The position numbers and the translations under genes are program-made. A stretch of DNA of 62,755 nucleotides, the filler included. It is 8 parts of 8 records of this genome, joined end to end, with 100 filler letters (N's around TTAATTAATTAA, not from the genome) between each part and the next. Parts side by side here need not be neighbours in the genome. Positions count along the whole stretch, not along the records: positions 48,674 to 54,651 come from SRR20825006_1814; 7 more parts are not named here. One strand, 5' to 3'. Shown piece after piece: positions 1 to 62,755 of this stretch (its first letter is position 1; every line of letters begins with the position of its first letter). The notes under the pieces were generated by a model. That model saw nothing but the letters and a program-made list of their open reading frames with translations, searched no databases and was not told the DNA's origin.

Positions 1-1242
1 CAGGTGTTTGGACGCCATCACGTCATAGGCGCCGCCGTAGGCCTTGCGGGTAATGATGGTGATTTTTGGCACGGTAGCTTCACCGTAGGCAAACAACAGC
101 TTGGCGCCGTGTTTGATAATGCCGCCATATTCCTGTGCTGTGCCGGGCAGGAAGCCGGGCACGTCAACAAGCGTGATGATCGGGATATTGAAACAGTCAC
201 AGAAACGCACGAACCGCGCCGCTTTTTTGGAGCTGTCGATATCAAGGCAACCTGCCAGCACCATGGGCTGGTTAGCCACAATACCAACTGTCTGGCCGTC
301 CATGCGGGCCATGCCGATGATGATATTGCCGGCGTGCCGGGGCTGAAGCTCAAAAAAGTCGCCTTCGTCCACCATCTTTTCAATCACCTCATGCATGTCA
401 TAAGGTTTGTTGGCGTTCGATGGGATAACATTATCGAGCGACATTTCAATGCGCTCAGGCTTGTCATACGTGGGGCGAACCGGTGGTTTTTCACGGTTGT
501 TGAGCGGCAGAAAATCATAAAAACGACGGAGCTGCGCCAGCGCTTCCACGTCGTTATCAAAAGCTTTGTCTGCGACACCGGATTTGGTGGTGTGGGTGGA
601 TGCCCCGCCAAGCTCTTCCTGTGTGACCACCTCGTTTGTCACGGTTTTCACCACGTCGGGGCCGGTCACAAACATGTATGAGCTGTCCTGCACCATGAAA
701 ATAAAGTCTGTCATTGCCGGGCTATAAACCGCACCGCCCGCGCATGGCCCCATGATCATGGAAATTTGCGGTACAACGCCGGACGCCAGAACGTTTTTCT
801 GGAACACATCGGCATAACCGCCAAGGGCTGCAACGCCTTCCTGAATACGGGCACCGCCGCTATCGTTGAGGCCGATAACCGGCGCGCCAACCTTCATGGC
901 CATGTCCATGACCTTGATAATTTTCTGTGCGTGGGTTGCAGAGAGTGAACCGCCGAACACGGTAAAATCCTGGCTGAACACATAAACAAGGCGACCACTG
1001 ATGGTGCCGGAGCCGGTGACGACACCGTCGCCCGCGAACTTGTTGTCGCTCATGCCAAAGTCGGTGCAGCGGTGCTCAACGAAGGTGTCATATTCTTCAA
1101 AGCTGCCTTCATCCAGCAGCAGGTCGATACGTTCACGCGCTGTCAGCTTGCCGCGTGCATGCTGTGCATCAATGCGGGCCTGCCCGCCGCCCAGGTGCGC
1201 TTCTTGGCGCTTCACCTCAAGGCGTTCCAGGATTTCTTTCAT
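1..1242 (-). CDS. pccB: Propionyl/acyl-CoA carboxylase carboxyltransferase beta subunit (3' end runs off window)
   Basis: Manual translation from ATG 1242: [50 protein letters not shown] ... [18 protein letters not shown] at base 1. Absent from the ORF track because no stop lies in the window. Confidence 0.93.
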
Positions 1243-1342
1243 CGTTTCCCTTCCCTCTGACTGCGGGCCCTTTGGTTCTATAAACCTTGACCCTCACCCA
1301 TAGCCAAAATCGTTCTTATCTTCTTGATGCCGTGCTTTCCAG

Positions 1343-2041
1343 CTATTTATTTCGCAGGTGCGAAATAAACTCAGCAGTGAAAGTCAGGTCTGCATGCTGA
1401 ATAGCGCGCTTTTCCGCCACTTCGTCATCCAGGCCCCAATGTTCTTCCTGATGTGTGGCATCTAGGATGCTGGCCTGCCATACCGCTTCAAGCGGGCTGA
1501 AACCTTCCATATAGGCGAGTGCAAGCACTAGAGAGCCGAGACCGTTGGTCAAACTGTGCAGCGCGGTCAGTTCAAAAGCATCATGCGCGGCCACGCGATC
1601 TTTTAGCCGTTCAAGGGCTTTCTCCTCCTGCGCAACAGGGATAATGCCATTTGTGACACGCAGACTGGCCCCCAGTTCTGTTGCCGCCCATCCCAGATAC
1701 GGGTTCCACACCCGGTCCTGCAGCGCCATAAGGTCCGCCGGTTCATTCGTGCGGTAACAAAGGAGATCCGTGCCGCCAAAAGCCGCAACCTCAGTGACCA
1801 CGTCATTGTGGCGCGGCATCACGCGGTCGAGCGCCGTGCTGGCGAGGCGTGTTTGCGGCATAGTGTCTGGCTTGATTTTCTCGTCCTGCGCATCCCATTC
1901 CACCGCTACGGCATCAGCCAAAGCTTTGGTTGGCAGGACAAGAGACGCTTTCGCCGGTGTTTTCACCATACGGCCATCAAGGGTAACAACGTGGCCAGTG
2001 TCAGCCGCTTCCACGCCAACGGATTGATAGAATTTTCTCAT
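1343..2041 (-). CDS. ATP12 family chaperone
   Basis: MRKFY...VTLDGRMVKTPAKASL...AVEWDAQ...GTDLLCYR...QEEHWGLDDE motifs. Confidence 0.9.
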   Translation of the reverse strand: MRKFYQSVGVEAADTGHVVTLDGRMVKTPAKASLVLPTKALADAVAVEWDAQDEKIKPDTMPQTRLASTALDRVMPRHNDVVTEVAAFGGTDLLCYRTNEPADLMALQDRVWNPYLGWAATELGASLRVTNGIIPVAQEEKALERLKDRVAAHDAFELTALHSLTNGLGSLVLALAYMEGFSPLEAVWQASILDATHQEEHWGLDDEVAEKRAIQHADLTFTAEFISHLRNK

Positions 2042-2044
2042 GAC

Positions 2045-2521
2045 CTAGCTTTTGTCTTCTTCTGATTTTTCTGATTGTTTGGTGGCCTTTTCGGCCTGCA
2101 TCTGGCGGGTCACTTCCGCGAGCTTGCGTCGTGAATACCGCGCTTCCTTGCGGCGGGTGTTCATGCGTTTCTCGGCGGCACCCGTTTCAACATGGAAGCT
2201 GCCGGTGTAGCTCATACTTGATTTTTCGCCCTTGGAAGGCTTCTTGAGCATCATGTCAAAACCCAAGAGCCGGTTGCCAAGCCGCGGCACCCGGTAACAA
2301 AGCAACAGACACATGGCGATCATGATCTCAAGGCCCAGCACAATGGCGTAACCAAGCGCACCTTCGCCCCTGGGGCCCACAATCACATCTTCGCTCAGGT
2401 AGGTCAGCACAGCCGCTGCGCAAAGCACACCAGATGCCCATACGAAACCAACCCGCGGCCGGATTGCCTCCCTGTCAAGCTCGCTGCCTTGTTGTTTTTT
2501 AACCATGATCTTCCTTACCAC
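2045..2521 (-). CDS. Hypothetical membrane protein (2 TM helices, basic C-terminus)
   Basis: 158-aa ORF packed between HAD and ATP12; two hydrophobic segments. Confidence 0.65.
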   Translation of the reverse strand: MVRKIMVKKQQGSELDREAIRPRVGFVWASGVLCAAAVLTYLSEDVIVGPRGEGALGYAIVLGLEIMIAMCLLLCYRVPRLGNRLLGFDMMLKKPSKGEKSSMSYTGSFHVETGAAEKRMNTRRKEARYSRRKLAEVTRQMQAEKATKQSEKSEEDKS

Positions 2522-2542
2522 ATCTGGACCATATATCCCGCG

Positions 2543-3226
2543 TTATGCCGCAGCCCCAAGCACAGTCTTTACATAAGCGGGGATATCCAGAAAGCTCGAA
2601 ACCACTGTTCCCGCGCCCGACGCCTTCAACTCATGTGACGGATGGTATCCCCAATCAACGCCAAGGCCGTGCGTACCAGCGTTTTTCGCCATCATCATAT
2701 CAAATGTTGTATCGCCGATCATCATGGCAGCATCAGCGCTGCTACCAGCCTCTGCCACCGCCGTATGGATCATGGATGGGTGCGGTTTGGAGGGATGACT
2801 ATCAGCGGTTTGCAGGGTCACAAACAGATGCCCCAAATCATGCTCTTCAAGCACACGGTTAAGGCCGCGCACGCTGTTGCCCGTTGCCACACCCAGCAGG
2901 TACCCTTCTGCATTCAACTGCTCAAGCACATCACGCGTGCCGGGGTATAAGGGGTCCGGCCCTGCCGCCTCTTCAACCCGCAGGCGGTAAAAGGCTTTTT
3001 TGTATACCTCGGCGAGGCGGTTATGCTCCGCCGATGCAATGTCAGGCAGCAGCTCAGCAATGGCTTCCACAAGGTTCAAGCCCACAATGCGGCGCACAGC
3101 AAGGTCATCCACCGGTGCCATTTCCGCAATCCGGAAGGTTTCATGCATGGCGCCAACGATCATATGCTGGCTGTCAACCAGCGTGCCGTCGCAGTCGAAG
3201 ATAACGAGTTTTATAGTGTTGCTCAT
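2543..3226 (-). CDS. HAD-IA hydrolase (phosphoglycolate phosphatase-like)
   Basis: FDCDGTLVDS motif I, KPHP, MIGDTTFDM. Confidence 0.92.
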   Translation of the reverse strand: MSNTIKLVIFDCDGTLVDSQHMIVGAMHETFRIAEMAPVDDLAVRRIVGLNLVEAIAELLPDIASAEHNRLAEVYKKAFYRLRVEEAAGPDPLYPGTRDVLEQLNAEGYLLGVATGNSVRGLNRVLEEHDLGHLFVTLQTADSHPSKPHPSMIHTAVAEAGSSADAAMMIGDTTFDMMMAKNAGTHGLGVDWGYHPSHELKASGAGTVVSSFLDIPAYVKTVLGAAA

Positions 3227-4092
3227 TAAGAAATAATATCCCAGCTGTGCTGAAGTTTCTCTTCTAGCGTTGCCATTTTTTCTAGTAGCTTCCGCTTCTC
3301 ACGTGACAGCTCATGAGCCATGAATTCATAGCACCCTTGCTTAAGCACTACTTGGCGCAACGCATCATCTTCAATTTCTTTCATACCACCCGCAGCGCTT
3401 ATCTTTTCAAGCCATACTTTGGACTCGGCAGCCCTTTTTTCAATCGACATGTGTCCCCGGCCAGGTGAATCCAGATGGACGGTTGTCAACTTCGGAATGC
3501 TCAAAAATCGGAGGCCAGGCGCTTTGAACCATTGTCGCCACATATGAAGGTCCGCCCAGCTTTCCGGGGGAGGCGCAACAGACCATCCCAGCGGCAGCCG
3601 CTTGTAAGCCTCCTTGGTGTGCCCCACGCAGGTTGGGCCGAAAAAATTATAGTGCTTATCAAGCAAAACCTCCCGGCAAAAAGTACTGCTAATATCACCG
3701 GGAAAGATTTCCAACTTGCCTGTAGGGTATACACAGCCATGCAAGGTATGGCAGAAATCACTCTGTTCTAGTCCTTCTGTCAAAACAGCAAGATGGCTCT
3801 CGTGCCAGAGGTCGTCATCACTGAGGTAAGCGATATATTTTCCGTCAGCTGCCAAAACGGCCTTATGGCGGTTCAGCTCACCCTTGTGTTCACCTTTGGG
3901 GTTATCGAGAAATCGTATCCTGCTGTCCTGTTCGCAGAATTCAGCCATAATTTCCCGCGTGCGATCTGGCACACCATCACCCGAAACGATGATCTCAAAG
4001 TCCTGCACGCTCTGACGCTGTGCGCTTTTGAGTGCCCAAACAATGGTGTCGCAGTGATTATAAGTTGGAATAATTACAGAAAACAAAGGCAC
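3226..4092 (-). CDS. Glycosyltransferase family 2
   Basis: FSVIIPTYN, DG, YLSDDD (DxD); stop overlaps HAD start. Confidence 0.9.
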   Translation of the reverse strand: MPLFSVIIPTYNHCDTIVWALKSAQRQSVQDFEIIVSGDGVPDRTREIMAEFCEQDSRIRFLDNPKGEHKGELNRHKAVLAADGKYIAYLSDDDLWHESHLAVLTEGLEQSDFCHTLHGCVYPTGKLEIFPGDISSTFCREVLLDKHYNFFGPTCVGHTKEAYKRLPLGWSVAPPPESWADLHMWRQWFKAPGLRFLSIPKLTTVHLDSPGRGHMSIEKRAAESKVWLEKISAAGGMKEIEDDALRQVVLKQGCYEFMAHELSREKRKLLEKMATLEEKLQHSWDIIS

Positions 4093-4299
4093 CTATCGCT
4101 CCTCTACAAGCGATGCAAATCCCAAACATTCGTCGCAACGGCAGGGGTTTGATCACTGATTTTATTGCAGCAGTTCATTGCTGTTACATGCAGTATGCCA
4201 AACAAGCAGTTCAAATCCCCATAGTGTCATAGCGCACTTGTACAACCGCGCGCCTCTGAACCACATCCGACGGAGGTATTTCGTTGGATTTCATGCCAC

Positions 4300-5130
4300 T
4301 TATATACTTTGTCCTGTCAGTTTCACGAGCTTTTCATACAACGCCCGAAAATGATACATTCCAGCTTTGTAGCACCCATGGTCCAGCGTGACCTGTCGCA
4401 GTGCTTCCATCTCCAATTTCGCGAAATGGTCATCGTCACGGATAATACCGAGCCAGTATTTGGACTCTTCAGCACGCTCTGCAATCGACATATCCTCCCT
4501 ACCCGGCGAATCGATATGAATGCTGGTCACAAATGGAAGAGACTTGAACCTCAAATGTTCCTGTGAAAGCCATTTGCGCCACATGAAAAGATCTGACCAG
4601 ATACCTTTAGGCGTGGGACCCCACTGTTCAGCCAGAGAAAGATAGCTACTCTTACGGTACCCGGCAGTTGTAAAACCGATAAAATTGAACTTCATATTGA
4701 GCAGAACACTTTTGCCGAGCTGTGAAGCAATATTTCCTGGCTGTATCACTAAGCCTCGTCGCGGCAAAACGACGCTCGACAGCGTGTTACAAAAATCAGC
4801 GTCCTCTAGGCCTGTAGCCAATACCTCAAGGTGCCGCTTTTGCCATACATCATCGTCCCCCAGGCCCGCGATATACTCCGCCTTCGAGGCCATCACGGCT
4901 GCATGGCGCTGCGTCTCGCCTTTACCCGCATCCTTGGGGTTGTCCAAAAATCGTATCCGCGTATCTTCCGCGCATAGCTTGGTCATAATGTCGCGAGTGC
5001 GGTCAGGCACTCCATCGCCCGCAACTATAATCTCAAAGTCCTGAACCGTTTGCTCCTGAACACTTTTGATGGCCCACAGGATGGTGTCGCAGTGGTTATA
5101 GGTGGGAATTATAACGGAAAACAAAGGCAT
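4300..5130 (-). CDS. Glycosyltransferase family 2 (tandem paralog of 3226-4092)
   Basis: MPLFSVIIPTYNHCDTI start matches paralog; GLGDDD. Start placed at ATG 5130 by homology. Confidence 0.88.
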   Translation of the reverse strand: MPLFSVIIPTYNHCDTILWAIKSVQEQTVQDFEIIVAGDGVPDRTRDIMTKLCAEDTRIRFLDNPKDAGKGETQRHAAVMASKAEYIAGLGDDDVWQKRHLEVLATGLEDADFCNTLSSVVLPRRGLVIQPGNIASQLGKSVLLNMKFNFIGFTTAGYRKSSYLSLAEQWGPTPKGIWSDLFMWRKWLSQEHLRFKSLPFVTSIHIDSPGREDMSIAERAEESKYWLGIIRDDDHFAKLEMEALRQVTLDHGCYKAGMYHFRALYEKLVKLTGQSI

Positions 5131-5176
5131 CGGGATATTATCCTTATCGCGTATCAACCTGCCAGTGTAACAGGGT

Positions 5177-6100
5177 TCAGCCTTCTGTATCGAACGCGAG
5201 CCGACGCATCTCCGTCAGGCATTGCATCATGGTCATTTCATCCTCAACCAAAGATCCAACTGCTGCCCCCGTCTCCACATGCGCAATAAACGCTTTAATT
5301 TCCCTTAGTAGCGGAAACTCGGTCGAAATCGGTATTGACGTTATCTCGTCGGACGGTTTGCCCTCTTTCAAAGCCCTAACCTCAAGCTGGTCTGAAAGCG
5401 GATCAGGCAAACTCACCACTGCTTGATCAAAATAAGCAATGACATGTCGCTGTGTTTCGGGGAAAATATCGGAAATACTGAGTGTTACGCTAGGTTCGGG
5501 CCCAAGAAAAGCGGTGAGCTCATGTATATCATTACCACGTATCTGGGCTTGTACAGCCTTCACATCTGGTAGATCATCAATGATATGGTAGGCGATTGAA
5601 ACATCGTGCGGCATCAATATCCAGAAGGCATCGACATCATCGTGAGGCTGCTTCCACTGCACACGATTGGTCGTCAGGCGGTGCAGCTTGCCATAGGTTC
5701 CCTCTTGGTTAAGAGTGCGGAGCATCTGGATGCCGGGATGATAGCGCCATTTGTGCATCACAAAAACCCGCTCGCCCATCAGAGCCTGTATCTCAAGCGC
5801 ATGCACGCGATCCGGCACCATTGGCTTTTCAATAAAAATGGGTTTACCGGTAGGCGCAAGCCGCTTCAGCATGTCAAAATGGCGGTCCGTTTGAACAGCC
5901 ACTACATACCCGTCCAAAGCATCAGGAAACTCTGTGTATTCAGCAAACGCCGCCTTTGCCCCTATATCAAGTGCATAGATGCGGCCACTTTCTCCGTGCT
6001 CGGCAACATAAACGTCGCAGCCACATACCAATAAGTCTCGCAGTATATTTCGCCCCCAGCGCCCGCAGCCAATCAGCCCTATTTTAGTTTTACCCGTCAT
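5177..6100 (-). CDS. Gfo/Idh/MocA family oxidoreductase
   Basis: IGLIGCGRWG Rossmann motif, FIEKP, LMPHD. Confidence 0.88.
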   Translation of the reverse strand: MTGKTKIGLIGCGRWGRNILRDLLVCGCDVYVAEHGESGRIYALDIGAKAAFAEYTEFPDALDGYVVAVQTDRHFDMLKRLAPTGKPIFIEKPMVPDRVHALEIQALMGERVFVMHKWRYHPGIQMLRTLNQEGTYGKLHRLTTNRVQWKQPHDDVDAFWILMPHDVSIAYHIIDDLPDVKAVQAQIRGNDIHELTAFLGPEPSVTLSISDIFPETQRHVIAYFDQAVVSLPDPLSDQLEVRALKEGKPSDEITSIPISTEFPLLREIKAFIAHVETGAAVGSLVEDEMTMMQCLTEMRRLAFDTEG

Positions 6101-6645
6101 GCTGTCACTCCGTTACGCGCCAAATAGTCGTCAAAGGCTTGCTGCATTTCCTCAAGCGTTCCTGCCTTCTGGTCGCGCGTTGACAACAGACGTTCTTCGC
6201 CAGGCCACTCTATCCCAAGCGCAGGGTCATCTGGGTGGCAGCCCAATTCATCTTCCATCGAGAAGTAAGACGACAGGCCATAAAGCGTTATGCTTGGCTT
6301 GGTAAAATAAAAACCGTGCGCAACGCCCACGGGGACATGCGCAGCCTGATTTACCTCAGGCGCCAGCCTTACGAGACAAGACTGCTTAAAAGTGCTGGAG
6401 GACCGCCGCATATCATAGAGCGCCAGCCACATTTCACCTTCAACAACATAAAGATAGTCAAGCCGTGTGGTGTGGACATGCACACCCCGCAAAGTTCCAG
6501 CGTTTGAATGCACCACGTTCCATTGCACGCGTTCGTCGCCGTCTGTCCATTCTCTGCGATAGACTTCCATCACCGTACCACGCTCGTCACCGTGCGCGAC
6601 AAGCGGCAATAGTCGGCAGCCTTCAGGTAACTTAACATCACTCAC
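6097..6645 (-). CDS. dTDP-4-dehydrorhamnose 3,5-epimerase family (RmlC-like cupin)
   Basis: GDERG, GTLRGVH, DMRRSSSTF, VPVGVAHGF, DDPALGIEWP. Confidence 0.88.
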   Translation of the reverse strand: MSDVKLPEGCRLLPLVAHGDERGTVMEVYRREWTDGDERVQWNVVHSNAGTLRGVHVHTTRLDYLYVVEGEMWLALYDMRRSSSTFKQSCLVRLAPEVNQAAHVPVGVAHGFYFTKPSITLYGLSSYFSMEDELGCHPDDPALGIEWPGEERLLSTRDQKAGTLEEMQQAFDDYLARNGVTA

Positions 6646-6674
6646 TTATGTGTCCCCCAGTAAAACTATACGTG

Positions 6675-7670
6675 TTATTCACCATCGATCAGCGGGTCTT
6701 CATATTCAGATATATCAAAACCGAGCATTTCAAAACTCGCAGCCATATGGGCCGACAGCGGCGCTGATACTGTCATTCGGCCACCAGACGGATGCGGGAA
6801 GCTCACAGACTGGCTGTGCAGGTGCAGCTTTTTCGAGATTGAGCCTGATAGAAAGGCTTCAGCCCCACCATATTTTCCGTCTCCCACAATCGGGTGGCCC
6901 ATTTCAGCACAGTGCAGGCGCAACTGGTGGGTGCGGCCTGTGTGCGGCTTCAACGCAAACCACGCAGCCTCAGCACTGGCATTGTCCACTACCACATAAT
7001 CCGTGAGCGAGTGTTGGCCGTCAGACGACACCACCATGCGCTCGTTCCCCTTGATAGGAGCTTTACTCATTTTCAGGATGATACGGCCATCACGCTGTTT
7101 GGGGCAACCAATCACCAGCGCCCAGTAACGTTTATCCGTCTCTTTGGTCTTGAAAGCATTCGCCAACGCCGCAGCAGCGTTTGGTGTACGGCCAAGCAGC
7201 AGCACGCCAGAAGTGTCCTTATCCAGCCGGTGCACAAGGCGCGGCCGGTGGTGGCTGCCAAACCGCAGCGCATCCAACATGCCGTCCAGATGTTTGGTTT
7301 GACCCGTACCGCCCTGCGTTGGCAGGCCTGCAGGTTTGTTGATCGCAATCACGTCATCATCGCGGTACAGCACCCAGGACTGCACTTCCTTGATTTCCGC
7401 GTCGCTCATAAGACGCTTCGGCTCCCGCTTGGGTGCCGTATAGTCAGCGTCCGCAGCATCAGCGTCATCAATCGGTGGCACGCGGATCATCTGGCCGGGC
7501 TCAATACGTTCGTCACCCTTCACGCGTTTGCCATCCAGTCGCACTTCACCTTTGCGCATCATCTTCTGCATGCGGCCAAAGCTCAGGCCGGGATAATGCC
7601 GCTTGAACCAGCGATCAATGCGAATACCCGCGTCATCTTTGTGAACAGGAACTGTTTTTACACCACTCAT
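6675..7670 (-). CDS. RluA/RluC family 23S rRNA pseudouridine synthase with S4 domain
   Basis: RIDRWF, NKPAGLPTQG, VHRLDKDTSG, TGRTHQLR. Start at ATG 7670 overlaps the crcB stop. Confidence 0.93.
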   Translation of the reverse strand: MSGVKTVPVHKDDAGIRIDRWFKRHYPGLSFGRMQKMMRKGEVRLDGKRVKGDERIEPGQMIRVPPIDDADAADADYTAPKREPKRLMSDAEIKEVQSWVLYRDDDVIAINKPAGLPTQGGTGQTKHLDGMLDALRFGSHHRPRLVHRLDKDTSGVLLLGRTPNAAAALANAFKTKETDKRYWALVIGCPKQRDGRIILKMSKAPIKGNERMVVSSDGQHSLTDYVVVDNASAEAAWFALKPHTGRTHQLRLHCAEMGHPIVGDGKYGGAEAFLSGSISKKLHLHSQSVSFPHPSGGRMTVSAPLSAHMAASFEMLGFDISEYEDPLIDGE

Positions 7671-8044
7671 ATCATCACCCGTCCGAGCCAAATGCCTATA
7701 AAAAGTGCCGCCAAACCCAGCAGCATGGAACCGAAAGCATACGTAGCAGCGCCCGTCCAATCTCCGCGCTCGATCAGCAAAGCCATCTCAAGCGAATAGG
7801 TGGAGAAAGTGGTAAAGCTGCCGAGAAGGCCAACGGTAAGAAAACCGCGAAGTTCCTGACTGGTTTCAAACTTGAGGGCAAATGCCGTAATCAGGAACCC
7901 CATAAACAAGCTTCCTGCCACATTGACCACAAAAGTGCCATAAGGAAAGCTTGAGCCAAGGGCGCGAAATACATAGCCCGCCACAAAATGACGGCTTAAT
8001 GCCCCTATGGCTCCCCCCGCAGCTATCGCCACCAGCATCTGCAT
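7667..8044 (-). CDS. crcB: Fluoride channel Fluc/CrcB
   Basis: GGAIGALSR, FPYGTFVVN, GLLGSFTTFSTY. Confidence 0.95.
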   Translation of the reverse strand: MQMLVAIAAGGAIGALSRHFVAGYVFRALGSSFPYGTFVVNVAGSLFMGFLITAFALKFETSQELRGFLTVGLLGSFTTFSTYSLEMALLIERGDWTGAATYAFGSMLLGLAALFIGIWLGRVMI

Positions 8045-8059
8045 TGCTTCAACGGTCCT

Positions 8060-8944
8060 TTATTGTTCAATACCGAATATCCAGCCTTCGGTGCGGCGCA
8101 CCTTAGCCGAGAGCGACAGCGGATTCCAGTATTTGCGCTCCCCGGCGATTAACCGCAGCGCAGCGGCAGTCACACATGCGTCAGCAACATGATCGTTAAA
8201 GTCAAGCCCCAGGCGCGGCAAACGCGAAGTCTGCAAATTCAGCAGTATGGATTTCAGCGTGTGGACATCGCGAATTTTTCCCCGATGGCCACCCATAGCC
8301 GCAAAAAGCGCGGCGTAGATTTCCACAATCACAACGGAGGCTTCGGTGCAGTCGTCAAAAGGCCAGATCGCGATGTGGGAGTGGGCTTTGATATGGTGCA
8401 ACATCGCCATGGTGGACAAGCCTGAAAGCCCCACCTGGCTTGGCCCCACCAGATGAAACACACTTTCACAAGGGCCCGCCCCTGTTGCCACAGCGAGGTC
8501 CTCCGCCGTACGCATACGCCGTCGGTAACGAGCACCGCGTTCAGCACCTCGCAGATAGTGGGAACGATTCCACTCAACAAAAGCACCAGCGTAAAAGTCT
8601 TCTGCCTCTGGCGCGTGGTCTGCTACCGCGCGCCACAGCGCCGCCACATCATCGCCGCACCTTGAACCATCATTTCCTGCCGGGAAATAAGACCCCTCAT
8701 CGATAAAAGGCATACCGAAGGACGAATCGATGCCCACGAGCACCCGCTCCCCTACCCGCCGCCCCATACCGGTTGTGAGCCAGAATGCAAGTTCAACACG
8801 GCTCCAGCGGCGCGCGCCGGATGGCGGCATTATACGCACAGGCGCGCCTTGCCCCACCTCACAGCGAGCAACAGCCAAGCCGCTGTGGCGCCTACCCTTA
8901 GCGCCTGTCCAGTCGATCCCGATAAACTGAGTGAAACCTTGCAT
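8060..8944 (-). CDS. Putative RNase H-like fold protein (DUF429-like)
   Basis: FIGIDWTGA, VGIDSSFG, IVEIY, DHVADA, EGWIFG acidic motifs. Confidence 0.6.
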   Translation of the reverse strand: MQGFTQFIGIDWTGAKGRRHSGLAVARCEVGQGAPVRIMPPSGARRWSRVELAFWLTTGMGRRVGERVLVGIDSSFGMPFIDEGSYFPAGNDGSRCGDDVAALWRAVADHAPEAEDFYAGAFVEWNRSHYLRGAERGARYRRRMRTAEDLAVATGAGPCESVFHLVGPSQVGLSGLSTMAMLHHIKAHSHIAIWPFDDCTEASVVIVEIYAALFAAMGGHRGKIRDVHTLKSILLNLQTSRLPRLGLDFNDHVADACVTAAALRLIAGERKYWNPLSLSAKVRRTEGWIFGIEQ

Positions 8945-9016
8945 GCCGCGCCTAACTGAACTGCCAAGGTGTCATTGTCTGGCGTTATCAGCATCCGTCA
9001 AGCAAAGCATGTAAAG

Positions 9017-9583
9017 TTAGGTCCCTGCCGCCTTCAAATCAGCCGACAGGCGCCGCAGCAAGGCTGTTGGCCCCGCTGAAAAATCACCAATGGCATTGGG
9101 CGCGCGCGCCTGCGCCACCACATGAAGCGCATGATATAATCTGGCGAGGCTCACCGCATCATCATGCCCCAAATCATAAGCATCATCCAGAAGCGAGGCG
9201 AGGAAGGCTTCACGGCGATCATCTGCCCCGCGCACAACCGCCAAAATGGCGGCATGGCTTACCGCCAGCGCCCTGACCCCGGCCTCGAGGTCATAATCGA
9301 TAACGTTTGTAAGCCGCACTAGTGTTTCGAGGCGCGCTTCCGGCGTCGTGTCAGCGGCCACGTTTGCGGCAATATCGTCCGTCTGTGTTTTTCGCCAAGC
9401 GTCTGCAAGCGCAAGCAGAAAGCCGTCAATTGTGCCGAAGTGATGATAGAAGGAGCCCTTGGTGCGCTTTGCTGCGGCGCAAAGCCCCTCAACGGTCATC
9501 GCTGGTGGGCCATATTTTCGCAATATATCGGCCCCAAATTGAAGCCAATCCTCCTTTGCCCACCTTGAATTCTTCGCCGCCAC
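9017..9583 (-). CDS. TetR/AcrR family regulator
   Basis: HTH TVEGLCAAAKRTKGSFYHHF. Confidence 0.9.
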   Translation of the reverse strand: MAAKNSRWAKEDWLQFGADILRKYGPPAMTVEGLCAAAKRTKGSFYHHFGTIDGFLLALADAWRKTQTDDIAANVAADTTPEARLETLVRLTNVIDYDLEAGVRALAVSHAAILAVVRGADDRREAFLASLLDDAYDLGHDDAVSLARLYHALHVVAQARAPNAIGDFSAGPTALLRRLSADLKAAGT

Positions 9584-9610
9584 ACCATCATCTCACTTCA
9601 TTTCATTGAA

Positions 9611-9633
9611 ACATACCATACCGTATGGTATGT
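9611..9633. promoter_or_regulatory. Perfect palindrome, probable TetR operator
   Basis: ACATACCATAC-C-GTATGGTATGT between divergent tetR and yciI-like genes. Confidence 0.75.
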
Positions 9634-9688
9634 ACGATTCGAAATCAAGACAACACCGCGCTCTCATTCATAAAGAAGGTGCATTTCA

Positions 9689-10123
9689 ATGAAGATACTT
9701 ACTGCAATTGCTCTCCTCGGCATCGCCTTTGTTGGAACAAGTGCTACCTCCAGCGACAAGATGGAAACCATGGCAACAGAAACAGCAACGACCCAAGAGG
9801 ACACCAACACAGTATATGCGGCGATCTATCGTCCCGGTCCCGCATGGCTCAAGGGCAAAAGCATGGCAGAGCAAAACCTTCGCCCACATGGGCTTTACAT
9901 CAAACAGCTGCGGGACACCGGCGTGTTGGTTGCGGGCGGTCCACTCATTGAAAACGATGGCGGCCTTGCTGTCTTTCGGGTTGCATCACTTGAAGACGCA
10001 CGTGCGATTTTGGCATCCGACCCCGCTATCAATAGCGGTATCTTTGAAGCTGACGTCCAGTCGTGGATGATTGCCTTTGCTGAGCGCGCCTTCCCTGTGA
10101 AAGCGCTTTATCCGCAGGAATAG
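9689..10123 (+). CDS. YciI-family protein with signal peptide
   Basis: N-terminal signal; H..YI, AGGP, GGLAVF, DPAI..G. Confidence 0.8.
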   Translation: MKILTAIALLGIAFVGTSATSSDKMETMATETATTQEDTNTVYAAIYRPGPAWLKGKSMAEQNLRPHGLYIKQLRDTGVLVAGGPLIENDGGLAVFRVASLEDARAILASDPAINSGIFEADVQSWMIAFAERAFPVKALYPQE

Positions 10124-11452
10124 CTATTCGGCCTTATTGGCTGATATCTTCTGGGCATACTCGCGGCGGATACGGGCGAAATAGTCAAGGCGCTTCTGGA
10201 TATCGCGCTCAAAACCGCGGGCAACCGGCTTGTAGAAGCCTTGCCGGTCCATCTCCTCAGGGAAATAATCCTGCCCTGAGATACCGCCTTCCGCGTCATG
10301 GTCATAGGCATAACCGTCCCCATACCCCAGGTTTTTCATCATTTTAGTGGGGGCGTTCAGGATATGAGCGGGCGGCATCAGGCTACCAGTCGCCTTGGCG
10401 CTGCGTTTTGCGGCTTTCTCGGCCACATAAGCGGCGTTCGACTTGGGCGCTGTGGCCAAATAAATCACCGCCTGTGCGATTTGCAGTTCACCTTCGGGGC
10501 TGCCCAAAAATTCATAAGTGTCTTTCGCGGCCAGAGCTTGATGAATAGCTTCGGGGTCAGCCATGCCGATATCTTCGCTTGCGAAACGAACAAGACGGCG
10601 GATCACATACATCGGGTCTTCGCCCGCTGTCAGCATGCGCGCCGCCCAGTAAAGCGCCGCGTCAGCGTCTGAACCGCGCAGCGACTTATGGAGCGCCGAG
10701 ATTAGATTATAATGGCCGTCCCGGTCCTTGTCATACGAAGGTGCCCGCTTCTGCAACAGCTGCGCGAGCGCTGCGGCATCAAGGGTTTCATCGCCCGCAA
10801 GATCATAAAGCGTTTCAATGCAGTTGAGCAGGAAACGCCCGTCCCCATCCGCCATTGCCTTGAGGGCTGTGCGGGCATCATCTGCCAGCGGCAGTTTTTT
10901 GCCGGTTTCAGCCTCGGCGCGAGCCATAAGTTCTTCAAGTGCTGCGTCGTCATGCCGGTTCAACACCAGCACCTGCATCCGCGACAAGAGCGCGCTGTTG
11001 ATCTCGAACGACGGGTTTTCGGTGGTTGCACCGATCAGGGTGATCGTGCCGTTCTCCACATAAGGCAGAAAGCCGTCCTGCTGCGAACGGTTGAAGCGGT
11101 GGATCTCATCCACAAACAGGAGCGTTCCGCGCCCGCTCATGCGGCGGGCTTTAGCTGCCTCAAACACTTTTTTAAGGTCAGCAACGCCTGAAAAAATAGC
11201 CGATATCTGCTCGAAAGCCAGGTCACCGTGCCCAGCCAGCAGACGCGCAATTGTGGTTTTTCCCGTGCCCGGTGGCCCCCAAAGGATAAGCGATGTGATG
11301 CGCCCAAGCTGGGCCATGCGCCCCAGGGCACCATTCGGCCCAAGCAGGTGATCTTGCCCAACAACTTCTTCCAGCGACTTGGGGCGCAGACGATCCGCGA
11401 GCGGACGCGGGGCCTCGTCCTCAAGCCCCGCATTTTCAAACAGATTGCTCAC
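10124..11452 (-). CDS. rarA: Replication-associated recombination protein A (RarA/MgsA)
   Basis: PLADRLRP, GPPGTGKTT, FVDEIHRF, ISALHKSLRGSD, EDIGMADP. Confidence 0.96.
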   Translation of the reverse strand: MSNLFENAGLEDEAPRPLADRLRPKSLEEVVGQDHLLGPNGALGRMAQLGRITSLILWGPPGTGKTTIARLLAGHGDLAFEQISAIFSGVADLKKVFEAAKARRMSGRGTLLFVDEIHRFNRSQQDGFLPYVENGTITLIGATTENPSFEINSALLSRMQVLVLNRHDDAALEELMARAEAETGKKLPLADDARTALKAMADGDGRFLLNCIETLYDLAGDETLDAAALAQLLQKRAPSYDKDRDGHYNLISALHKSLRGSDADAALYWAARMLTAGEDPMYVIRRLVRFASEDIGMADPEAIHQALAAKDTYEFLGSPEGELQIAQAVIYLATAPKSNAAYVAEKAAKRSAKATGSLMPPAHILNAPTKMMKNLGYGDGYAYDHDAEGGISGQDYFPEEMDRQGFYKPVARGFERDIQKRLDYFARIRREYAQKISANKAE

Positions 11453-11477
11453 GGCTCAGACCCTTTCGCCAAGCCGC

Positions 11478-12986
11478 TTACTGACGACACCGGAAAGACC
11501 GGTTCGGGATGATCATACATTCCTGAGCCTGTCCACGGCGCCGGATCTGGTAGACGTAGCGCTCTGCATCTTCCGCGAGCGCGGCATCAATATCTGCCAC
11601 ATACTCAATCCGGGTGCCATTGATACCAAGAAGGATATCGCCGGGGCTGAGGAACTGATAACGGCCCGCAGGGGTGCGGCGGTCAACTTCAAGCACAATC
11701 ACGCCCTTGAGGAACGGATCAACCTGCAGCTCATCATTGAAACGCGGCGACAGGTTGGCCACTTTCACACCCTGGAAGGGGTGTCTGCCATCCAGCACCG
11801 TGATGTTGCGCTTCGGGTCTTCCGGCGGCAACGCGAGCGTTACGGTACGTTCCTGAATGAAACCGTCGCTCAGTACGGCAAGCGTGACTTCTGCGCCCGG
11901 CTCCATTGTTGCGATACGGAAGTTGAGGCCCGGCTCGTCAATCACCTCTTTGCCGCCCACGGCCATAATCACATCACCCGCGCGCAGCTCGGCGAGTGAT
12001 GCTGGGCTGCCTGCAAACACATTATCAATGAGCACACCGCCCGCGCGGTCAAGCCCAAGGCTGGATGCAAGGTCACCTGTTACCGACTGGCCGTTCACTC
12101 CAAGCCAGGGCCGTACAAGTTGCCCCTCGTTCAATGCCGCACGCAGCACCGACTTCACCATATTGGCAGGCACGGCAAAGCCGATGCCATTAGACGCCCC
12201 CGTACGGCTGTAGATGGCGGTGTTGATGCCAAGAAGGTCACCGTTCATGCCAACAAGCGCACCGCCTGAGTTGCCGGGGTTTACGGCAGCGTCGGTCTGT
12301 ATGAAGAAGCCAAAATCTGAAATGCCCTGCTGTGTGCGTGCTGTCGCAGATACAATACCGCCGGTGACGGTTTGGCCAATACCAAACGGGTTACCAATCG
12401 CGAGCACGATATCACCCACAAGCACATTGTCTGAATCAGCGATCGCAAGGCTCGCGAGCTGCTCATCCCCCACATCGATCCGCAGAATAGCGAGGTCAGT
12501 GCGCGGGTCATCCAGCACAATGGTAGCTTCATATTCGCGGCGGTCAGCCAGCACGACCTGAATTTCGTCTGCACCCTCAATCACATGGTGGTTGGTCACG
12601 ATCACGCCGTTAGGCCGCACAATCACGCCCGACCCCAATGAGCCGCGCACGCGCTCCTCTGGCATACCAAAGCTGAACTGGTCACCAAAAAAACGCTGGA
12701 ACAGCGGATCATCAAACAGTGCCGAGCGGCGCGAGCGCACAACCTTTTTGGTATAGATGTTCACCACAGCAGGGGCGGCACGCGATACGAGCGGCGCGTA
12801 GGAAAGTTGTATTTGCGTGTTTGACTGCGGCACCGCGCGCTCAACATCATAGTCTTGCGCTGCCACACCCTTCATAGGCAAGAGCGCACCAAGAGCAAAA
12901 GTCATCGCGATCGATAGTTGTTTCACGGTCCGTAGCATCGGTACTGCATTCCTTTGTATTCTGGATAATAGGTTGCCAGTTTTCAT
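11478..12986 (-). CDS. Do/DegP/DegQ family serine protease with PDZ domains (start may be 12938)
   Basis: LGSGVIV, TNHHVI, QTDAAVNPGNSGG, two PDZ regions. Confidence 0.93.
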   Translation of the reverse strand: MKTGNLLSRIQRNAVPMLRTVKQLSIAMTFALGALLPMKGVAAQDYDVERAVPQSNTQIQLSYAPLVSRAAPAVVNIYTKKVVRSRRSALFDDPLFQRFFGDQFSFGMPEERVRGSLGSGVIVRPNGVIVTNHHVIEGADEIQVVLADRREYEATIVLDDPRTDLAILRIDVGDEQLASLAIADSDNVLVGDIVLAIGNPFGIGQTVTGGIVSATARTQQGISDFGFFIQTDAAVNPGNSGGALVGMNGDLLGINTAIYSRTGASNGIGFAVPANMVKSVLRAALNEGQLVRPWLGVNGQSVTGDLASSLGLDRAGGVLIDNVFAGSPASLAELRAGDVIMAVGGKEVIDEPGLNFRIATMEPGAEVTLAVLSDGFIQERTVTLALPPEDPKRNITVLDGRHPFQGVKVANLSPRFNDELQVDPFLKGVIVLEVDRRTPAGRYQFLSPGDILLGINGTRIEYVADIDAALAEDAERYVYQIRRRGQAQECMIIPNRSFRCRQ

Positions 12987-13144
12987 ATGCCCGTTATGGC
13001 GGAGACGGTGGCTTCGCGCAAGTTTCTACTTGGTGCGAGCCCCTGGCATTTTCAACGCCGCACCCTTGAGCGGGATCGTGGCGGAAGAATGGCATTACCT
13101 CAACTAGACTGTAAAACGCAAAGCCGCCACGCCCCACAAAATAT

Positions 13145-13174
13145 AAAAGGGGAGCCGCGATGCCTCCCCCTTTT
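13145..13174. terminator. Intrinsic terminator after GST
   Basis: AAAAGGGGAG...CTCCCCCTTTT hairpin. Confidence 0.7.
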
Positions 13175-13196
13175 CTCTCTGTGCTGTGGCCTTCAT

Positions 13197-13859
13197 TTAT
13201 GCGGTGGCTTGCAACTCGCCCTCACGGTCAAACGTGGCCAGTTGATCCGCCAGCGCTTTCTTGAAAGCCGGGCGAGCCTCGCATCGTTCTTTATAGGCTG
13301 TGAGATTTGGGTATTTTGACAGGATATCTGTATGCCGCAAAATGCGCAGTACAGTCACCATCATCAGGTCCCCTACCGTGAAGGTATCGCCGTCCAGATA
13401 CGTCTTGTCACCCAGCGCGTTAGAAAGGTCGGTCAAGCGCCCTTCAAGGCGCTCAATCACTGCCGGCCGCCGTTCTTTGGCCCAGTCTGCGTCGGCGTTG
13501 AAGATATCGATCTCCACCAGCCCCTGAATGGCTACCTCCATAGAATTGAGGGCGGCGATCATCCACGCCGTCGCGCGAGCCTTGCCATTGGCGTCGCCCG
13601 GCAGCAAAGCATTAGACTGTTCCGCAATATGCAGCGCGATGGCCCCTGATTCAAAAAGCTTCAAGTCACCGTCTTCAATCACCGGCACCTGCCCAAAAGG
13701 CTGGAGTGCCTTGTAGCTGTCGGTGAGCTTCTCTTCGTGGTTAATCACCTGCTCTTCATAAGGCAAGCCTGCTTCTTCAAGCGCCCAGCGCACCCTCAGG
13801 TCGCGCACCAGGCCTTTGGCAAAGTCTGGCACCCAACCAAAAACATATAGTTTCATCAT
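13197..13859 (-). CDS. Glutathione S-transferase
   Basis: RDLRVRWALEE, QPFGQVP, LFESGAI; GAGGA RBS before ATG 13859. Confidence 0.92.
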   Translation of the reverse strand: MMKLYVFGWVPDFAKGLVRDLRVRWALEEAGLPYEEQVINHEEKLTDSYKALQPFGQVPVIEDGDLKLFESGAIALHIAEQSNALLPGDANGKARATAWMIAALNSMEVAIQGLVEIDIFNADADWAKERRPAVIERLEGRLTDLSNALGDKTYLDGDTFTVGDLMMVTVLRILRHTDILSKYPNLTAYKERCEARPAFKKALADQLATFDREGELQATA

Positions 13860-13993
13860 GGTATATCCTCGTACGTTCAGGCCGGGCACCGTGTTGTGCG
13901 GCCCAGCAATTAACATCTGTACGCGTTCCCTGTATGGGATAATGCAGCACCCGGGCTTGCCTTGCTAGAGATATGCGGGGAAAAAAATAGTGA

Positions 13994-14524
13994 TCAGCCA
14001 GCCTGGGCTCTCAAATATTCACCAAGGAGGAGCGCACAGTCGAGGTCGACCAACTCGCCGGAGGCAAGCAGCTTGGCAAAATCAGCGCCTGAAAGCAGCA
14101 CCGGCTCTGCTACCATGTTAGGGTCTTCTTCGGGTGGCTGAACCTTGCGGCAGTTTGTCGCCAGATAGATATGTTTTTTCGCTGTGGAATAAGCGGTGAC
14201 ATAGGTGGTGGTCAGTTCCATGAAGTCACCGGCATAGCCGGTTTCCTCCATCAATTCCTTGCGCACAGTCTCAAGAGGGCTGTCTCCCTCGTCTATCATG
14301 CCGCCCGGCATGTCATAAACATAGCGGTCCGGGCCCGGCCTAAACTGGCGCACCATCAGGATTTCGCCATCTTCTGTGATCGCACCGCAAATGGCAAAGT
14401 CGGGCTCATGTTTCACATAGTAGCAGTAGTCTTTATCACCGTGCCTGTAGCGCTGCTCCACCACCTTCAGGTAAGGGTTGGAGTAGATCTCGCTTTCGCC
14501 CAGCCGCTTCACTTCAAAGCTCAT
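13994..14524 (-). CDS. NUDIX hydrolase (ADP-ribose pyrophosphatase-like)
   Basis: PGGMIDEGDSPLETVRKELMEETG Nudix box. Confidence 0.9.
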   Translation of the reverse strand: MSFEVKRLGESEIYSNPYLKVVEQRYRHGDKDYCYYVKHEPDFAICGAITEDGEILMVRQFRPGPDRYVYDMPGGMIDEGDSPLETVRKELMEETGYAGDFMELTTTYVTAYSTAKKHIYLATNCRKVQPPEEDPNMVAEPVLLSGADFAKLLASGELVDLDCALLLGEYLRAQAG

Positions 14525-14530
14525 GAAACC

Positions 14531-15139
14531 TCATTTCATTCGGGTGGCAATCATCACCCCTGTTGCCCAATCAAGACTGACAACGCGGATCGCCTCTCGC
14601 CGTGCCATATCGGCCACAAACGCATCCACTGTTGACTGATGCCCCGACGGCCAGTTCGGCTGTGGCAACAAGTCATCTACCACATACATACCACCGGGGG
14701 TGAGAAGCGCCAGAGTTTCATCCAGCAGCTTAAACTTCCCAGCCCATGTATCTGCGAAAATCAGGTCAAACTGTTGTGGGCCAAGCGCTTTGATAAAATC
14801 CTCGGCATCCTCACAGCATAGGGTAAGGCGTGGGTCATTGCCTAAATGCCGCTTGGCAACGTCCTGAAACTTGCGTTCCTTGTCCACGCTCACCAGCCGA
14901 CTCTCAGGCGAAAGGCCCGCCAGCATCCAGGCGGTTGAAAGGCCCGTGCCCGTGCCAAGCTCAAGGCATGTACCGCCGGGTTTGCTACCTGTCAGCGCCC
15001 GCAAAAGCGACCCCACGGAAGGGTCCGACGCCATATCAAACCCTAACGCCTTGGTTTCAACAGCAAGCGCCGAAAGCGTTTGCCCCAGTGTTTTCATAGC
15101 GCTTCCCGGTATCTGCTGCTGCCATTTCTCTAACCTCAC
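14531..15139 (-). CDS. Class I SAM-dependent O-methyltransferase
   Basis: LELGTGTGLS, FDLIFAD, VVDD; GGAGG before GTG 15139. Confidence 0.85.
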   Translation of the reverse strand: MRLEKWQQQIPGSAMKTLGQTLSALAVETKALGFDMASDPSVGSLLRALTGSKPGGTCLELGTGTGLSTAWMLAGLSPESRLVSVDKERKFQDVAKRHLGNDPRLTLCCEDAEDFIKALGPQQFDLIFADTWAGKFKLLDETLALLTPGGMYVVDDLLPQPNWPSGHQSTVDAFVADMARREAIRVVSLDWATGVMIATRMK

Positions 15140-15201
15140 CTCAATCCTCCGCTTGTGCCCGCGGCACACCCTTGTGCCCACCTGTCAGCAAGCACGCTAG
15201 A

Positions 15202-15230
15202 AAAGAAAAAGGGCGACCAGAAGGCCGCCC
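15202..15230 (-). terminator. Intrinsic terminator after PAP2 gene (copy of rplQ terminator)
   Basis: GGGCGGCC-TTCT-GGTCGCCC-TTTTT on minus strand. Confidence 0.8.
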
Positions 15231-15257
15231 CATAGAAGATTGTGGAAAATTCGTGGC

Positions 15258-16220
15258 CTAGTCGTGGCCACCACCCAAAGCGTGAGCTTTAGCAAAGCCT
15301 AGTTTCACAAATATAAACGGCGCCAAGAAAAGCCCGGCAGCCCCTGCCGCCGCATATCGGCCAAACTTGGCCAAATGTCCCATAAGCGACGCTCGCTCAA
15401 AGATCAGATCAGACAGCCAGCCAAAAAGCGCCAGCGTGGCTATAACACAGATCAAGGTCACCAGATGGCATAAACCCCGCTGCACAGCTGTGCCACTACC
15501 AGCCTCAAAACCCACATAACGCCGCTCTACAGGCTCAATGAGCAGAATAGCGGTCAGGAACCCCATAATGCCAATAACGGGCGTTGGCGGCTGGTTTAAA
15601 CTGTCCCCACCCAGTATCCATATGAGTAAGGTAGCTAAGACAAGCAGGCCCGCTTGGGTGGCAACTGCCTGCCGCTGCCAAACCTGGCCCAGCGATGCCG
15701 CATATCGCGCGCATATAAGCGCCAGCAAACCACCGAGCACCCAACCCAGCAGGATATCTTCAACATAGTGCACACCAAGATAAGGCCGGGACATGCTGAT
15801 CAGCAGGATTAGTGTCACTGCCGCGACTTTGGCCCAACGTTTCTTCACTTGGGTGGCCAGAAAGCCATAGAAGGCAGCAGCGCACATGGCGTGCCCCGAC
15901 GGTGTTGAATATTCAGCCACCAGATGGCGCGCGCGCTCAGCGGACGCTGCCCACATATCCATCCATTCGCCTTCTGCAACAAACGGGCGCGGGTTCATGA
16001 TGGCTGTTTTCAGCAAATGATTGAGGCAGAAGGTGATGAGCACAAGGATGGCAAGACGGAAGCCAAGCTCCCGATTGAAGGCAACATAGATGAGCGTTAC
16101 AACAAGGATATAGCCCTCAGCCTCCCCAAGTTCACTAAAAAGCTGGAAGAACTGTGTAAGCCCGTCGCTGCGATAGTTTGCAATCTCGCGCACCAGATCG
16201 GTGCCCCAAGGTAACTGCAT
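15258..16220 (-). CDS. PAP2 family membrane phosphatase
   Basis: K...PRP, PSGH, SRPYLGVHY..D. Confidence 0.9.
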   Translation of the reverse strand: MQLPWGTDLVREIANYRSDGLTQFFQLFSELGEAEGYILVVTLIYVAFNRELGFRLAILVLITFCLNHLLKTAIMNPRPFVAEGEWMDMWAASAERARHLVAEYSTPSGHAMCAAAFYGFLATQVKKRWAKVAAVTLILLISMSRPYLGVHYVEDILLGWVLGGLLALICARYAASLGQVWQRQAVATQAGLLVLATLLIWILGGDSLNQPPTPVIGIMGFLTAILLIEPVERRYVGFEAGSGTAVQRGLCHLVTLICVIATLALFGWLSDLIFERASLMGHLAKFGRYAAAGAAGLFLAPFIFVKLGFAKAHALGGGHD

Positions 16221-16289
16221 TATGCCCTCTCCCTCATGTGGCTGTAACGCGAAGACTGATGATCAGGGGTGCAGGGCGATTGTCAAGGC

Positions 16290-16318
16290 AAAGAAAAAGG
16301 GCGACCAAAAGGCCGCCC
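16290..16318 (-). terminator. Intrinsic terminator after rplQ
   Basis: GGGCGGCC-TTTT-GGTCGCCC-TTTTT on minus strand. Confidence 0.85.
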
Positions 16319-16345
16319 TCTAAAACCTGATGGTAAAAGCGTGGC

Positions 16346-16768
16346 TTACGCCGCGTCTTCTTCCATGTCCACGTCAGCAGATGGTCCGCTGTCCTGGCCT
16401 TTGGCTTCTTCGTTACGGTCAACAAGCTCGATAACAGCCATTGGCGCGTTATCGCCATGACGGAAACCAGCTTTGAGAACGCGGGTGTAACCACCAGCAC
16501 GCTCTTTGTAACGATCAGCAAGCTCGTCAAACATCTTCTTCACGAGTGTTTCGTCCTGCAGACGGGAAACAGCAAGGCGACGATTAGCAAGGCCACCTTT
16601 CTTCGCGAGCGTGATGAGCTTCTCAACGATCGGGCCAAGCTCTTTTGCTTTCGGCAGAGTCGTTACGATTTGCTCGTGTTTGATCAGCGCTTGGCTGAGG
16701 TTCTGGAACATAGCCTTACGGTGGCTAGCGGTCCTATTCAGTTTACGGCCGGCTTTACGGTGACGCAT
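16346..16768 (-). CDS. rplQ: 50S ribosomal protein L17
   Basis: [20 protein letters not shown]...[16 protein letters not shown]. Confidence 0.98.
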
Positions 16769-16912
16769 GGTCTCACTCCTTGATGCCTGTCCGGCCTTGG
16801 GCAACCCTTAAGGTTTTCCTCTGGCGCCTAGTACCGGCAGGTGTCCCGCATACTCGCGGGAGGTTTTTAAAATGGAAGAAAAGCCCCTCACATGAGGGAC
16901 TTTTCCGGTTTC

Positions 16913-17359
16913 TTAGTAGTCTTGCTCAAGTTTCTTGGCGAGCTCTTCGATATTCTCAGGCGGCCAAGCTGGGAGTTCCATGCCAAGGCGCAGGCCCATG
17001 GACTGAAGAACTTCCTTGATTTCATTAAGCGACTTGCGACCAAAGTTTGGCGTCCGCAGCATCTCTGCTTCGGTTTTCTGAACGAGGTCACCAATGTAAA
17101 CGATGTTGTCGTTCTTGAGGCAGTTCGCGCTACGCACGGAAAGCTCAAGTTCATCAACCTTACGCAGAAGCTGACGGTTGAACGCTGGTTCGTCGTCGTC
17201 TTCCTGTTTGGTAGCTTCTTCAGGCTCGTCGAAATTAACGAAGATGGCCAGTTGGTCCTGAAGGATGCGTGCCGCAAAAGCAATTGCGTCTTCAGGCGTT
17301 ACTGTGCCGTCTGTTTCAATTTCCATGGTCAGCTTGTCATAGTCGAGAACCTGGCCCTC
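16913..17359 (-). CDS. rpoA: RNA polymerase alpha subunit, C-terminal part (5' truncated by contig end)
   Basis: [19 protein letters not shown]...[13 protein letters not shown]. Confidence 0.97.
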
Positions 17360-17459
17360 NNNNNNNNNNNNNNNNNNNNNNNNNNNNNNNNNNNNNNNNN
17401 NNNTTAATTAATTAANNNNNNNNNNNNNNNNNNNNNNNNNNNNNNNNNNNNNNNNNNNN
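17360..17459. other. Artificial contig linker. Same linker at 23214-23313, 29481-29580, 37731-37830, 43147-43246, 48574-48673, 54652-54751.
   Basis: 100-nt N runs with central TTAATTAATTAA (stops in all six frames); GC content and gene taxonomy switch across each. Confidence 0.99.
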
Positions 17460-17493
17460 CAACACTTTTCCAGTATTTCTTGTTTGATGCCAT
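17460..17493 (-). CDS. actB: Start of alternative complex III subunit B (TAT-variant molybdopterin oxidoreductase-like), truncated
   Basis: MASNKKYWKSV directly downstream of actA. Confidence 0.7.
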
Positions 17494-17525
17494 ATTGCTA
17501 TCTGTAATTTTCCTTTAAAATTTTA

Positions 17526-18836
17526 TTAATAATGACATTTGCCACATTCCAATCCACCTAATTCGGCGATTGTTAATTTTTCAACTCCGTACTTTTTAGA
17601 AAGTTCTTCGTGTATTTTGGCGTAATATTCATTACCTCCCAAGTTAACATTGGTTTCTTTGTGACATTCAATACACCATCCCATGGTAAGTGGCGCAAAC
17701 TGACCAACAATTTCCATTTCCTTAACTTCTCCGTGACAGGTTTCACAAGAAACACCAGCAACGCTAACGTGCTGCGAGTGGTTAAAGTAAGCAAAATCAG
17801 GTAAGTTATGAATACGAACCCACTTCACAGGCTCCGTTTTTCCAGTGTATTTTTGTTCGGCAGCATCCCAGCCCACCGCTTTGTATAATTTGGCGATTTC
17901 GCCATCATAAAAATCTTTTGAATGATCTTCCGTTGCAGTTTCTGGAGCTACTTCTGAAATGTTTTTATGACAATTCATACAAACATTCAATGAAGGTATG
18001 CCCGAAGTTTTACTTTTTCTAGCAGAACTATGGCAGAAATTACAATCTATCTGGTTATCACCAGCATGTATTTTATGCGAAAAATGAATTGGCTGAACCG
18101 GAGCGTATCCTTGATCAACACCAACTTGCATCATATAACCATAAGCAAAATACCCCGCAGAAAGAATTAAGAAAAGTGAAAAAACCAAAACTAAAAACTG
18201 GTTTTGAACAAACGCTTTCCATATTGGAGTGCGCTCTTCTTTTTCTTCATAAACAACGCCATTGGCTTCAGCAATTTTCTTTAGTGTATTTGTTACCAAG
18301 AAAAGCATAATTACCAATAACAAGAAAATAACCGCTAAAGCTCCAAGCACTAATCCGTTTGAAACCCCACCACCAGTTGATTCGCTTGTCGTTGCAGTTG
18401 TCTCTGGTTGTGTAGGAGCAACTTTCTCTTGATCTGTATAAGCAAGAATATTATCGATATCAGTATTAGAAAGCGCAGGAAACGCAGTCATCACAGACCT
18501 ATTATTGTCTTCAAAAAGCTTAACAGCAACAGGATCGCCAGATGCAATTAACGCAGAACTGTTTTTAATCCACTTGTACATCCAATCTCTGTCATGCATT
18601 GCACCTATTCCTCGCAATGCTGGGCCAACAGCTTTTTTGTCAAGTTTATGACACGCAGCACAGTTTGATTTAAACAATGCTTCTCCCGCAGCAACATCTC
18701 CACCAGCATCGGCAGGAACTTCAGCTGACGGCGCAGCTGCATCCTGAGAATATAAGGCAGTTGAAAAAGTTAGTAAAAACACTAACAAAAGAAGTGGCAA
18801 TTTTGAGCGTAGATGTATAAAATTCACCTTTTTCAT
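17526..18836 (-). CDS. actA: Alternative complex III multiheme cytochrome c subunit A
   Basis: Six CxxCH motifs (CAACH, CNFCH, CMNCH, CETCH, CIECH, CGKCH): monoheme domain, 2 TM, then pentaheme domain with QPIHFSHKIH. Confidence 0.88.
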   Translation of the reverse strand: MKKVNFIHLRSKLPLLLLVFLLTFSTALYSQDAAAPSAEVPADAGGDVAAGEALFKSNCAACHKLDKKAVGPALRGIGAMHDRDWMYKWIKNSSALIASGDPVAVKLFEDNNRSVMTAFPALSNTDIDNILAYTDQEKVAPTQPETTATTSESTGGGVSNGLVLGALAVIFLLLVIMLFLVTNTLKKIAEANGVVYEEKEERTPIWKAFVQNQFLVLVFSLFLILSAGYFAYGYMMQVGVDQGYAPVQPIHFSHKIHAGDNQIDCNFCHSSARKSKTSGIPSLNVCMNCHKNISEVAPETATEDHSKDFYDGEIAKLYKAVGWDAAEQKYTGKTEPVKWVRIHNLPDFAYFNHSQHVSVAGVSCETCHGEVKEMEIVGQFAPLTMGWCIECHKETNVNLGGNEYYAKIHEELSKKYGVEKLTIAELGGLECGKCHY

Positions 18837-19034
18837 ACTAATGGTTAAATTATGGTCGATAGTTTGGAACAGAATTAGTTACGAATAATTGTAATTTCAA
18901 AGCTTATTCTGTGCCACAATTAAAGCCACAAAAGTACATTATAAAGTCGATTTTGAAAATGCAAACAAAGTGTTAACTATTAATTTATATTAGTTCTAAA
19001 TAATATTTTCGCACTTCACGAAGTTATTAAGTTT

Positions 19035-19042
19035 TACATTTG
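19035..19042 (+). promoter_or_regulatory. Bacteroidota -7 promoter element
   Basis: TACATTTG matches TAnnTTTG, 18 nt before the ATG. Confidence 0.5.
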
Positions 19043-19060
19043 CAGTAAATATAAATACAC

Positions 19061-19456
19061 ATGAATCCACTTATTTTTTCCAAACTTTTTATTGCCAGCA
19101 CATTATTAATTTTTATTTCTAGCAAAAGTTTTGCGCAAAATGCCACTTTAACGGTAAACCAAGATGCAAAAATTTCACAATTGCTCGATTTAAAAAAAGA
19201 ACTCGAAAAAACACGTGAGTTATCAGATGGCTATACCATACAGTTATATTATGGCGAATTGGATAAAGCAAACCAAATATTAAAAAAATACAAAGGGAGT
19301 TATAGCAATTGGCCTGCTTCTATTGAATATGAAACGCCAAACTACAAAGTTTGGGCGGGGAATTTTGCCTCTCGGATTGAAGCAGATAGAGCACTTCTTG
19401 AAATTCAAAAGAGCTTTTCATCCGCTTTTATTTTAAAACCTGAACGTAGAAAATAA
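19061..19456 (+). CDS. SPOR domain protein
   Basis: Signal peptide; GYTIQLY, PNYKVWAGNFASRIEADRAL. Confidence 0.85.
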   Translation: MNPLIFSKLFIASTLLIFISSKSFAQNATLTVNQDAKISQLLDLKKELEKTRELSDGYTIQLYYGELDKANQILKKYKGSYSNWPASIEYETPNYKVWAGNFASRIEADRALLEIQKSFSSAFILKPERRK

Positions 19457-19460
19457 TAAT

Positions 19461-21965
19461 TTATATTCTAAAATCTGCATTGCGCAACGTGTCAGATTTA
19501 TACATTTTTCCATTCCTAGAAGTATAACCTACTTTAGTAATATTTTTTGGGCCAAACCAAGATTTCATTCTGTTATAGTCTAAATAATAACTAACGCGCA
19601 GAGAAATACTATTAAGCTGCGGCTCATCAAATAAGTTATTAAAGTTGTTTGAAAAATTAACGCGTGAATGCGTCACATAATTCTCCATCGCGTTTCTATA
19701 AAGCAATGTTAACTGACTTCCAGGCGCAAACCACCATGAAAAACGAAGGTCTATGTTCCAGTTATTATAAGTAGCATCTTGATTTTCGTTAAAAATTGAA
19801 TTTTCTAACAAGCTGCCATCGTTTTGCAAATTGTAAAATTGACTGTATTCTACTTCAGAATAGTAATGACGAAAAGCCAAGTTTAACGCCATTTTATTGT
19901 TAAAAATATATTGCGACTCCAGGGAGTTAATCATGGTGTTTCTGTCACGCTTTCCGAAAATAATAGCTTCATCAACCTTGTCTACATAACCTTCTTCTTT
20001 ATCTGAAAGAATAGCTCTTGAGCTTAAAAAAAGCTTCCATTTATCTGAAAAACGGTATTGGGGTTTTAATTCTAAAATTAATTCACCACGCCCTGCTTCG
20101 TTGTATTTATACCAGTCTATTGTTAAATCTGTCGCTAATTTTTTTCTATAATCTGTAGAAATCCATCCCCAAACATCGTAATAATCGGGCACTTTTACAT
20201 ATCTGTTTTCTGCACGAGGTTCATAAATATCATTTTTTCCGAAGGGAGTCATTTCAAATCCACCCCCAAAACCTAAAAACTTCTTGGTTGTAAAATTTGA
20301 ATTAAAATTGAAAAGAAAATTACTGTAAAGATCCGTTTCTAATCTTCGAGTATAATTCAAATTAAAATTTAGATACATATTATTCAAAAATCCTTTCGGC
20401 TGAAGGTATCGGTATCCGTAATAGCCAGAATAATTTATATAATTTGTCTCACTGGAATATCCCATATCGTTAATATCATAGTCTTTTGTCCTAAAATTTA
20501 TTTGACCAGAAACACGGTGTTTTCCACTAATTTTCCCCATTCCAGCACTCGCTTCCATTCCAAATTTAATGTCTTCTTCGTTCACCCAACTACCTTCCAG
20601 ATTTGCGAAATAGTTAAGTGTATTCTTTTTATTAGTAACATCAAGATACAAACCCGTGGCATTGGCATTACGAAAATCGCCTTCACGAGTAACGTTTGTA
20701 TTCACAAAAGATACTGATGAATTATCGCCAAAACGCTGGTCTAATACCAAAATATTGTAGTTTGACAATGGTTCTACCAAACTTTTTCGGGTTTCATTGG
20801 TTAAAGTATCTTTTATGCTAGCGTAGGTTTTTTCTGTTATGGCGTTAAAAACACCAATTCCTAGATTTCCATCGGTTCTTCCAGAAATTTTAAATGCATT
20901 TATTAAATCTACCGAACTAGGAAAAATTTCTGTTTCTTCGTTTTCGGAAAGCGTAACATCTCCTGAAGGATATCCTCCTACTCTGCGTGAATAAAAAAGC
21001 CCTCCTTTGGTGAAAAGCTCTGTTCCTTCAGTAAAAAATGGACGATTTTCTTCATATTGTACTTCAAAAGCAGAGAGGTTTAAAACTTCAGCATCAAATT
21101 TTGATTGTCCAAAGTCTGGAATAAGAACCATATCTAACGTAAAAGCATCGTTGATGCCATATTTTAAATCCATTCCTCCGTTAAAAATTGTTTTGGTATT
21201 GCCGTCAAAATCGTTCACATAGGTAGAAACATAAGGTTGAAAAGAAAGTCTGGTAGGCGATTGTATGTTTTCAATTCCATAAATTTCGCCATCATAAATT
21301 GAAAAAGCACCTTTTGTATTGTCTATGTGGCTCCAACTATATCTTGTTCTAGTTCGTCGCATTTCGCGTTCCATATTTAAGCCCCACAATTGTACATTTT
21401 TGTGTGGAAAACGCACTTCTGAATAGGGAATAAATATTTCTGCTACCCAGCTATCATCATTTATTTGAACCGCGCTATACCAGATTCCGTTCCAAGAAGA
21501 ATCTTCGTTTTCATTGGTCATTTTAGCATCATACTGAACGCCTGCAGCTGTAACAATAAACTGCAAGCTTTGTTGCCTGTCGTTATAGCCATTCAGAAGC
21601 ACAAAGAAAAAATCATCATTGCCAATTCCGTCTCTTTCGGTAAGTTCTTTTAAAATTTTATCGGGTTCGGGATCTTTCATTGTTGCCCCAAAATAAATTC
21701 CTAGGTCGTCATAAACTATTTTGACATCGGTTTTTAAACTATCTGGAATTGGTTTTCCGTTGTTGGGAAGCCTTTCAACAAAACCTGTAGCGATGGGTGC
21801 ATTTTGCCATGCAACATCGTTTAAAATACCATCAATTTTTGGCGCAACAGTGATTCTTGGGATGGATATCTTTTTTCTAGGAATGCTGTCTAATGTTTGC
21901 GCATTCATAGAAAACCCAAAGCTTAAAATTGAAATAAAAAATAACTTTTTTAGCGAAATATTCAT
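19461..21965 (-). CDS. CBM9-like plus DUF5916 outer-membrane protein
   Basis: PKIDGIL.D..W, WVAEIFIPYS, PDFGQ, EENRPFFTEG, FYSRRVG. Confidence 0.8.
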   Translation of the reverse strand: MNISLKKLFFISILSFGFSMNAQTLDSIPRKKISIPRITVAPKIDGILNDVAWQNAPIATGFVERLPNNGKPIPDSLKTDVKIVYDDLGIYFGATMKDPEPDKILKELTERDGIGNDDFFFVLLNGYNDRQQSLQFIVTAAGVQYDAKMTNENEDSSWNGIWYSAVQINDDSWVAEIFIPYSEVRFPHKNVQLWGLNMEREMRRTRTRYSWSHIDNTKGAFSIYDGEIYGIENIQSPTRLSFQPYVSTYVNDFDGNTKTIFNGGMDLKYGINDAFTLDMVLIPDFGQSKFDAEVLNLSAFEVQYEENRPFFTEGTELFTKGGLFYSRRVGGYPSGDVTLSENEETEIFPSSVDLINAFKISGRTDGNLGIGVFNAITEKTYASIKDTLTNETRKSLVEPLSNYNILVLDQRFGDNSSVSFVNTNVTREGDFRNANATGLYLDVTNKKNTLNYFANLEGSWVNEEDIKFGMEASAGMGKISGKHRVSGQINFRTKDYDINDMGYSSETNYINYSGYYGYRYLQPKGFLNNMYLNFNLNYTRRLETDLYSNFLFNFNSNFTTKKFLGFGGGFEMTPFGKNDIYEPRAENRYVKVPDYYDVWGWISTDYRKKLATDLTIDWYKYNEAGRGELILELKPQYRFSDKWKLFLSSRAILSDKEEGYVDKVDEAIIFGKRDRNTMINSLESQYIFNNKMALNLAFRHYYSEVEYSQFYNLQNDGSLLENSIFNENQDATYNNWNIDLRFSWWFAPGSQLTLLYRNAMENYVTHSRVNFSNNFNNLFDEPQLNSISLRVSYYLDYNRMKSWFGPKNITKVGYTSRNGKMYKSDTLRNADFRI

Positions 21966-22040
21966 TTGGAAAGTTTCTTAATAGACACTTAAAATTTCTT
22001 GATGTTACACAATTTAGAAAGTTAAAGCGCTGAAAAAATA

Positions 22041-22077
22041 AAAAAACGGCCTGAAAACTAGATTTTCAAGCCGTTTT
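22041..22077 (-). terminator. Intrinsic terminator after infB
   Basis: AAAACGGC-TTGAAAA...TTTTCAG-GCCGTTTTTT hairpin with U-tract on minus strand. Confidence 0.75.
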
Positions 22078-22099
22078 AAATATTTAATTCTTAGTTGAA

Positions 22100-23213
22100 T
22101 TATTTCAACTTTTTCTTAATTTCTACTTCTTGGAACGCTTCAATGATGTCGTTCTCGTAGATATCGTTGTAATTTTTAACTTGAATACCACAATCGTATC
22201 CTTTTGCTACTTCCTTCACATCGTCTTTGAAACGTTTTAATGAAGCAAGCTCTCCAGTGTAAACTACTACACCTTCGCGGATAAGACGAATACCTGAGTT
22301 TCTAAATATTTTACCAGTTAATACCATACAACCTGCAATAGTACCAACTTTCGAAATTTTGAATGTTTCACGTATTTCTGCAGTTCCAGTAATTTCTTCT
22401 TTCATTTCTGGAGAAAGCATTCCTTCCATTGCGTCTTTCACATCATTTATTGCGTCATAAATGATAGAATAGGTACGGATGTCAATTTCTTCCTTATCTG
22501 CAATCTGGCGCGCATTACCCATTGGGCGAACGTTGAAACCAATAATAATTGCATCTGAAGCAGAAGCTAACAATACATCACTTTCAGTAATTGGACCAAC
22601 TGCTTTGTGGATTATATTAACCTGAATTTCTTCAGTTGAAAGTTTTAATAATGAGTCTGTTAAGGCTTCTACAGAACCATCCACATCTCCTTTTAGGATT
22701 ATGTTTAATTCTTTGAAATCACCTAGTGCAATACGTCTACCAATTTCATCAAGTGTAATGTGGCGTTGTGTTCTAACAGACTGCTCACGCTGAAGTTGCG
22801 TACGTTTTGTAGCAATTGCTTTTGCTTCACGTTCGTCTTCAAATACGTTGAATTTATCACCCGCTTGTGGCGCGCCGTCTAATCCAAGAACAGATACTGG
22901 CGTTGATGGGCCAGCTTCTTTAATACTGTTACCACGTTCATCTTGCATTGCCTTCACTTTTCCGCTATGTTGACCAGCAAGAACGTAATCTCCAACTTTA
23001 AGTGTTCCACCTTGAACCAATACTGTTGAAACATATCCACGACCTTTATCTAGGAATGCTTCTACAACAGTTCCATTTGCTTGACGGTTTGGATTTGCTG
23101 TTAATTCTAGTAATTCAGCTTCAAGCAATACTTTTTCAAGTAATTCTTTTACGCCATCTCCAGTTTTTGCTGAAATATCGTGTGATTGTATTTTTCCACC
23201 CCAATCTTCAACT
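22100..23213 (-). CDS. infB: Translation initiation factor IF-2, C-terminal part
   Basis: [38 protein letters not shown]. Confidence 0.97.
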
Positions 23214-23314
23214 NNNNNNNNNNNNNNNNNNNNNNNNNNNNNNNNNNNNNNNNNNNNTTAATTAATTAANNNNNNNNNNNNNNNNNNNNNNNNNNNNNNN
23301 NNNNNNNNNNNNNA

Positions 23315-23343
23315 ATCTGTCTCAAAGGCGTTGAGACGGAACA
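23315..23343 (-). mobile_element. Terminal inverted repeat of an IS/transposon (TGT...ACA type), left contig end
   Basis: ATCTGTCTCAAAGGCGTTGAGACGGAACA is the exact reverse complement of 29452-29480. Confidence 0.8.
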
Positions 23344-24635
23344 ATTTCGGTCATCTGCAGTTCATCCTGCAAAGCCTGAATAAGCTTTTCGACGGCCTCA
23401 CGTTCGCGGTCAATTGATCTGGATGCACCTCCGCCTCCGCCGCTTCGGCTCACCTTCCGCGCTTCCCTTCGTCTGTTTCGCGCATCGATCGTTTCCTGCG
23501 CCTTCTGTTCGAGTAGCCTCTCCGTGTAATAGGCACCACTGTCCTCATACTCTTTGCGAAGCTTCGTCACTTCGCGCTCCAGCGTCACCTGCTCGGCAGT
23601 CAGTGCGTTCTGCCGGTCAAGTTCCTGTGTCACCTCACGGGCGGCATCAAGCTGGTCACGAAGCGCATCGTATGTGTCCTGTTTCTCTTTTTCAGTCGCG
23701 CCCGGGACAACGCGCCCGCCTTTTGACACCCCGAGATCATCGCTTCCCGGCTCCATACCGGCCAGCGCACCCATTTCAGCACCTGCATCGCGGATGTTTT
23801 CCATCTGCCTGGGAACCTGGTTCATATAATCGACGAAATCGCCCATATTCGTAATGAGATCGCCGACAAGGCTTGCGATTTCGACCAACGCACCTTTGAC
23901 ATTGGTGCCAATGATCAAAGCCATGGTTTCCCATTCAGCGTTGACATCCTCGGCCTTGCGCAAAAGCTCTTCGCTCATAACCGCGCCCAGGTCGCGGGCC
24001 TCACGGCGGGCATCGGATATGCTCTGGCCTGCATCATCCATCAGCGAAGTAAACTGCTCAGCGGCTGTCCCGCCGAAGATTTCATCCAGAACGCGGATCT
24101 GTGCTGCACGATCCAGCTCACGAACCTTCCCGATAAGAACCTCGAACATGGCAGCCGGATCCTGCAACATGCGTTTTAGCTGTCGTGCTGAAAGACCAAG
24201 ACGCTGGAAAGATTCAGCCGCAGAACCACCGCCGGTTTTGACAAATTCGTCAGCCCTGAGCTGCATTTCTTTAATACCATCGGTCAAGGCGTTCACCTCA
24301 ACCTTGCTCTTGACCGCGGCATATCGCAGTTCCTGAAACACCTCGAATTCCAGACCAGCCGTTTTGGCTGCCCGCCCGAGATTCGTGACTGAATCAACGG
24401 CCTGTTGTGTTTCGGCTACAAAAACACCAAGCCCGAGAGAAGCCGCCAGCCCGGCAGGCCCGCCACGAAGCATCCCGAACAGGCCGTCGACACCGCCGAC
24501 TTTTCGTTTAATCGACATGAAAGAATGGGCCGTATCATTCGCTGCCGTTCGCGCCTGCATGCGGATGCGGGTCATGGCGCTGTGAAACTGTCGATCGTCT
24601 GCGCCAATTCTGACAGGAATATCCGGCCTGCTCAT
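23322..24635 (-). pseudogene. Phage tail tape-measure protein, C-terminally truncated by IS end
   Basis: Helical TMP-like sequence (LGRAAKTAGL..E.FQEL.YAA, GGGSAAESFQRLG). The last residues VPSQRL and the stop are read from the 29-bp repeat. Confidence 0.8.
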
Positions 24636-24877
24636 GGGTGTTTTGCCTTTTTACGAATAGATTTCTGCGGGCCGTGTTCAGCCACGATCATTTTGATCCG
24701 GTTACGGCTGACCGGCGAAACCGTCTTTGACTGACCGGATATGGCGTCAATCGCCATGGAAAGTTCTGAAGCTGTTGCAGTCCAGAAGTTCGATGGCGAC
24801 CACTGAAGCCGTTCTGCTGTCACCGCGATCTGGAACAGCGTCCTGACGTGTTCTGCAATCAGGACGCTGTCTGTTGC
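24632..24877 (-). CDS. Tail assembly chaperone gpT-like segment, reached by -1 frameshift from the upstream gene
   Basis: Open -1 frame from the slippery site: ATDSVLIAEHVRTLFQIAVTAERLQWSPSNFWTATASEL... (W.P..FW motif). Confidence 0.78.
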   Translation of the reverse strand, partial: ATDSVLIAEHVRTLFQIAVTAERLQWSPSNFWTATASELSMAIDAISGQSKTVSPVSRNRIKMIVAEHGPQKSIRKKAKHP

Positions 24878-24883
24878 TTTTTT
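24835..24883 (-). promoter_or_regulatory. -1 programmed ribosomal frameshift signal
   Basis: In-frame A_AAA_AAG (24883-24877), 6-nt spacer, perfect 12-bp stem ACAGCGTCCTGA/TCAGGACGCTGT. Confidence 0.85.
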
Positions 24884-25266
24884 CCGGTGACGGCTGCCTC
24901 CACCTCTTCCGAAACAGGGACGGTTTCGCGAACCGCCTGCCCCTTTTCGATATGGGCGGTCAGCGCCTGCTCGATACCATCCCGCCAGTTTGCCTGATCG
25001 GCCGCCGAAATATTCTTCGGCGACAGGACACGGGCAGCAAGCTCCGAACGCTGTTCCTCATCGTCAGCCAGAGCAAGGCAGCGAATGGCACATGAAACCG
25101 CGAAAGGCTCAAAGCCTAAAAGCCGCTGATAAATCTCATCCATCGTTTTCGCACCAATGGCCTGAGACAACCGCATCAGGCCACCAAATGTGACCGCCAC
25201 GGTGAATGACTGAGCACCGAGCGTAATCTCGGCCTCACCACGCAGAGGGTTTGCAAGTCCGGACAT
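24859..25266 (-). CDS. Tail assembly chaperone gpG-like (GTA-gp10-like)
   Basis: ANPLRGEAEITLG N-terminus; lies between tail tube and TMP. Confidence 0.8.
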   Translation of the reverse strand: MSGLANPLRGEAEITLGAQSFTVAVTFGGLMRLSQAIGAKTMDEIYQRLLGFEPFAVSCAIRCLALADDEEQRSELAARVLSPKNISAADQANWRDGIEQALTAHIEKGQAVRETVPVSEEVEAAVTGKKQQTAS

Positions 25267-25682
25267 CAGACGGCTGCCTCAAAGACAACATCACCATTGA
25301 AAACCCCAGCCAGATCACAGGTCAACTCGCCGGATTTATCACCCTGGAAATTCGCCGAAAGCATGGTCATAGAACCTTCAAACGTCCCCACAGAAGGAAT
25401 CGTGACCTGATAGTCATTCTGTACCTGATCAAGAATATCCTGAAGCACCAGTGCCTGCGTTGCGCTGGATACATAGGCGCCCGATCCGGACCAGCGCACC
25501 GACTGGACACCACTGATGGATGAATATTTCAGTGGGCCGCCAGGATCATCACAATCAGGCTTGGTGGTATCCACTTCTTCATTATTGATGTTGAGTGAGC
25601 GCTGCTCGACAACACAGACGATATCGAACTCTTCCGTCGCGTCATTCTTACGTTTAATGATCAGTTCGCGGCCAAGTGCCAT
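25266..25682 (-). CDS. Phage major tail tube protein
   Basis: MALGRELIIK..., INNEEVDTT, WSGSG, GTFEG; AGGA RBS before ATG 25682. Confidence 0.85.
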   Translation of the reverse strand: MALGRELIIKRKNDATEEFDIVCVVEQRSLNINNEEVDTTKPDCDDPGGPLKYSSISGVQSVRWSGSGAYVSSATQALVLQDILDQVQNDYQVTIPSVGTFEGSMTMLSANFQGDKSGELTCDLAGVFNGDVVFEAAV

Positions 25683-26023
25683 GATCTCTTGTCCTTTTGG
25701 TTGTAGTGAAACAAAAGCGCTTGCCAGAGCGCAATAATGTCTTCCGCCATCGTGTTGGTGGCTTTGACACGGCAGCAGATGCCCAGCACATAACCGACAT
25801 TGTGATTTTTGAACGTCGCTTCCGTGTCGCCCAGCATGATACCCCGACTTTAGCTTGAACAACTTTCTCGCGAAATGATAGCGACGGAAGAGAAACATAC
25901 CGTTGCCACTACCATCGCCGATGGCGGAGGCAATGAATGGCCAGCAACATACCAATACCGCCGACCGTTTCGGAGTATGGTGGTGCTAGTCACAACAGTG
26001 TTAGTAGATGTCAGGAGGACGGG

Positions 26024-27019
26024 ATGATTGCCAAGATTAGGCCTGCGTTGCTCAAAGACCTGCCGATAATTGTAGAGCTCTTGCTTCAGGATTCACAGAG
26101 GAGACAGGCAATCAATCCCACGCTCTGGGCTGTTGTCGAAAATGCTCACGAGAAGGTCGAGGAATCTGTCAAACTTGCCCTGACTGAAGATAAGCAACCA
26201 TTCCGGCAGAAATGGCTCGTTGCGGAGGCCGATGGGGAACTTGTTGGCATCACTCACTCCGCTCTTCTACCCGTCCCGCCCATTTACGCGGGCGAGTGGG
26301 GAGATCCAGGATTGATCATGCCGGAGTGTTTTGTCACAGCAGACGCTCCACACGGAACATTGGCCGCACTAATCGAGGCCGCCGAAGCAGACCTTCGTGA
26401 AGCGGGAGCGGAGTTACTTATAGCTTCATTCATTTCAGGAGACGAGATTCTCTCCCATTTTGAAGGTCGGGGCTACAGGCCGCTAACACTCTATCTTGCG
26501 AAGGGCGGACTCGGCGCCACCGCACCATCCGGCGACGTTCGTTCTGCGTCCGAAAACGACATAGAGGGCATCGTCCGACGAAGCGCCGAAAATCGACGCG
26601 TGCTCTTGGCGCTTGACCCATTTTGGAAACCCCATCAGGAAGCCGACGCTCGCTTCGGCAACTGGATGAGAAAAAGCCTGACACTGCCGAACCGGGACAT
26701 ACTTGTGACAGGCGGTCCCGATGTTCTCGACGGCTATGTCATTGCACAACCGGCATCACGATTGCATTTTCCACCGGCGCACGACATCTCCAGCACTGGC
26801 GTAATTGATGACTATTTTCATCGTGATTACTCGAATCCTTACAAGGTGCAGAATGGTGGCAATGGTGCAATGTCCTTGCTTGAGGCGGCAGAGGCTGCAT
26901 TCGCAACCCGCAACGGAAAGGTCGCTATGATCGTATGTCCCGCTAACTGGACTTCGAAATTGTCGATCATTGAGAGCGCGGGATACATGCCTGCCATCAC
27001 CTGGATGGTGAGGAGATAG
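26024..27019 (+). CDS. Tandem GNAT-fold protein (moron)
   Basis: AGGAGG RBS; IRPALLKDL...WLVAEADGELVG and a second GNAT-like half VRSASENDIEGI...GVIDD. Confidence 0.7.
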   Translation: MIAKIRPALLKDLPIIVELLLQDSQRRQAINPTLWAVVENAHEKVEESVKLALTEDKQPFRQKWLVAEADGELVGITHSALLPVPPIYAGEWGDPGLIMPECFVTADAPHGTLAALIEAAEADLREAGAELLIASFISGDEILSHFEGRGYRPLTLYLAKGGLGATAPSGDVRSASENDIEGIVRRSAENRRVLLALDPFWKPHQEADARFGNWMRKSLTLPNRDILVTGGPDVLDGYVIAQPASRLHFPPAHDISSTGVIDDYFHRDYSNPYKVQNGGNGAMSLLEAAEAAFATRNGKVAMIVCPANWTSKLSIIESAGYMPAITWMVRR

Positions 27020-27054
27020 GACACTTCGACACACTAACTCGTAACCGAGTCAGC

Positions 27055-27083
27055 TTGACTTTGGTCTGGTTCAGGCACACAAC
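27055..27083 (+). promoter_or_regulatory. Putative sigma70 promoter
   Basis: TTGACT-N17-CACAAC; predicted +1 falls at about the ATG at 27090. Confidence 0.45.
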
Positions 27084-27089
27084 TTGCTC

Positions 27090-27149
27090 ATGAACAACAC
27101 GCGTCACCATCTCCGCTCTCAAAGGGTTCGCCTTATCCTAGGCAAATAG
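27090..27149 (+). CDS. Putative leader peptide MNNTRHHLRSQRVRLILGK
   Basis: 19-codon ORF with no SD, followed immediately by GC-rich hairpins and rnk. Confidence 0.45.
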   Translation: MNNTRHHLRSQRVRLILGK

Positions 27150-27311
27150 CCCCCGACTTGGTCGCGTCGCGCCCCGGTCGTGGGGCATAGGCAGTTTGCC
27201 ATCAGGTGTTGGAAACGACGCCTGTCAAGCGACATACAATCCCAAACAACAGAGACTACGACCGCTCTCGCGGCGTTCATTTTGCTGAAGACCTCAGCGA
27301 GGAGATGGACT

Positions 27312-27731
27312 GTGACTTCCAAAAAAAAGAAATTGGGCAAGCCTGCAATTGTTCTTGCGAAAACCGATCACAAGCGGCTGTCCCTTCTTGCAGAACGATT
27401 TACCGAACAGAATGCCGACCTCGCCGATTTCCTTATCTCCGAGCTCGAACGCGCCCGCATCGTTGATGATAAGCGCATAGCCAGTGATGTCGTGCGGATG
27501 GGATCGTCCATTCATTTTACGACAGACATTGGGGACGATCGACAGGTGACGCTGGTTTACCCTGGAAATGCTGACATAGCAGAAGCCAGAATTTCTGTTC
27601 TCACACCCATTGGCGCCGCACTGATTGGACTGAAAGCCGGGCACTCCATCGACTGGTATACACGTGATGGACGGTTGTGCCGTTTGAAAGTCGAAGCTGT
27701 CAGTCAGCCGCCAAGCCTGGAAGACGAATAG
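27312..27731 (+). CDS. rnk: Regulator of nucleoside diphosphate kinase Rnk (GreA/GreB C-terminal family)
   Basis: GAGGAG RBS then GTG 27312; ELERA, DVVRMGS, VTLVYP, ISVLTPIGAALIGL. Confidence 0.88.
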   Translation: MTSKKKKLGKPAIVLAKTDHKRLSLLAERFTEQNADLADFLISELERARIVDDKRIASDVVRMGSSIHFTTDIGDDRQVTLVYPGNADIAEARISVLTPIGAALIGLKAGHSIDWYTRDGRLCRLKVEAVSQPPSLEDE

Positions 27732-27896
27732 GGCGAACTTCCAGGTTCAGGCAAATCGCTACCAAAAAACCTTCTCGGCTCATTCAATTCTAAAATCGTG
27801 CGAATGGCGGGCAAACAGCGCCTTTCCTTCGCAGCAAGGTGTGAGCACAACAACTAGCCTCGATTGACGCTCTTCCAAGCGAGAACAGAAAACATC

Positions 27897-28793
27897 ATGT
27901 CAGCCAACATTTCACCTGATCAGTCCACCAGCAGAGTGGAATTTACACACGGTCTCATATGGGTCGTCCTTAGCATGGTTGCTTTCATTGGGATGTCCGT
28001 TGGGTCGCGTGAACTCGCGGTGTCGCTGTCGATCAGACAAGTTTTGTTTTTTCGGGCGCTGGTTGGACTGGGTATCATTGTAGTTCTGGCGCGAAAATTC
28101 CTGCCCGAGCTAAAGCAGGCAAAGATGATCCGCCTCCATATCGTCCGGAATGTCGTTCACTTCACAGGTCAGTATTTCTGGACGATCGGCGTCGTCCTTC
28201 TGCCTCTGGCATCGGTCTTCGCGCTCGAGTTCACAATGCCAATCTGGGTTGCTTTCTTTGCATGGTTGTTTCTCAAAGAGAAGCTGACCCGACCACGCAT
28301 TCTGGCTACTCTTGGCGGTTTCGTCGGTGTATTGGTTATTGCACGCCCCGGTGTCGGAATGATCGATCCCTCGGCAGGCCTCGTCCTGCTGGCCGCAGCA
28401 TTTTATGCTTTGGCTCTGATTTGCGTGAAAGAGTTGACGCGCGAATGCTCTCCCGGCGTGATCGTCGTCTGGATGATCCTGATCCAACTGCCGCTAGGAT
28501 TTATCGTCGCCCTCACAGACTGGCATCCGGTTCATTTGACCGACGTGCCATGGATGTTGCTCGCTGGCATTGGGGCGCTCAGTGCTCACTTCTGTCAGGC
28601 TCAGGCACTAAAAAGGCTCGATGCATCTGTTGTTATACCCATTGATTTCCTTCGGGTACCGTTGGCCGCAATTGTTGGTTTCTACGCCTATGGCGAGGCC
28701 ATTGACCTTTGGGTTTTCCTCGGCGGAGCAATAATACTCCTCTCGAACTATCAAGCGGTTCTAAAAGAACGCCGGAGATACAGCCTGCGGTAG
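27897..28793 (+). CDS. DMT/EamA family transporter (moron)
   Basis: About 10 hydrophobic helices; FFRALVG, LKEKL, LDASVVIPIDFLR. Confidence 0.88.
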   Translation: MSANISPDQSTSRVEFTHGLIWVVLSMVAFIGMSVGSRELAVSLSIRQVLFFRALVGLGIIVVLARKFLPELKQAKMIRLHIVRNVVHFTGQYFWTIGVVLLPLASVFALEFTMPIWVAFFAWLFLKEKLTRPRILATLGGFVGVLVIARPGVGMIDPSAGLVLLAAAFYALALICVKELTRECSPGVIVVWMILIQLPLGFIVALTDWHPVHLTDVPWMLLAGIGALSAHFCQAQALKRLDASVVIPIDFLRVPLAAIVGFYAYGEAIDLWVFLGGAIILLSNYQAVLKERRRYSLR

Positions 28794-28810
28794 GCTGACA
28801 TTGACCTTTG

Positions 28811-29275
28811 TCACAAGGCAATGCCACGCGAATCCGCTGCCACGGTCGTGTAATCAGCCACGAAGGTGAGTGCGCCAACGCCAAGCGCCATGCCGGTGGA
28901 GCGATCGATAAAGCTTCGGCTTTCTGAAAGTGTGAGCTCAATCACCAGGCCGTCAAGCCTGATGGCCTGACCGAGCGCGGCCTCGACCAGAACCGCAATG
29001 CGGTCAAATTCGATATCCGGCTCTTCGGTCTGGAAATGAGCGATGACATCGATCGGCAGACGCCGGTCGTAACCATCCTCGCCATTCGGCCCCGAACACG
29101 GGCGGATATCTGCCGTTTCCTGATGTTCCGCCCATGTTACGGTCAATGCTGGCAGCTGACTTTCACGAATGGCACTGGTTCGGGCGCGTTTGACCTTGCC
29201 ATCACCGGCAAACTCGGGAATGGCCGCAAGACGGGCGATGATCGCATCAAAGATCTGTGTGCGCATATGAGCCAT
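28811..29275 (-). CDS. Phage tail terminator-like protein
   Basis: MAHMRTQIFDAIIARL...ESQLPALTV; lies between head-tail joining and tail tube genes. Confidence 0.65.
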   Translation of the reverse strand: MAHMRTQIFDAIIARLAAIPEFAGDGKVKRARTSAIRESQLPALTVTWAEHQETADIRPCSGPNGEDGYDRRLPIDVIAHFQTEEPDIEFDRIAVLVEAALGQAIRLDGLVIELTLSESRSFIDRSTGMALGVGALTFVADYTTVAADSRGIAL

Positions 29276-29451
29276 CAGATATCCCCGCGAAGCCAGATTT
29301 TCAGCATGGTCCGACCATCATCAGAGACGTTGCGGATCCCATAGATTGTACCTTCGATCTCGACCTGATCGCGCTCACTTTCGAGCGCTTCAAGGCCCGT
29401 CGCCGGGACTGACAGAACATGCGTGACCGCTTCAACGTCCTGTCGCCCATA
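29275..29451 (-). pseudogene. 3' half of head-tail joining protein (gpFII-like), interrupted by IS end
   Basis: YGRQDVEAVTHVLSVPATG...RDQVEIEGTIYGIRNVSDDGRTMLKIWLRGDI*; TGATG coupling to the next gene. Confidence 0.65.
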
Positions 29452-29480
29452 TGTTCCGTCTCAACGCCTTTGAGACAGAT
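29452..29480 (+). mobile_element. Terminal inverted repeat of an IS/transposon, right contig end
   Basis: TGTTCCGTCTCAACGCCTTTGAGACAGAT; similarity to the other end stops exactly at TGT. Confidence 0.8.
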
Positions 29481-29592
29481 NNNNNNNNNNNNNNNNNNNN
29501 NNNNNNNNNNNNNNNNNNNNNNNNTTAATTAATTAANNNNNNNNNNNNNNNNNNNNNNNNNNNNNNNNNNNNNNNNNNNNAAACGATATAAA

Positions 29593-32106
29593 ATGAACAA
29601 AACACAACATTACATATTAGGCCAATGGCAAGACGGTAAAGGCGACGGTAACCCAATCTACGATTCGGTGACTGGCGAGCACTTTACAAGCGTCACCACT
29701 GAAGGTTTAAACACAGGAGAAATTCTTCAATACGGAAGAGAAAAGGGAAACACGCTACGTAAAATGACGTTTCAAGAACGTGGATTAATGCTTAAGAAAT
29801 TGGCGTTTTATCTTCAGAAGAAAAAGAGAGCATTTTATGAGATTAGCTACAAAACTGGAGCTACAAAAATTGACTCTTGGATAGATATTGAAGGTGGTTT
29901 TGGAAACTTATTCGCCAATGCTTCGCTAAGAAAGTTATTTCCAAATCAGTCATTTCACGTGGAAGGTGACCCAATCGATTTATCTCGTGGTGGTCGCTTT
30001 ATGGCACATCATATTATGGTGCCTCGTGAAGGTGTAGCAGTTCACATTAACGCATTCAATTTCCCAGTTTGGGGAATGTTAGAGAAGTGTGCGTGTAATT
30101 GGATGGCTGGTGTTCCGGCTGTTGTATTGCCTGCGCCACAAACGGCTTATTTGACAGAGGCTGTCGTTAAAGAAATCATCGCTTCAGGAATTTTACCAGA
30201 AGGTGCGTTACAGTTAATTAGTGGTACCGCTAAAGATATTTTAGATAATACGCAATCTCAAGACGTGGTAAGTTTTACAGGTTCTGCAAAAACAGGCCGA
30301 ATGCTAAAAAACCATCCGCAACTTATTGAGGAATCTGTACCATTCACGATGGAAGCCGATTCATTAAACGCTTGTATTCTTGGGGAAGATGCTAAACCAG
30401 GCACTCCAGAATTTAATTTATTCATCAAGGAAGTTCGTAATGAGATGACTGTGAAATGTGGTCAAAAATGTACCGCCATTCGTCGCATCATCGTTCCAGA
30501 AAACTTGATTGAAGATGTGCAAATTGCGCTTGGAAAACAACTGGATAAAGTCACTATTGGTGACCCAAGATTGAAAGAAGTGAGAATGGGTGCTTTAGTG
30601 ACAAAAGAGCAACGTGAAAGTGTCTATAGTCAAGTCAAAGAAATTACAAAAACGGCAGACATCGTTTACGGCGATTTTGATGAAGCACAGACTATAGGTG
30701 AAAACACAAAAGGTGGTTCATTCATTAAACCAATATTACTTCGCGAAGACAATCCCTTGAAAAATGAAGCGGCACACATTACTGAAGCTTTTGGACCAGT
30801 ATCTACTTTGATGCCTTATAAAGATTTGGACGAGGCCATTCAGTTGTCTAAAATGGGTAAAGGTTCGTTGGTATCTTCAATCGTGACAAACGACAATAAG
30901 ATTGCTAGAGATTACACAGTTTCTGCAGCAACGCATCACGGTCGCATTTTAGTTTTAAACAGAGAAAGTGCTAAACAAAGTACAGGTCACGGTTCGCCGT
31001 TGCCTAACCTAATTCACGGTGGTCCAGGTCGCGCTGGTGGCGGTGAAGAAATGGGCGGAATGCGTGGTATTAAACATTACTTACAGCGTTGTGCCATACA
31101 AGGAAGTCCAACAACATTGACTGAAATTACTGGTATATATCAACCAAATTCAGCTTATAAAAAATCGCCTAAGCATCCATTCGCTTACCATTGGGAAGAC
31201 ATTCAACCAGGAATGTCTTTGGAAACCCACAAGCGTACCATTACCGATACCGATATTGTAAACTTCGGTAACTTGACTTGGGACCATTTCTATGCTCATA
31301 CAGATATTACGAGTCTTGACGGCAGTATTTTTGAACACAGAACAGCGCACGGTTATTTTGTGATTTCGATGGCAGCAGGATTATTTGTGTATCCAAATAA
31401 AGGACCAGTTGCCGCAAATTATGGTTTAGAGGAAATAAGATTCTTACGTCCGTTGTATCATAACGATACGGTTTACGTGCGATTAACCTGTAAGCAGAAA
31501 GTGGACCGCGAGCAAAAAGGTTCAGAATTACCTAGCGGCATCGTGAAATGGTTTGTTGAGGTTTTTGATGCGGAACCAGATGAAGACCAAGAACCATTGG
31601 TAGCCATTGCAACAATTTTAACGATGGTTCAGAAAAAGCAAACGGTTTTTGAAGAGATTTCAGAAGAATTTATTCAGAATTCATTGAGCAAACTGACTGA
31701 AGATGCGAAACCAAAATGGGGCATAATGACACCACAACATATGGTTGAGCATTTGGAGTGGAGCTATAAAGTTGCTTCAGGAGAAATTCAGGATTTTGAA
31801 ATTGCAACACCAGAAGAACATCTCGAAAAAGTGCACGACTCGTTGTACAACTATAAGCCATTTCCGCAAGGCCATCATATGCCTTTAATGAAGAAAGATG
31901 AGTTGATGCCTTTAGAGCACGATAACCTTGACGACGCAAATCAAGCACTGTTAGATGCACGTGAAGCCTATGTGAAATACTTTAAACAAAATGCAAAGGC
32001 TACTACTAAAAATGCAGTCTTTGGGCATTTAGATAGATTTGAGTGGACGCTTTTAGAACGAAAGCACTTGAATCATCATTTCAAACAATTTAATTTAATC
32101 GACTAA
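29593..32106 (+). CDS. paaZ: PaaZ bifunctional ALDH plus MaoC hydratase, with extra C-terminal DinB-like domain
   Basis: HINAFNFPVWG, EADSLN, GQKCTAIRR, HGGPGRAGGGEE, WDHFYAH, AHGYF; tail KWGIMTPQHMVEHL...KHLNHHFKQF. Confidence 0.92.
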   Translation: MNKTQHYILGQWQDGKGDGNPIYDSVTGEHFTSVTTEGLNTGEILQYGREKGNTLRKMTFQERGLMLKKLAFYLQKKKRAFYEISYKTGATKIDSWIDIEGGFGNLFANASLRKLFPNQSFHVEGDPIDLSRGGRFMAHHIMVPREGVAVHINAFNFPVWGMLEKCACNWMAGVPAVVLPAPQTAYLTEAVVKEIIASGILPEGALQLISGTAKDILDNTQSQDVVSFTGSAKTGRMLKNHPQLIEESVPFTMEADSLNACILGEDAKPGTPEFNLFIKEVRNEMTVKCGQKCTAIRRIIVPENLIEDVQIALGKQLDKVTIGDPRLKEVRMGALVTKEQRESVYSQVKEITKTADIVYGDFDEAQTIGENTKGGSFIKPILLREDNPLKNEAAHITEAFGPVSTLMPYKDLDEAIQLSKMGKGSLVSSIVTNDNKIARDYTVSAATHHGRILVLNRESAKQSTGHGSPLPNLIHGGPGRAGGGEEMGGMRGIKHYLQRCAIQGSPTTLTEITGIYQPNSAYKKSPKHPFAYHWEDIQPGMSLETHKRTITDTDIVNFGNLTWDHFYAHTDITSLDGSIFEHRTAHGYFVISMAAGLFVYPNKGPVAANYGLEEIRFLRPLYHNDTVYVRLTCKQKVDREQKGSELPSGIVKWFVEVFDAEPDEDQEPLVAIATILTMVQKKQTVFEEISEEFIQNSLSKLTEDAKPKWGIMTPQHMVEHLEWSYKVASGEIQDFEIATPEEHLEKVHDSLYNYKPFPQGHHMPLMKKDELMPLEHDNLDDANQALLDAREAYVKYFKQNAKATTKNAVFGHLDRFEWTLLERKHLNHHFKQFNLID

Positions 32107-32121
32107 CTAAAACCTATTACA

Positions 32122-32874
32122 TTGACTAAACCCTACGTAAAACAACATACAGAAAACGGAATTTCAACTATAGAATTTTTTCATCCGGCACATAACAGTT
32201 TGCCAGGTGATATTCTTGCCAAATTAGCGAACACAATTAATGAAGCAGGCCAAGACGATAACGTTCTTGTCATCATCTTAAAAAGTGGTGGTGACCGAAC
32301 TTTTTGTGCCGGTGCAAGCTTTAAGGAATTAATTTCTATTGAAGATGAAAAAACAGGTGAAGCGTTCTTTATGGGCTTTGCTAATGTGATAAACGCAATG
32401 CGTAAATGCCCAAAATTCATCATCGGTCGCGTACAAGGAAAAACCGTTGGTGGTGGCGTTGGCCTTGCTAGTGCAATGGACTATTGTATGGCGACAAAAT
32501 TTGCCTCTATCAAGTTAAGTGAGCTGAATATTGGTATTGGACCATTTGTGGTCGGACCAGCTGTTGCACGTAAATTAGGTGTCAGCGGAATGTCTCAAAT
32601 TGCTATTGATGCTAATACATTCTACAGTCCAGAATGGGCAAAAAACAAAGGTTTATTCACACACGTTTACGATTCAACTGAAGAGCTAGACGAAGCCGTT
32701 CAAGCCACCGCAGAGCATTTATGCACTTATAATCCTGAAGCAATGAAAGAGATGAAGAAAATCTTTTGGGATGGTTGCGACGATTGGGACACGTTATTAA
32801 ATGAACGCGCAAAAGTTTCAGGACGATTAGTTTTATCTGAATTCACTAAGGAGAAATTGAAGCGGTTTGCTTAA
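32122..32874 (+). CDS. Enoyl-CoA hydratase/isomerase family protein
   Basis: FCAGAS, VQGKTVGGGVGL, LSELNIG. Confidence 0.9.
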   Translation: MTKPYVKQHTENGISTIEFFHPAHNSLPGDILAKLANTINEAGQDDNVLVIILKSGGDRTFCAGASFKELISIEDEKTGEAFFMGFANVINAMRKCPKFIIGRVQGKTVGGGVGLASAMDYCMATKFASIKLSELNIGIGPFVVGPAVARKLGVSGMSQIAIDANTFYSPEWAKNKGLFTHVYDSTEELDEAVQATAEHLCTYNPEAMKEMKKIFWDGCDDWDTLLNERAKVSGRLVLSEFTKEKLKRFA

Positions 32875-32876
32875 TA

Positions 32877-32898
32877 CTTCCTGCGTAGGCAGGAATCT
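32877..32898 (+). repeat. REP-like palindrome left of GIY-YIG gene
   Basis: C-TTCCTGC-GTAG-GCAGGAA-TCT. Confidence 0.75.
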
Positions 32899-32912
32899 CT
32901 GACTTGATAACT

Positions 32913-33233
32913 ATGACCAAATGGACCGTCTACATAATGACAAATAAACCAAACGGTGTGTTATATATTGGTGTTACAGATGATATTAATTCGAGAGTTA
33001 TTGAACATAAAATTAAATTTTACCCAAAGTCTTTCACAGCAAGATATAACTGTGATAAATTAATTTACCTTGAAGAGTTTAGTGAAGTAGCTGAAGCTTT
33101 AAAAAGAGAACGTCAATTTAAAAAGTGGAAAAGAGACTGGAAAATTAATTTAATAAAAGAAATGAATCCAAGCTGGTTTGATTTAAGCCTCAATTGGAAT
33201 TTAGATTTGAATAAACATAGAACTAACCAATAA
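32913..33233 (+). CDS. Small stand-alone GIY-YIG nuclease
   Basis: VYIMTN..NGVLYIGVT, RVIEHK, FTARY, ALKRERQFKKWKRDWK. Confidence 0.92.
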   Translation: MTKWTVYIMTNKPNGVLYIGVTDDINSRVIEHKIKFYPKSFTARYNCDKLIYLEEFSEVAEALKRERQFKKWKRDWKINLIKEMNPSWFDLSLNWNLDLNKHRTNQ

Positions 33234-33235
33234 AA

Positions 33236-33257
33236 AGATTCCTGCCTCCGCAAAAAG
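33236..33257 (-). repeat. REP-like palindrome right of GIY-YIG gene (inverted copy)
   Basis: AGATTCCTGCCTCCGCAAAAAG matches the reverse complement of 32877-32898 at 19/22. Confidence 0.72.
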
Positions 33258-33262
33258 TTGTT

Positions 33263-33856
33263 ATGATTTACAGTTTCAAAAACCACATCCCAGTAATCCA
33301 CGAATCTAGTTTTGTACATCCGCTTGCGGCTGTGACTGGTAATGTGATTATCGGCAAAGATTGTTACATAGGTCCTGGTTGTGCTATTCGCGGTGATTGG
33401 GGTGAGATTATCTTGGAAGATGGTGTGAATGTTCAGGAGAATTGCACGGTGCATATGTTTCCGGGAAAATCTATTGTGTTGAAAGCAGGTGCACACGTAG
33501 GACACGGCGCGATTATTCACGGTGCAAACCTTGGTCGCAATTGCTTAATTGGAATGAATAGTGTCATTATGGACGATGCTGAAATTGGAGACGAAAGTAT
33601 TGTTGGTGCAATGGCTTTTATAAAAGGTGAAACGAAGATTCCAGCACGAAGTTTAGTTGTTGGCAATCCTGCTAAAATTATTAAAGAAGTGTCTGATGAG
33701 ATGATTGCCTGGAAAACAGCTGGAACAAAACTCTATCAACAATTACCTGCAGACTGTCACGAAACATTGCGAGAGGTTGAGCCTTTGAGAGAAGTTCCTG
33801 ATAATAGACCGAAGCAGGAGGACTTTTATAAAACTTTGAACCAATTCCGGAAATAA
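33263..33856 (+). CDS. paaY: PaaY/CaiE gamma-carbonic-anhydrase-like hexapeptide protein
   Basis: IRGDWG, NVQENC, HVGHGAIIHG; paa context. Confidence 0.85.
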   Translation: MIYSFKNHIPVIHESSFVHPLAAVTGNVIIGKDCYIGPGCAIRGDWGEIILEDGVNVQENCTVHMFPGKSIVLKAGAHVGHGAIIHGANLGRNCLIGMNSVIMDDAEIGDESIVGAMAFIKGETKIPARSLVVGNPAKIIKEVSDEMIAWKTAGTKLYQQLPADCHETLREVEPLREVPDNRPKQEDFYKTLNQFRK

Positions 33857-34486
33857 ATGTCCATAAGTTTAAGAAATACAGCTCTAGTTTCAATAAGTAT
33901 CCCTTTTCTTTTTCTAATTGTTTTTGGAGTATATTTTTTGGTTATATATCCAAACCTATATACTGATTTTAGTGGTTCTACTCTTACACTATTTAACATT
34001 AAGCAACTACCCTATAACTGGTTTATAGTAGTATTTGGTTACCTAACTTTAGGTGTTTTAATGATTAATACATCCTTGTCATTACTATTATTGGAAGTAG
34101 AAAAAACAATACTTTTTAAAATAGGATTAATACTCACAATAATATCTGCAATGCTCTGGGTTTCTTTTGGCTTCACACCAATTACAATAGACCAAGAATT
34201 TAATGTAGATTCATTTATGTACCGTCAATTGGGTTTATTCATAACTTCCTTTTTTGGATTTATTTTTATAGCTACAGATTCGAGTAGATTTTTAATAGCT
34301 AAAAAATTTAGTGTTCTGTTAATTATTAACGCTTCATTAATGGCGTTAATTTCTCTGATATTTGGAATTTTGAAGATGGAAATGAATATAATCTCTTACT
34401 TTATGCAGGCTTATTGGTTATTTTATTTTTCATCATATTTAATTCTTGGTCTAGGTATATTAAATAGTAAAAATTACACAATCTAA
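33857..34486 (+). CDS. Very AT-rich hypothetical polytopic membrane protein
   Basis: 209-aa ORF with about 6 hydrophobic segments. Confidence 0.65.
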   Translation: MSISLRNTALVSISIPFLFLIVFGVYFLVIYPNLYTDFSGSTLTLFNIKQLPYNWFIVVFGYLTLGVLMINTSLSLLLLEVEKTILFKIGLILTIISAMLWVSFGFTPITIDQEFNVDSFMYRQLGLFITSFFGFIFIATDSSRFLIAKKFSVLLIINASLMALISLIFGILKMEMNIISYFMQAYWLFYFSSYLILGLGILNSKNYTI

Positions 34487-34956
34487 TCCAACACCGATAA
34501 ATCCAACTCATTCGTTTGCTTTCCAGTGCTCAGCGTAATAAAACTCTGTACACTTCCCAGATACGGAATCAGTGTTAACTTTGAGACAATAAAAGTTTCG
34601 TAAGCTTCAATATCTTTTACAACAAGTTTCAGCAAATAATCAAAGGTTCCACTAATACGGTGGCACTCTACCACTTCTGGAAAATCATTTATTTGGCTCA
34701 CAAATTTCTCTAAAAAGCTACGTGTATGACCTTGTAAGGTAATGGCAATAAATACGGTTTGCTTAAGCCCTAATTTCTTGGCGTTCAACTTTGCAGCATA
34801 ACCATCAATTAGACCTTCTTTTTCTAATTTCTTGATGCGTTCAAAAATAGGCGTAGTAGTTTTTCCTAAAATTTCAGCTAGACTTTTAACGGTTCTGTTA
34901 GAATCTTCTTGAAGTAATTTCAGTAACTTTTTATCTGTACTATCTAGTTTAATCAC
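34483..34956 (-). CDS. Lrp/AsnC family regulator
   Basis: LDSTDKKLLKLLQED, ERIKKLEKEGLI, ECHRISGTFDYLLK. Confidence 0.93.
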   Translation of the reverse strand: MIKLDSTDKKLLKLLQEDSNRTVKSLAEILGKTTTPIFERIKKLEKEGLIDGYAAKLNAKKLGLKQTVFIAITLQGHTRSFLEKFVSQINDFPEVVECHRISGTFDYLLKLVVKDIEAYETFIVSKLTLIPYLGSVQSFITLSTGKQTNELDLSVLD

Positions 34957-35115
34957 AATGAACTTCTATTTAGTTTGGTTTAAAATTCAATATTAAGAAT
35001 AAAAACATAGTTAAATAACATTAGGCAGAATTTTATTCTATTACAAATAGATTGTTTAGTTGATACCTATAGACTTCATTAAGATTAATTAAATTTGTTA
35101 GAATTCAAGAAACTT

Positions 35116-36555
35116 ATGAGCGAGACTGCATTTAAAGTCCCTAAAATGGGCGAAAGTATTACAGAAGGTACTATCATAAATTGGGTGGTTCAAGAAGGTG
35201 ATGCTTTTGAAGAAGGTGATATTTTAGTAGAAATTGCTACAGACAAAGTAGATAATGAAGTGCCTGCACCATTTTCGGGTGTTATGATTTCTCACAAAGC
35301 TCAGGCTAATGATGTTGTTGCGGTAGGTTCTGAGATTGCAATGCTCTCAAAAGAGAAGTCGAATTCGAAAATGAAATCGAAATCGAAATCGAGTTCTCAG
35401 ACTCTTGAAAAGAAAGAACAGAATAGTAAACTTTCCAAATCAAAAACAGCTCAAGAAAGCTCTGATTCTTTCCCTTTGGGAAAGATGTCCGCAGGACAGA
35501 AAGGGAACAATCAATTCTATTCGCCTCTAGTCATTTCAATCGCCAAAGAACATCATATCTCATTTGAAGAATTGGCTCGGATTGAAGCGACAGGAAATGA
35601 TGGCCGATTACGAAAAAGTGATGTTTTTAAATATATAGATGCTGGAAGACCTTATCAGTTTTCAGCAAGCGCTTCAACTATTTCAGGAGAAGGTATTGGC
35701 GGAAAGTTTGAAGCGATTGGTCAGCAAATGATGCAATTGGGTCAGGAACTCAATGACACTTTAGCAGAATTAAAAGCCTTAAAAGAACAACCAGTTGTTG
35801 AGCAACCAAAACCGTACACGATTCCGCAGTTAAAATTAGATAAAGGTTCTGGCAAGATTGTCGAGATGGATCGTATGCGCAGTATGATTGCAGACCATAT
35901 GGTGTATAGCAAACATACGTCGCCACACGTAACAGCTTATGTTGAAGCTGATATGACTGATATTGTGAATTGGAGAAACGCAAACAAGGTGGAATTTCAG
36001 GAAAAGTATGGCGAGAAACTTACGTTTACGCCATTATTTGTTGAAGCTGTCGCCAATGCGATTACCGAGTTTCCAATGATTAATGTGTCTGTAGATGGTA
36101 AAAACATCATCGTTAAAGAACACATCAACGTTGGTATGGCAACCGCTTTACCAAGTGGGAACCTTATCGTTCCGGTTGTGAAAGATGCCGATAAAAAGAA
36201 CTTACAAGAACTCGCTACAGACGTTAATCGAATGGCGAATCTCGCCAGAGAAAACAAACTTGGTGGCGATGACATTAAAGGAAGCACATTTACGATAAGT
36301 AATGTGGGAACCTTTGGAAGTGTTATGGGAACACCCATCATTAACCAACCGGAAGCGGCGATTCTCGCTACTGGAATTATCAAAAAGCGACCAGAAGTGA
36401 TTACAAAAGACGGTAATGATATTATCGAAATACGTTCGATGATGTACTTGTCATTATCCTTTGACCATCGCATTGTGGATGGTTTTCTTGGCGGAAGCTT
36501 CTTAAAGAAAATTGCTGATAATTTAGAGCAGTTTGATACGAATAGAGAAATTTAA
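35116..36555 (+). CDS. 2-oxoacid dehydrogenase E2 (dihydrolipoamide acyltransferase)
   Basis: Lipoyl EIATDKVDNEV, E3-binding GNDGRLRKSDV, catalytic SFDHRIVDG. Confidence 0.93.
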   Translation: MSETAFKVPKMGESITEGTIINWVVQEGDAFEEGDILVEIATDKVDNEVPAPFSGVMISHKAQANDVVAVGSEIAMLSKEKSNSKMKSKSKSSSQTLEKKEQNSKLSKSKTAQESSDSFPLGKMSAGQKGNNQFYSPLVISIAKEHHISFEELARIEATGNDGRLRKSDVFKYIDAGRPYQFSASASTISGEGIGGKFEAIGQQMMQLGQELNDTLAELKALKEQPVVEQPKPYTIPQLKLDKGSGKIVEMDRMRSMIADHMVYSKHTSPHVTAYVEADMTDIVNWRNANKVEFQEKYGEKLTFTPLFVEAVANAITEFPMINVSVDGKNIIVKEHINVGMATALPSGNLIVPVVKDADKKNLQELATDVNRMANLARENKLGGDDIKGSTFTISNVGTFGSVMGTPIINQPEAAILATGIIKKRPEVITKDGNDIIEIRSMMYLSLSFDHRIVDGFLGGSFLKKIADNLEQFDTNREI

Positions 36556-36558
36556 TTG

Positions 36559-36611
36559 ATCTCGATTATGCTCGAACTGACATCCATTGTCACATCGAGC
36601 GTAGTCGAGGT
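36559..36611. repeat. Inverted pair of GTCA-tagged REP-like units
   Basis: ATCTCGATTATGCTCGAACTGACA / TGTCACATCGAGCGTAGTCGAGGT; 19/24 complementary. Confidence 0.7.
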
Positions 36612-36634
36612 GCTTTTCATAATCATATAGAATA

Positions 36635-37696
36635 ATGAAAACTTTAGACATAAAAATAACCAAAGCAACAACTTCAAAATTGGAGACTGTTGACATTAAC
36701 AATATTCCATTAGGAAAAGCCTTTACAGATCATATGTTCATTTGTGACTTTGAGGATGGCGTTTGGAAAGACGCAAGAGTTGTTCCTCTAGACACCATAC
36801 CAACACATCCAGCAGCAATGGCATTACATTATGGTCAGGCGATTTTTGAAGGTATGAAAGCAACGGTTGATGCAGATGGAAATCCGCAGTTGTTTAGACC
36901 AGCAGATAATGCAAAACGACTAAATTTTAGTGCTCGCCGCATGGGAATGCAAGAGATACCTGAAGAAATTTTTGTTGAAGGTTTAAAAGCACTTGTAAAT
37001 ATTGAACGTAACTGGATTCCAAAACAAGACGGTAGCACATTATATTTAAGACCATTTATGTATGCCGATGAGCCACATATTGGTATGCGCGCCGCCACAC
37101 ATTACAAGTTCATAATTATAGCCACACCAGCAGGACCATTTTTTAAAGAACGCATAAAACTTTGGGCAGAAAAGCAATACATACGTGCTGCAGCAGGTGG
37201 TACTGGCGAAGCTAAAGCGGCTGGAAATTATGCAGCGGCAATACGACCTACAGAGATAGCCAAGTCTAATGGCTACAATCAAGTTTTATGGCTAGATGCA
37301 CACGAGCACAAATACATTCAGGAAGTTGGGACAATGAACATCTTTTTCAAGATTGATGGTAAGTTTATTACACCAAAACTTGATGGTTCTGTTTTAGACG
37401 GAATAACTCGAAAAAGTGTAATGACGTTGCTTAAAGATTTTGGATTTGATTTAACTGAACGTCGCATCACTATTGATGAAATAATTGAGGCAGAAAAAAA
37501 TGGTACGCTTGAAGAAGCTTTCGGTACAGGAACTGCTGTAAATATTGCAATGATTGAAAGCATAGGTTATGATGGAGGAACAATTCATGTCTCTGATGAT
37601 AATCCTATAGGCGAGAAAGTAAACAATACCTTAGATGGCATTAAAACAGGTAAGGTTGAAGATAAATTTGACTGGATGTTGAAGGTGACAAAATAA
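36635..37696 (+). CDS. ilvE: Branched-chain amino acid aminotransferase
   Basis: LHYGQAIFEGMKA, LYLRP, AKAAGNY, EVGTMN, LDGITRKS, FGTGTA. Confidence 0.95.
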   Translation: MKTLDIKITKATTSKLETVDINNIPLGKAFTDHMFICDFEDGVWKDARVVPLDTIPTHPAAMALHYGQAIFEGMKATVDADGNPQLFRPADNAKRLNFSARRMGMQEIPEEIFVEGLKALVNIERNWIPKQDGSTLYLRPFMYADEPHIGMRAATHYKFIIIATPAGPFFKERIKLWAEKQYIRAAAGGTGEAKAAGNYAAAIRPTEIAKSNGYNQVLWLDAHEHKYIQEVGTMNIFFKIDGKFITPKLDGSVLDGITRKSVMTLLKDFGFDLTERRITIDEIIEAEKNGTLEEAFGTGTAVNIAMIESIGYDGGTIHVSDDNPIGEKVNNTLDGIKTGKVEDKFDWMLKVTK

Positions 37697-37702
37697 CATT
37701 TT

Positions 37703-37728
37703 GTCATTCTGAACTTGATTCAGAATCT
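37703..37728 (+). repeat. GTC-tagged REP-like palindrome at contig end
   Basis: GTC-ATTCTGAA-CTTGA-TTCAGAAT-CT. Confidence 0.65.
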
Positions 37729-37830
37729 CTNNNNNNNNNNNNNNNNNNNNNNNNNNNNNNNNNNNNNNNNNNNNTTAATTAATTAANNNNNNNNNNNNNN
37801 NNNNNNNNNNNNNNNNNNNNNNNNNNNNNN

Positions 37831-37989
37831 GGCGCCACCATGGCATCGATCGCCAGCGCGGTCCTGACAGCACAGAACGCCCGCTACGCGCTTCTTCTCG
37901 TGATGCTCGGATCGGCGCTGGTCGCTCTTGCGGCGGCATTGGTTGCGCGCCGCCTCGAGAATATCCAGCCGGAAAGCACCGGAGCGTAA
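37831..37989 (+). CDS. C-terminus of a membrane transporter (MFS-like), partial
   Basis: GATMASIASAVL...YALLLVMLGSALVALAAALVARR...*. Confidence 0.5.
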   Translation, partial: GATMASIASAVLTAQNARYALLLVMLGSALVALAAALVARRLENIQPESTGA

Positions 37990-37992
37990 TTC

Positions 37993-38697
37993 TCAGGCCG
38001 ATTGCGGTACGGAGAGCCCGTTCAGCCAGGCCGTCAGATCTTCGGCGACATGATGGACATAGGGTTCTTCCGCCCCTTCCTTCGCCCAGTCGAGCGTGCC
38101 GGAAAGCCAGACCGTTGCCATGCCGAGGGCGGCGGCGGGTTCCAGATTACGGGCCATGTCCTCGACCATCACGCAACGCGCGGGATCGAGCCCGTAGCGG
38201 GAAACCAGCGCATTGTAGGGGTCCGGGTTGGGTTTCGGCACGTAACCGGCCGCGACGATATCGAACACATCCTCGAAATGATGGTCGACGCCGATCCGCC
38301 CCATGATCCGCCGTGCATGGGGAACCGAGCCGTTGGTGTAGATGATTTTCCGCCCCGGCAACCGGCTGATGGCCGCCTCAAGCGCGTGGTCCGGCGCGAT
38401 ATCCGCGACATCAATGTCATGAACGAAATGGAGATATTCCTCCCCATCGATGCCATGCTCCACCATCAGGCCGTTCAGAGTCGTCCCGTAACGCCGGAAC
38501 ATGTCCTTCTGCAAGGCGCGAGCTGGCTCGTGCTCGAGTGAGAAACGGGTCTGGACATACTCTGTTATCCGGGTGGAAACCCGGGCAAATATGTTGCTTC
38601 CGGCGGGATAGAGGGTGTTATCGAGATCGAAGATCCAGGTTTCGATGTGATCAGGGTCCAGCATTCGCTTGTCTTTTAGCTGATTGTTTTCTTTCAT
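37993..38697 (-). CDS. Pyrimidine 5'-nucleotidase (HAD)
   Basis: WIFDLDNTLYP, YGTTLNGL, YTNG, PKP, MVEDMARNL. Confidence 0.92.
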   Translation of the reverse strand: MKENNQLKDKRMLDPDHIETWIFDLDNTLYPAGSNIFARVSTRITEYVQTRFSLEHEPARALQKDMFRRYGTTLNGLMVEHGIDGEEYLHFVHDIDVADIAPDHALEAAISRLPGRKIIYTNGSVPHARRIMGRIGVDHHFEDVFDIVAAGYVPKPNPDPYNALVSRYGLDPARCVMVEDMARNLEPAAALGMATVWLSGTLDWAKEGAEEPYVHHVAEDLTAWLNGLSVPQSA

Positions 38698-38783
38698 CGC
38701 CCTAAAGTGGCCGCTCAGGCCGACGCGGGCAAGCGTGACAATCGTTACAGCCTGGCACGGGGACCGGCCGAGGGGGACGCGAC

Positions 38784-40523
38784 GTGACACAACAAGAGAA
38801 CAGTACCGGCGCGATGGAAAGCCAGGACCCGGGCGCGTTTGCGGGAGCTGATTTGGATCAAATCCTGCACTTGCTGGAGGATGGCGCACCGCTCTTTCAG
38901 TATCCGGGGCCGGTTCTGCTGCTGGACCGGGAAAAGAAGATCATCGCGGCAAATCCCGCGGCCATGTCTCTGGTGCACGGGATCATGTCCGGCAGCGCCC
39001 TTTCGGTAATCGCCCTGGTCAGCGCCACCCTCTCCAGCGGCGGCCGGCCGCAGAACATGAAAATTCTGGACGAGGAAGCCGGACGCACGACCGATATCAC
39101 TGCCCTGCCGGTCGATGACGGCGCGCATGTGCTGCTGCTGGGCCGGGATATCTCGCTCGACCAGAACCTGCGCAACGCCCTCGTTGAATCCCGCCAGCGC
39201 TACAAGGACCTGGTCGAAATCTCCAGCGACTTCGCCTGGGAAACCGATGCCCGCGGCACCTTCGTCTTCGTCTCCACCGCAGGCGCGCTAGGCTATGAGC
39301 CGGACGAGCTGGTTGGGCATGCCGCCGACGATTTCGTCAGCAAGATCGATGGCATTCAGACAGTGACGCCCTTTAACGCGCGGGAGCCTTCCACCGGCAT
39401 CGAATTCCGCTTCCGCCGGGCGGATGGCAGCATCGCCGAACTGGAAGCCTCCGCCGCTCCCCTGCATAGCGAAGACGGAAGCTGGCTCGGCGCCCGTGGC
39501 GTCTGCCGGGACGTGTCCGAGGCCCGGCGGCGCGATGCGGCGCTGGCGAAGGCCCGCAATCGCGAGCGGCTGATGGCCTATATCGTGCGAACCATCCGCG
39601 ACGAGCTGGATCCGAAAGCCATGCTGGCCTCCGCCGCCCGCGCGATTGCCCGCTCCCTCGCCTCGGACGGTTGCGTGATCTGCCGCAGGAATGACGCGGG
39701 TGGCCTTATGCTGGCGGCCGAACTCGGCGACGCCCCCGAGGCTTTCCTCGCCGGTCTGCTCGCGTCCGGGGCCGAAACCCTGGCCCCGGCCATACTGACC
39801 GATACGGAGGGCGCGAATATCCTCGCCTACCCGACCGGCTATCACCAGAAAGCCAACGGCGCGGTGATTCTCTGGCGGGACACTATCGGTGGGGCCTGGA
39901 ACGAGGATGACAGCGACCTGATGAAAGAGGTCTCGAACCAGATCGGCATCGCCATCGAGCAGGTCGCCTCCCATGAGAATCTGGAACTGCTGTCGACAAC
40001 GGACCCGCTGACAAAACTGCTGAACCGGCGCACTTTCCAGCAGCGCCTCGACGACCGTCTGGCGAAGGCTGGAGAGGGGGGGGCCCTGATCTATGTCGAC
40101 CTGGATAACTTCAAGCTGGTGAACGACAATCTCGGCCATCAGATGGGCGACAAGGTGCTGCTCGACGTTGCCGCGATGCTGCACGACGCGGCCGGGAAAC
40201 AGGATATGCCGGCCCGGCTCGGCGGTGACGAGTTCGTCATTTGGTTCGACGGCGCCGGCCGGGAGGCCGCCCGCACCAAGGCCGAGGAACTCCTCAAGGC
40301 CGCCGGAACCCTGGCACGATATGCCGTGGACGAGACCCGCAAGGTCGGCATGTCGATCGGTATCGCCTGTATTGGCGGGCAGCCTTATGCACCCTCCGAG
40401 AATGCCGAGAGCCTGGTCGCCCGCGCCGACGAAGCGATGTATGAGATCAAGCATGGCGGCAAGAACGCCTACGCTTTTGCAAAAGACCCGGAAGACAGCG
40501 GAGACCGCAGTGATGGCCACTGA
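38784..40523 (+). CDS. PAS-GAF-GGDEF diguanylate cyclase
   Basis: SDFAWETD...RDVS PAS, GAF segment, DPLTKLLNRR, DLDNFK.VND..GH..GD, RLGGDEF. Confidence 0.92.
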   Translation: MTQQENSTGAMESQDPGAFAGADLDQILHLLEDGAPLFQYPGPVLLLDREKKIIAANPAAMSLVHGIMSGSALSVIALVSATLSSGGRPQNMKILDEEAGRTTDITALPVDDGAHVLLLGRDISLDQNLRNALVESRQRYKDLVEISSDFAWETDARGTFVFVSTAGALGYEPDELVGHAADDFVSKIDGIQTVTPFNAREPSTGIEFRFRRADGSIAELEASAAPLHSEDGSWLGARGVCRDVSEARRRDAALAKARNRERLMAYIVRTIRDELDPKAMLASAARAIARSLASDGCVICRRNDAGGLMLAAELGDAPEAFLAGLLASGAETLAPAILTDTEGANILAYPTGYHQKANGAVILWRDTIGGAWNEDDSDLMKEVSNQIGIAIEQVASHENLELLSTTDPLTKLLNRRTFQQRLDDRLAKAGEGGALIYVDLDNFKLVNDNLGHQMGDKVLLDVAAMLHDAAGKQDMPARLGGDEFVIWFDGAGREAARTKAEELLKAAGTLARYAVDETRKVGMSIGIACIGGQPYAPSENAESLVARADEAMYEIKHGGKNAYAFAKDPEDSGDRSDGH

Positions 40524-41805
40524 ACCGAAGCGGCGGATGAGCGACACCGAAAAAGCCGTTTACGAGAAAGCGAAAAGCGTCGCCGCGAGCCAGGATCTGG
40601 CGGAGCGCCGGCGTCTTGCGGAAGACCATCTGACGCCGCCCGAGATCCTGTTCTTCCTGGCCGAAGACGACAATAGCGAGATCCGCCAAGCGGTCGCCGC
40701 CAACACGGCGACACCGCGCCATGCCGACCAGTTTCTGGCAAAGGACGAGAGCGACGATGTCCGCTCCATCGTTGCCCGCAAGGTCGCGGCGATTGCCCCT
40801 AACCTGAGTTCGGAGCGGCGGGACAGTATCCGCAAGCTGACCGTCGAGGTTCTGGAGACACTGGCACAGGACCAGGTCGAGCGTGTCCGGTCTGTACTGG
40901 CGGACGCGATAAAGGATTTGCCGGATGTCCCGCCGGAGCTGATCACCCGCGTCATTGCAGTGCTGGCCCGGGACACCGCCCTTTCGGTCTCCGGACCGAT
41001 CCTGGAGCATTCTCCGCTGCTGTCGGACGAGTTGCTTGTCGAGATCATCCGGAACGAGCCCGTGGCCGGTGCCCTGTCCGCCATCTCACGCCGCCAGGCC
41101 GTATCGGAGCGGGTGTCGGATGCGGTCATTTCGGCAAAGGACGATGTCGCCATCGCCGATCTTCTTGGCAACAAGTCCGCGCAGATCCGGGAAGAAACAC
41201 TGGATGAGTTGATCGAGGGCGCGCCGGATAAGCCCGTGCTGCACAGGCCGCTGGTGACACGGCCTAAACTGCTCGGCCGCCATGCTTTGAGTCTGGCCAG
41301 ATTCGTCGGCTATGCACTGGTCGCCGAACTCAGCAAACGCGCGGATCTCGGCGCGGAAACCTCGGCTCACCTTGCCGCCGAGATTGAGAAACGGCTGGCG
41401 GAAAACCCCGCACTGGCAGAAGGCGACGGTATCGTCACCGGGCGCGAGCGAGCCCGGCAAATGTATGAAAACGGAACCTTGTCCGAAGAGGCGGTGCGCG
41501 ATGCGGTCAGCGAAGGGAAACGCCCCTTCGTCCTGGCCGCGTTCGAGCTGATCACCGGTCTTTCGGAAGATGCCGTGCACAGCCTTGCCTCGTCGATCAA
41601 TCCGAAGGCCGTGATCGCGCTGGTGTGGAAAGCCGGATACAGCATGGATTTCGCCGTACAGCTTCAGCTTCGTCTCGCCAACATCCCGCCGGAAAAGGCT
41701 CTCAAGCCAACCGATGAAGGGGGCTTCCCTCTCAGCGACGACCAACTCTCCTGGCAGATCGAGCTGGTGAGTGAGGAAACCGAAGAGACGGAAGAAGACA
41801 CCTAG
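40513..41805 (+). CDS. DUF2336 domain (HEAT/LRV-like repeat) protein
   Basis: PEILFFLAED, VSGPILEHSPLLSD, LLGNKSAQIREETLD; start overlaps the DGC end. Confidence 0.85.
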   Translation: MATEPKRRMSDTEKAVYEKAKSVAASQDLAERRRLAEDHLTPPEILFFLAEDDNSEIRQAVAANTATPRHADQFLAKDESDDVRSIVARKVAAIAPNLSSERRDSIRKLTVEVLETLAQDQVERVRSVLADAIKDLPDVPPELITRVIAVLARDTALSVSGPILEHSPLLSDELLVEIIRNEPVAGALSAISRRQAVSERVSDAVISAKDDVAIADLLGNKSAQIREETLDELIEGAPDKPVLHRPLVTRPKLLGRHALSLARFVGYALVAELSKRADLGAETSAHLAAEIEKRLAENPALAEGDGIVTGRERARQMYENGTLSEEAVRDAVSEGKRPFVLAAFELITGLSEDAVHSLASSINPKAVIALVWKAGYSMDFAVQLQLRLANIPPEKALKPTDEGGFPLSDDQLSWQIELVSEETEETEEDT

Positions 41806-41818
41806 CCGGGAGCGTCTA

Positions 41819-42154
41819 TCAGGACGCCACTTCGGGCTGCGCCGGCTCGTTCTCTTCTTTCTGCCAGTCGTTACCGGCGGAAATCACGCAAGTCGGTCCG
41901 CCCGGCGTGGAGATGGCGATCGTCCAGCTTCCGGTCTTGGAGCTGAAGATCTGCACAAAATTTCCCGCTCCGTCGAATCCGGAGGCGGAAACCGCCTCGC
42001 CGTATTTCTTTCCGAGCTGGTTAACCAGGTCTCCGTGCTGTGTGCAAAGCCGCGGATCAATTGCACTGGCCGGTGCCACGAAAGAAACAATTCCGGCAAC
42101 AATGGCGGCCGCGCCGATGCTGCGCTTTGCATACTTTTTCAAATTTACATTCAC
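41819..42154 (-). CDS. Small secreted protein with two cysteines
   Basis: Signal peptide; C...L.KKYGE...GSWTI...TCVISAG..W; GAAAGGA RBS. Confidence 0.75.
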   Translation of the reverse strand: MNVNLKKYAKRSIGAAAIVAGIVSFVAPASAIDPRLCTQHGDLVNQLGKKYGEAVSASGFDGAGNFVQIFSSKTGSWTIAISTPGGPTCVISAGNDWQKEENEPAQPEVAS

Positions 42155-42416
42155 GGCATTATCCTTTCCGAGAAATACGCCGATCCCGGTGCCCGGTCCG
42201 ACATCCGTCTTGCCGCGGCACTTTTCGGAGAAGCCCCGGAGGCTTCCAACTGCTATGATTGTACAGAAGGATCGTTGACAAATCGCAAACGGGAATCCCG
42301 CCGATTTATACTATTCGTTAAGAATAATATCGAAAATAAGACTGCTATTTTAATAACTTGGAATAATTCTGCCGGAATATGCGGAAGCCGGTTTTTACGA
42401 CTTCCGCCGACAGGGA

Positions 42417-43146
42417 TCAGCCTCGGATGATGGTCCCGACGCCATGCGGCGTGAACAGTTCAACCAGGCATGCATGCGGCACACGGCCATCGAAAATAAC
42501 CGCCGCGCGGGCACCGTTCTCGACCGCGTCGATGCAGGTTTCGATTTTCGGGATCATGCCGCCCGAAATGGTCCCGTCCTCGATCAGGTGGCGCGCCTCG
42601 ACGACACTGAGTTCCGGGATCAGGTTGCCGTTCTTGTCCAGCACGCCGGCCACATCGGTCAGCAGCAGGAAACGGGCGGCGTCCGATGCAGAGGCAATGG
42701 CACCGGCGGACGTGTCCGCGTTGATATTGTAGGTCTCGCCATCCTCGCCAAAACCGATAGGGGCGATCACCGGGATCAATCCGCCTTCGGCAAATGTTTT
42801 CAGGATGCTGACATCCACGCTCTCCGGCTCGCCGACGAAACCGAGATCGAGCACCTTCTCGATATTGCTGTCCGGATCGATCTTGGTGCGCTGCAGCTTG
42901 CGCGCGGTGATCAGGTTACCGTCCTTGCCGGAAATGCCGATGGCCCGGCCACCGGCCGCATTGATAGCCGCGACGATACTTTTGTTGATGGAGCCGGACA
43001 GAACCATTTCGACGATCTCGACCGTGGCGCTGTCTGTGACCCTGAGGCCATCGATGAATTCGCTCTTGATGGCCAGCCGTTCCAGCATCTTCCCGATCTG
43101 CGGGCCACCGCCATGCACCACAATCGGGTTCATGCCGACCTGCTTC
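42417..43146 (-). CDS. argB: Acetylglutamate kinase (5' truncated)
   Basis: [27 protein letters not shown]. Confidence 0.96.
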
Positions 43147-43246
43147 NNNNNNNNNNNNNNNNNNNNNNNNNNNNNNNNNNNNNNNNNNNNTTAATTAATT
43201 AANNNNNNNNNNNNNNNNNNNNNNNNNNNNNNNNNNNNNNNNNNNN

Positions 43247-46200
43247 ATCGACTGCCCGACCCCAGCGCAGCGCGAACTCTTCGGACCAAAGCGTCGTCGC
43301 GTGCCCCGGATGATGGATCTCAAGAATCCGATTCTTCTCGGGCCGGTGCAAAATCAGGAGCACCACATGAACGGCATCGTCGCACGTCGTGACAATTTCA
43401 ACGAGCCGATCCTTGGTATGATCGAGGAGGCTTATGAAGAGTTTGGCCGACTGACCGGTCGTCACTACGGGTTCGTTTCGGAATATAAAACCGACGATGC
43501 CGATACGGTCTTCGTTTCACTCGGCTGTGCGGCGGACAATATTGAAGCGGCCTGCGATTATCTGCGTGAACAACGCAACGCCAAGGTCGGTTCGATTCAC
43601 ATCAATGTGATTCGCCCCTTCCCCGAAGCCGCGGTCATCGAAGCCCTGCGCGGCAAGAAAAACGTCATCATCATCGAACGCACCGATGAAGGCATGGCCG
43701 GGGATAATCCCCTCGCCCGCGACATCCGTGGTGCTCTCGGCAAAGCCAACGAAGCCACCAGCTATGGAGGCCTCGTGCCGAAGCTCACGCCGAAAGAAAC
43801 ACCCCGCCTGTTCCGTGGTTCCTACGGTGTCGGTTCGCGCGATTTCCGTCCCGAGCACAGCTTGGGGGCCTACGAATTTGCCACCGGGCAAACGGCCCGG
43901 GCCGATGGTCGCACGGCAGCCGATGGCGAAACGTTCTTCGTGCTCGGCGTGAATCATCCATACGCGGTCATCAGCAAGGACACCCCTTCCCTACTGCCCG
44001 AAGGCGCAATCGCGGTGCGATTCCATTCCATCGGTGGATGGGGTATGATCACGACCGGTAAAAATCTCGGTTCGATCATTGGTGATTTCGGCCAATTTAT
44101 TTCCGAAAAGAATCCCGACTACGACGAAGACGGCACGCTGCTCGACAAACTCTTCGTAATGGCGAATCCGAAATACGGCTCGGAGAAAAAGGGAGCGCCC
44201 ACCAACTACTACCTCACGGTCGCTCCCGAACAGATCAAGGTGAACTGCGAGCTCAACCATGTGGATGTCGTGCTCTGCTGCGATCCCAAGGCCTTCACCC
44301 ACACCAACCCGCTCGAAGGTTTGAAGAAAGGCGGTTCGCTCGTTTGGGAATCCGGCGAATCACCCGACGTCGCCTGGCAACGCGTGCCGGAGAAATACCG
44401 TCAATGGATTAAGGAAAACGATATCCGCATCTTCATTCTACCCGGTTTCGACATCGCCCGAAAGGCGACCAATCAGACCGAGCTGCAACTGCGGATGCAG
44501 GGCAATTCCTTCCTCGGCGCGTTCTTCAAGGTATCGCCGTTTCTCAAGACCTTCGGTATTTCCGAGGAACAATTCCAGGACGTGGTGCACAAGCAATACG
44601 TCAAAAAGTTCGGGCGATTCGGTGATGCCGTCGTCGATTCGAACATGACGGTGATGAACGAAGGGTTTTCCCGCGTCGTCGAAATCAAATATGGGGAGGA
44701 AGGCGATGCCGATCACTCTTCGATGCGCAACCCGTTGCTCGCCCCCTTCGGTGATCATCACTTCCCACCCACCGCCGGATGTGAATCCGCCGGTTGTGGC
44801 AGCATTCCGACTCCTGCTCTGCAGGAAGCGCGCACGCCGCTACAAACCATCGCGAAATTCGATTCCGAATATCGTGCGGGTCTTGGGTATCATCAGCCGG
44901 CCGGTGCATTCGCTTCCGTTGGCGTCATGGGGGCCGGCACCGGCGCGACCCAATCAAAGTATGTGGCACGCCGTGAGACCCCGGTTTACATCGCGGAAAA
45001 CTGCACGCAGTGCATGGAGTGTATCACCGCCTGTCCCGATACCGCTTTACCGAATACTTCCCAGGAAGTCGCGACCGTGCTCAAAACGGCGGTGAACAAT
45101 TACGTTTCCGATCGCGATCAGCGCCTGAAATTCGGCACCGAAATTGTCGGGATCGAAGAACGCGCCCGTGAGAAGATGAAGGAATCCGTGAAGGCCAAGA
45201 CCAATGTGCCCTTCAAGACGATCATCCGTGAAGAAGTCACGTCGCTGACCACGATTTCCGATCAGGCCAAGGGCGAGTTTCTCAACATCATTGATAAGCT
45301 TCCTCTCGCCTACAGCAACGTGCCGGCGATCTTCCGTTCGGTCGAAAATAAGAACCCCGGTGAAGGCGGCCTGTTCTCCATCTTCGTCTCCGATCTCTGC
45401 AAAGGTTGCGGTGAATGTGTGCAGGTCTGCGGTGATCACGATGCCTTGCGGATGACTAGGGAAACCGAGGATCTTAATGCCGAGCTCACGACCGCGCAGG
45501 TCTTCTCCCGCCTCCTTCCCGATACACCCCAAAAGTATCTCGGCCTCTACGATGACAGCGATGCGGCCAACTCCCGCGAGGCAGCGCTTCGCAATCACCT
45601 GATGGTGCGGCGCAATTACGAAGCACTCGTTTCCGGCGACGGGGCCTGTGCAGGTTGTGGCGAAAAGAGTATTCTCCGCAGTGCCGCCTCGGTAACCGAA
45701 GCCTACATGCGGCCGATTTATCATCAGAAAGCGGATCGTCTGCGCGCCAAGGCCGCCCGCCTCTCCTCGGAAGGTGCCGAAAAACTCGCGGCCCTCAAAG
45801 CGCGCAGCGAAACCGAATACGCGCTCTATCGGAAAACGTTTTCCCATGTCGTCATGGGGCTCGGTGGTGAAAACGATGCCGATACCGCAAAACGCATCGC
45901 CGATTACGAGGCCAAGCACGGCGCACTCACCGATGAGCAACTGATCGGTGGTCTCGCTGCGGTGCTCGAACAGGACGCTTTCAACCATAAGGATCTCCAA
46001 TCCGTCGATGGGCGCCGCGCCAACGGCATGTCGGTGATGATGATGGGCGCGAGCACCGGTTGTAATACCGTTTACGGTTCGACGCCTCCTTCCAATCCAC
46101 ATCCCTACCCTTGGATGAACTCGCTCTTCCAGGATGGCGCGACGATTTCATGGCTCATGGCCGAATCGGTGATTGTCGATCACGCGCGTCGCTCGGTTTC

Positions 46201-47317
46201 CCCCGAGCGCATGGCCGATGCCCTGCTCGATCGGACGGAAAACGTGGCGAGCGAAGAAGAATACTTCACGTTAACCCGTCTCGATGACGCACTGATGACC
46301 GAACAGGAAATCCGTGAATTGCCGAAAGTGTGGGTCGTCGGTGGTGACGGCGCGCTCGGCGATATCGGTTTCCAAAACGTTTCGAAAGTCATTCTGCAAA
46401 ACCGTCCCAACGTGAAGATCCTCATGCTCGACACACAGGTGTATTCCAATACCGGCGGACAAAATTCCGACTCTTCCACAATGCTCGGCGGTTACGATAT
46501 GAATCAGTTCGGCGCCGCTTCCCAAGGGAAACTGATTGAGAAGAAAATTGTTTCCGAAGCCTTCACCAGCGGCCACGGATCGCCCTATGTCGCCCAGGTC
46601 TCGATGGCCAATTCCGCCAAGCTCTACAAGTCGATGCTCGACGGTCTGGAGTATCGCGGCACGGCATTCTTCCAAGCCTACACGACCTGTCAGCCCGAGC
46701 ACGGCGTCGCCGACAACATGAGTGCCGATCAGGCCAAGATGATTCGCGACGCGCGCGGCATGCCCGAATTCGTATTCAATCCACGCATGGGCGAAACGGC
46801 TCAGGAGGCCTTCAATCTCAAAGGCAATCCGAGCATCAACCGCGACTGGTGGCGCACAAAATACTCGACGACCGGTGAGGAATACAACTTCGGCGTGGCC
46901 CATTGGGCGATCACCGAGGCGCGTTTCCGCAAGCATGTGAAAAAGATCAGCGAAGAGGATGCCGCCAAACTTACCCTCCTCGACGATCAACTGATCTTCA
47001 TCACGCAGGATGATGTGATTCACCGTCGGGTCTTTGATCCCAAGCACCGCAGCTTCGCCGGTAACTTCACCTGCTACATCCAGGCCGAAGAACATGGCAA
47101 GATGCGCTTCTATGCGGTTTCACGTCAGATGGTGCTCTTCGCCATCGAACGCCGTAAAGCGTGGCGCATGCTGCAAAGCAAAGCGGGACTCATCAATCAG
47201 GACTACCTCGCCCAAAAAAGCTTCCTCGCGAAAATCGATAAAGGCGAACTCACCCTCGACGATGCCAAGGCTCGCGTGAGCGAGCTGATCGAAGCCGAAC
47301 TGGCCGAACTTAAGTAA
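43247..47317 (+). CDS. Single-chain pyruvate/2-oxoacid:ferredoxin oxidoreductase (5' truncated)
   Basis: HSIGGWG, KYGSEKKG, CTQCMECITACP, CKGCGECVQVC, GACAGCGE, GGDGALGDIG, DTQVYSNTGGQ. Confidence 0.92.
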   Translation: MDCPTPAQRELFGPKRRRVPRMMDLKNPILLGPVQNQEHHMNGIVARRDNFNEPILGMIEEAYEEFGRLTGRHYGFVSEYKTDDADTVFVSLGCAADNIEAACDYLREQRNAKVGSIHINVIRPFPEAAVIEALRGKKNVIIIERTDEGMAGDNPLARDIRGALGKANEATSYGGLVPKLTPKETPRLFRGSYGVGSRDFRPEHSLGAYEFATGQTARADGRTAADGETFFVLGVNHPYAVISKDTPSLLPEGAIAVRFHSIGGWGMITTGKNLGSIIGDFGQFISEKNPDYDEDGTLLDKLFVMANPKYGSEKKGAPTNYYLTVAPEQIKVNCELNHVDVVLCCDPKAFTHTNPLEGLKKGGSLVWESGESPDVAWQRVPEKYRQWIKENDIRIFILPGFDIARKATNQTELQLRMQGNSFLGAFFKVSPFLKTFGISEEQFQDVVHKQYVKKFGRFGDAVVDSNMTVMNEGFSRVVEIKYGEEGDADHSSMRNPLLAPFGDHHFPPTAGCESAGCGSIPTPALQEARTPLQTIAKFDSEYRAGLGYHQPAGAFASVGVMGAGTGATQSKYVARRETPVYIAENCTQCMECITACPDTALPNTSQEVATVLKTAVNNYVSDRDQRLKFGTEIVGIEERAREKMKESVKAKTNVPFKTIIREEVTSLTTISDQAKGEFLNIIDKLPLAYSNVPAIFRSVENKNPGEGGLFSIFVSDLCKGCGECVQVCGDHDALRMTRETEDLNAELTTAQVFSRLLPDTPQKYLGLYDDSDAANSREAALRNHLMVRRNYEALVSGDGACAGCGEKSILRSAASVTEAYMRPIYHQKADRLRAKAARLSSEGAEKLAALKARSETEYALYRKTFSHVVMGLGGENDADTAKRIADYEAKHGALTDEQLIGGLAAVLEQDAFNHKDLQSVDGRRANGMSVMMMGASTGCNTVYGSTPPSNPHPYPWMNSLFQDGATISWLMAESVIVDHARRSVSPERMADALLDRTENVASEEEYFTLTRLDDALMTEQEIRELPKVWVVGGDGALGDIGFQNVSKVILQNRPNVKILMLDTQVYSNTGGQNSDSSTMLGGYDMNQFGAASQGKLIEKKIVSEAFTSGHGSPYVAQVSMANSAKLYKSMLDGLEYRGTAFFQAYTTCQPEHGVADNMSADQAKMIRDARGMPEFVFNPRMGETAQEAFNLKGNPSINRDWWRTKYSTTGEEYNFGVAHWAITEARFRKHVKKISEEDAAKLTLLDDQLIFITQDDVIHRRVFDPKHRSFAGNFTCYIQAEEHGKMRFYAVSRQMVLFAIERRKAWRMLQSKAGLINQDYLAQKSFLAKIDKGELTLDDAKARVSELIEAELAELK

Positions 47318-47340
47318 ACACCACCCCAACCTCGTTCTTC

Positions 47341-47375
47341 AAAAGGCCAATCCGCATCATGTGGATTGGCCTTTT
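47341..47375. terminator. Bidirectional intrinsic terminator
   Basis: AAAAGGCCAATCCGCA-TCA-TGTGGATTGGCCTTTT between convergent genes. Confidence 0.85.
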
Positions 47376-47401
47376 CGTTGTGCACGCAAACGAGAAGTGT
47401 T

Positions 47402-48573
47402 TCAGATCCAGCTCCAGAACAATCCCAGTAACCCGCAGACCAGGATCACCGGCACCACGTCCACCTTGAATCGTTGCATGGCCATAAAAGCTGCCGTGCT
47501 GACTCCAATCGCGAACCAGTCGACACTTCCCTCAAGCGGGGAAAAGACATGCACTCCGAACCACACGGCCAAATTTAGCATCACCCCGACGACGACTGCG
47601 GTGACCGCCGCCAATGCTGTGCGCAAACTCGCTACCCCCCTCGCCTGTTCGACATAAGGGGCGCCCAGCAGAATAAAAAGATACGTCGGCACAAACGTGA
47701 CCCAAACCGTCATCAGGGCACCGCCTGTCGCCGCCACGAGCGGCACCATCCCGCCGGATTGCTGCCACCCCGCGACAAAACCGACAAATTGCAGCACCAT
47801 AATCAGAGGTCCGGGAGTCGTTTCCGCGAGCCCCAGCCCGTCCAACATCTGCGTGGCACTCAGCCAATGGTAATTCTCCACTGCTTGTTGCCCGACATAG
47901 GGAAGCACGGCGTAGGCGCCGCCAAACGTCACCACCGCCGCTTTGCTGAAAAACCAACCCAGCTGGGTAAGCGTGCTATCCCAGCCAAACCAAAGCCCCG
48001 CTCCCACAATGGGGGTAAACCAAACAGCGATCCCGATCCACGCCGTGCGGAGTGTGGCCTTCCCACTCACCCGTTTCTGATCCCGGGCCGATAGCGATGG
48101 TTCCGATTCGGTCACGCCAAATTGGGAAGGCACCCAACGCCCACCGAAAAAACCGATCAACAGCGCGCCGAAGACAATCATCGGAAATGGCAGATGGAGA
48201 AAATACAGGCCAACGAATGCCGCTACGGCCACCCCCCATGCCACCGGCGTTTTCAACGCCCGCTGTGCCACGCGAAACAGCGTCACCACCACGATCGCCA
48301 GCACCGCGGCCTTCAATCCATGAAAGATCGCCGCCACTGCCGGCACCGCGCCGTAGACCACATAGATCCAACTCAGACCCCACAGAATTCCAATCGCGGG
48401 GACAATGAAGAGAATCCCGGCCGCGAGTGCTCCACGCACACCGTGCAACATCCAACCGCAATAGGCCGCGAGTTGCGTGGCCTCAGGTCCGGGCAACAGC
48501 ATGCAAAAATTCAGAGCATGAAGGAACCGCGACTCCTCGATCCACTTTTTGCGATCCACCAGTTCGCGATGCA
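47402..48573 (-). CDS. chrA: Chromate efflux transporter (long-chain CHR), 5' truncated
   Basis: LLPGPEATQL, TFGGAYAVL, ETTPGP. Confidence 0.92.
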
Positions 48574-48674
48574 NNNNNNNNNNNNNNNNNNNNNNNNNNN
48601 NNNNNNNNNNNNNNNNNTTAATTAATTAANNNNNNNNNNNNNNNNNNNNNNNNNNNNNNNNNNNNNNNNNNNNT

Positions 48675-49634
48675 ATAGATAACCTTACTGCAACTATTGT
48701 ATTAATTACATTGTTAAGAAAACTTGTTTATAACCGAGACGAGCGTCTTTGGTTTGCAGGTATGGTTGTAATTGCTGCCAATGCTGGTGGTGCTTGGTCT
48801 CCTATTGGAGATGTTACAACAACTATGTTATGGATAGCAGATAAAGTTTCTGCTCTTGGTCTTATAGAGTATATCGTTATACCATCTATAATTTGTTTTG
48901 TAGTACCGTTTTTTATCGCTTCACTTCTTCCAGTATTCAAAGGAGATATTTATTTTGATGTTAATGAAGATAAGGAGGCAGAACGTTTATTAAGTAGTAA
49001 GACAATGTTGTTCTTAGGTTTAGGAGCAATTGTTTCTGTGCCTGTGTTTAAAACACTTACACACTTACCACCTTATATGGGAATGATGCTTGCTTTAGGT
49101 GTAGTTTGGTTGGTATCAGAATACATTCATCCGGAAGAAGACTTTACGCAAGAACGTAGAAAACAATATTCTGCGCACAAGGCATTAAGTAGGATTGAGA
49201 TTTCATCTATATTATTCTTCTTAGGAATACTTATGGCTGTAGCTGCTTTAGAGACTTTAGTTTATGGTACTATTGGCGGAGAAGAAGTAGGAACACTAAG
49301 ATATTTAGCAGAAGTACTACAAAGTGCTATACCAAATCAAGATGTTGTAGTAATGATGTTGGGTGTGTTCTCTGCAATTATAGATAACGTACCGTTAGTT
49401 GCAGCTTCAATGGGTATGTATACAGCACCAATGGATGCACAATTGTGGCACTTTATTGCTTACTCTGCAGGAACTGGTGGTAGTATGCTAATTATTGGTT
49501 CTGCTGCAGGTGTTGCAGCAATGGGAATGGAGAAAATTGATTTCATCTGGTACCTTAAGAAAATTGCTTGGTTAGCAGCTGTAGGTTTTGTAGCAGGTGC
49601 AATTGCATTCTTGTTTATTGAAAACTATTTCTAG
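48675..49634 (+). CDS. nhaD: Na+/H+ antiporter NhaD (5' truncated)
   Basis: IDNLTAT, ANAGGAWSPIGDVTT, SAIIDNVPLVAA, GSAAGV. Confidence 0.92.
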   Translation: MDNLTATIVLITLLRKLVYNRDERLWFAGMVVIAANAGGAWSPIGDVTTTMLWIADKVSALGLIEYIVIPSIICFVVPFFIASLLPVFKGDIYFDVNEDKEAERLLSSKTMLFLGLGAIVSVPVFKTLTHLPPYMGMMLALGVVWLVSEYIHPEEDFTQERRKQYSAHKALSRIEISSILFFLGILMAVAALETLVYGTIGGEEVGTLRYLAEVLQSAIPNQDVVVMMLGVFSAIIDNVPLVAASMGMYTAPMDAQLWHFIAYSAGTGGSMLIIGSAAGVAAMGMEKIDFIWYLKKIAWLAAVGFVAGAIAFLFIENYF

Positions 49635-49683
49635 ACAATTTTTAAACCCAATCTACGTTTACTAACAAACTGAATACATAACT

Positions 49684-50370
49684 ATGTCATATACATTTCA
49701 AGATGCAGCACAAGATTTAGAACCTGTTGCAGAAGAAAAAACACTTTCTCTACTAGACTTATTGTTTAGTGGAGGTATGGCAGGAAGTATTATAATAGGC
49801 GTTTTATTTGTCCTCTTATTTGCTGCTGTCTATATATACTTTGAACGTTTATTTGCAATTAAAGCAGCCTCTAAAACAGATAAAAATTTTATGCACCAAA
49901 TACGTGATAACGTTGCCGGTGGTAATATTGAAGCTGCTAAAATTAGATGTGCTCAAGAAAACTCTCCAGTAGCAAGATTAACAGCTAAAGGAATTTCGAG
50001 AATAGGAAGCCCTTTAGAAGATATTAATACAGCTATAGAAAATGCTGGAAGGCTTGAGGTTTACAAATTAGAAAAAAATGTAAGTGTTCTCGCAACTATT
50101 GCAGGAGCTGCACCTATGATTGGATTTTTAGGTACGGTAATAGGTATGGTTTTAGCATTTCACCAATTAGCAACTAGCAGTGGTCAAGCAGAAATGGGTA
50201 ACCTTGCAGAAGGAATTTATACCGCTATGACAACTACAGTAGCTGGTCTTATTGTTGGTATTATAGCATATATTGGATATAACCACTTAGTGGTAAAAAC
50301 AGATAAAGTTGTACACCAGATGGAAGCAACAGCTGTTGATTTCCTTGACCTGCTAAACGAACCTGCTTAA
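49684..50370 (+). CDS. exbB: MotA/TolQ/ExbB proton channel
   Basis: APMIGFLGTV.GM, AMTTTVAGL. Confidence 0.9.
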   Translation: MSYTFQDAAQDLEPVAEEKTLSLLDLLFSGGMAGSIIIGVLFVLLFAAVYIYFERLFAIKAASKTDKNFMHQIRDNVAGGNIEAAKIRCAQENSPVARLTAKGISRIGSPLEDINTAIENAGRLEVYKLEKNVSVLATIAGAAPMIGFLGTVIGMVLAFHQLATSSGQAEMGNLAEGIYTAMTTTVAGLIVGIIAYIGYNHLVVKTDKVVHQMEATAVDFLDLLNEPA

Positions 50371-50371
50371 T

Positions 50372-50770
50372 ATGAATTTACGCGGAAGAAATAAAGTAAG
50401 TCCAGAATTCAGTATGTCGTCTATGACAGATATTGTGTTCTTGCTATTAGTGTTCTTTTTATTAACCAGTCCACAGATAACACCAGAAGCTTTAGATTTA
50501 ATCTTGCCTAAAGCTAAAGGTAAAACTACAAACGTTCAGAATGTATCTGTAAGCATTAATAAGGAACTTCAAATTTATGTAGATAAGGAACGTGTTACTA
50601 CAAGTAACTTAGAACAAACCTTAAAATCTAGATTAAGTGGCGTAGAGGATCCTACAATTATATTAAGAGCAGAAGAAGGTGTGCCTATTGAAAAGGCAGT
50701 TAATGTTATGGATATTGCAAACCGAAACAAATACAAAATTGTTTTGGCTGTTAGACCAAATGAAAATTAG
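50372..50770 (+). CDS. exbD: ExbD/TolR
   Basis: MTDIVFLLLVFF, IILRAE. Confidence 0.92.
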   Translation: MNLRGRNKVSPEFSMSSMTDIVFLLLVFFLLTSPQITPEALDLILPKAKGKTTNVQNVSVSINKELQIYVDKERVTTSNLEQTLKSRLSGVEDPTIILRAEEGVPIEKAVNVMDIANRNKYKIVLAVRPNEN

Positions 50771-50781
50771 TTGAAAGACGT

Positions 50782-51648
50782 ATGAGCTTTATAGAAACAA
50801 AACATGAAAAGAAATCTTTGGCAATTACTGTCATAATTCATGTTGCGCTCATATTACTGTTATTATTTTTCGGGTTTACTTATCTAGATCCGCCACCAGA
50901 AAACGGTATAGCGGTTAATTTTGGAACGAGTAGTGTAGGTCAAGGAGATGTGCAACCTACAGGACCTGTAAAATCTGCCCCTAAAAACACGTCACAACCA
51001 ACACCGCCAGAGCCTCAGCAAAAAACTCCAGAAATTAAGGAAGAAGTTGTAACTCAAGATAACTCAGATGCTCCAGTAATTGATAAAACTGAAGATAAGA
51101 AAGAGGTTAAGAAAGTTGAGAAGCCGGTAGAAAAACCAAAAAAACAAACTCCAGTTGAAAAACCTGTAGAAAAGGTAGAACCAGTTAAGAAACCAGATCC
51201 AAAGCCAGATAAGTCTACTACAGATGCATTAAGTAGTATCTTAAATGGACCTAAGAAAGATGGTACTCAAAATGGAGGAGAAGGTAATGACAATCAAGCT
51301 GGAGATAAAGGCGATCCTAATGGAGACCCTAATGCTAAATCTTATTATGGCAATGGTAAGGGTTTAGATGGTGATGGTAATTATAGGTTAGGTGGTCGAA
51401 AAGCCTTAAATAAGAAAAAATTTGTTCAAGATTGTAATGAGTCTGGTATTGTTGTAGTTAAGATTGAAGTAGATAGAAACGGTAATGTTATAAAAGCAAC
51501 GCCAGGTGTAAAAGGAACTACAAACAGTGCTTCTTGCCTAACAGAGCCTGCTAAACGTGCTGCGCTTGCAACGCGTTTTAATAGCGATAATAAAGCACCT
51601 ACTACTCAGGTAGGAACTATTATTTATGAGTTTAAGCTAAGTGAGTAA
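50782..51648 (+). CDS. TonB/TolA-like energy transducer
   Basis: N-terminal TM, Pro/Lys/Glu-rich linker, C-terminal VVVKIEVDRNGNV domain. Confidence 0.85.
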   Translation: MSFIETKHEKKSLAITVIIHVALILLLLFFGFTYLDPPPENGIAVNFGTSSVGQGDVQPTGPVKSAPKNTSQPTPPEPQQKTPEIKEEVVTQDNSDAPVIDKTEDKKEVKKVEKPVEKPKKQTPVEKPVEKVEPVKKPDPKPDKSTTDALSSILNGPKKDGTQNGGEGNDNQAGDKGDPNGDPNAKSYYGNGKGLDGDGNYRLGGRKALNKKKFVQDCNESGIVVVKIEVDRNGNVIKATPGVKGTTNSASCLTEPAKRAALATRFNSDNKAPTTQVGTIIYEFKLSE

Positions 51649-51740
51649 ATAACTACTGTTTTTTAGTTGATCAAATTTAATTCTTTAATATTTTTCTTTC
51701 AATTTTAAGTGTTTAAAGTGGTTGGTAATTAGTCGCGTTT

Positions 51741-51748
51741 TATCTTTG
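51741..51748 (+). promoter_or_regulatory. Bacteroidota -7 promoter element for the mbnPH operon
   Basis: TATCTTTG 16 nt before GTG 51765. Confidence 0.55.
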
Positions 51749-51764
51749 CAAAAATCACATTTAG

Positions 51765-52151
51765 GTGCGCAATAAAGCATTTGTTTTTATCCTCTTTTTA
51801 TGCTTTGCTATTAAGCCGATGTATTATATGGGTCAGTACTCATATTATCAGCTTAATATAGATTATATTATTGAAACCTATTGTGTAAATAAAGACAAGC
51901 CAGTATTACAATGTAATGGTAAATGTCATCTCTCTAAACAACTTGATTTAGCATCAACAACAGATTCAGAGTCTAATGAAGGTGCCATCAATTTAGTTTC
52001 AGAGTCTTTTTTTCCAGTCTACTTTCAATCCAATGACAATGTAACTTTTAATGATTCTAATTTTTCATTTAAAAGTACTTTTAATCATTATTATTTAAAC
52101 AGATACATCTTCGAAAACAAAAAGAGACTGTTTAGACCTCCAATTTCATAA
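51765..52151 (+). CDS. Small exported Cys-rich protein with C-terminal FRPP; candidate arrest/leader peptide
   Basis: Hydrophobic N-terminus, CVNKDKPVLQCNGKCH, ends RLFRPPIS*. Confidence 0.75.
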   Translation: MRNKAFVFILFLCFAIKPMYYMGQYSYYQLNIDYIIETYCVNKDKPVLQCNGKCHLSKQLDLASTTDSESNEGAINLVSESFFPVYFQSNDNVTFNDSNFSFKSTFNHYYLNRYIFENKKRLFRPPIS

Positions 52152-52227
52152 GTTTTAAAATACAACTGTAATTTACAAGGCTTTGGGCGCTTGCCATTAA
52201 TAGTGCCTTTATTTTAAAACTAAACAC

Positions 52228-53025
52228 ATGAAAAATTTAAAAATAGCATTACTCCTAATGCTAAGTATCTCTATTATATCTTGTTCTGATGACGATGATT
52301 CCTCAGAAAATCTTTCAGGACAAACAGGAAATTTAATTATAAAATTTGATAACGGTTATGGCGATCAAGATTTCATTTTTGGTACAGAATACCAAAAATC
52401 TAATGATGAGTCTTTTAAATTAGAAACGCTAAAATACATAGTAAGTAACATAAGCTTAGAACATGAAATAGGTAATGTTTACGAATACCCATTTAACGAA
52501 AATATTTTTATTGTAGATGAAGCAAATGCAAATGCAGCTGGTGAAATTTGGATTATGTTAGAAGATATTCCTGCAGCAAATTACACAAATGTATCATTTG
52601 GGGTTGGTGTAGATCAAGATCGTTATGCAATGGGTGCAGAAGGGCAAGGTGAATTTTTAGAAACTGCAGATGAAGCTGGTATGCTTTGGTCTTGGGCAAC
52701 AGGATTTAAATTTATAAGAATGGATGGCTCATTTTCTTCAAGTTCTGTTACAAATGATGATTTAAATGTTCATATGGGTAGCGTTGGTACATCTTTAGAT
52801 AACTATAGAGCAGTGTCTTTATATTTTCCTAATACTGTATTGGTAAGAACAGAGACGCAACCAGAAATTCACATAAAGTCTGACATTTCTAAAGTGTTTG
52901 ATGGTTCTACTTCTGTTAATTTAATGGATGGTTATAATCAAGTTCACGTAGATCCAGAAACAACTGCTGTAGTTGCCAATAACATCATGACGATGTTTGA
53001 GGTGCATCACGTTCATAATAATTAA
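52228..53025 (+). CDS. mbnP: MbnP-family copper-binding lipoprotein
   Basis: Lipobox IISC; LKYIVSNI, FGVGVD, MLWSWATGFKF (WxW), VHMG. Confidence 0.82.
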   Translation: MKNLKIALLLMLSISIISCSDDDDSSENLSGQTGNLIIKFDNGYGDQDFIFGTEYQKSNDESFKLETLKYIVSNISLEHEIGNVYEYPFNENIFIVDEANANAAGEIWIMLEDIPAANYTNVSFGVGVDQDRYAMGAEGQGEFLETADEAGMLWSWATGFKFIRMDGSFSSSSVTNDDLNVHMGSVGTSLDNYRAVSLYFPNTVLVRTETQPEIHIKSDISKVFDGSTSVNLMDGYNQVHVDPETTAVVANNIMTMFEVHHVHNN

Positions 53026-53181
53026 TACTGTATTGTTTGTGTAGCTAAATAATTTTTTGATTTAAGCTACTTCACTTTTTAGTAATGGTAATGCTGTGCG
53101 TATTTATTTAAGTACAGCGTTGCCAAATTATAAATTTACTTGAATGTGAAACAAGTTATATGGAACAAAATAGTTTATGTT

Positions 53182-54222
53182 ATGAAGTATTTATGTATGC
53201 TAATTATAGTTCTGCTATTTTCATCTTGTGCTAAAGATGATACTATAGAATATAGTCCTACACCAATAAATTTAGAAATACCATCTAATTTTCCGCCATT
53301 AGTTTATGCTATTGAAAATAATCCTTTAACAGAAGAAGGTTTTCAGTTAGGGAAGTCTTTGTTTTATGAAGGAAAATTGTCGTCAAACAATTCTATTCCG
53401 TGTGCATTTTGTCACGAACAAGCATTTGCATTTACTCATCACGGCCACAATGTTAGTCATGGTGTAGATGGCGGTATTGGAATAAGAAACTCTCAGCCTA
53501 TTCAAAACTTAGCATTTCAATCTGAATTTACCTGGGATGGTGCAGCTACTCATTTAGATTTACAACCTATAATACCTATTACCAGTGAGGTTGAAATGAA
53601 TGAAAGCTTAAGCAATGTTGTTGAAAAACTAAAAGCAGACGCTTATTACAGGTCTGCTTTTGCCTTGGCTTTTGAAGAAGGAGAGATCAATGGAGAAAAT
53701 TTGCTTAAAGCACTATCGCAATTCATGGTGATGATGGTTTCAACCAACTCTAAGTATGATAGGATGATACGACAAGAAGGTAACGATAACTTTTCAGTTT
53801 TAGAAAATGATGGCCTGGTAACGTTCCAACAAAAATGCACTTCTTGTCACGCTACAGATTTATTTACAGACCAATCATACAGAAATAATGGGCTTTCGGT
53901 AAATCCACAAGTAGATGATAAAGGCAGGTATAACGTTTTTCAAAACCCAGATGATCTGTATAAGTTTAAAGTTCCTAGTTTAAGAAATGTGGAGCATTCT
54001 TTTCCTTATATGCACGACGGTCGTTTTGAAACTTTAGAAGCTGTTGTAAATTTTTATGATAATGGCCTTACAGATAACGGCAATGTAGATCCTTTGTTAG
54101 TTTCTGAAAATGGCAGTTTGGGAATACCACTTACAGATTACGAAAAGCAAAGTTTAGTAGCTTTTTTAAAAACACTTACAGATAATGAATTTTTACAAAA
54201 TGAAAGATTTTCAGATTTCTAA
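53182..54222 (+). CDS. mbnH: MbnH-like di-heme cytochrome c peroxidase/MauG family lipoprotein
   Basis: CAFCH and CTSCH, LGKSLFYE, WDG, FKVPSLRNV..PYMHDGRF; directly follows mbnP. Confidence 0.85.
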   Translation: MKYLCMLIIVLLFSSCAKDDTIEYSPTPINLEIPSNFPPLVYAIENNPLTEEGFQLGKSLFYEGKLSSNNSIPCAFCHEQAFAFTHHGHNVSHGVDGGIGIRNSQPIQNLAFQSEFTWDGAATHLDLQPIIPITSEVEMNESLSNVVEKLKADAYYRSAFALAFEEGEINGENLLKALSQFMVMMVSTNSKYDRMIRQEGNDNFSVLENDGLVTFQQKCTSCHATDLFTDQSYRNNGLSVNPQVDDKGRYNVFQNPDDLYKFKVPSLRNVEHSFPYMHDGRFETLEAVVNFYDNGLTDNGNVDPLLVSENGSLGIPLTDYEKQSLVAFLKTLTDNEFLQNERFSDF

Positions 54223-54651
54223 AATATCAATACTACTTTTAGTTTTTACTCTAAGTATTGTAACTCAACTCAGTGCTAAAGAATTATGTAAAGGCAGAAA
54301 AACGACTATTCCGAAATTTGGATTAACACTACTAGAAGAAGACTGCGATTTATGTGGGTGTACCACTAGTAGTGGTAGTTCTGCATTTGGAGATTTAAGT
54401 ATGTCTAATTTTATTGGTGTGAGATACATTTATCAGCAATACGAATCTCGCAATGGTATATTTGAAAACTCGCCAACTAGTGACGAGCATTTTAATACGT
54501 ATCAAATTTGGGGTAGGGTGCCAATTAGTAAAAATATATTTTTAAATGCTGTGATACCGTATCAATATTTAAGACGAAATTTTGATGATAGAAGCGAGCA
54601 CTTAAATGGTTTAGGAGATGTGAATATTACAGGATTTTACCAATTTAAATT
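54200..54651 (+). CDS. Putative outer-membrane beta-barrel/transporter with CDLCGC motif (3' truncated)
   Basis: Signal peptide, CDLCGC, GLGDV; overlaps mbnH stop. Confidence 0.65.
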
Positions 54652-54752
54652 NNNNNNNNNNNNNNNNNNNNNNNNNNNNNNNNNNNNNNNNNNNNTTAAT
54701 TAATTAANNNNNNNNNNNNNNNNNNNNNNNNNNNNNNNNNNNNNNNNNNNNG

Positions 54753-55598
54753 GCGATGGTGCTTGGCTATGGCGATCAGGTCGGTTACGAGACGCTGGTC
54801 AACAAGGTGGTGCGCAAGAATATCGATAAATCGATGCGCTTTACCGACTGGTCGCACCGCCCGCTTTCAACCAAGCAGCTCAGCTATGCGCTGTCGGATG
54901 TGACGCATCTTCGCGTGATTTACGAAGCCTTCCACGAACGCCTCGAAGCCAATGGCCGGGCCTATTGGCTGGCCGAGGAAATGGAACGCCTGACCGATCC
55001 GTCGATCTATACGATTGATCCCAAGGAAGCCTGGCTTCGGCTTAAAACCCGCTCCAACAGCCCGAAATTCCTGGCGGTGGCGCGCGCGCTTGGCGAATGG
55101 CGCGAGACCGAGGCACAACGCAAGAACCTGCCGCGTAACCGTGTTCTGCGCGATGATACGCTGCTTGATATCGCCGCCCGGCATCCATTGACCGACAAGG
55201 ATCTCGACAAGACCCGTGGTGTTGGCCGCAATTTCGGCAGCAGCAAACCCGGTCAGGCGATCATCGAAGCCATTCAGGCCGCGCTTGACAGCCCGCAGGA
55301 AGATTGGCCACAACCAAAATTCCGCCCCGACCTTCCATCGGGCATCGGCCCGACGGTGGAGCTGCTCAAGGTGCTGCTCAAACTCTGTTCCGAGGAAAAG
55401 GGCGTCGCCCAGCGGCTGGTGGCATCCAGCGACGATTTGCAGAATATCGCGGCTGATGACAATGCCGACGTCCCGGCGATGCATGGCTGGCGGCGCGAAT
55501 TGTTCGGGCAATATGCCCTGCAACTCAAACACGGACAGATCGGGCTCAAGCTCAAGAACGGCGAAGTTGTGTTTGTCGAACTTGACGCCGAGGACTAA
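54753..55598 (+). CDS. rnd: Ribonuclease D (5' truncated)
   Basis: TDWSHRPLS..QLSYALSDV, HRDC-like WRETEAQRKNLPR, GWRRELFG. Confidence 0.94.
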   Translation, partial: AMVLGYGDQVGYETLVNKVVRKNIDKSMRFTDWSHRPLSTKQLSYALSDVTHLRVIYEAFHERLEANGRAYWLAEEMERLTDPSIYTIDPKEAWLRLKTRSNSPKFLAVARALGEWRETEAQRKNLPRNRVLRDDTLLDIAARHPLTDKDLDKTRGVGRNFGSSKPGQAIIEAIQAALDSPQEDWPQPKFRPDLPSGIGPTVELLKVLLKLCSEEKGVAQRLVASSDDLQNIAADDNADVPAMHGWRRELFGQYALQLKHGQIGLKLKNGEVVFVELDAED

Positions 55599-55620
55599 AT
55601 CCTTTCACCCAATCGAAGAC

Positions 55621-55655
55621 ATGAAAAAACGGGCCAAAGTCGGCCCGTTTTTCAT
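55621..55655. terminator. Bidirectional intrinsic terminator
   Basis: ATGAAAAAACGGGCC-AAAGTC-GGCCCGTTTTTCAT. Confidence 0.8.
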
Positions 55656-55696
55656 TTTTGCAACAGGGGAGGAAGCCCGGTTTTAGAACCCCGGTT

Positions 55697-56158
55697 TTAG
55701 AACATCGTGTTGTCATGCGCCTGTTCGGCCGGGACCGGCTGGGCGACGTCCCAGTGTTCGATGATCTTGCCGGCATCATCAAGGCGGAAGATATCCATTA
55801 CCGCACTTTCGCCTTCTGCCGAAAGGGACCTGACATGGGTAACCACCAGATTGCCCTCGGCGACAGTACGGACGATTTCGGCATGGATCGACGCATCAGA
55901 ATTCAGCCAGCCGGTAATGCCATCGCGGAAGCCGTCAATGCCATCGGCAACAAACGGGTTATGCTGGATATATTCATCGCCGATATATTTCGTGATCGCG
56001 CCGTCAACATCGCGCTGATTGAAAACCATGTCATAAAACGCGACGACATTGGCGGTGTTGCGGTCTTCGACCTCGCCCGCATGGGCGGGCAAGGCGAAGC
56101 CGATGGCAACCAAGGTGACGATCAGGCTGGCAGCAAGGATTGTTTTGGCGCGGCTCAT
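55697..56158 (-). CDS. SnoaL/NTF2-like protein with signal peptide
   Basis: YIQHNP.VADG, AEGNLVVTH, DIFRL...IIEHWD. Confidence 0.88.
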   Translation of the reverse strand: MSRAKTILAASLIVTLVAIGFALPAHAGEVEDRNTANVVAFYDMVFNQRDVDGAITKYIGDEYIQHNPFVADGIDGFRDGITGWLNSDASIHAEIVRTVAEGNLVVTHVRSLSAEGESAVMDIFRLDDAGKIIEHWDVAQPVPAEQAHDNTMF

Positions 56159-57015
56159 TTAAGCGCCTCTTTCAGAAAGTCCGCGGTGCTTTGCGGTGCG
56201 CGGCCAACAACCTTGGCGAAATCATCGCTGGTCTGTTCATAATCGCCATTGCGTGTGCCGACATACATGCCGGTCAGGGCGTCGACCAGATGATCGGGCA
56301 GGCCAAAGCTTGCCAGAATGCCGGTATGGACCTCGGGCGGCAGATCGACATAACGGATATCCTTGCCGGTTGCGTTGGCAATGATGGCGGCGATATCGGC
56401 AAAGCCGATGGGTGTGCCGGAAAGCTCGTAGGTCTGATTGACGTGATCGGCCGGGTTGGCAAGGACGGCAGCGGCGGCTTCGGCAAGGTCGTTACGCGGA
56501 ATATAGCTGACCTTGCCATTGCCGGCCGGGGCACCGAAATCGCCGGTTTCAAGCGCATGCGGCACGCCTGCCATCAGAAGGTCGGTATAGAAGCTGTTGC
56601 GAAGCAAGGTGAAGGACAGGCCGCTTGCCTTGATGTAGCTTTCGGTGTCGGCATGGATCGAGGCATAGGTAAACGGGCTTTCAGGGCGCGCATCGATAAA
56701 GCTGGTATAGACCAGATGGCTGACACCGGCTGCTTTGGCGGCATCAACGGCGGTACGGTGCTGTTTGATGCGGGTTTCAACATCGGTTTCACCCGAAATG
56801 ATCAGCGCGATATCAATGCCTTTGAACGCATTGGTCATCAGGGCAAGATCATCAAAATCGCCATGGCGGACATCAACGCCCCTGGCCGCAATGTCCTCTG
56901 CCTTGGCAACATCACGTACACTTACGGCGATCTGATCAGCAGAAACACGGCTCAGCAGATGTTTGACGACAAGGCTTCCGAGCTGGCCGGTTGCGCCGGT
57001 AACAAGGATTTTCAT
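56155..57015 (-). CDS. NmrA/QorB-like atypical SDR oxidoreductase
   Basis: ILVTGATGQLG, AAKAAGVSHLVYTS, LRNSFY. Confidence 0.9.
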   Translation of the reverse strand: MKILVTGATGQLGSLVVKHLLSRVSADQIAVSVRDVAKAEDIAARGVDVRHGDFDDLALMTNAFKGIDIALIISGETDVETRIKQHRTAVDAAKAAGVSHLVYTSFIDARPESPFTYASIHADTESYIKASGLSFTLLRNSFYTDLLMAGVPHALETGDFGAPAGNGKVSYIPRNDLAEAAAAVLANPADHVNQTYELSGTPIGFADIAAIIANATGKDIRYVDLPPEVHTGILASFGLPDHLVDALTGMYVGTRNGDYEQTSDDFAKVVGRAPQSTADFLKEALK

Positions 57016-57120
57016 GGTTTCATTCTCCGGTAATCGGGGGTGGGCATTGGCCCGTCAATGGAATGAAACTGCACCTGATTTCCCATATGATCAATTCGAT
57101 CAAGGTGATAGTATTCATGT

Positions 57121-58035
57121 ATGAATATCGATGAATTAGACCTTGATTATCGTTTGCTGCGGCTTTTCCTGACCATCTATGACGAGGGATCAGTAACAGC
57201 CGCCGCCAACCGCCTTGGCGTCGGGCAACCGACCGTCAGCCACGGGCTCGACCGGTTGCGCCAGATTGTCGGCGATCCGCTTTTTGTCCGGTCAGGCCGG
57301 GGGATCACGCCAACCGCCCATGCCGATGAAATGGCCGGGCGGGTGCGCATCCTGTTGCAGGATTTGCGCAACCTTGCCCGCGTTGATGCCTTTGATCCGA
57401 ACGATCCGAACCAATCCGCGCGCTTTGTGATCGGCACCAATGATTACGAGGTCGCGGTGATCATGCCCGAACTGTTTCGCATCATTCGCGGTTATGCCGC
57501 CGATATCCGGCTTCGGATTTTACCGATCCATGGTGATGTAAACGTGATTGACCGGCTGCGTAGCGGTCAGCTTGATCTGGCGATTGGCCTGCATATGACT
57601 GAAAATGTTGGCGATATCGCGCAACAGACCCTGTTTCGCGAACATATGGCGTGCTTTTATGATGCCGATTGCCATGATGTGCCACCCGATACGCTCGATC
57701 AATATTGCGCCGTGCCCCATGCGCGCGTGATCATCGGCAACAACGAGCATTCGGCGGTGGACGAGATGCTCGATGCCTGCGGACGCAAACGCCGCACGGT
57801 TTTGCAGGCATCGACCTTTGCCAGCATCGCCAGCCTGATCCGCGGGACGGACGTGATCGCATCGCTGCCCTCGCGGCTTGAACGCGATGTCATGACGGGC
57901 TTTGCCAAATGCACCTTCCCGCTTGATTTCCCTGAATACAGCTTCGCCCAGTCCTGGCATGTGCGCAACGCGGCAAGCGCCCCGCATAAATGGCTGCGGG
58001 GCGAGATTTTCAGGGTGACGAAGCGATTATCCTGA
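57121..58035 (+). CDS. LysR family regulator
   Basis: GSVTAAANRLGVGQPTVSHGLDRLR, DPLFVR; divergent from the SDR gene. Confidence 0.93.
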   Translation: MNIDELDLDYRLLRLFLTIYDEGSVTAAANRLGVGQPTVSHGLDRLRQIVGDPLFVRSGRGITPTAHADEMAGRVRILLQDLRNLARVDAFDPNDPNQSARFVIGTNDYEVAVIMPELFRIIRGYAADIRLRILPIHGDVNVIDRLRSGQLDLAIGLHMTENVGDIAQQTLFREHMACFYDADCHDVPPDTLDQYCAVPHARVIIGNNEHSAVDEMLDACGRKRRTVLQASTFASIASLIRGTDVIASLPSRLERDVMTGFAKCTFPLDFPEYSFAQSWHVRNAASAPHKWLRGEIFRVTKRLS

Positions 58036-58062
58036 ATGTATACGTCAGGCTTAATATCGATT

Positions 58063-58956
58063 TCAGTCAAACTGTTCGTGCGTGATTTTTGTGGCTCGAA
58101 TTCCTACCAGTGCACTAACGGTCCCGCTGAAGCGCGCAAGATCGCGCCAGCTTTTCTTGCGATTACCGATCAGGAAGTATGAAATGGCGCGAAGGCCAAA
58201 CTTAAGGGATAGTTTTAGTCCTTCAATCGTTGATGAAAGAGAACCTTTGTATTTGCGTTCGAAATAAATGCGTGACCAGGCAATATGCCAGAATTTGCGC
58301 CAATAATATGCTGAGTTCGGACGTACCGAGCCACCGTTGAGATGGCATATGATTGATTGTGGAACCAGAATGATGCTGTAGCCGGCACGACGCAGGCGTA
58401 TGCAGAGATCATCGTCTTCGAAATAGAGATATATATTAGGATCGAAGTAGCCGATTTCTTTTGCAACAGTCATGCGGATCAGGTTCACTGCCCCAGACAG
58501 GAACTCTACGCAAATTGGGCCATCAGCTGGTTCCTGATACGCACCTTTCTTGTGACTTTTTCGTTTCCAGAGATCTACGTCATAGCTGAGTTCAATTTTC
58601 TGATCCGCATCAAGATGGATTGGTCCCAGCATACCGGAATCAGGATATGTATCTGCCGCCTGCTCTAGTTTTGTAATTGCATCCAAGCTTACAATTGAGT
58701 CCGGATTTGCAATGATACCAAATTCCGTTTCGACCTTTTTCAGACCAACGCTCGCCGCATTGCCATAACCCAAGCCTGTTTTATTACAGATGATGAGGGC
58801 ATCCGGTCGTATTGCGCGCGCAAGGTCAAGGGTGTTGTCTGTTGAAGCATTGTCGACAACGATAAGGGGGAATTCTTTTGGAATGGCTCTGAGAAAATCC
58901 TCAAAAACCAAGCCACTGTTGTAGGTTACCGTTACGACAGTCGTTCTGGGCTTCAT
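58063..58956 (-). CDS. Glycosyltransferase family 2 (rhamnosyltransferase-like)
   Basis: VVTVTYNS, VVDNASTD, NPD, LSGA, YFEDDDLC. Confidence 0.88.
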   Translation of the reverse strand: MKPRTTVVTVTYNSGLVFEDFLRAIPKEFPLIVVDNASTDNTLDLARAIRPDALIICNKTGLGYGNAASVGLKKVETEFGIIANPDSIVSLDAITKLEQAADTYPDSGMLGPIHLDADQKIELSYDVDLWKRKSHKKGAYQEPADGPICVEFLSGAVNLIRMTVAKEIGYFDPNIYLYFEDDDLCIRLRRAGYSIILVPQSIICHLNGGSVRPNSAYYWRKFWHIAWSRIYFERKYKGSLSSTIEGLKLSLKFGLRAISYFLIGNRKKSWRDLARFSGTVSALVGIRATKITHEQFD

Positions 58957-59062
58957 CGCAGTTTCAACTTTTGTTCTGTGCAAAATAAACGCGACTGTAG
59001 TTTTTTTTCCCCGGATTTGCCAGTGCTCAGGTCGCCTCTTGGTTACCGCGGGAATTGCTGGC

Positions 59063-60310
59063 TTATCGCAACGAACAAACCGAAAGAATCCTGATCCCGC
59101 CAACCCATCGTTCGCCGGTGTAAAGTTCCATGAAATTCCGGGTGCCGGAAAGGACTTCGTGGCCGGTTTCAGTCAGTGACAATATCTGTTCGGGCCAGGG
59201 CGTGTGCGGTTGATTGTCGGCGAAGTCAAAAAGCGGTGAGCTGGTTTGCTTCATATCGGCCAGAATTTCCCGGAACATCAGATCGCCCAGAAACGGCAGC
59301 GGTTCGTAAGACAGCATAAGATGACCAAAAACCTTGCCGGCCGGAAGTGGACCGAAATCGTCAAGGATTTGCAGGGTCAGTTCCTGCGTCAGGCCAAGAC
59401 CGTTTCCGGGATCGGGCAATTCGCACAGATGGCGGTCAAGGGCTGCGATCATACAGGGGATCGGCGATTGGCCGTTATCGATTATGGCGCGCAGCGCATC
59501 GGGCTTTGATGCTCGGATCGCGGGCCAGACCGTTTGGCCAAAGGCCAGCATGGCATCCGAAACCGGCGCACGGGCATTTTCCCAGCACCAGATCAGCAAT
59601 TCGGGCGAAAGCTGACCTAGGCCGATGAAACGCTCGACCCCGGGCACCCGATCCACACAGATCAGATCAAGCCGGGTTTGCGGGCGAAGGTTCGCGATGA
59701 AATCAAGCAGGAAGGCCAGTATGAGCTGATCGTAGCTGTCATGTTCAAACCACAGCACGACATGATCATAATCGCCCAGTGTCGCAAGACCGGCATATTC
59801 GCGTTGCAGGCGCGAAAACGCATCGGGAAAATCAATGCGATAGGATGATGCGATAAAACGCGCCCGGGTTTCGATGAAGTCGGGCAGGGGCACATCCGGC
59901 ACCGGCCCCTGACAGAAGGGATCGGAAAATTCCATGAAAGCACCAACAAACCCGGCCAGTTTCAGGCAATGCGAAATATCCGAGCCACAGCGCAGATGTA
60001 GGGTTTGCACCGTATCGAGCTTCGGCAGATGCCCCGATGCGATCTGGCGCTGATGTTCGGTAATCCGGTCGATATGGGATTTCAGTTTCGGCCAGCTGGC
60101 AAAACCGTTTTCGCGCGCGATGACAATCTGGCTATCGGCCAGTTGCAGATCCTCAATGCTTTTGCCGGGCAGGTGGATACTGATGCGGGTTTGGGCATCG
60201 CCCTGTTGGGCGCGGGCGGATTTCAGCAGCTCCTTGGCGCGCTTGCGCTGCTGCTCAAGGTTAAGGCGGCCGTCAAAGATTCCGGATTTCGATGTGCGCG
60301 AAGCAGACAT
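59063..60310 (-). CDS. DUF1835 domain protein with N-terminal 'NLEQQRKRAKELL...ARENGFASWPKLK' module
   Basis: LHLRCGSD, DPFCQGP, VVLWFEHDSYDQL, RWVGG; GGGGA RBS. Confidence 0.8.
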   Translation of the reverse strand: MSASRTSKSGIFDGRLNLEQQRKRAKELLKSARAQQGDAQTRISIHLPGKSIEDLQLADSQIVIARENGFASWPKLKSHIDRITEHQRQIASGHLPKLDTVQTLHLRCGSDISHCLKLAGFVGAFMEFSDPFCQGPVPDVPLPDFIETRARFIASSYRIDFPDAFSRLQREYAGLATLGDYDHVVLWFEHDSYDQLILAFLLDFIANLRPQTRLDLICVDRVPGVERFIGLGQLSPELLIWCWENARAPVSDAMLAFGQTVWPAIRASKPDALRAIIDNGQSPIPCMIAALDRHLCELPDPGNGLGLTQELTLQILDDFGPLPAGKVFGHLMLSYEPLPFLGDLMFREILADMKQTSSPLFDFADNQPHTPWPEQILSLTETGHEVLSGTRNFMELYTGERWVGGIRILSVCSLR

Positions 60311-60329
60311 ACGATTCCCCTGTGCTTAA

Positions 60330-60413
60330 GCCTGTGTCCGCCAGACAGGCAAGGAAACCGTGTGGTTCATATGTCGATTAGACCGGGCGCAGCCCTTTCC
60401 GCGGACGGGGTGC
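60330..60413 (-). ncRNA. Putative structured 5' leader (two hairpins with complementary loops)
   Basis: Hairpin 1 loop contains GUCCGC; hairpin 2 loop contains GCGGAC. Confidence 0.45.
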
Positions 60414-60442
60414 TTTGGGAAGCAACGGCACCATAGCATTGC

Positions 60443-60479
60443 GGGCTTTCCGGTTCAAAATAAATGAACCGGAAAGCCC
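60443..60479. terminator. Perfect 15-bp hairpin after ppx
   Basis: GGGCTTTCCGGTTCA-AAATAAA-TGAACCGGAAAGCCC; no clear U-tract. Confidence 0.6.
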
Positions 60480-60502
60480 TGAATAAACAGAAGGAAACGG
60501 GA

Positions 60503-61999
60503 TCAGGGCTGGGGAAGCTGATCGACAATCACGACCCTGCTGTCGCAATCCATCAGTTTGGCAAGCTTCGATAAACGCTGTTCAACGACTTCACCGTTGA
60601 GTGCCGCGAAGTCCCTGTGCATCTGAAGTGTAAGCGTCTTGTCTTCATGAACAAGCGCCGTACCGGGAAGGATGCCTTCAACACCCCCCGAAAGGGTATG
60701 GCCAAGGCGGATGGCGTGACCGTAAAGGCGGCCAATCGCACGCGTGTCTTCGTCAAGCAGACGGTCGCTTGACTCGTCACCCTTGAAATTGCCGGTATAG
60801 CGTGACCCGATGGTATAAGCGAGGAACACCCGGTCATGATGGTTCAGATCAAGATAGGGATGATGCAGGATGCGGTTATAGCTCTGGATCGCGCGGTAAT
60901 CGGGGTGTTCGCTCCATCCGACATCGCCGATGATGCAGGCGGCAAGGCGCAGACGGCCAAGATTGCCCGGCTGATCGCGGAAAATCGGTGCCGACCAGCG
61001 ATACAGTTCTTCCCCATGCTGATGGAACCTCTCGCCATCTTCGGCAAAGCTGAGACAGGCATCAAGCAACGGATCGCGTTCGCGTAATTCATCGGGCAGG
61101 GCTTCGTACATCCAGCCTTCGCGAAGCCCGTGACTGGAAAACACGACCTCCTTGGCCTGCATGCGTTCAAGCAGCAGGTTCATGACAAGCCCCGCATGAG
61201 GCAGGCTATCGATACGGCGCTTGGAAACACCTCCAACCTTGTCAAGCGACACGCGGCTCTGCTGGGATATGATATGCGTCAGTTCGGCGATTTCGGCACG
61301 TGGCATGGTCAGGTTATGCACTACCGAAATCGGATAGTTTTCCTGGGCGATATAAAGCTTGGCAATCGAACGCCACGAACCGCCAACCGCAATCAATGGC
61401 TTGCCCGCCCCTTCATGCAGCCAGTCGATGCTTTCAAGGTGGGTTTTGACTTCGGCTTCCAGACGGGCACGGTCCGAACCAAATACCGCATGCAGGCGCA
61501 TGGCACCCAACGGAACGCTGACGCGTTTTTTGATCTCGCCTTCATCAAGCAATACCAGTTCCAGCGACCCGCCACCGATATCACCAACAATGCCGGTTGC
61601 GCGCCGATCCCCCGAAATCACGCCAAGGGCGGAAAGGCGGGCTTCTTCAAGGCCGTCAATGACCTTGACGGTCAGGCCGGTCTCGGCAAGGACCCGATCA
61701 CAAAAAGCCTGTCCGTCGCTGGCGGCACGGACAGCCGCGGTCGCCAGGATGTCGACCCGTGTGACCTTCATCGCGCGGAGCAACCGGGCAAAACGCCGCA
61801 GGGCGGCGGTTGCCATTTCAACACCTTCGGGGTTGAGACGGCCGGTGTTTTCGGGGTCGCGCCCCAGACCGCACATCACCTTTTCGTTAAAAATCGGGGC
61901 CGGTGCGCGTGTCATGCCATCAAACACAACAAGACGCACCGAGTTCGAGCCAACATCAATGATGGCGATACGGTTGGAAACCCTTTGGTCAGTCAGCAT
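60503..61999 (-). CDS. ppx: Exopolyphosphatase Ppx/GppA
   Basis: IDVGSNSVRL, ATAAVR, EEARL, DIGGGSLE, GLREG. Confidence 0.94.
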   Translation of the reverse strand: MLTDQRVSNRIAIIDVGSNSVRLVVFDGMTRAPAPIFNEKVMCGLGRDPENTGRLNPEGVEMATAALRRFARLLRAMKVTRVDILATAAVRAASDGQAFCDRVLAETGLTVKVIDGLEEARLSALGVISGDRRATGIVGDIGGGSLELVLLDEGEIKKRVSVPLGAMRLHAVFGSDRARLEAEVKTHLESIDWLHEGAGKPLIAVGGSWRSIAKLYIAQENYPISVVHNLTMPRAEIAELTHIISQQSRVSLDKVGGVSKRRIDSLPHAGLVMNLLLERMQAKEVVFSSHGLREGWMYEALPDELRERDPLLDACLSFAEDGERFHQHGEELYRWSAPIFRDQPGNLGRLRLAACIIGDVGWSEHPDYRAIQSYNRILHHPYLDLNHHDRVFLAYTIGSRYTGNFKGDESSDRLLDEDTRAIGRLYGHAIRLGHTLSGGVEGILPGTALVHEDKTLTLQMHRDFAALNGEVVEQRLSKLAKLMDCDSRVVIVDQLPQP

Positions 62000-62025
62000 G
62001 CGGTTGGTTGAACCTGCCTGTTTTC

Positions 62026-62755
62026 TTAGTCATCAAGCTGCAGCACGGGGACATTTGGATCTTCCTCGCTAAGCGCGCTGCCACGGCCCGAAAGTGACGG
62101 GTTGGTCATGAAATACTGGTGAGAGGAGAAAGCATTTTCATCGGCTTCGCACCGCTCGTAAGTCCCGTCGGGCTGCAGGTACCAAGCCTGCGCCGTATCT
62201 TTCAGATTTGCAATCATGATCTGTTCGACAATCTGGCGCTGGCAGGTGGGGTTTTCCACCGGGACCAGTGTTTCGACACGACGGTTAAGGTTGCGCGGCA
62301 TCCAGTCGGCAGATGAAATAAACGCCTTGGCCTTGCGCGACGGCAGTTTTGCGCCGTTTGCAAAGACGACAATGCGCGAATGTTCAAGGAACCGACCGAC
62401 GATGGATTTGACCCGAATATTTTCCGATAACCCCGGCACACCGGGCCGCAAACAGCAGATGCCGCGCACGACCAGTTCGATATGAACCCCGCACTGGCTG
62501 GCGCGATAAAGCGCGTCAATCACCACCGGATCAACAAGGCTGTTCATCTTGGCCCAGATGCCCGCCGGTTTGCCCGCCTGACAGTTTTCGATCTCCTGAT
62601 CGATATGGGCAAGCAGGGTCGGGCGAAGCGTATGCGGCGCGATGGCAATCTTTTCAAGCGACCGCGGGGTCGCATAACCGGTCATGAAATTAAAGATGCT
62701 GGCCGCGTCACGACCCAATGCCGGATCGCACGAGAAGAACGAAATATCGGTATAG
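62026..62755 (-). CDS. ppk1: Polyphosphate kinase 1, C-terminal part
   Basis: [42 protein letters not shown]. Confidence 0.96.

Follow-up and report, generated by a model that had tools for sequence, protein, structure and literature searches.

A small Bacteroidota ORF family with three cysteines and a Pro-Pro end, a candidate cis-acting leader of mbnPH and other copper-type genes

Background

What is the role of a 128-aa open reading frame (ORF) that combines a hydrophobic N-terminus, a cysteine motif and a di-proline just before its stop codon, and that stands directly ahead of an mbnP-mbnH pair? The original prediction took it for a metal-sensing ribosome-arrest leader of Flavobacteriaceae, stalling at a conserved RPP motif in analogy to CruR and CutF. 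To our knowledge, nascent-chain copper sensing has been established for two proteobacterial proteins only. In the literature that we searched, which mostly did not extend to subscription journals, we found no paper on the leader family and no experimental study of it, in agreement with the earlier statement that it had not been characterised in this phylum.

The window analysed here (62,755 nucleotides, filler included) is a string of contigs differing in GC content, and the leader lies on the contig at 48674-54651 (SRR20825006_1814). Promoter, hydrophobic N-terminus, cysteine motif, terminal LFRPPIS*, mbnP, mbnH and a CDLCGC gene are all present where they had been placed, on the plus strand.

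The leader and its promoter

A -7 box of the Bacteroidota type, TATCTTTG (51741..51748), is located 16 nt 5' of the leader start; the consensus is TANNTTTG (PMC6847099). Its position is conserved in 70 of the 80 loci formed by the window and 79 relatives, where TAnnTTTG occurs 115-220 nt 5' of the first Cys codon, against a background of 10.8% in random windows and of 3/79 in the windows before the next gene. Membership of the leader in an upstream exbB-exbD-tonB-like operon was rejected, because the leader has its own promoter and no tonB/exbD match was found in up to 6 kb upstream of the 79 loci. Contigs of four marine RNA runs contain both leader and mbnP sequence, with three crossing the gap; neither strand nor transcript can be read from them.

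The ORF (51765..52151) begins with a non-AUG codon, GTG, immediately after an in-frame TAG. Over the 80 loci the leader starts are CTG (42), TTG (30), ATG (4) and GTG (1), with three uncalled, while mbnP used as a control starts with ATG in 45 of 45 callable cases; Flavobacteriaceae leaders initiate mostly at CTG or TTG. Residues 1-30 (51765..51854) comprise a basic N-region, a hydrophobic core (residues 5-16) and a helix according to the hydropathy profile and AlphaFold2, which models a single helix over residues 2-30 (pLDDT about 88-91). This N-terminus may be either a signal peptide or a signal anchor. The model as a whole has pLDDT 75.9 and pTM 0.39, with pLDDT 56-65 in the cysteine region, and the leader has neither a Foldseek match nor a sequence match in the PDB. 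The N-terminal domain is strongly conserved, with a mean column identity of 78% (alignment A2).

The cysteine motif, C40-x-N-x7-C50-x-G-x-C54 (51882..51926), contains three cysteines that are invariant among the 127 sequences of alignment A3, and the residue after the last one, here His55, varies among homologs. We infer that this C-x9-C-x3-C arrangement is likely to be a metal site.

Neither Pfam nor NCBIfam yields a match above cut-off for the ORF. It belongs to a family of 6,388 clusters at 50% identity, for which there is no Pfam model; an atlas search returned unnamed Bacteroidota clusters only, with DUF6660 as a lead at 0.89. The family occurs in about one quarter to one third of the sampled Bacteroidota genomes (47/201, and 27/81 in a second sample); it is Bacteroidota-wide rather than restricted to Flavobacteriaceae. 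DUF2946, the family of CruR, scores above cut-off in 1 of the 81 genomes. Haem-copper oxidase (PF00115) is present in 74 of these 81, so that its co-occurrence with the leader family, which is found in 27 of the 74 and in none of the other seven, says little about a link between the two. The family is missing from the nearest genome (G001), a probable match for other contigs in the window; in 101 genomes of its phylum the leader family was not found, and DUF2946 was above cut-off in 18. A homolog search directed at Flavobacterium johnsoniae listed Flavobacterium proteins, none bearing that species name among the best 120 of 359.

The Pro-Pro end

The leader ends in LFRPPIS*, with Pro125-Pro126 (52137..52142) two codons before the stop as a putative stall site. 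A di-proline lies within the last 14 residues of 120/120 close homologs among those listed, near the end of 135 of 139 further representatives carrying the cysteine motif, and in all 60 phylum-wide matches of a profile built on the N-terminal 46 residues only. Among 549 flanking ORFs of at least 150 aa, none has Pro-Pro in its last 14 residues.

RPP itself, which had been proposed as the conserved stall motif, has to be given up, since Arg precedes Pro-Pro in 22 of the 120 close homologs listed and in 8 of the 60 phylum-wide matches. The preceding residue is variable (F/L-x-P-P, where x is K, R, H, P or Q); F-H-P-P is the commonest ending and F-K-P-P the local one, while Ala occupies this position in 1/79 close loci and Gly in 0/79, both being absent from the 60 phylum-wide matches. 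Taken literally, this is the refuting outcome named in the original prediction, a lack of RPP conservation among homologs; the di-proline and its spacing, however, are invariant, so that the stall motif would be better read as x-P-P, mostly F-H-P-P. The linker is poorly conserved but retains some conserved aromatic positions. Across it, the distance from C-x9-C-x3-C to Pro-Pro is 62-72 residues (median 66, n=58), and 2-10 residues follow up to the stop. Against a pause at Pro-Pro speak the variable residue before it, an ending other than RAPP, RGPP, HAPP or QAPP, and the fact that EF-P normally relieves di-prolines.

Downstream genes

The next gene begins 76 nt after the leader stop. It encodes an mbnP-family lipoprotein (52228..53025; ATG 52228, WSW at 52687) that matches PF20243 above cut-off (E 3e-44) and TIGR04052 with 50.7 bits, below the cut-off of 140, and has no sequence match in the PDB. 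The following gene (53140..54222), whose start is likely ATG 53182 or 53197, encodes an mbnH-like di-haem MauG/CcP protein with CAFCH at 53401 and CTSCH at 53836 (PF03150, E 2e-50); its best NCBIfam match is TIGR04039 (215.5 bits, below the cut-off of 362.85) and its best PDB match is 6e1c, 'Di-heme enzyme' (E 1e-41). A PF20243 protein with WxW thus adjoins a di-haem MauG-like protein, as in an MbnP/MbnH pair, with both partners below their equivalog cut-offs. The third gene, of which the 5' part is present (54185..54651, CDLCGC at 54344) up to an assembly gap of Ns at 54652, has homologs behind the leader in 46/79 loci. Its product has no Pfam match, and PF13557 matches two of four distant CDxC-type proteins (E 1e-5 and 8e-3); the gene is there as noted, and its product may be an outer-membrane protein.

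At the 79 close loci, the next gene encodes an MbnP-like protein (47), a TonB-dependent transporter (18) or a Met-rich PDGHAP protein (13), with one contig end; in all six transporter loci scanned, PepSY_TM is the gene after. Phylum-wide, the 59 first genes include 14 MbnP, 8 OprC-motif transporters, 12 lipoproteins followed by an OprC-motif transporter (9 of them YtkA-like), 12 transporters that lack the OprC motif, and 2 AraC regulators. The leader thus stands first in copper-homeostasis operons, and the genes behind it vary but encode exported, mostly copper-type proteins, which agrees with the copper, TonB and MbnP neighbours anticipated but not with a tie to mbnPH in particular. Because 12/59 first genes are non-OprC transporters and 2 are AraC regulators, the copper link may not extend to every member of the family. 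The gaps between leader and next gene measure 60-376 nt (median 118).

A predicted stem between leader end and next start

In the window, TATTTTAAAAC (52210..52220) is a perfect 11-bp complement of GTTTTAAAATA (52152-52162). The predicted 5' arm (52143..52162) includes the last codons, the stop codon and GTTTTAAAATA; the 3' arm occupies -18 to -8 relative to the mbnP start, including -12/-13. In Flavobacterium, the efficiency of initiation depends on A-12/A-13 and on structure (PMC6847099). The ensemble holds 9.8 expected pairs. Predicted pairing strength is -6.3 kcal/mol for own versus -3.7 for cross combinations; pairing in the top 5% is found for 33/77 leaders versus 4/124 unrelated gaps, and at least 5 expected pairs for 46/72 close leaders and for 17/46 of the phylum-wide ones, compared with 2/113 control gaps. 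A strong stem is absent from 26/72 close and 29/46 phylum-wide leaders. The pairing centres on the stretch 9-23 nt beyond the first Pro codon and on -18..-6 relative to the next start; whatever the gap length, the 5' arm keeps pace with Pro-Pro and the 3' arm with the start codon. When ribosome-covered bases are removed, the openness of -16..-1 rises from 0.42 to 0.63-0.66 (55 loci); in the window alone, a footprint to +15 lifts it from 0.37 to 0.44, and one to +18 to 0.67.

Single-sequence and consensus folding support the stem weakly or not at all. The stem region of the window is of ordinary stability (z -0.39, single-sequence folding). For 10 short-gap loci, consensus folding returned no structure, and for 8 loci its covariation term was unfavourable; the pair count is modest (75% paired versus 70% shuffled), and its covariation was matched by 12/500 shuffles. 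By prediction, then, a stem as in CutF would conceal the initiation site of the next gene, close enough for a stalled ribosome to open it, with weak covariation.

Relation to known systems

The leader may be regarded as an analogue of CruR and CutF, with which leader architecture and operon position agree as foreseen, and not as their homologue: it has no PF11162 match, hhalign against DUF2946 proteins gave a probability of 0.3% (a few of the DUF2946 rows extracted were wrong-frame), and PF11162 is absent from the 25 families listed, out of 49, for 127 family members. The published rule for CutF-like proteins (PMC9973294) asks for fewer than 150 aa, Pro-Pro among the final 15 residues and a same-strand gene that follows at no more than 1,000 nt. 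The leader fits these points, with 128 aa, Pro-Pro at 125-126 and its next gene 76 nt away on the same strand. The rule also asks for a cleavable Sec signal peptide by SignalP, and here the leader shows the basic-hydrophobic N-terminus and the single modelled helix described above. In the same source, a bioinformatic count places 19% of CutF-like proteins in Bacteroidota.

With CutF of Rhodobacter capsulatus (cutF-cutO; PMC9973294, 10.1101/2025.02.05.636593) the family shares an export-type N-terminus, CxxxC and prolines at the C-terminus, whether or not EF-P relieves them, as well as a stem-loop, here a predicted one, that hides the initiation site of the next gene and, putatively, periplasmic sensing. 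However, it is unrelated in sequence to DUF2946, has a third Cys 10 residues upstream, and its stem covers an A-rich initiation region devoid of a Shine-Dalgarno sequence; because the downstream genes resemble uptake rather than detoxification, control is likely to have the opposite sign. CruR (Bp2923 of Bordetella pertussis, PF11162), whose arrest has been shown in vitro (PMC12992588), likewise stands first in operons for TonB transporters with PepSY_TM, OprC-type, Sco and MbnPH-like proteins, a neighbour set that matches ours (PMC9426467), has a conserved Cys-to-Pro spacing and is likely expressed at low copper. It differs in CXXC and RAPP 45 residues apart (mostly 45-52 in our DUF2946 control), cytoplasmic sensing and Rho termination, where the leader family has C-x9-C-x3-C and x-P-P (F-H/K/R-P-P) at a distance of 62-72 residues, together with a stem predicted to act on translation. 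The RQH-family arrest peptides (RAPP, RGPP, HAPP, QAPP; PMC10987492, PMC12992588) also combine a localization signal with a C-terminal di-proline, and R, H and Q are common near the prolines in both groups; there, however, R/H/Q stand two residues before Pro-Pro with A/G between, whereas in the leader family they are adjacent and preceded by an aromatic residue, and the [RHQ]-[AG]-P-P motif is lacking.

Bacteroidota also have DUF6660 (PF20365), a small exported Cys-motif ORF ending in I-W-Q-P-P, whose last ~24 residues align with the leader family (hhalign probability 29.5%, E 6e-4) and which shows the same stop-to-start stem in 11/18 cases. Its Cys motif is different, the spacing is 39-44 residues, and the next genes resemble, by their N-termini, CusA/CzcA-type efflux proteins or TonB receptors.

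Proposed mechanism and alternatives

We consider it fairly probable that the ORF is a cis-acting leader in which a Pro-Pro pause opens the stem under copper shortage and copper-driven periplasmic folding ends the pause; stalling, copper binding and the direction of control are what we infer, the last from gene content only. Guided by its N-terminus, the growing chain would enter the Sec channel; on reaching the invariant Pro-Pro, the ribosome would pause and thereby open the stem that is predicted otherwise to cover the mbnP initiation region. With the ribosome there, the 62-72 residue spacing would put the cysteines on the periplasmic side; an arrest peptide has been found to sense periplasmic folding at about 70 residues (10.1101/2021.02.06.430026). 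Scarce copper would mean a long pause and translation of the MbnPH or OprC-type uptake genes, while bound copper would make the chain fold and pull, ending the pause, so that the stem closes again and expression drops. By limiting ribosome traffic, the weak start codon would allow the stem to close.

The same stalling leader could instead respond to another metal, to the periplasmic disulfide/redox state or to export capacity, or act with the sign reversed as in CutF, which we regard as unlikely. For CutF, relief of stalling through disulfides formed by its cysteines has been proposed (10.1101/2025.02.05.636593), CutF-like proteins are described as not all Cu-specific or isofunctional, and the best NCBIfam matches of the 12 non-OprC transporters are mostly of the siderophore-receptor class. 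On the other hand, 34/59 phylum-wide operons have MbnP first or an OprC-type CxxxM transporter first or second, OprC being a Cu-repressed copper importer (PMC8610252), and a disulfide-only switch would leave one of the three invariant cysteines unpaired.

It seems quite improbable that the leader controls transcription as CruR does, through Rho (PMC9426467), with the pause blocking Rho or a terminator while RNA stability or processing would be the role of the stem. Such control would suit the gap lengths given above and the fact that many gaps contain inner hairpins, and hairpins occur between the downstream genes too (from the first to the second of them, the gap pairs in 21/64 cases, mainly as a hairpin 8-14 nt after the stop); but the stem arms keep to Pro-Pro and the next start regardless of gap length, and no intrinsic terminator was called in the leader-mbnP gap of the window. 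It seems very improbable, finally, that the product works in trans, as a small copper chaperone or store anchored in the membrane, with a structural Pro-Pro and a stem for plain translational coupling on termination. The strongly conserved, predicted helical N-terminal domain speaks for it, and terminating ribosomes would open a stop-codon stem as well, yet it would lead one to expect neither the fixed spacing across a diverged linker, the weak starts and the first position before unrelated genes, nor the same Pro-Pro end and stem in the unrelated DUF6660.

Beyond the cis-acting copper leader preferred here, a wider generalization is possible, though tentative: sequence-independent Pro-Pro leaders might exist throughout Bacteroidota, composed of an aromatic-x-Pro-Pro arrest module, a stem on an SD-less site and interchangeable Cys sensors, with rulers of about 66 residues in the leader family and about 41 in DUF6660. 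The leader family would then be a trans-membrane copper-starvation switch, CutF-like in its mechanics but of opposite sign and throttled by CUG/UUG starts, through which the phylum mainly controls MbnPH and OprC-type uptake at the post-transcriptional level.

Implications

RAPP/RGPP leaders of Cu-related genes were missing from Bacteroidota in a large survey (PMC12992588), and the leader family would fill this gap. It would also supply a new arrest motif, show translation gating in bacteria without Shine-Dalgarno pairing, and mark copper-uptake genes, including those for the unnamed CDxCGC and Met-rich PDGHAP proteins. It would further make testable what stand-alone MbnPH pairs do in vivo.

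Leader ORF and operon

The leader ORF is located at 51765-52151 (+) on a contig of 33.8% GC (48674-54651); it encodes 128 aa from a GTG start preceded by an in-frame stop, and the promoter box TATCTTTG lies 16 nt upstream. No family match was found for it with Pfam and NCBIfam profiles. The feature is real: a check of the sequence found the promoter, Cys40, Cys50 and Cys54, the C-terminal end LFRPPIS and the three following genes where the original prediction had placed them. These genes are mbnP, starting 76 nt past the leader (PF20243, E 3e-44; WSW motif), a gene for a di-haem MauG-like protein (PF03150; closest in NCBIfam to MbnH, though below cut-off, and in the PDB to 6e1c, a methanotroph MbnH), and the CDLCGC gene, whose 3' part is lost to an assembly gap. 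The GC content of the eight concatenated contigs ranges from 34% to 62%, and the window therefore mixes organisms. The chemistry of MbnP and MbnH is covered in a review (PMC11951088).

An exbB-exbD-tonB-like operon (49684-51648; PF01618, PF02472) lies immediately upstream of the leader, a neighbourhood that is not conserved in the 79 related loci. In contigs of the marine RNA runs X1 and X3, window positions 51652 and 54478 are joined through 104 letters of other sequence, as if a relative lacked the leader-mbnP-mbnH block and retained a diverged stretch resembling the CDLCGC gene. In contigs of runs X1, X2 and X3, mbnP is short of 2 letters (window 52434), so that its frame would shift in that strain; their leader shows four differences, three synonymous and one V>I.

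Conservation of the Pro-Pro end

A protein search returned 190 homologs, of which the named ones are all "hypothetical" Flavobacteriaceae proteins, and a profile search (E up to 0.001) extended the family to 6,388 clusters at 50% identity. Only C40, N42, C50, C54, P125 and P126 are invariant in an alignment of 127 members. Among the matches listed, all 120 homologs carry Pro-Pro inside the last 14 residues, preceded by K (56), R (22), P (21), H (10), Q (7) or another residue (4); the RPP triplet originally proposed as the conserved motif does not hold up, R being found in only 22 of these 120. Since a profile restricted to the N-terminus avoids selecting for Pro-Pro, 46 N-terminal residues were used against 201 genomes from the phylum of Ulvibacter litoralis (G002), giving 60 matches in 47 genomes. 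Pro-Pro stands 2-10 residues ahead of the stop in 60/60 of them and is so placed in 0/549 flanking ORFs. The preceding residue is here mostly H (34/60, counting 59 matches and one from a separate search), with F ahead of it in 41/60, and the last Cys is 62-72 residues from Pro-Pro (median 66; 58 measurable phylum-wide sequences). As the residue ahead varies and Pro-Pro is constant, the general form is an aromatic-x-Pro-Pro end, of which RPP is a local variant. A frameshift disrupts one member, L143, and a stop upstream of its FHPP another, L163. Paired paralogs occur 2.5-4.4 kb apart in loci L094, L100, L127 and L137, and both copies in L094 and in L137 stand first in a copper-type unit of their own.

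Leader starts were placed by inference between the promoter and the basic N-region. Under a fixed rule, CTG, TTG or GTG opens 73 of the 77 close leaders that could be called, against ATG in 45/45 callable mbnP controls; phylum-wide, the start is non-ATG in 32/49. Because of these starts the signal region is absent from many database entries, and signal-peptide filters could miss those entries.

Downstream genes

The frame is closed in 79 of the 80 close loci, the remaining one running off its contig. Among the 79, the next gene encodes an MbnP-like protein 47 times, a TonB-dependent transporter 18 times and a Met-rich PDGHAP protein 13 times (one a fragment), and in 1 it is missing; 41 of 78 first genes were checked by Pfam. 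For 59 phylum-wide matches it is MbnP in 14, a transporter with an OprC-type CxxxM in 8, a lipoprotein (9 YtkA-like) followed by such a transporter in 12, and another transporter in 12 (4 then PepSY_TM, 1 then Sco); the remainder are CDxC-type (4), Met-rich (2), others (5, 2 of them AraC) and none called (2). OprC likeness was scored on the CxxxM half only of the CxxxM-HxM site (PMC8610252). The downstream genes differ between loci, most being of a copper type; in L126 and L127 the leader precedes genes for AraC-family regulators, not exported proteins. Conversely, a family member lies directly upstream in 13 of 30 mbnP loci (three loci without an mbnP call). The neighbour list matches the one known for cruR (PMC9426467). 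The promoter box is conserved in 70/80 close and 33/59 distant loci and is rare ahead of the next gene, which means that transcription of the operon passes through the leader.

The Met-rich (5-8%) exported PDGHAP proteins encoded after the leader, weakly matching PF13557 (L008, L011, L014, L019, L032, L037, L041, L058, L063, L066, L070, L076, L089, L135), are candidate TonB-independent copper channels.

A predicted RNA stem

In the window, GTTTTAAAATA just past the leader stop is complementary to -18..-8 of the mbnP start, in a region that alone is not unusually stable (z -0.39). Across loci, the stop region pairs at -6.3 kcal/mol with its own next initiation region versus -3.7 with those of other loci, and own pairing is in the top 5% for 33/77 leaders versus 4/124 unrelated same-strand gaps. 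In ensemble folding, which covered gaps of 45-250 nt and left out 8 distant loci with no clear start or a long tail, at least 5 expected pairs were found in 46/72 close leaders, 17/46 distant leaders and 2/113 controls, and also in 21/64 gaps between the first and second downstream genes, where pairing peaks 8-14 nt past the stop, not on it. Kin loci are not independent and the p-values of these tests therefore overstate; alignment-based covariation is weak. The 5' arm lies 9-23 nt past the first Pro codon in short and long tails alike. When only the bases left free by a ribosome on Pro-Pro covering to +15 are folded, the openness of -16..-1 rises from 0.42 to 0.63 (55 loci, gaps up to 150 nt); the window itself requires cover to +18. 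Bacteroidota lack SD sequences and initiate through structure and A-3, A-6, A-12 and A-13 (PMC6847099), bases that the predicted stem would cover.

Proposed mechanism and relation to CruR and CutF

From the observed anatomy, spacing and context of the leader, and from the predicted stem, we propose that the nascent leader would be exported co-translationally and the ribosome would pause at Pro-Pro, aided by the upstream aromatic residues; the paused ribosome would open the stem, and copper-bound cysteines folding outside the membrane would release the pause. In a published arrest peptide, folding in the periplasm is sensed at about 70 residues, with a minimum of about 50 needed to bridge ribosome and SecY (10.1101/2021.02.06.430026), and by this analogy the 62-72 spacing fits periplasmic sensing. 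Stalling would be expected under copper shortage, because it would switch on uptake-looking genes; we thus expect CutF mechanics (preprint 10.1101/2025.02.05.636593) with the sign of CruR.

A cis-acting copper leader comprising pause, stem opening and copper release is, taken as a whole, the reading we consider probable. That the leader stalls in response to another signal, or with the other sign, seems rather unlikely to us; Rho-type control is improbable, and action of the leader as a chaperone in trans hardly probable.

The analogy to CruR and CutF stands as regards leader-like architecture, copper-type operons and the presumed way of working; it does not extend to DUF2946, membership of which was rejected for lack of a profile match (Pfam, the families listed for 127 members, and profile-profile comparison), nor to RPP. 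The spacing in CruR is 45 residues versus 62-72, and the family lacks the arrest motif [RHQ][AG]PP (PMC10987492). Copper-related RAPP/RGPP leaders are reportedly missing from Bacteroidota (PMC12992588). The family occurs in 27/81 Bacteroidota genomes and 0/101 genomes from the phylum of genome G001, and DUF2946 above cut-off in 1/81 and 18/101, respectively; the two look complementary in distribution. A rule-based survey counted 5,334 "CutF-like" proteins, 19% from Bacteroidota (PMC9973294 and preprint); the leader ORF largely agrees with its rule, and the survey's total may already include the family. Our literature search found no published study of the family.

Other leader-like families

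A third leader type may exist at locus L169, where the small Cys-rich ORF ahead of mbnP is of another kind and ends FIWTPPKIG. DUF6660 (PF20365) is probably a second Bacteroidota leader family. Its ORFs (L174-L193) end I-W-Q-P-P, 39-44 residues past a Cys cluster, and in 11/18 callable loci the stop region pairs with the next start in the same stem, three misses having a wrong start call; the genes that follow resemble those for CusA/CzcA or TonB receptors. What DUF6660 has in common with the leader family is limited to about 24 C-terminal residues and this stem, which suggests that the C-terminal end and the stem form a reusable module.
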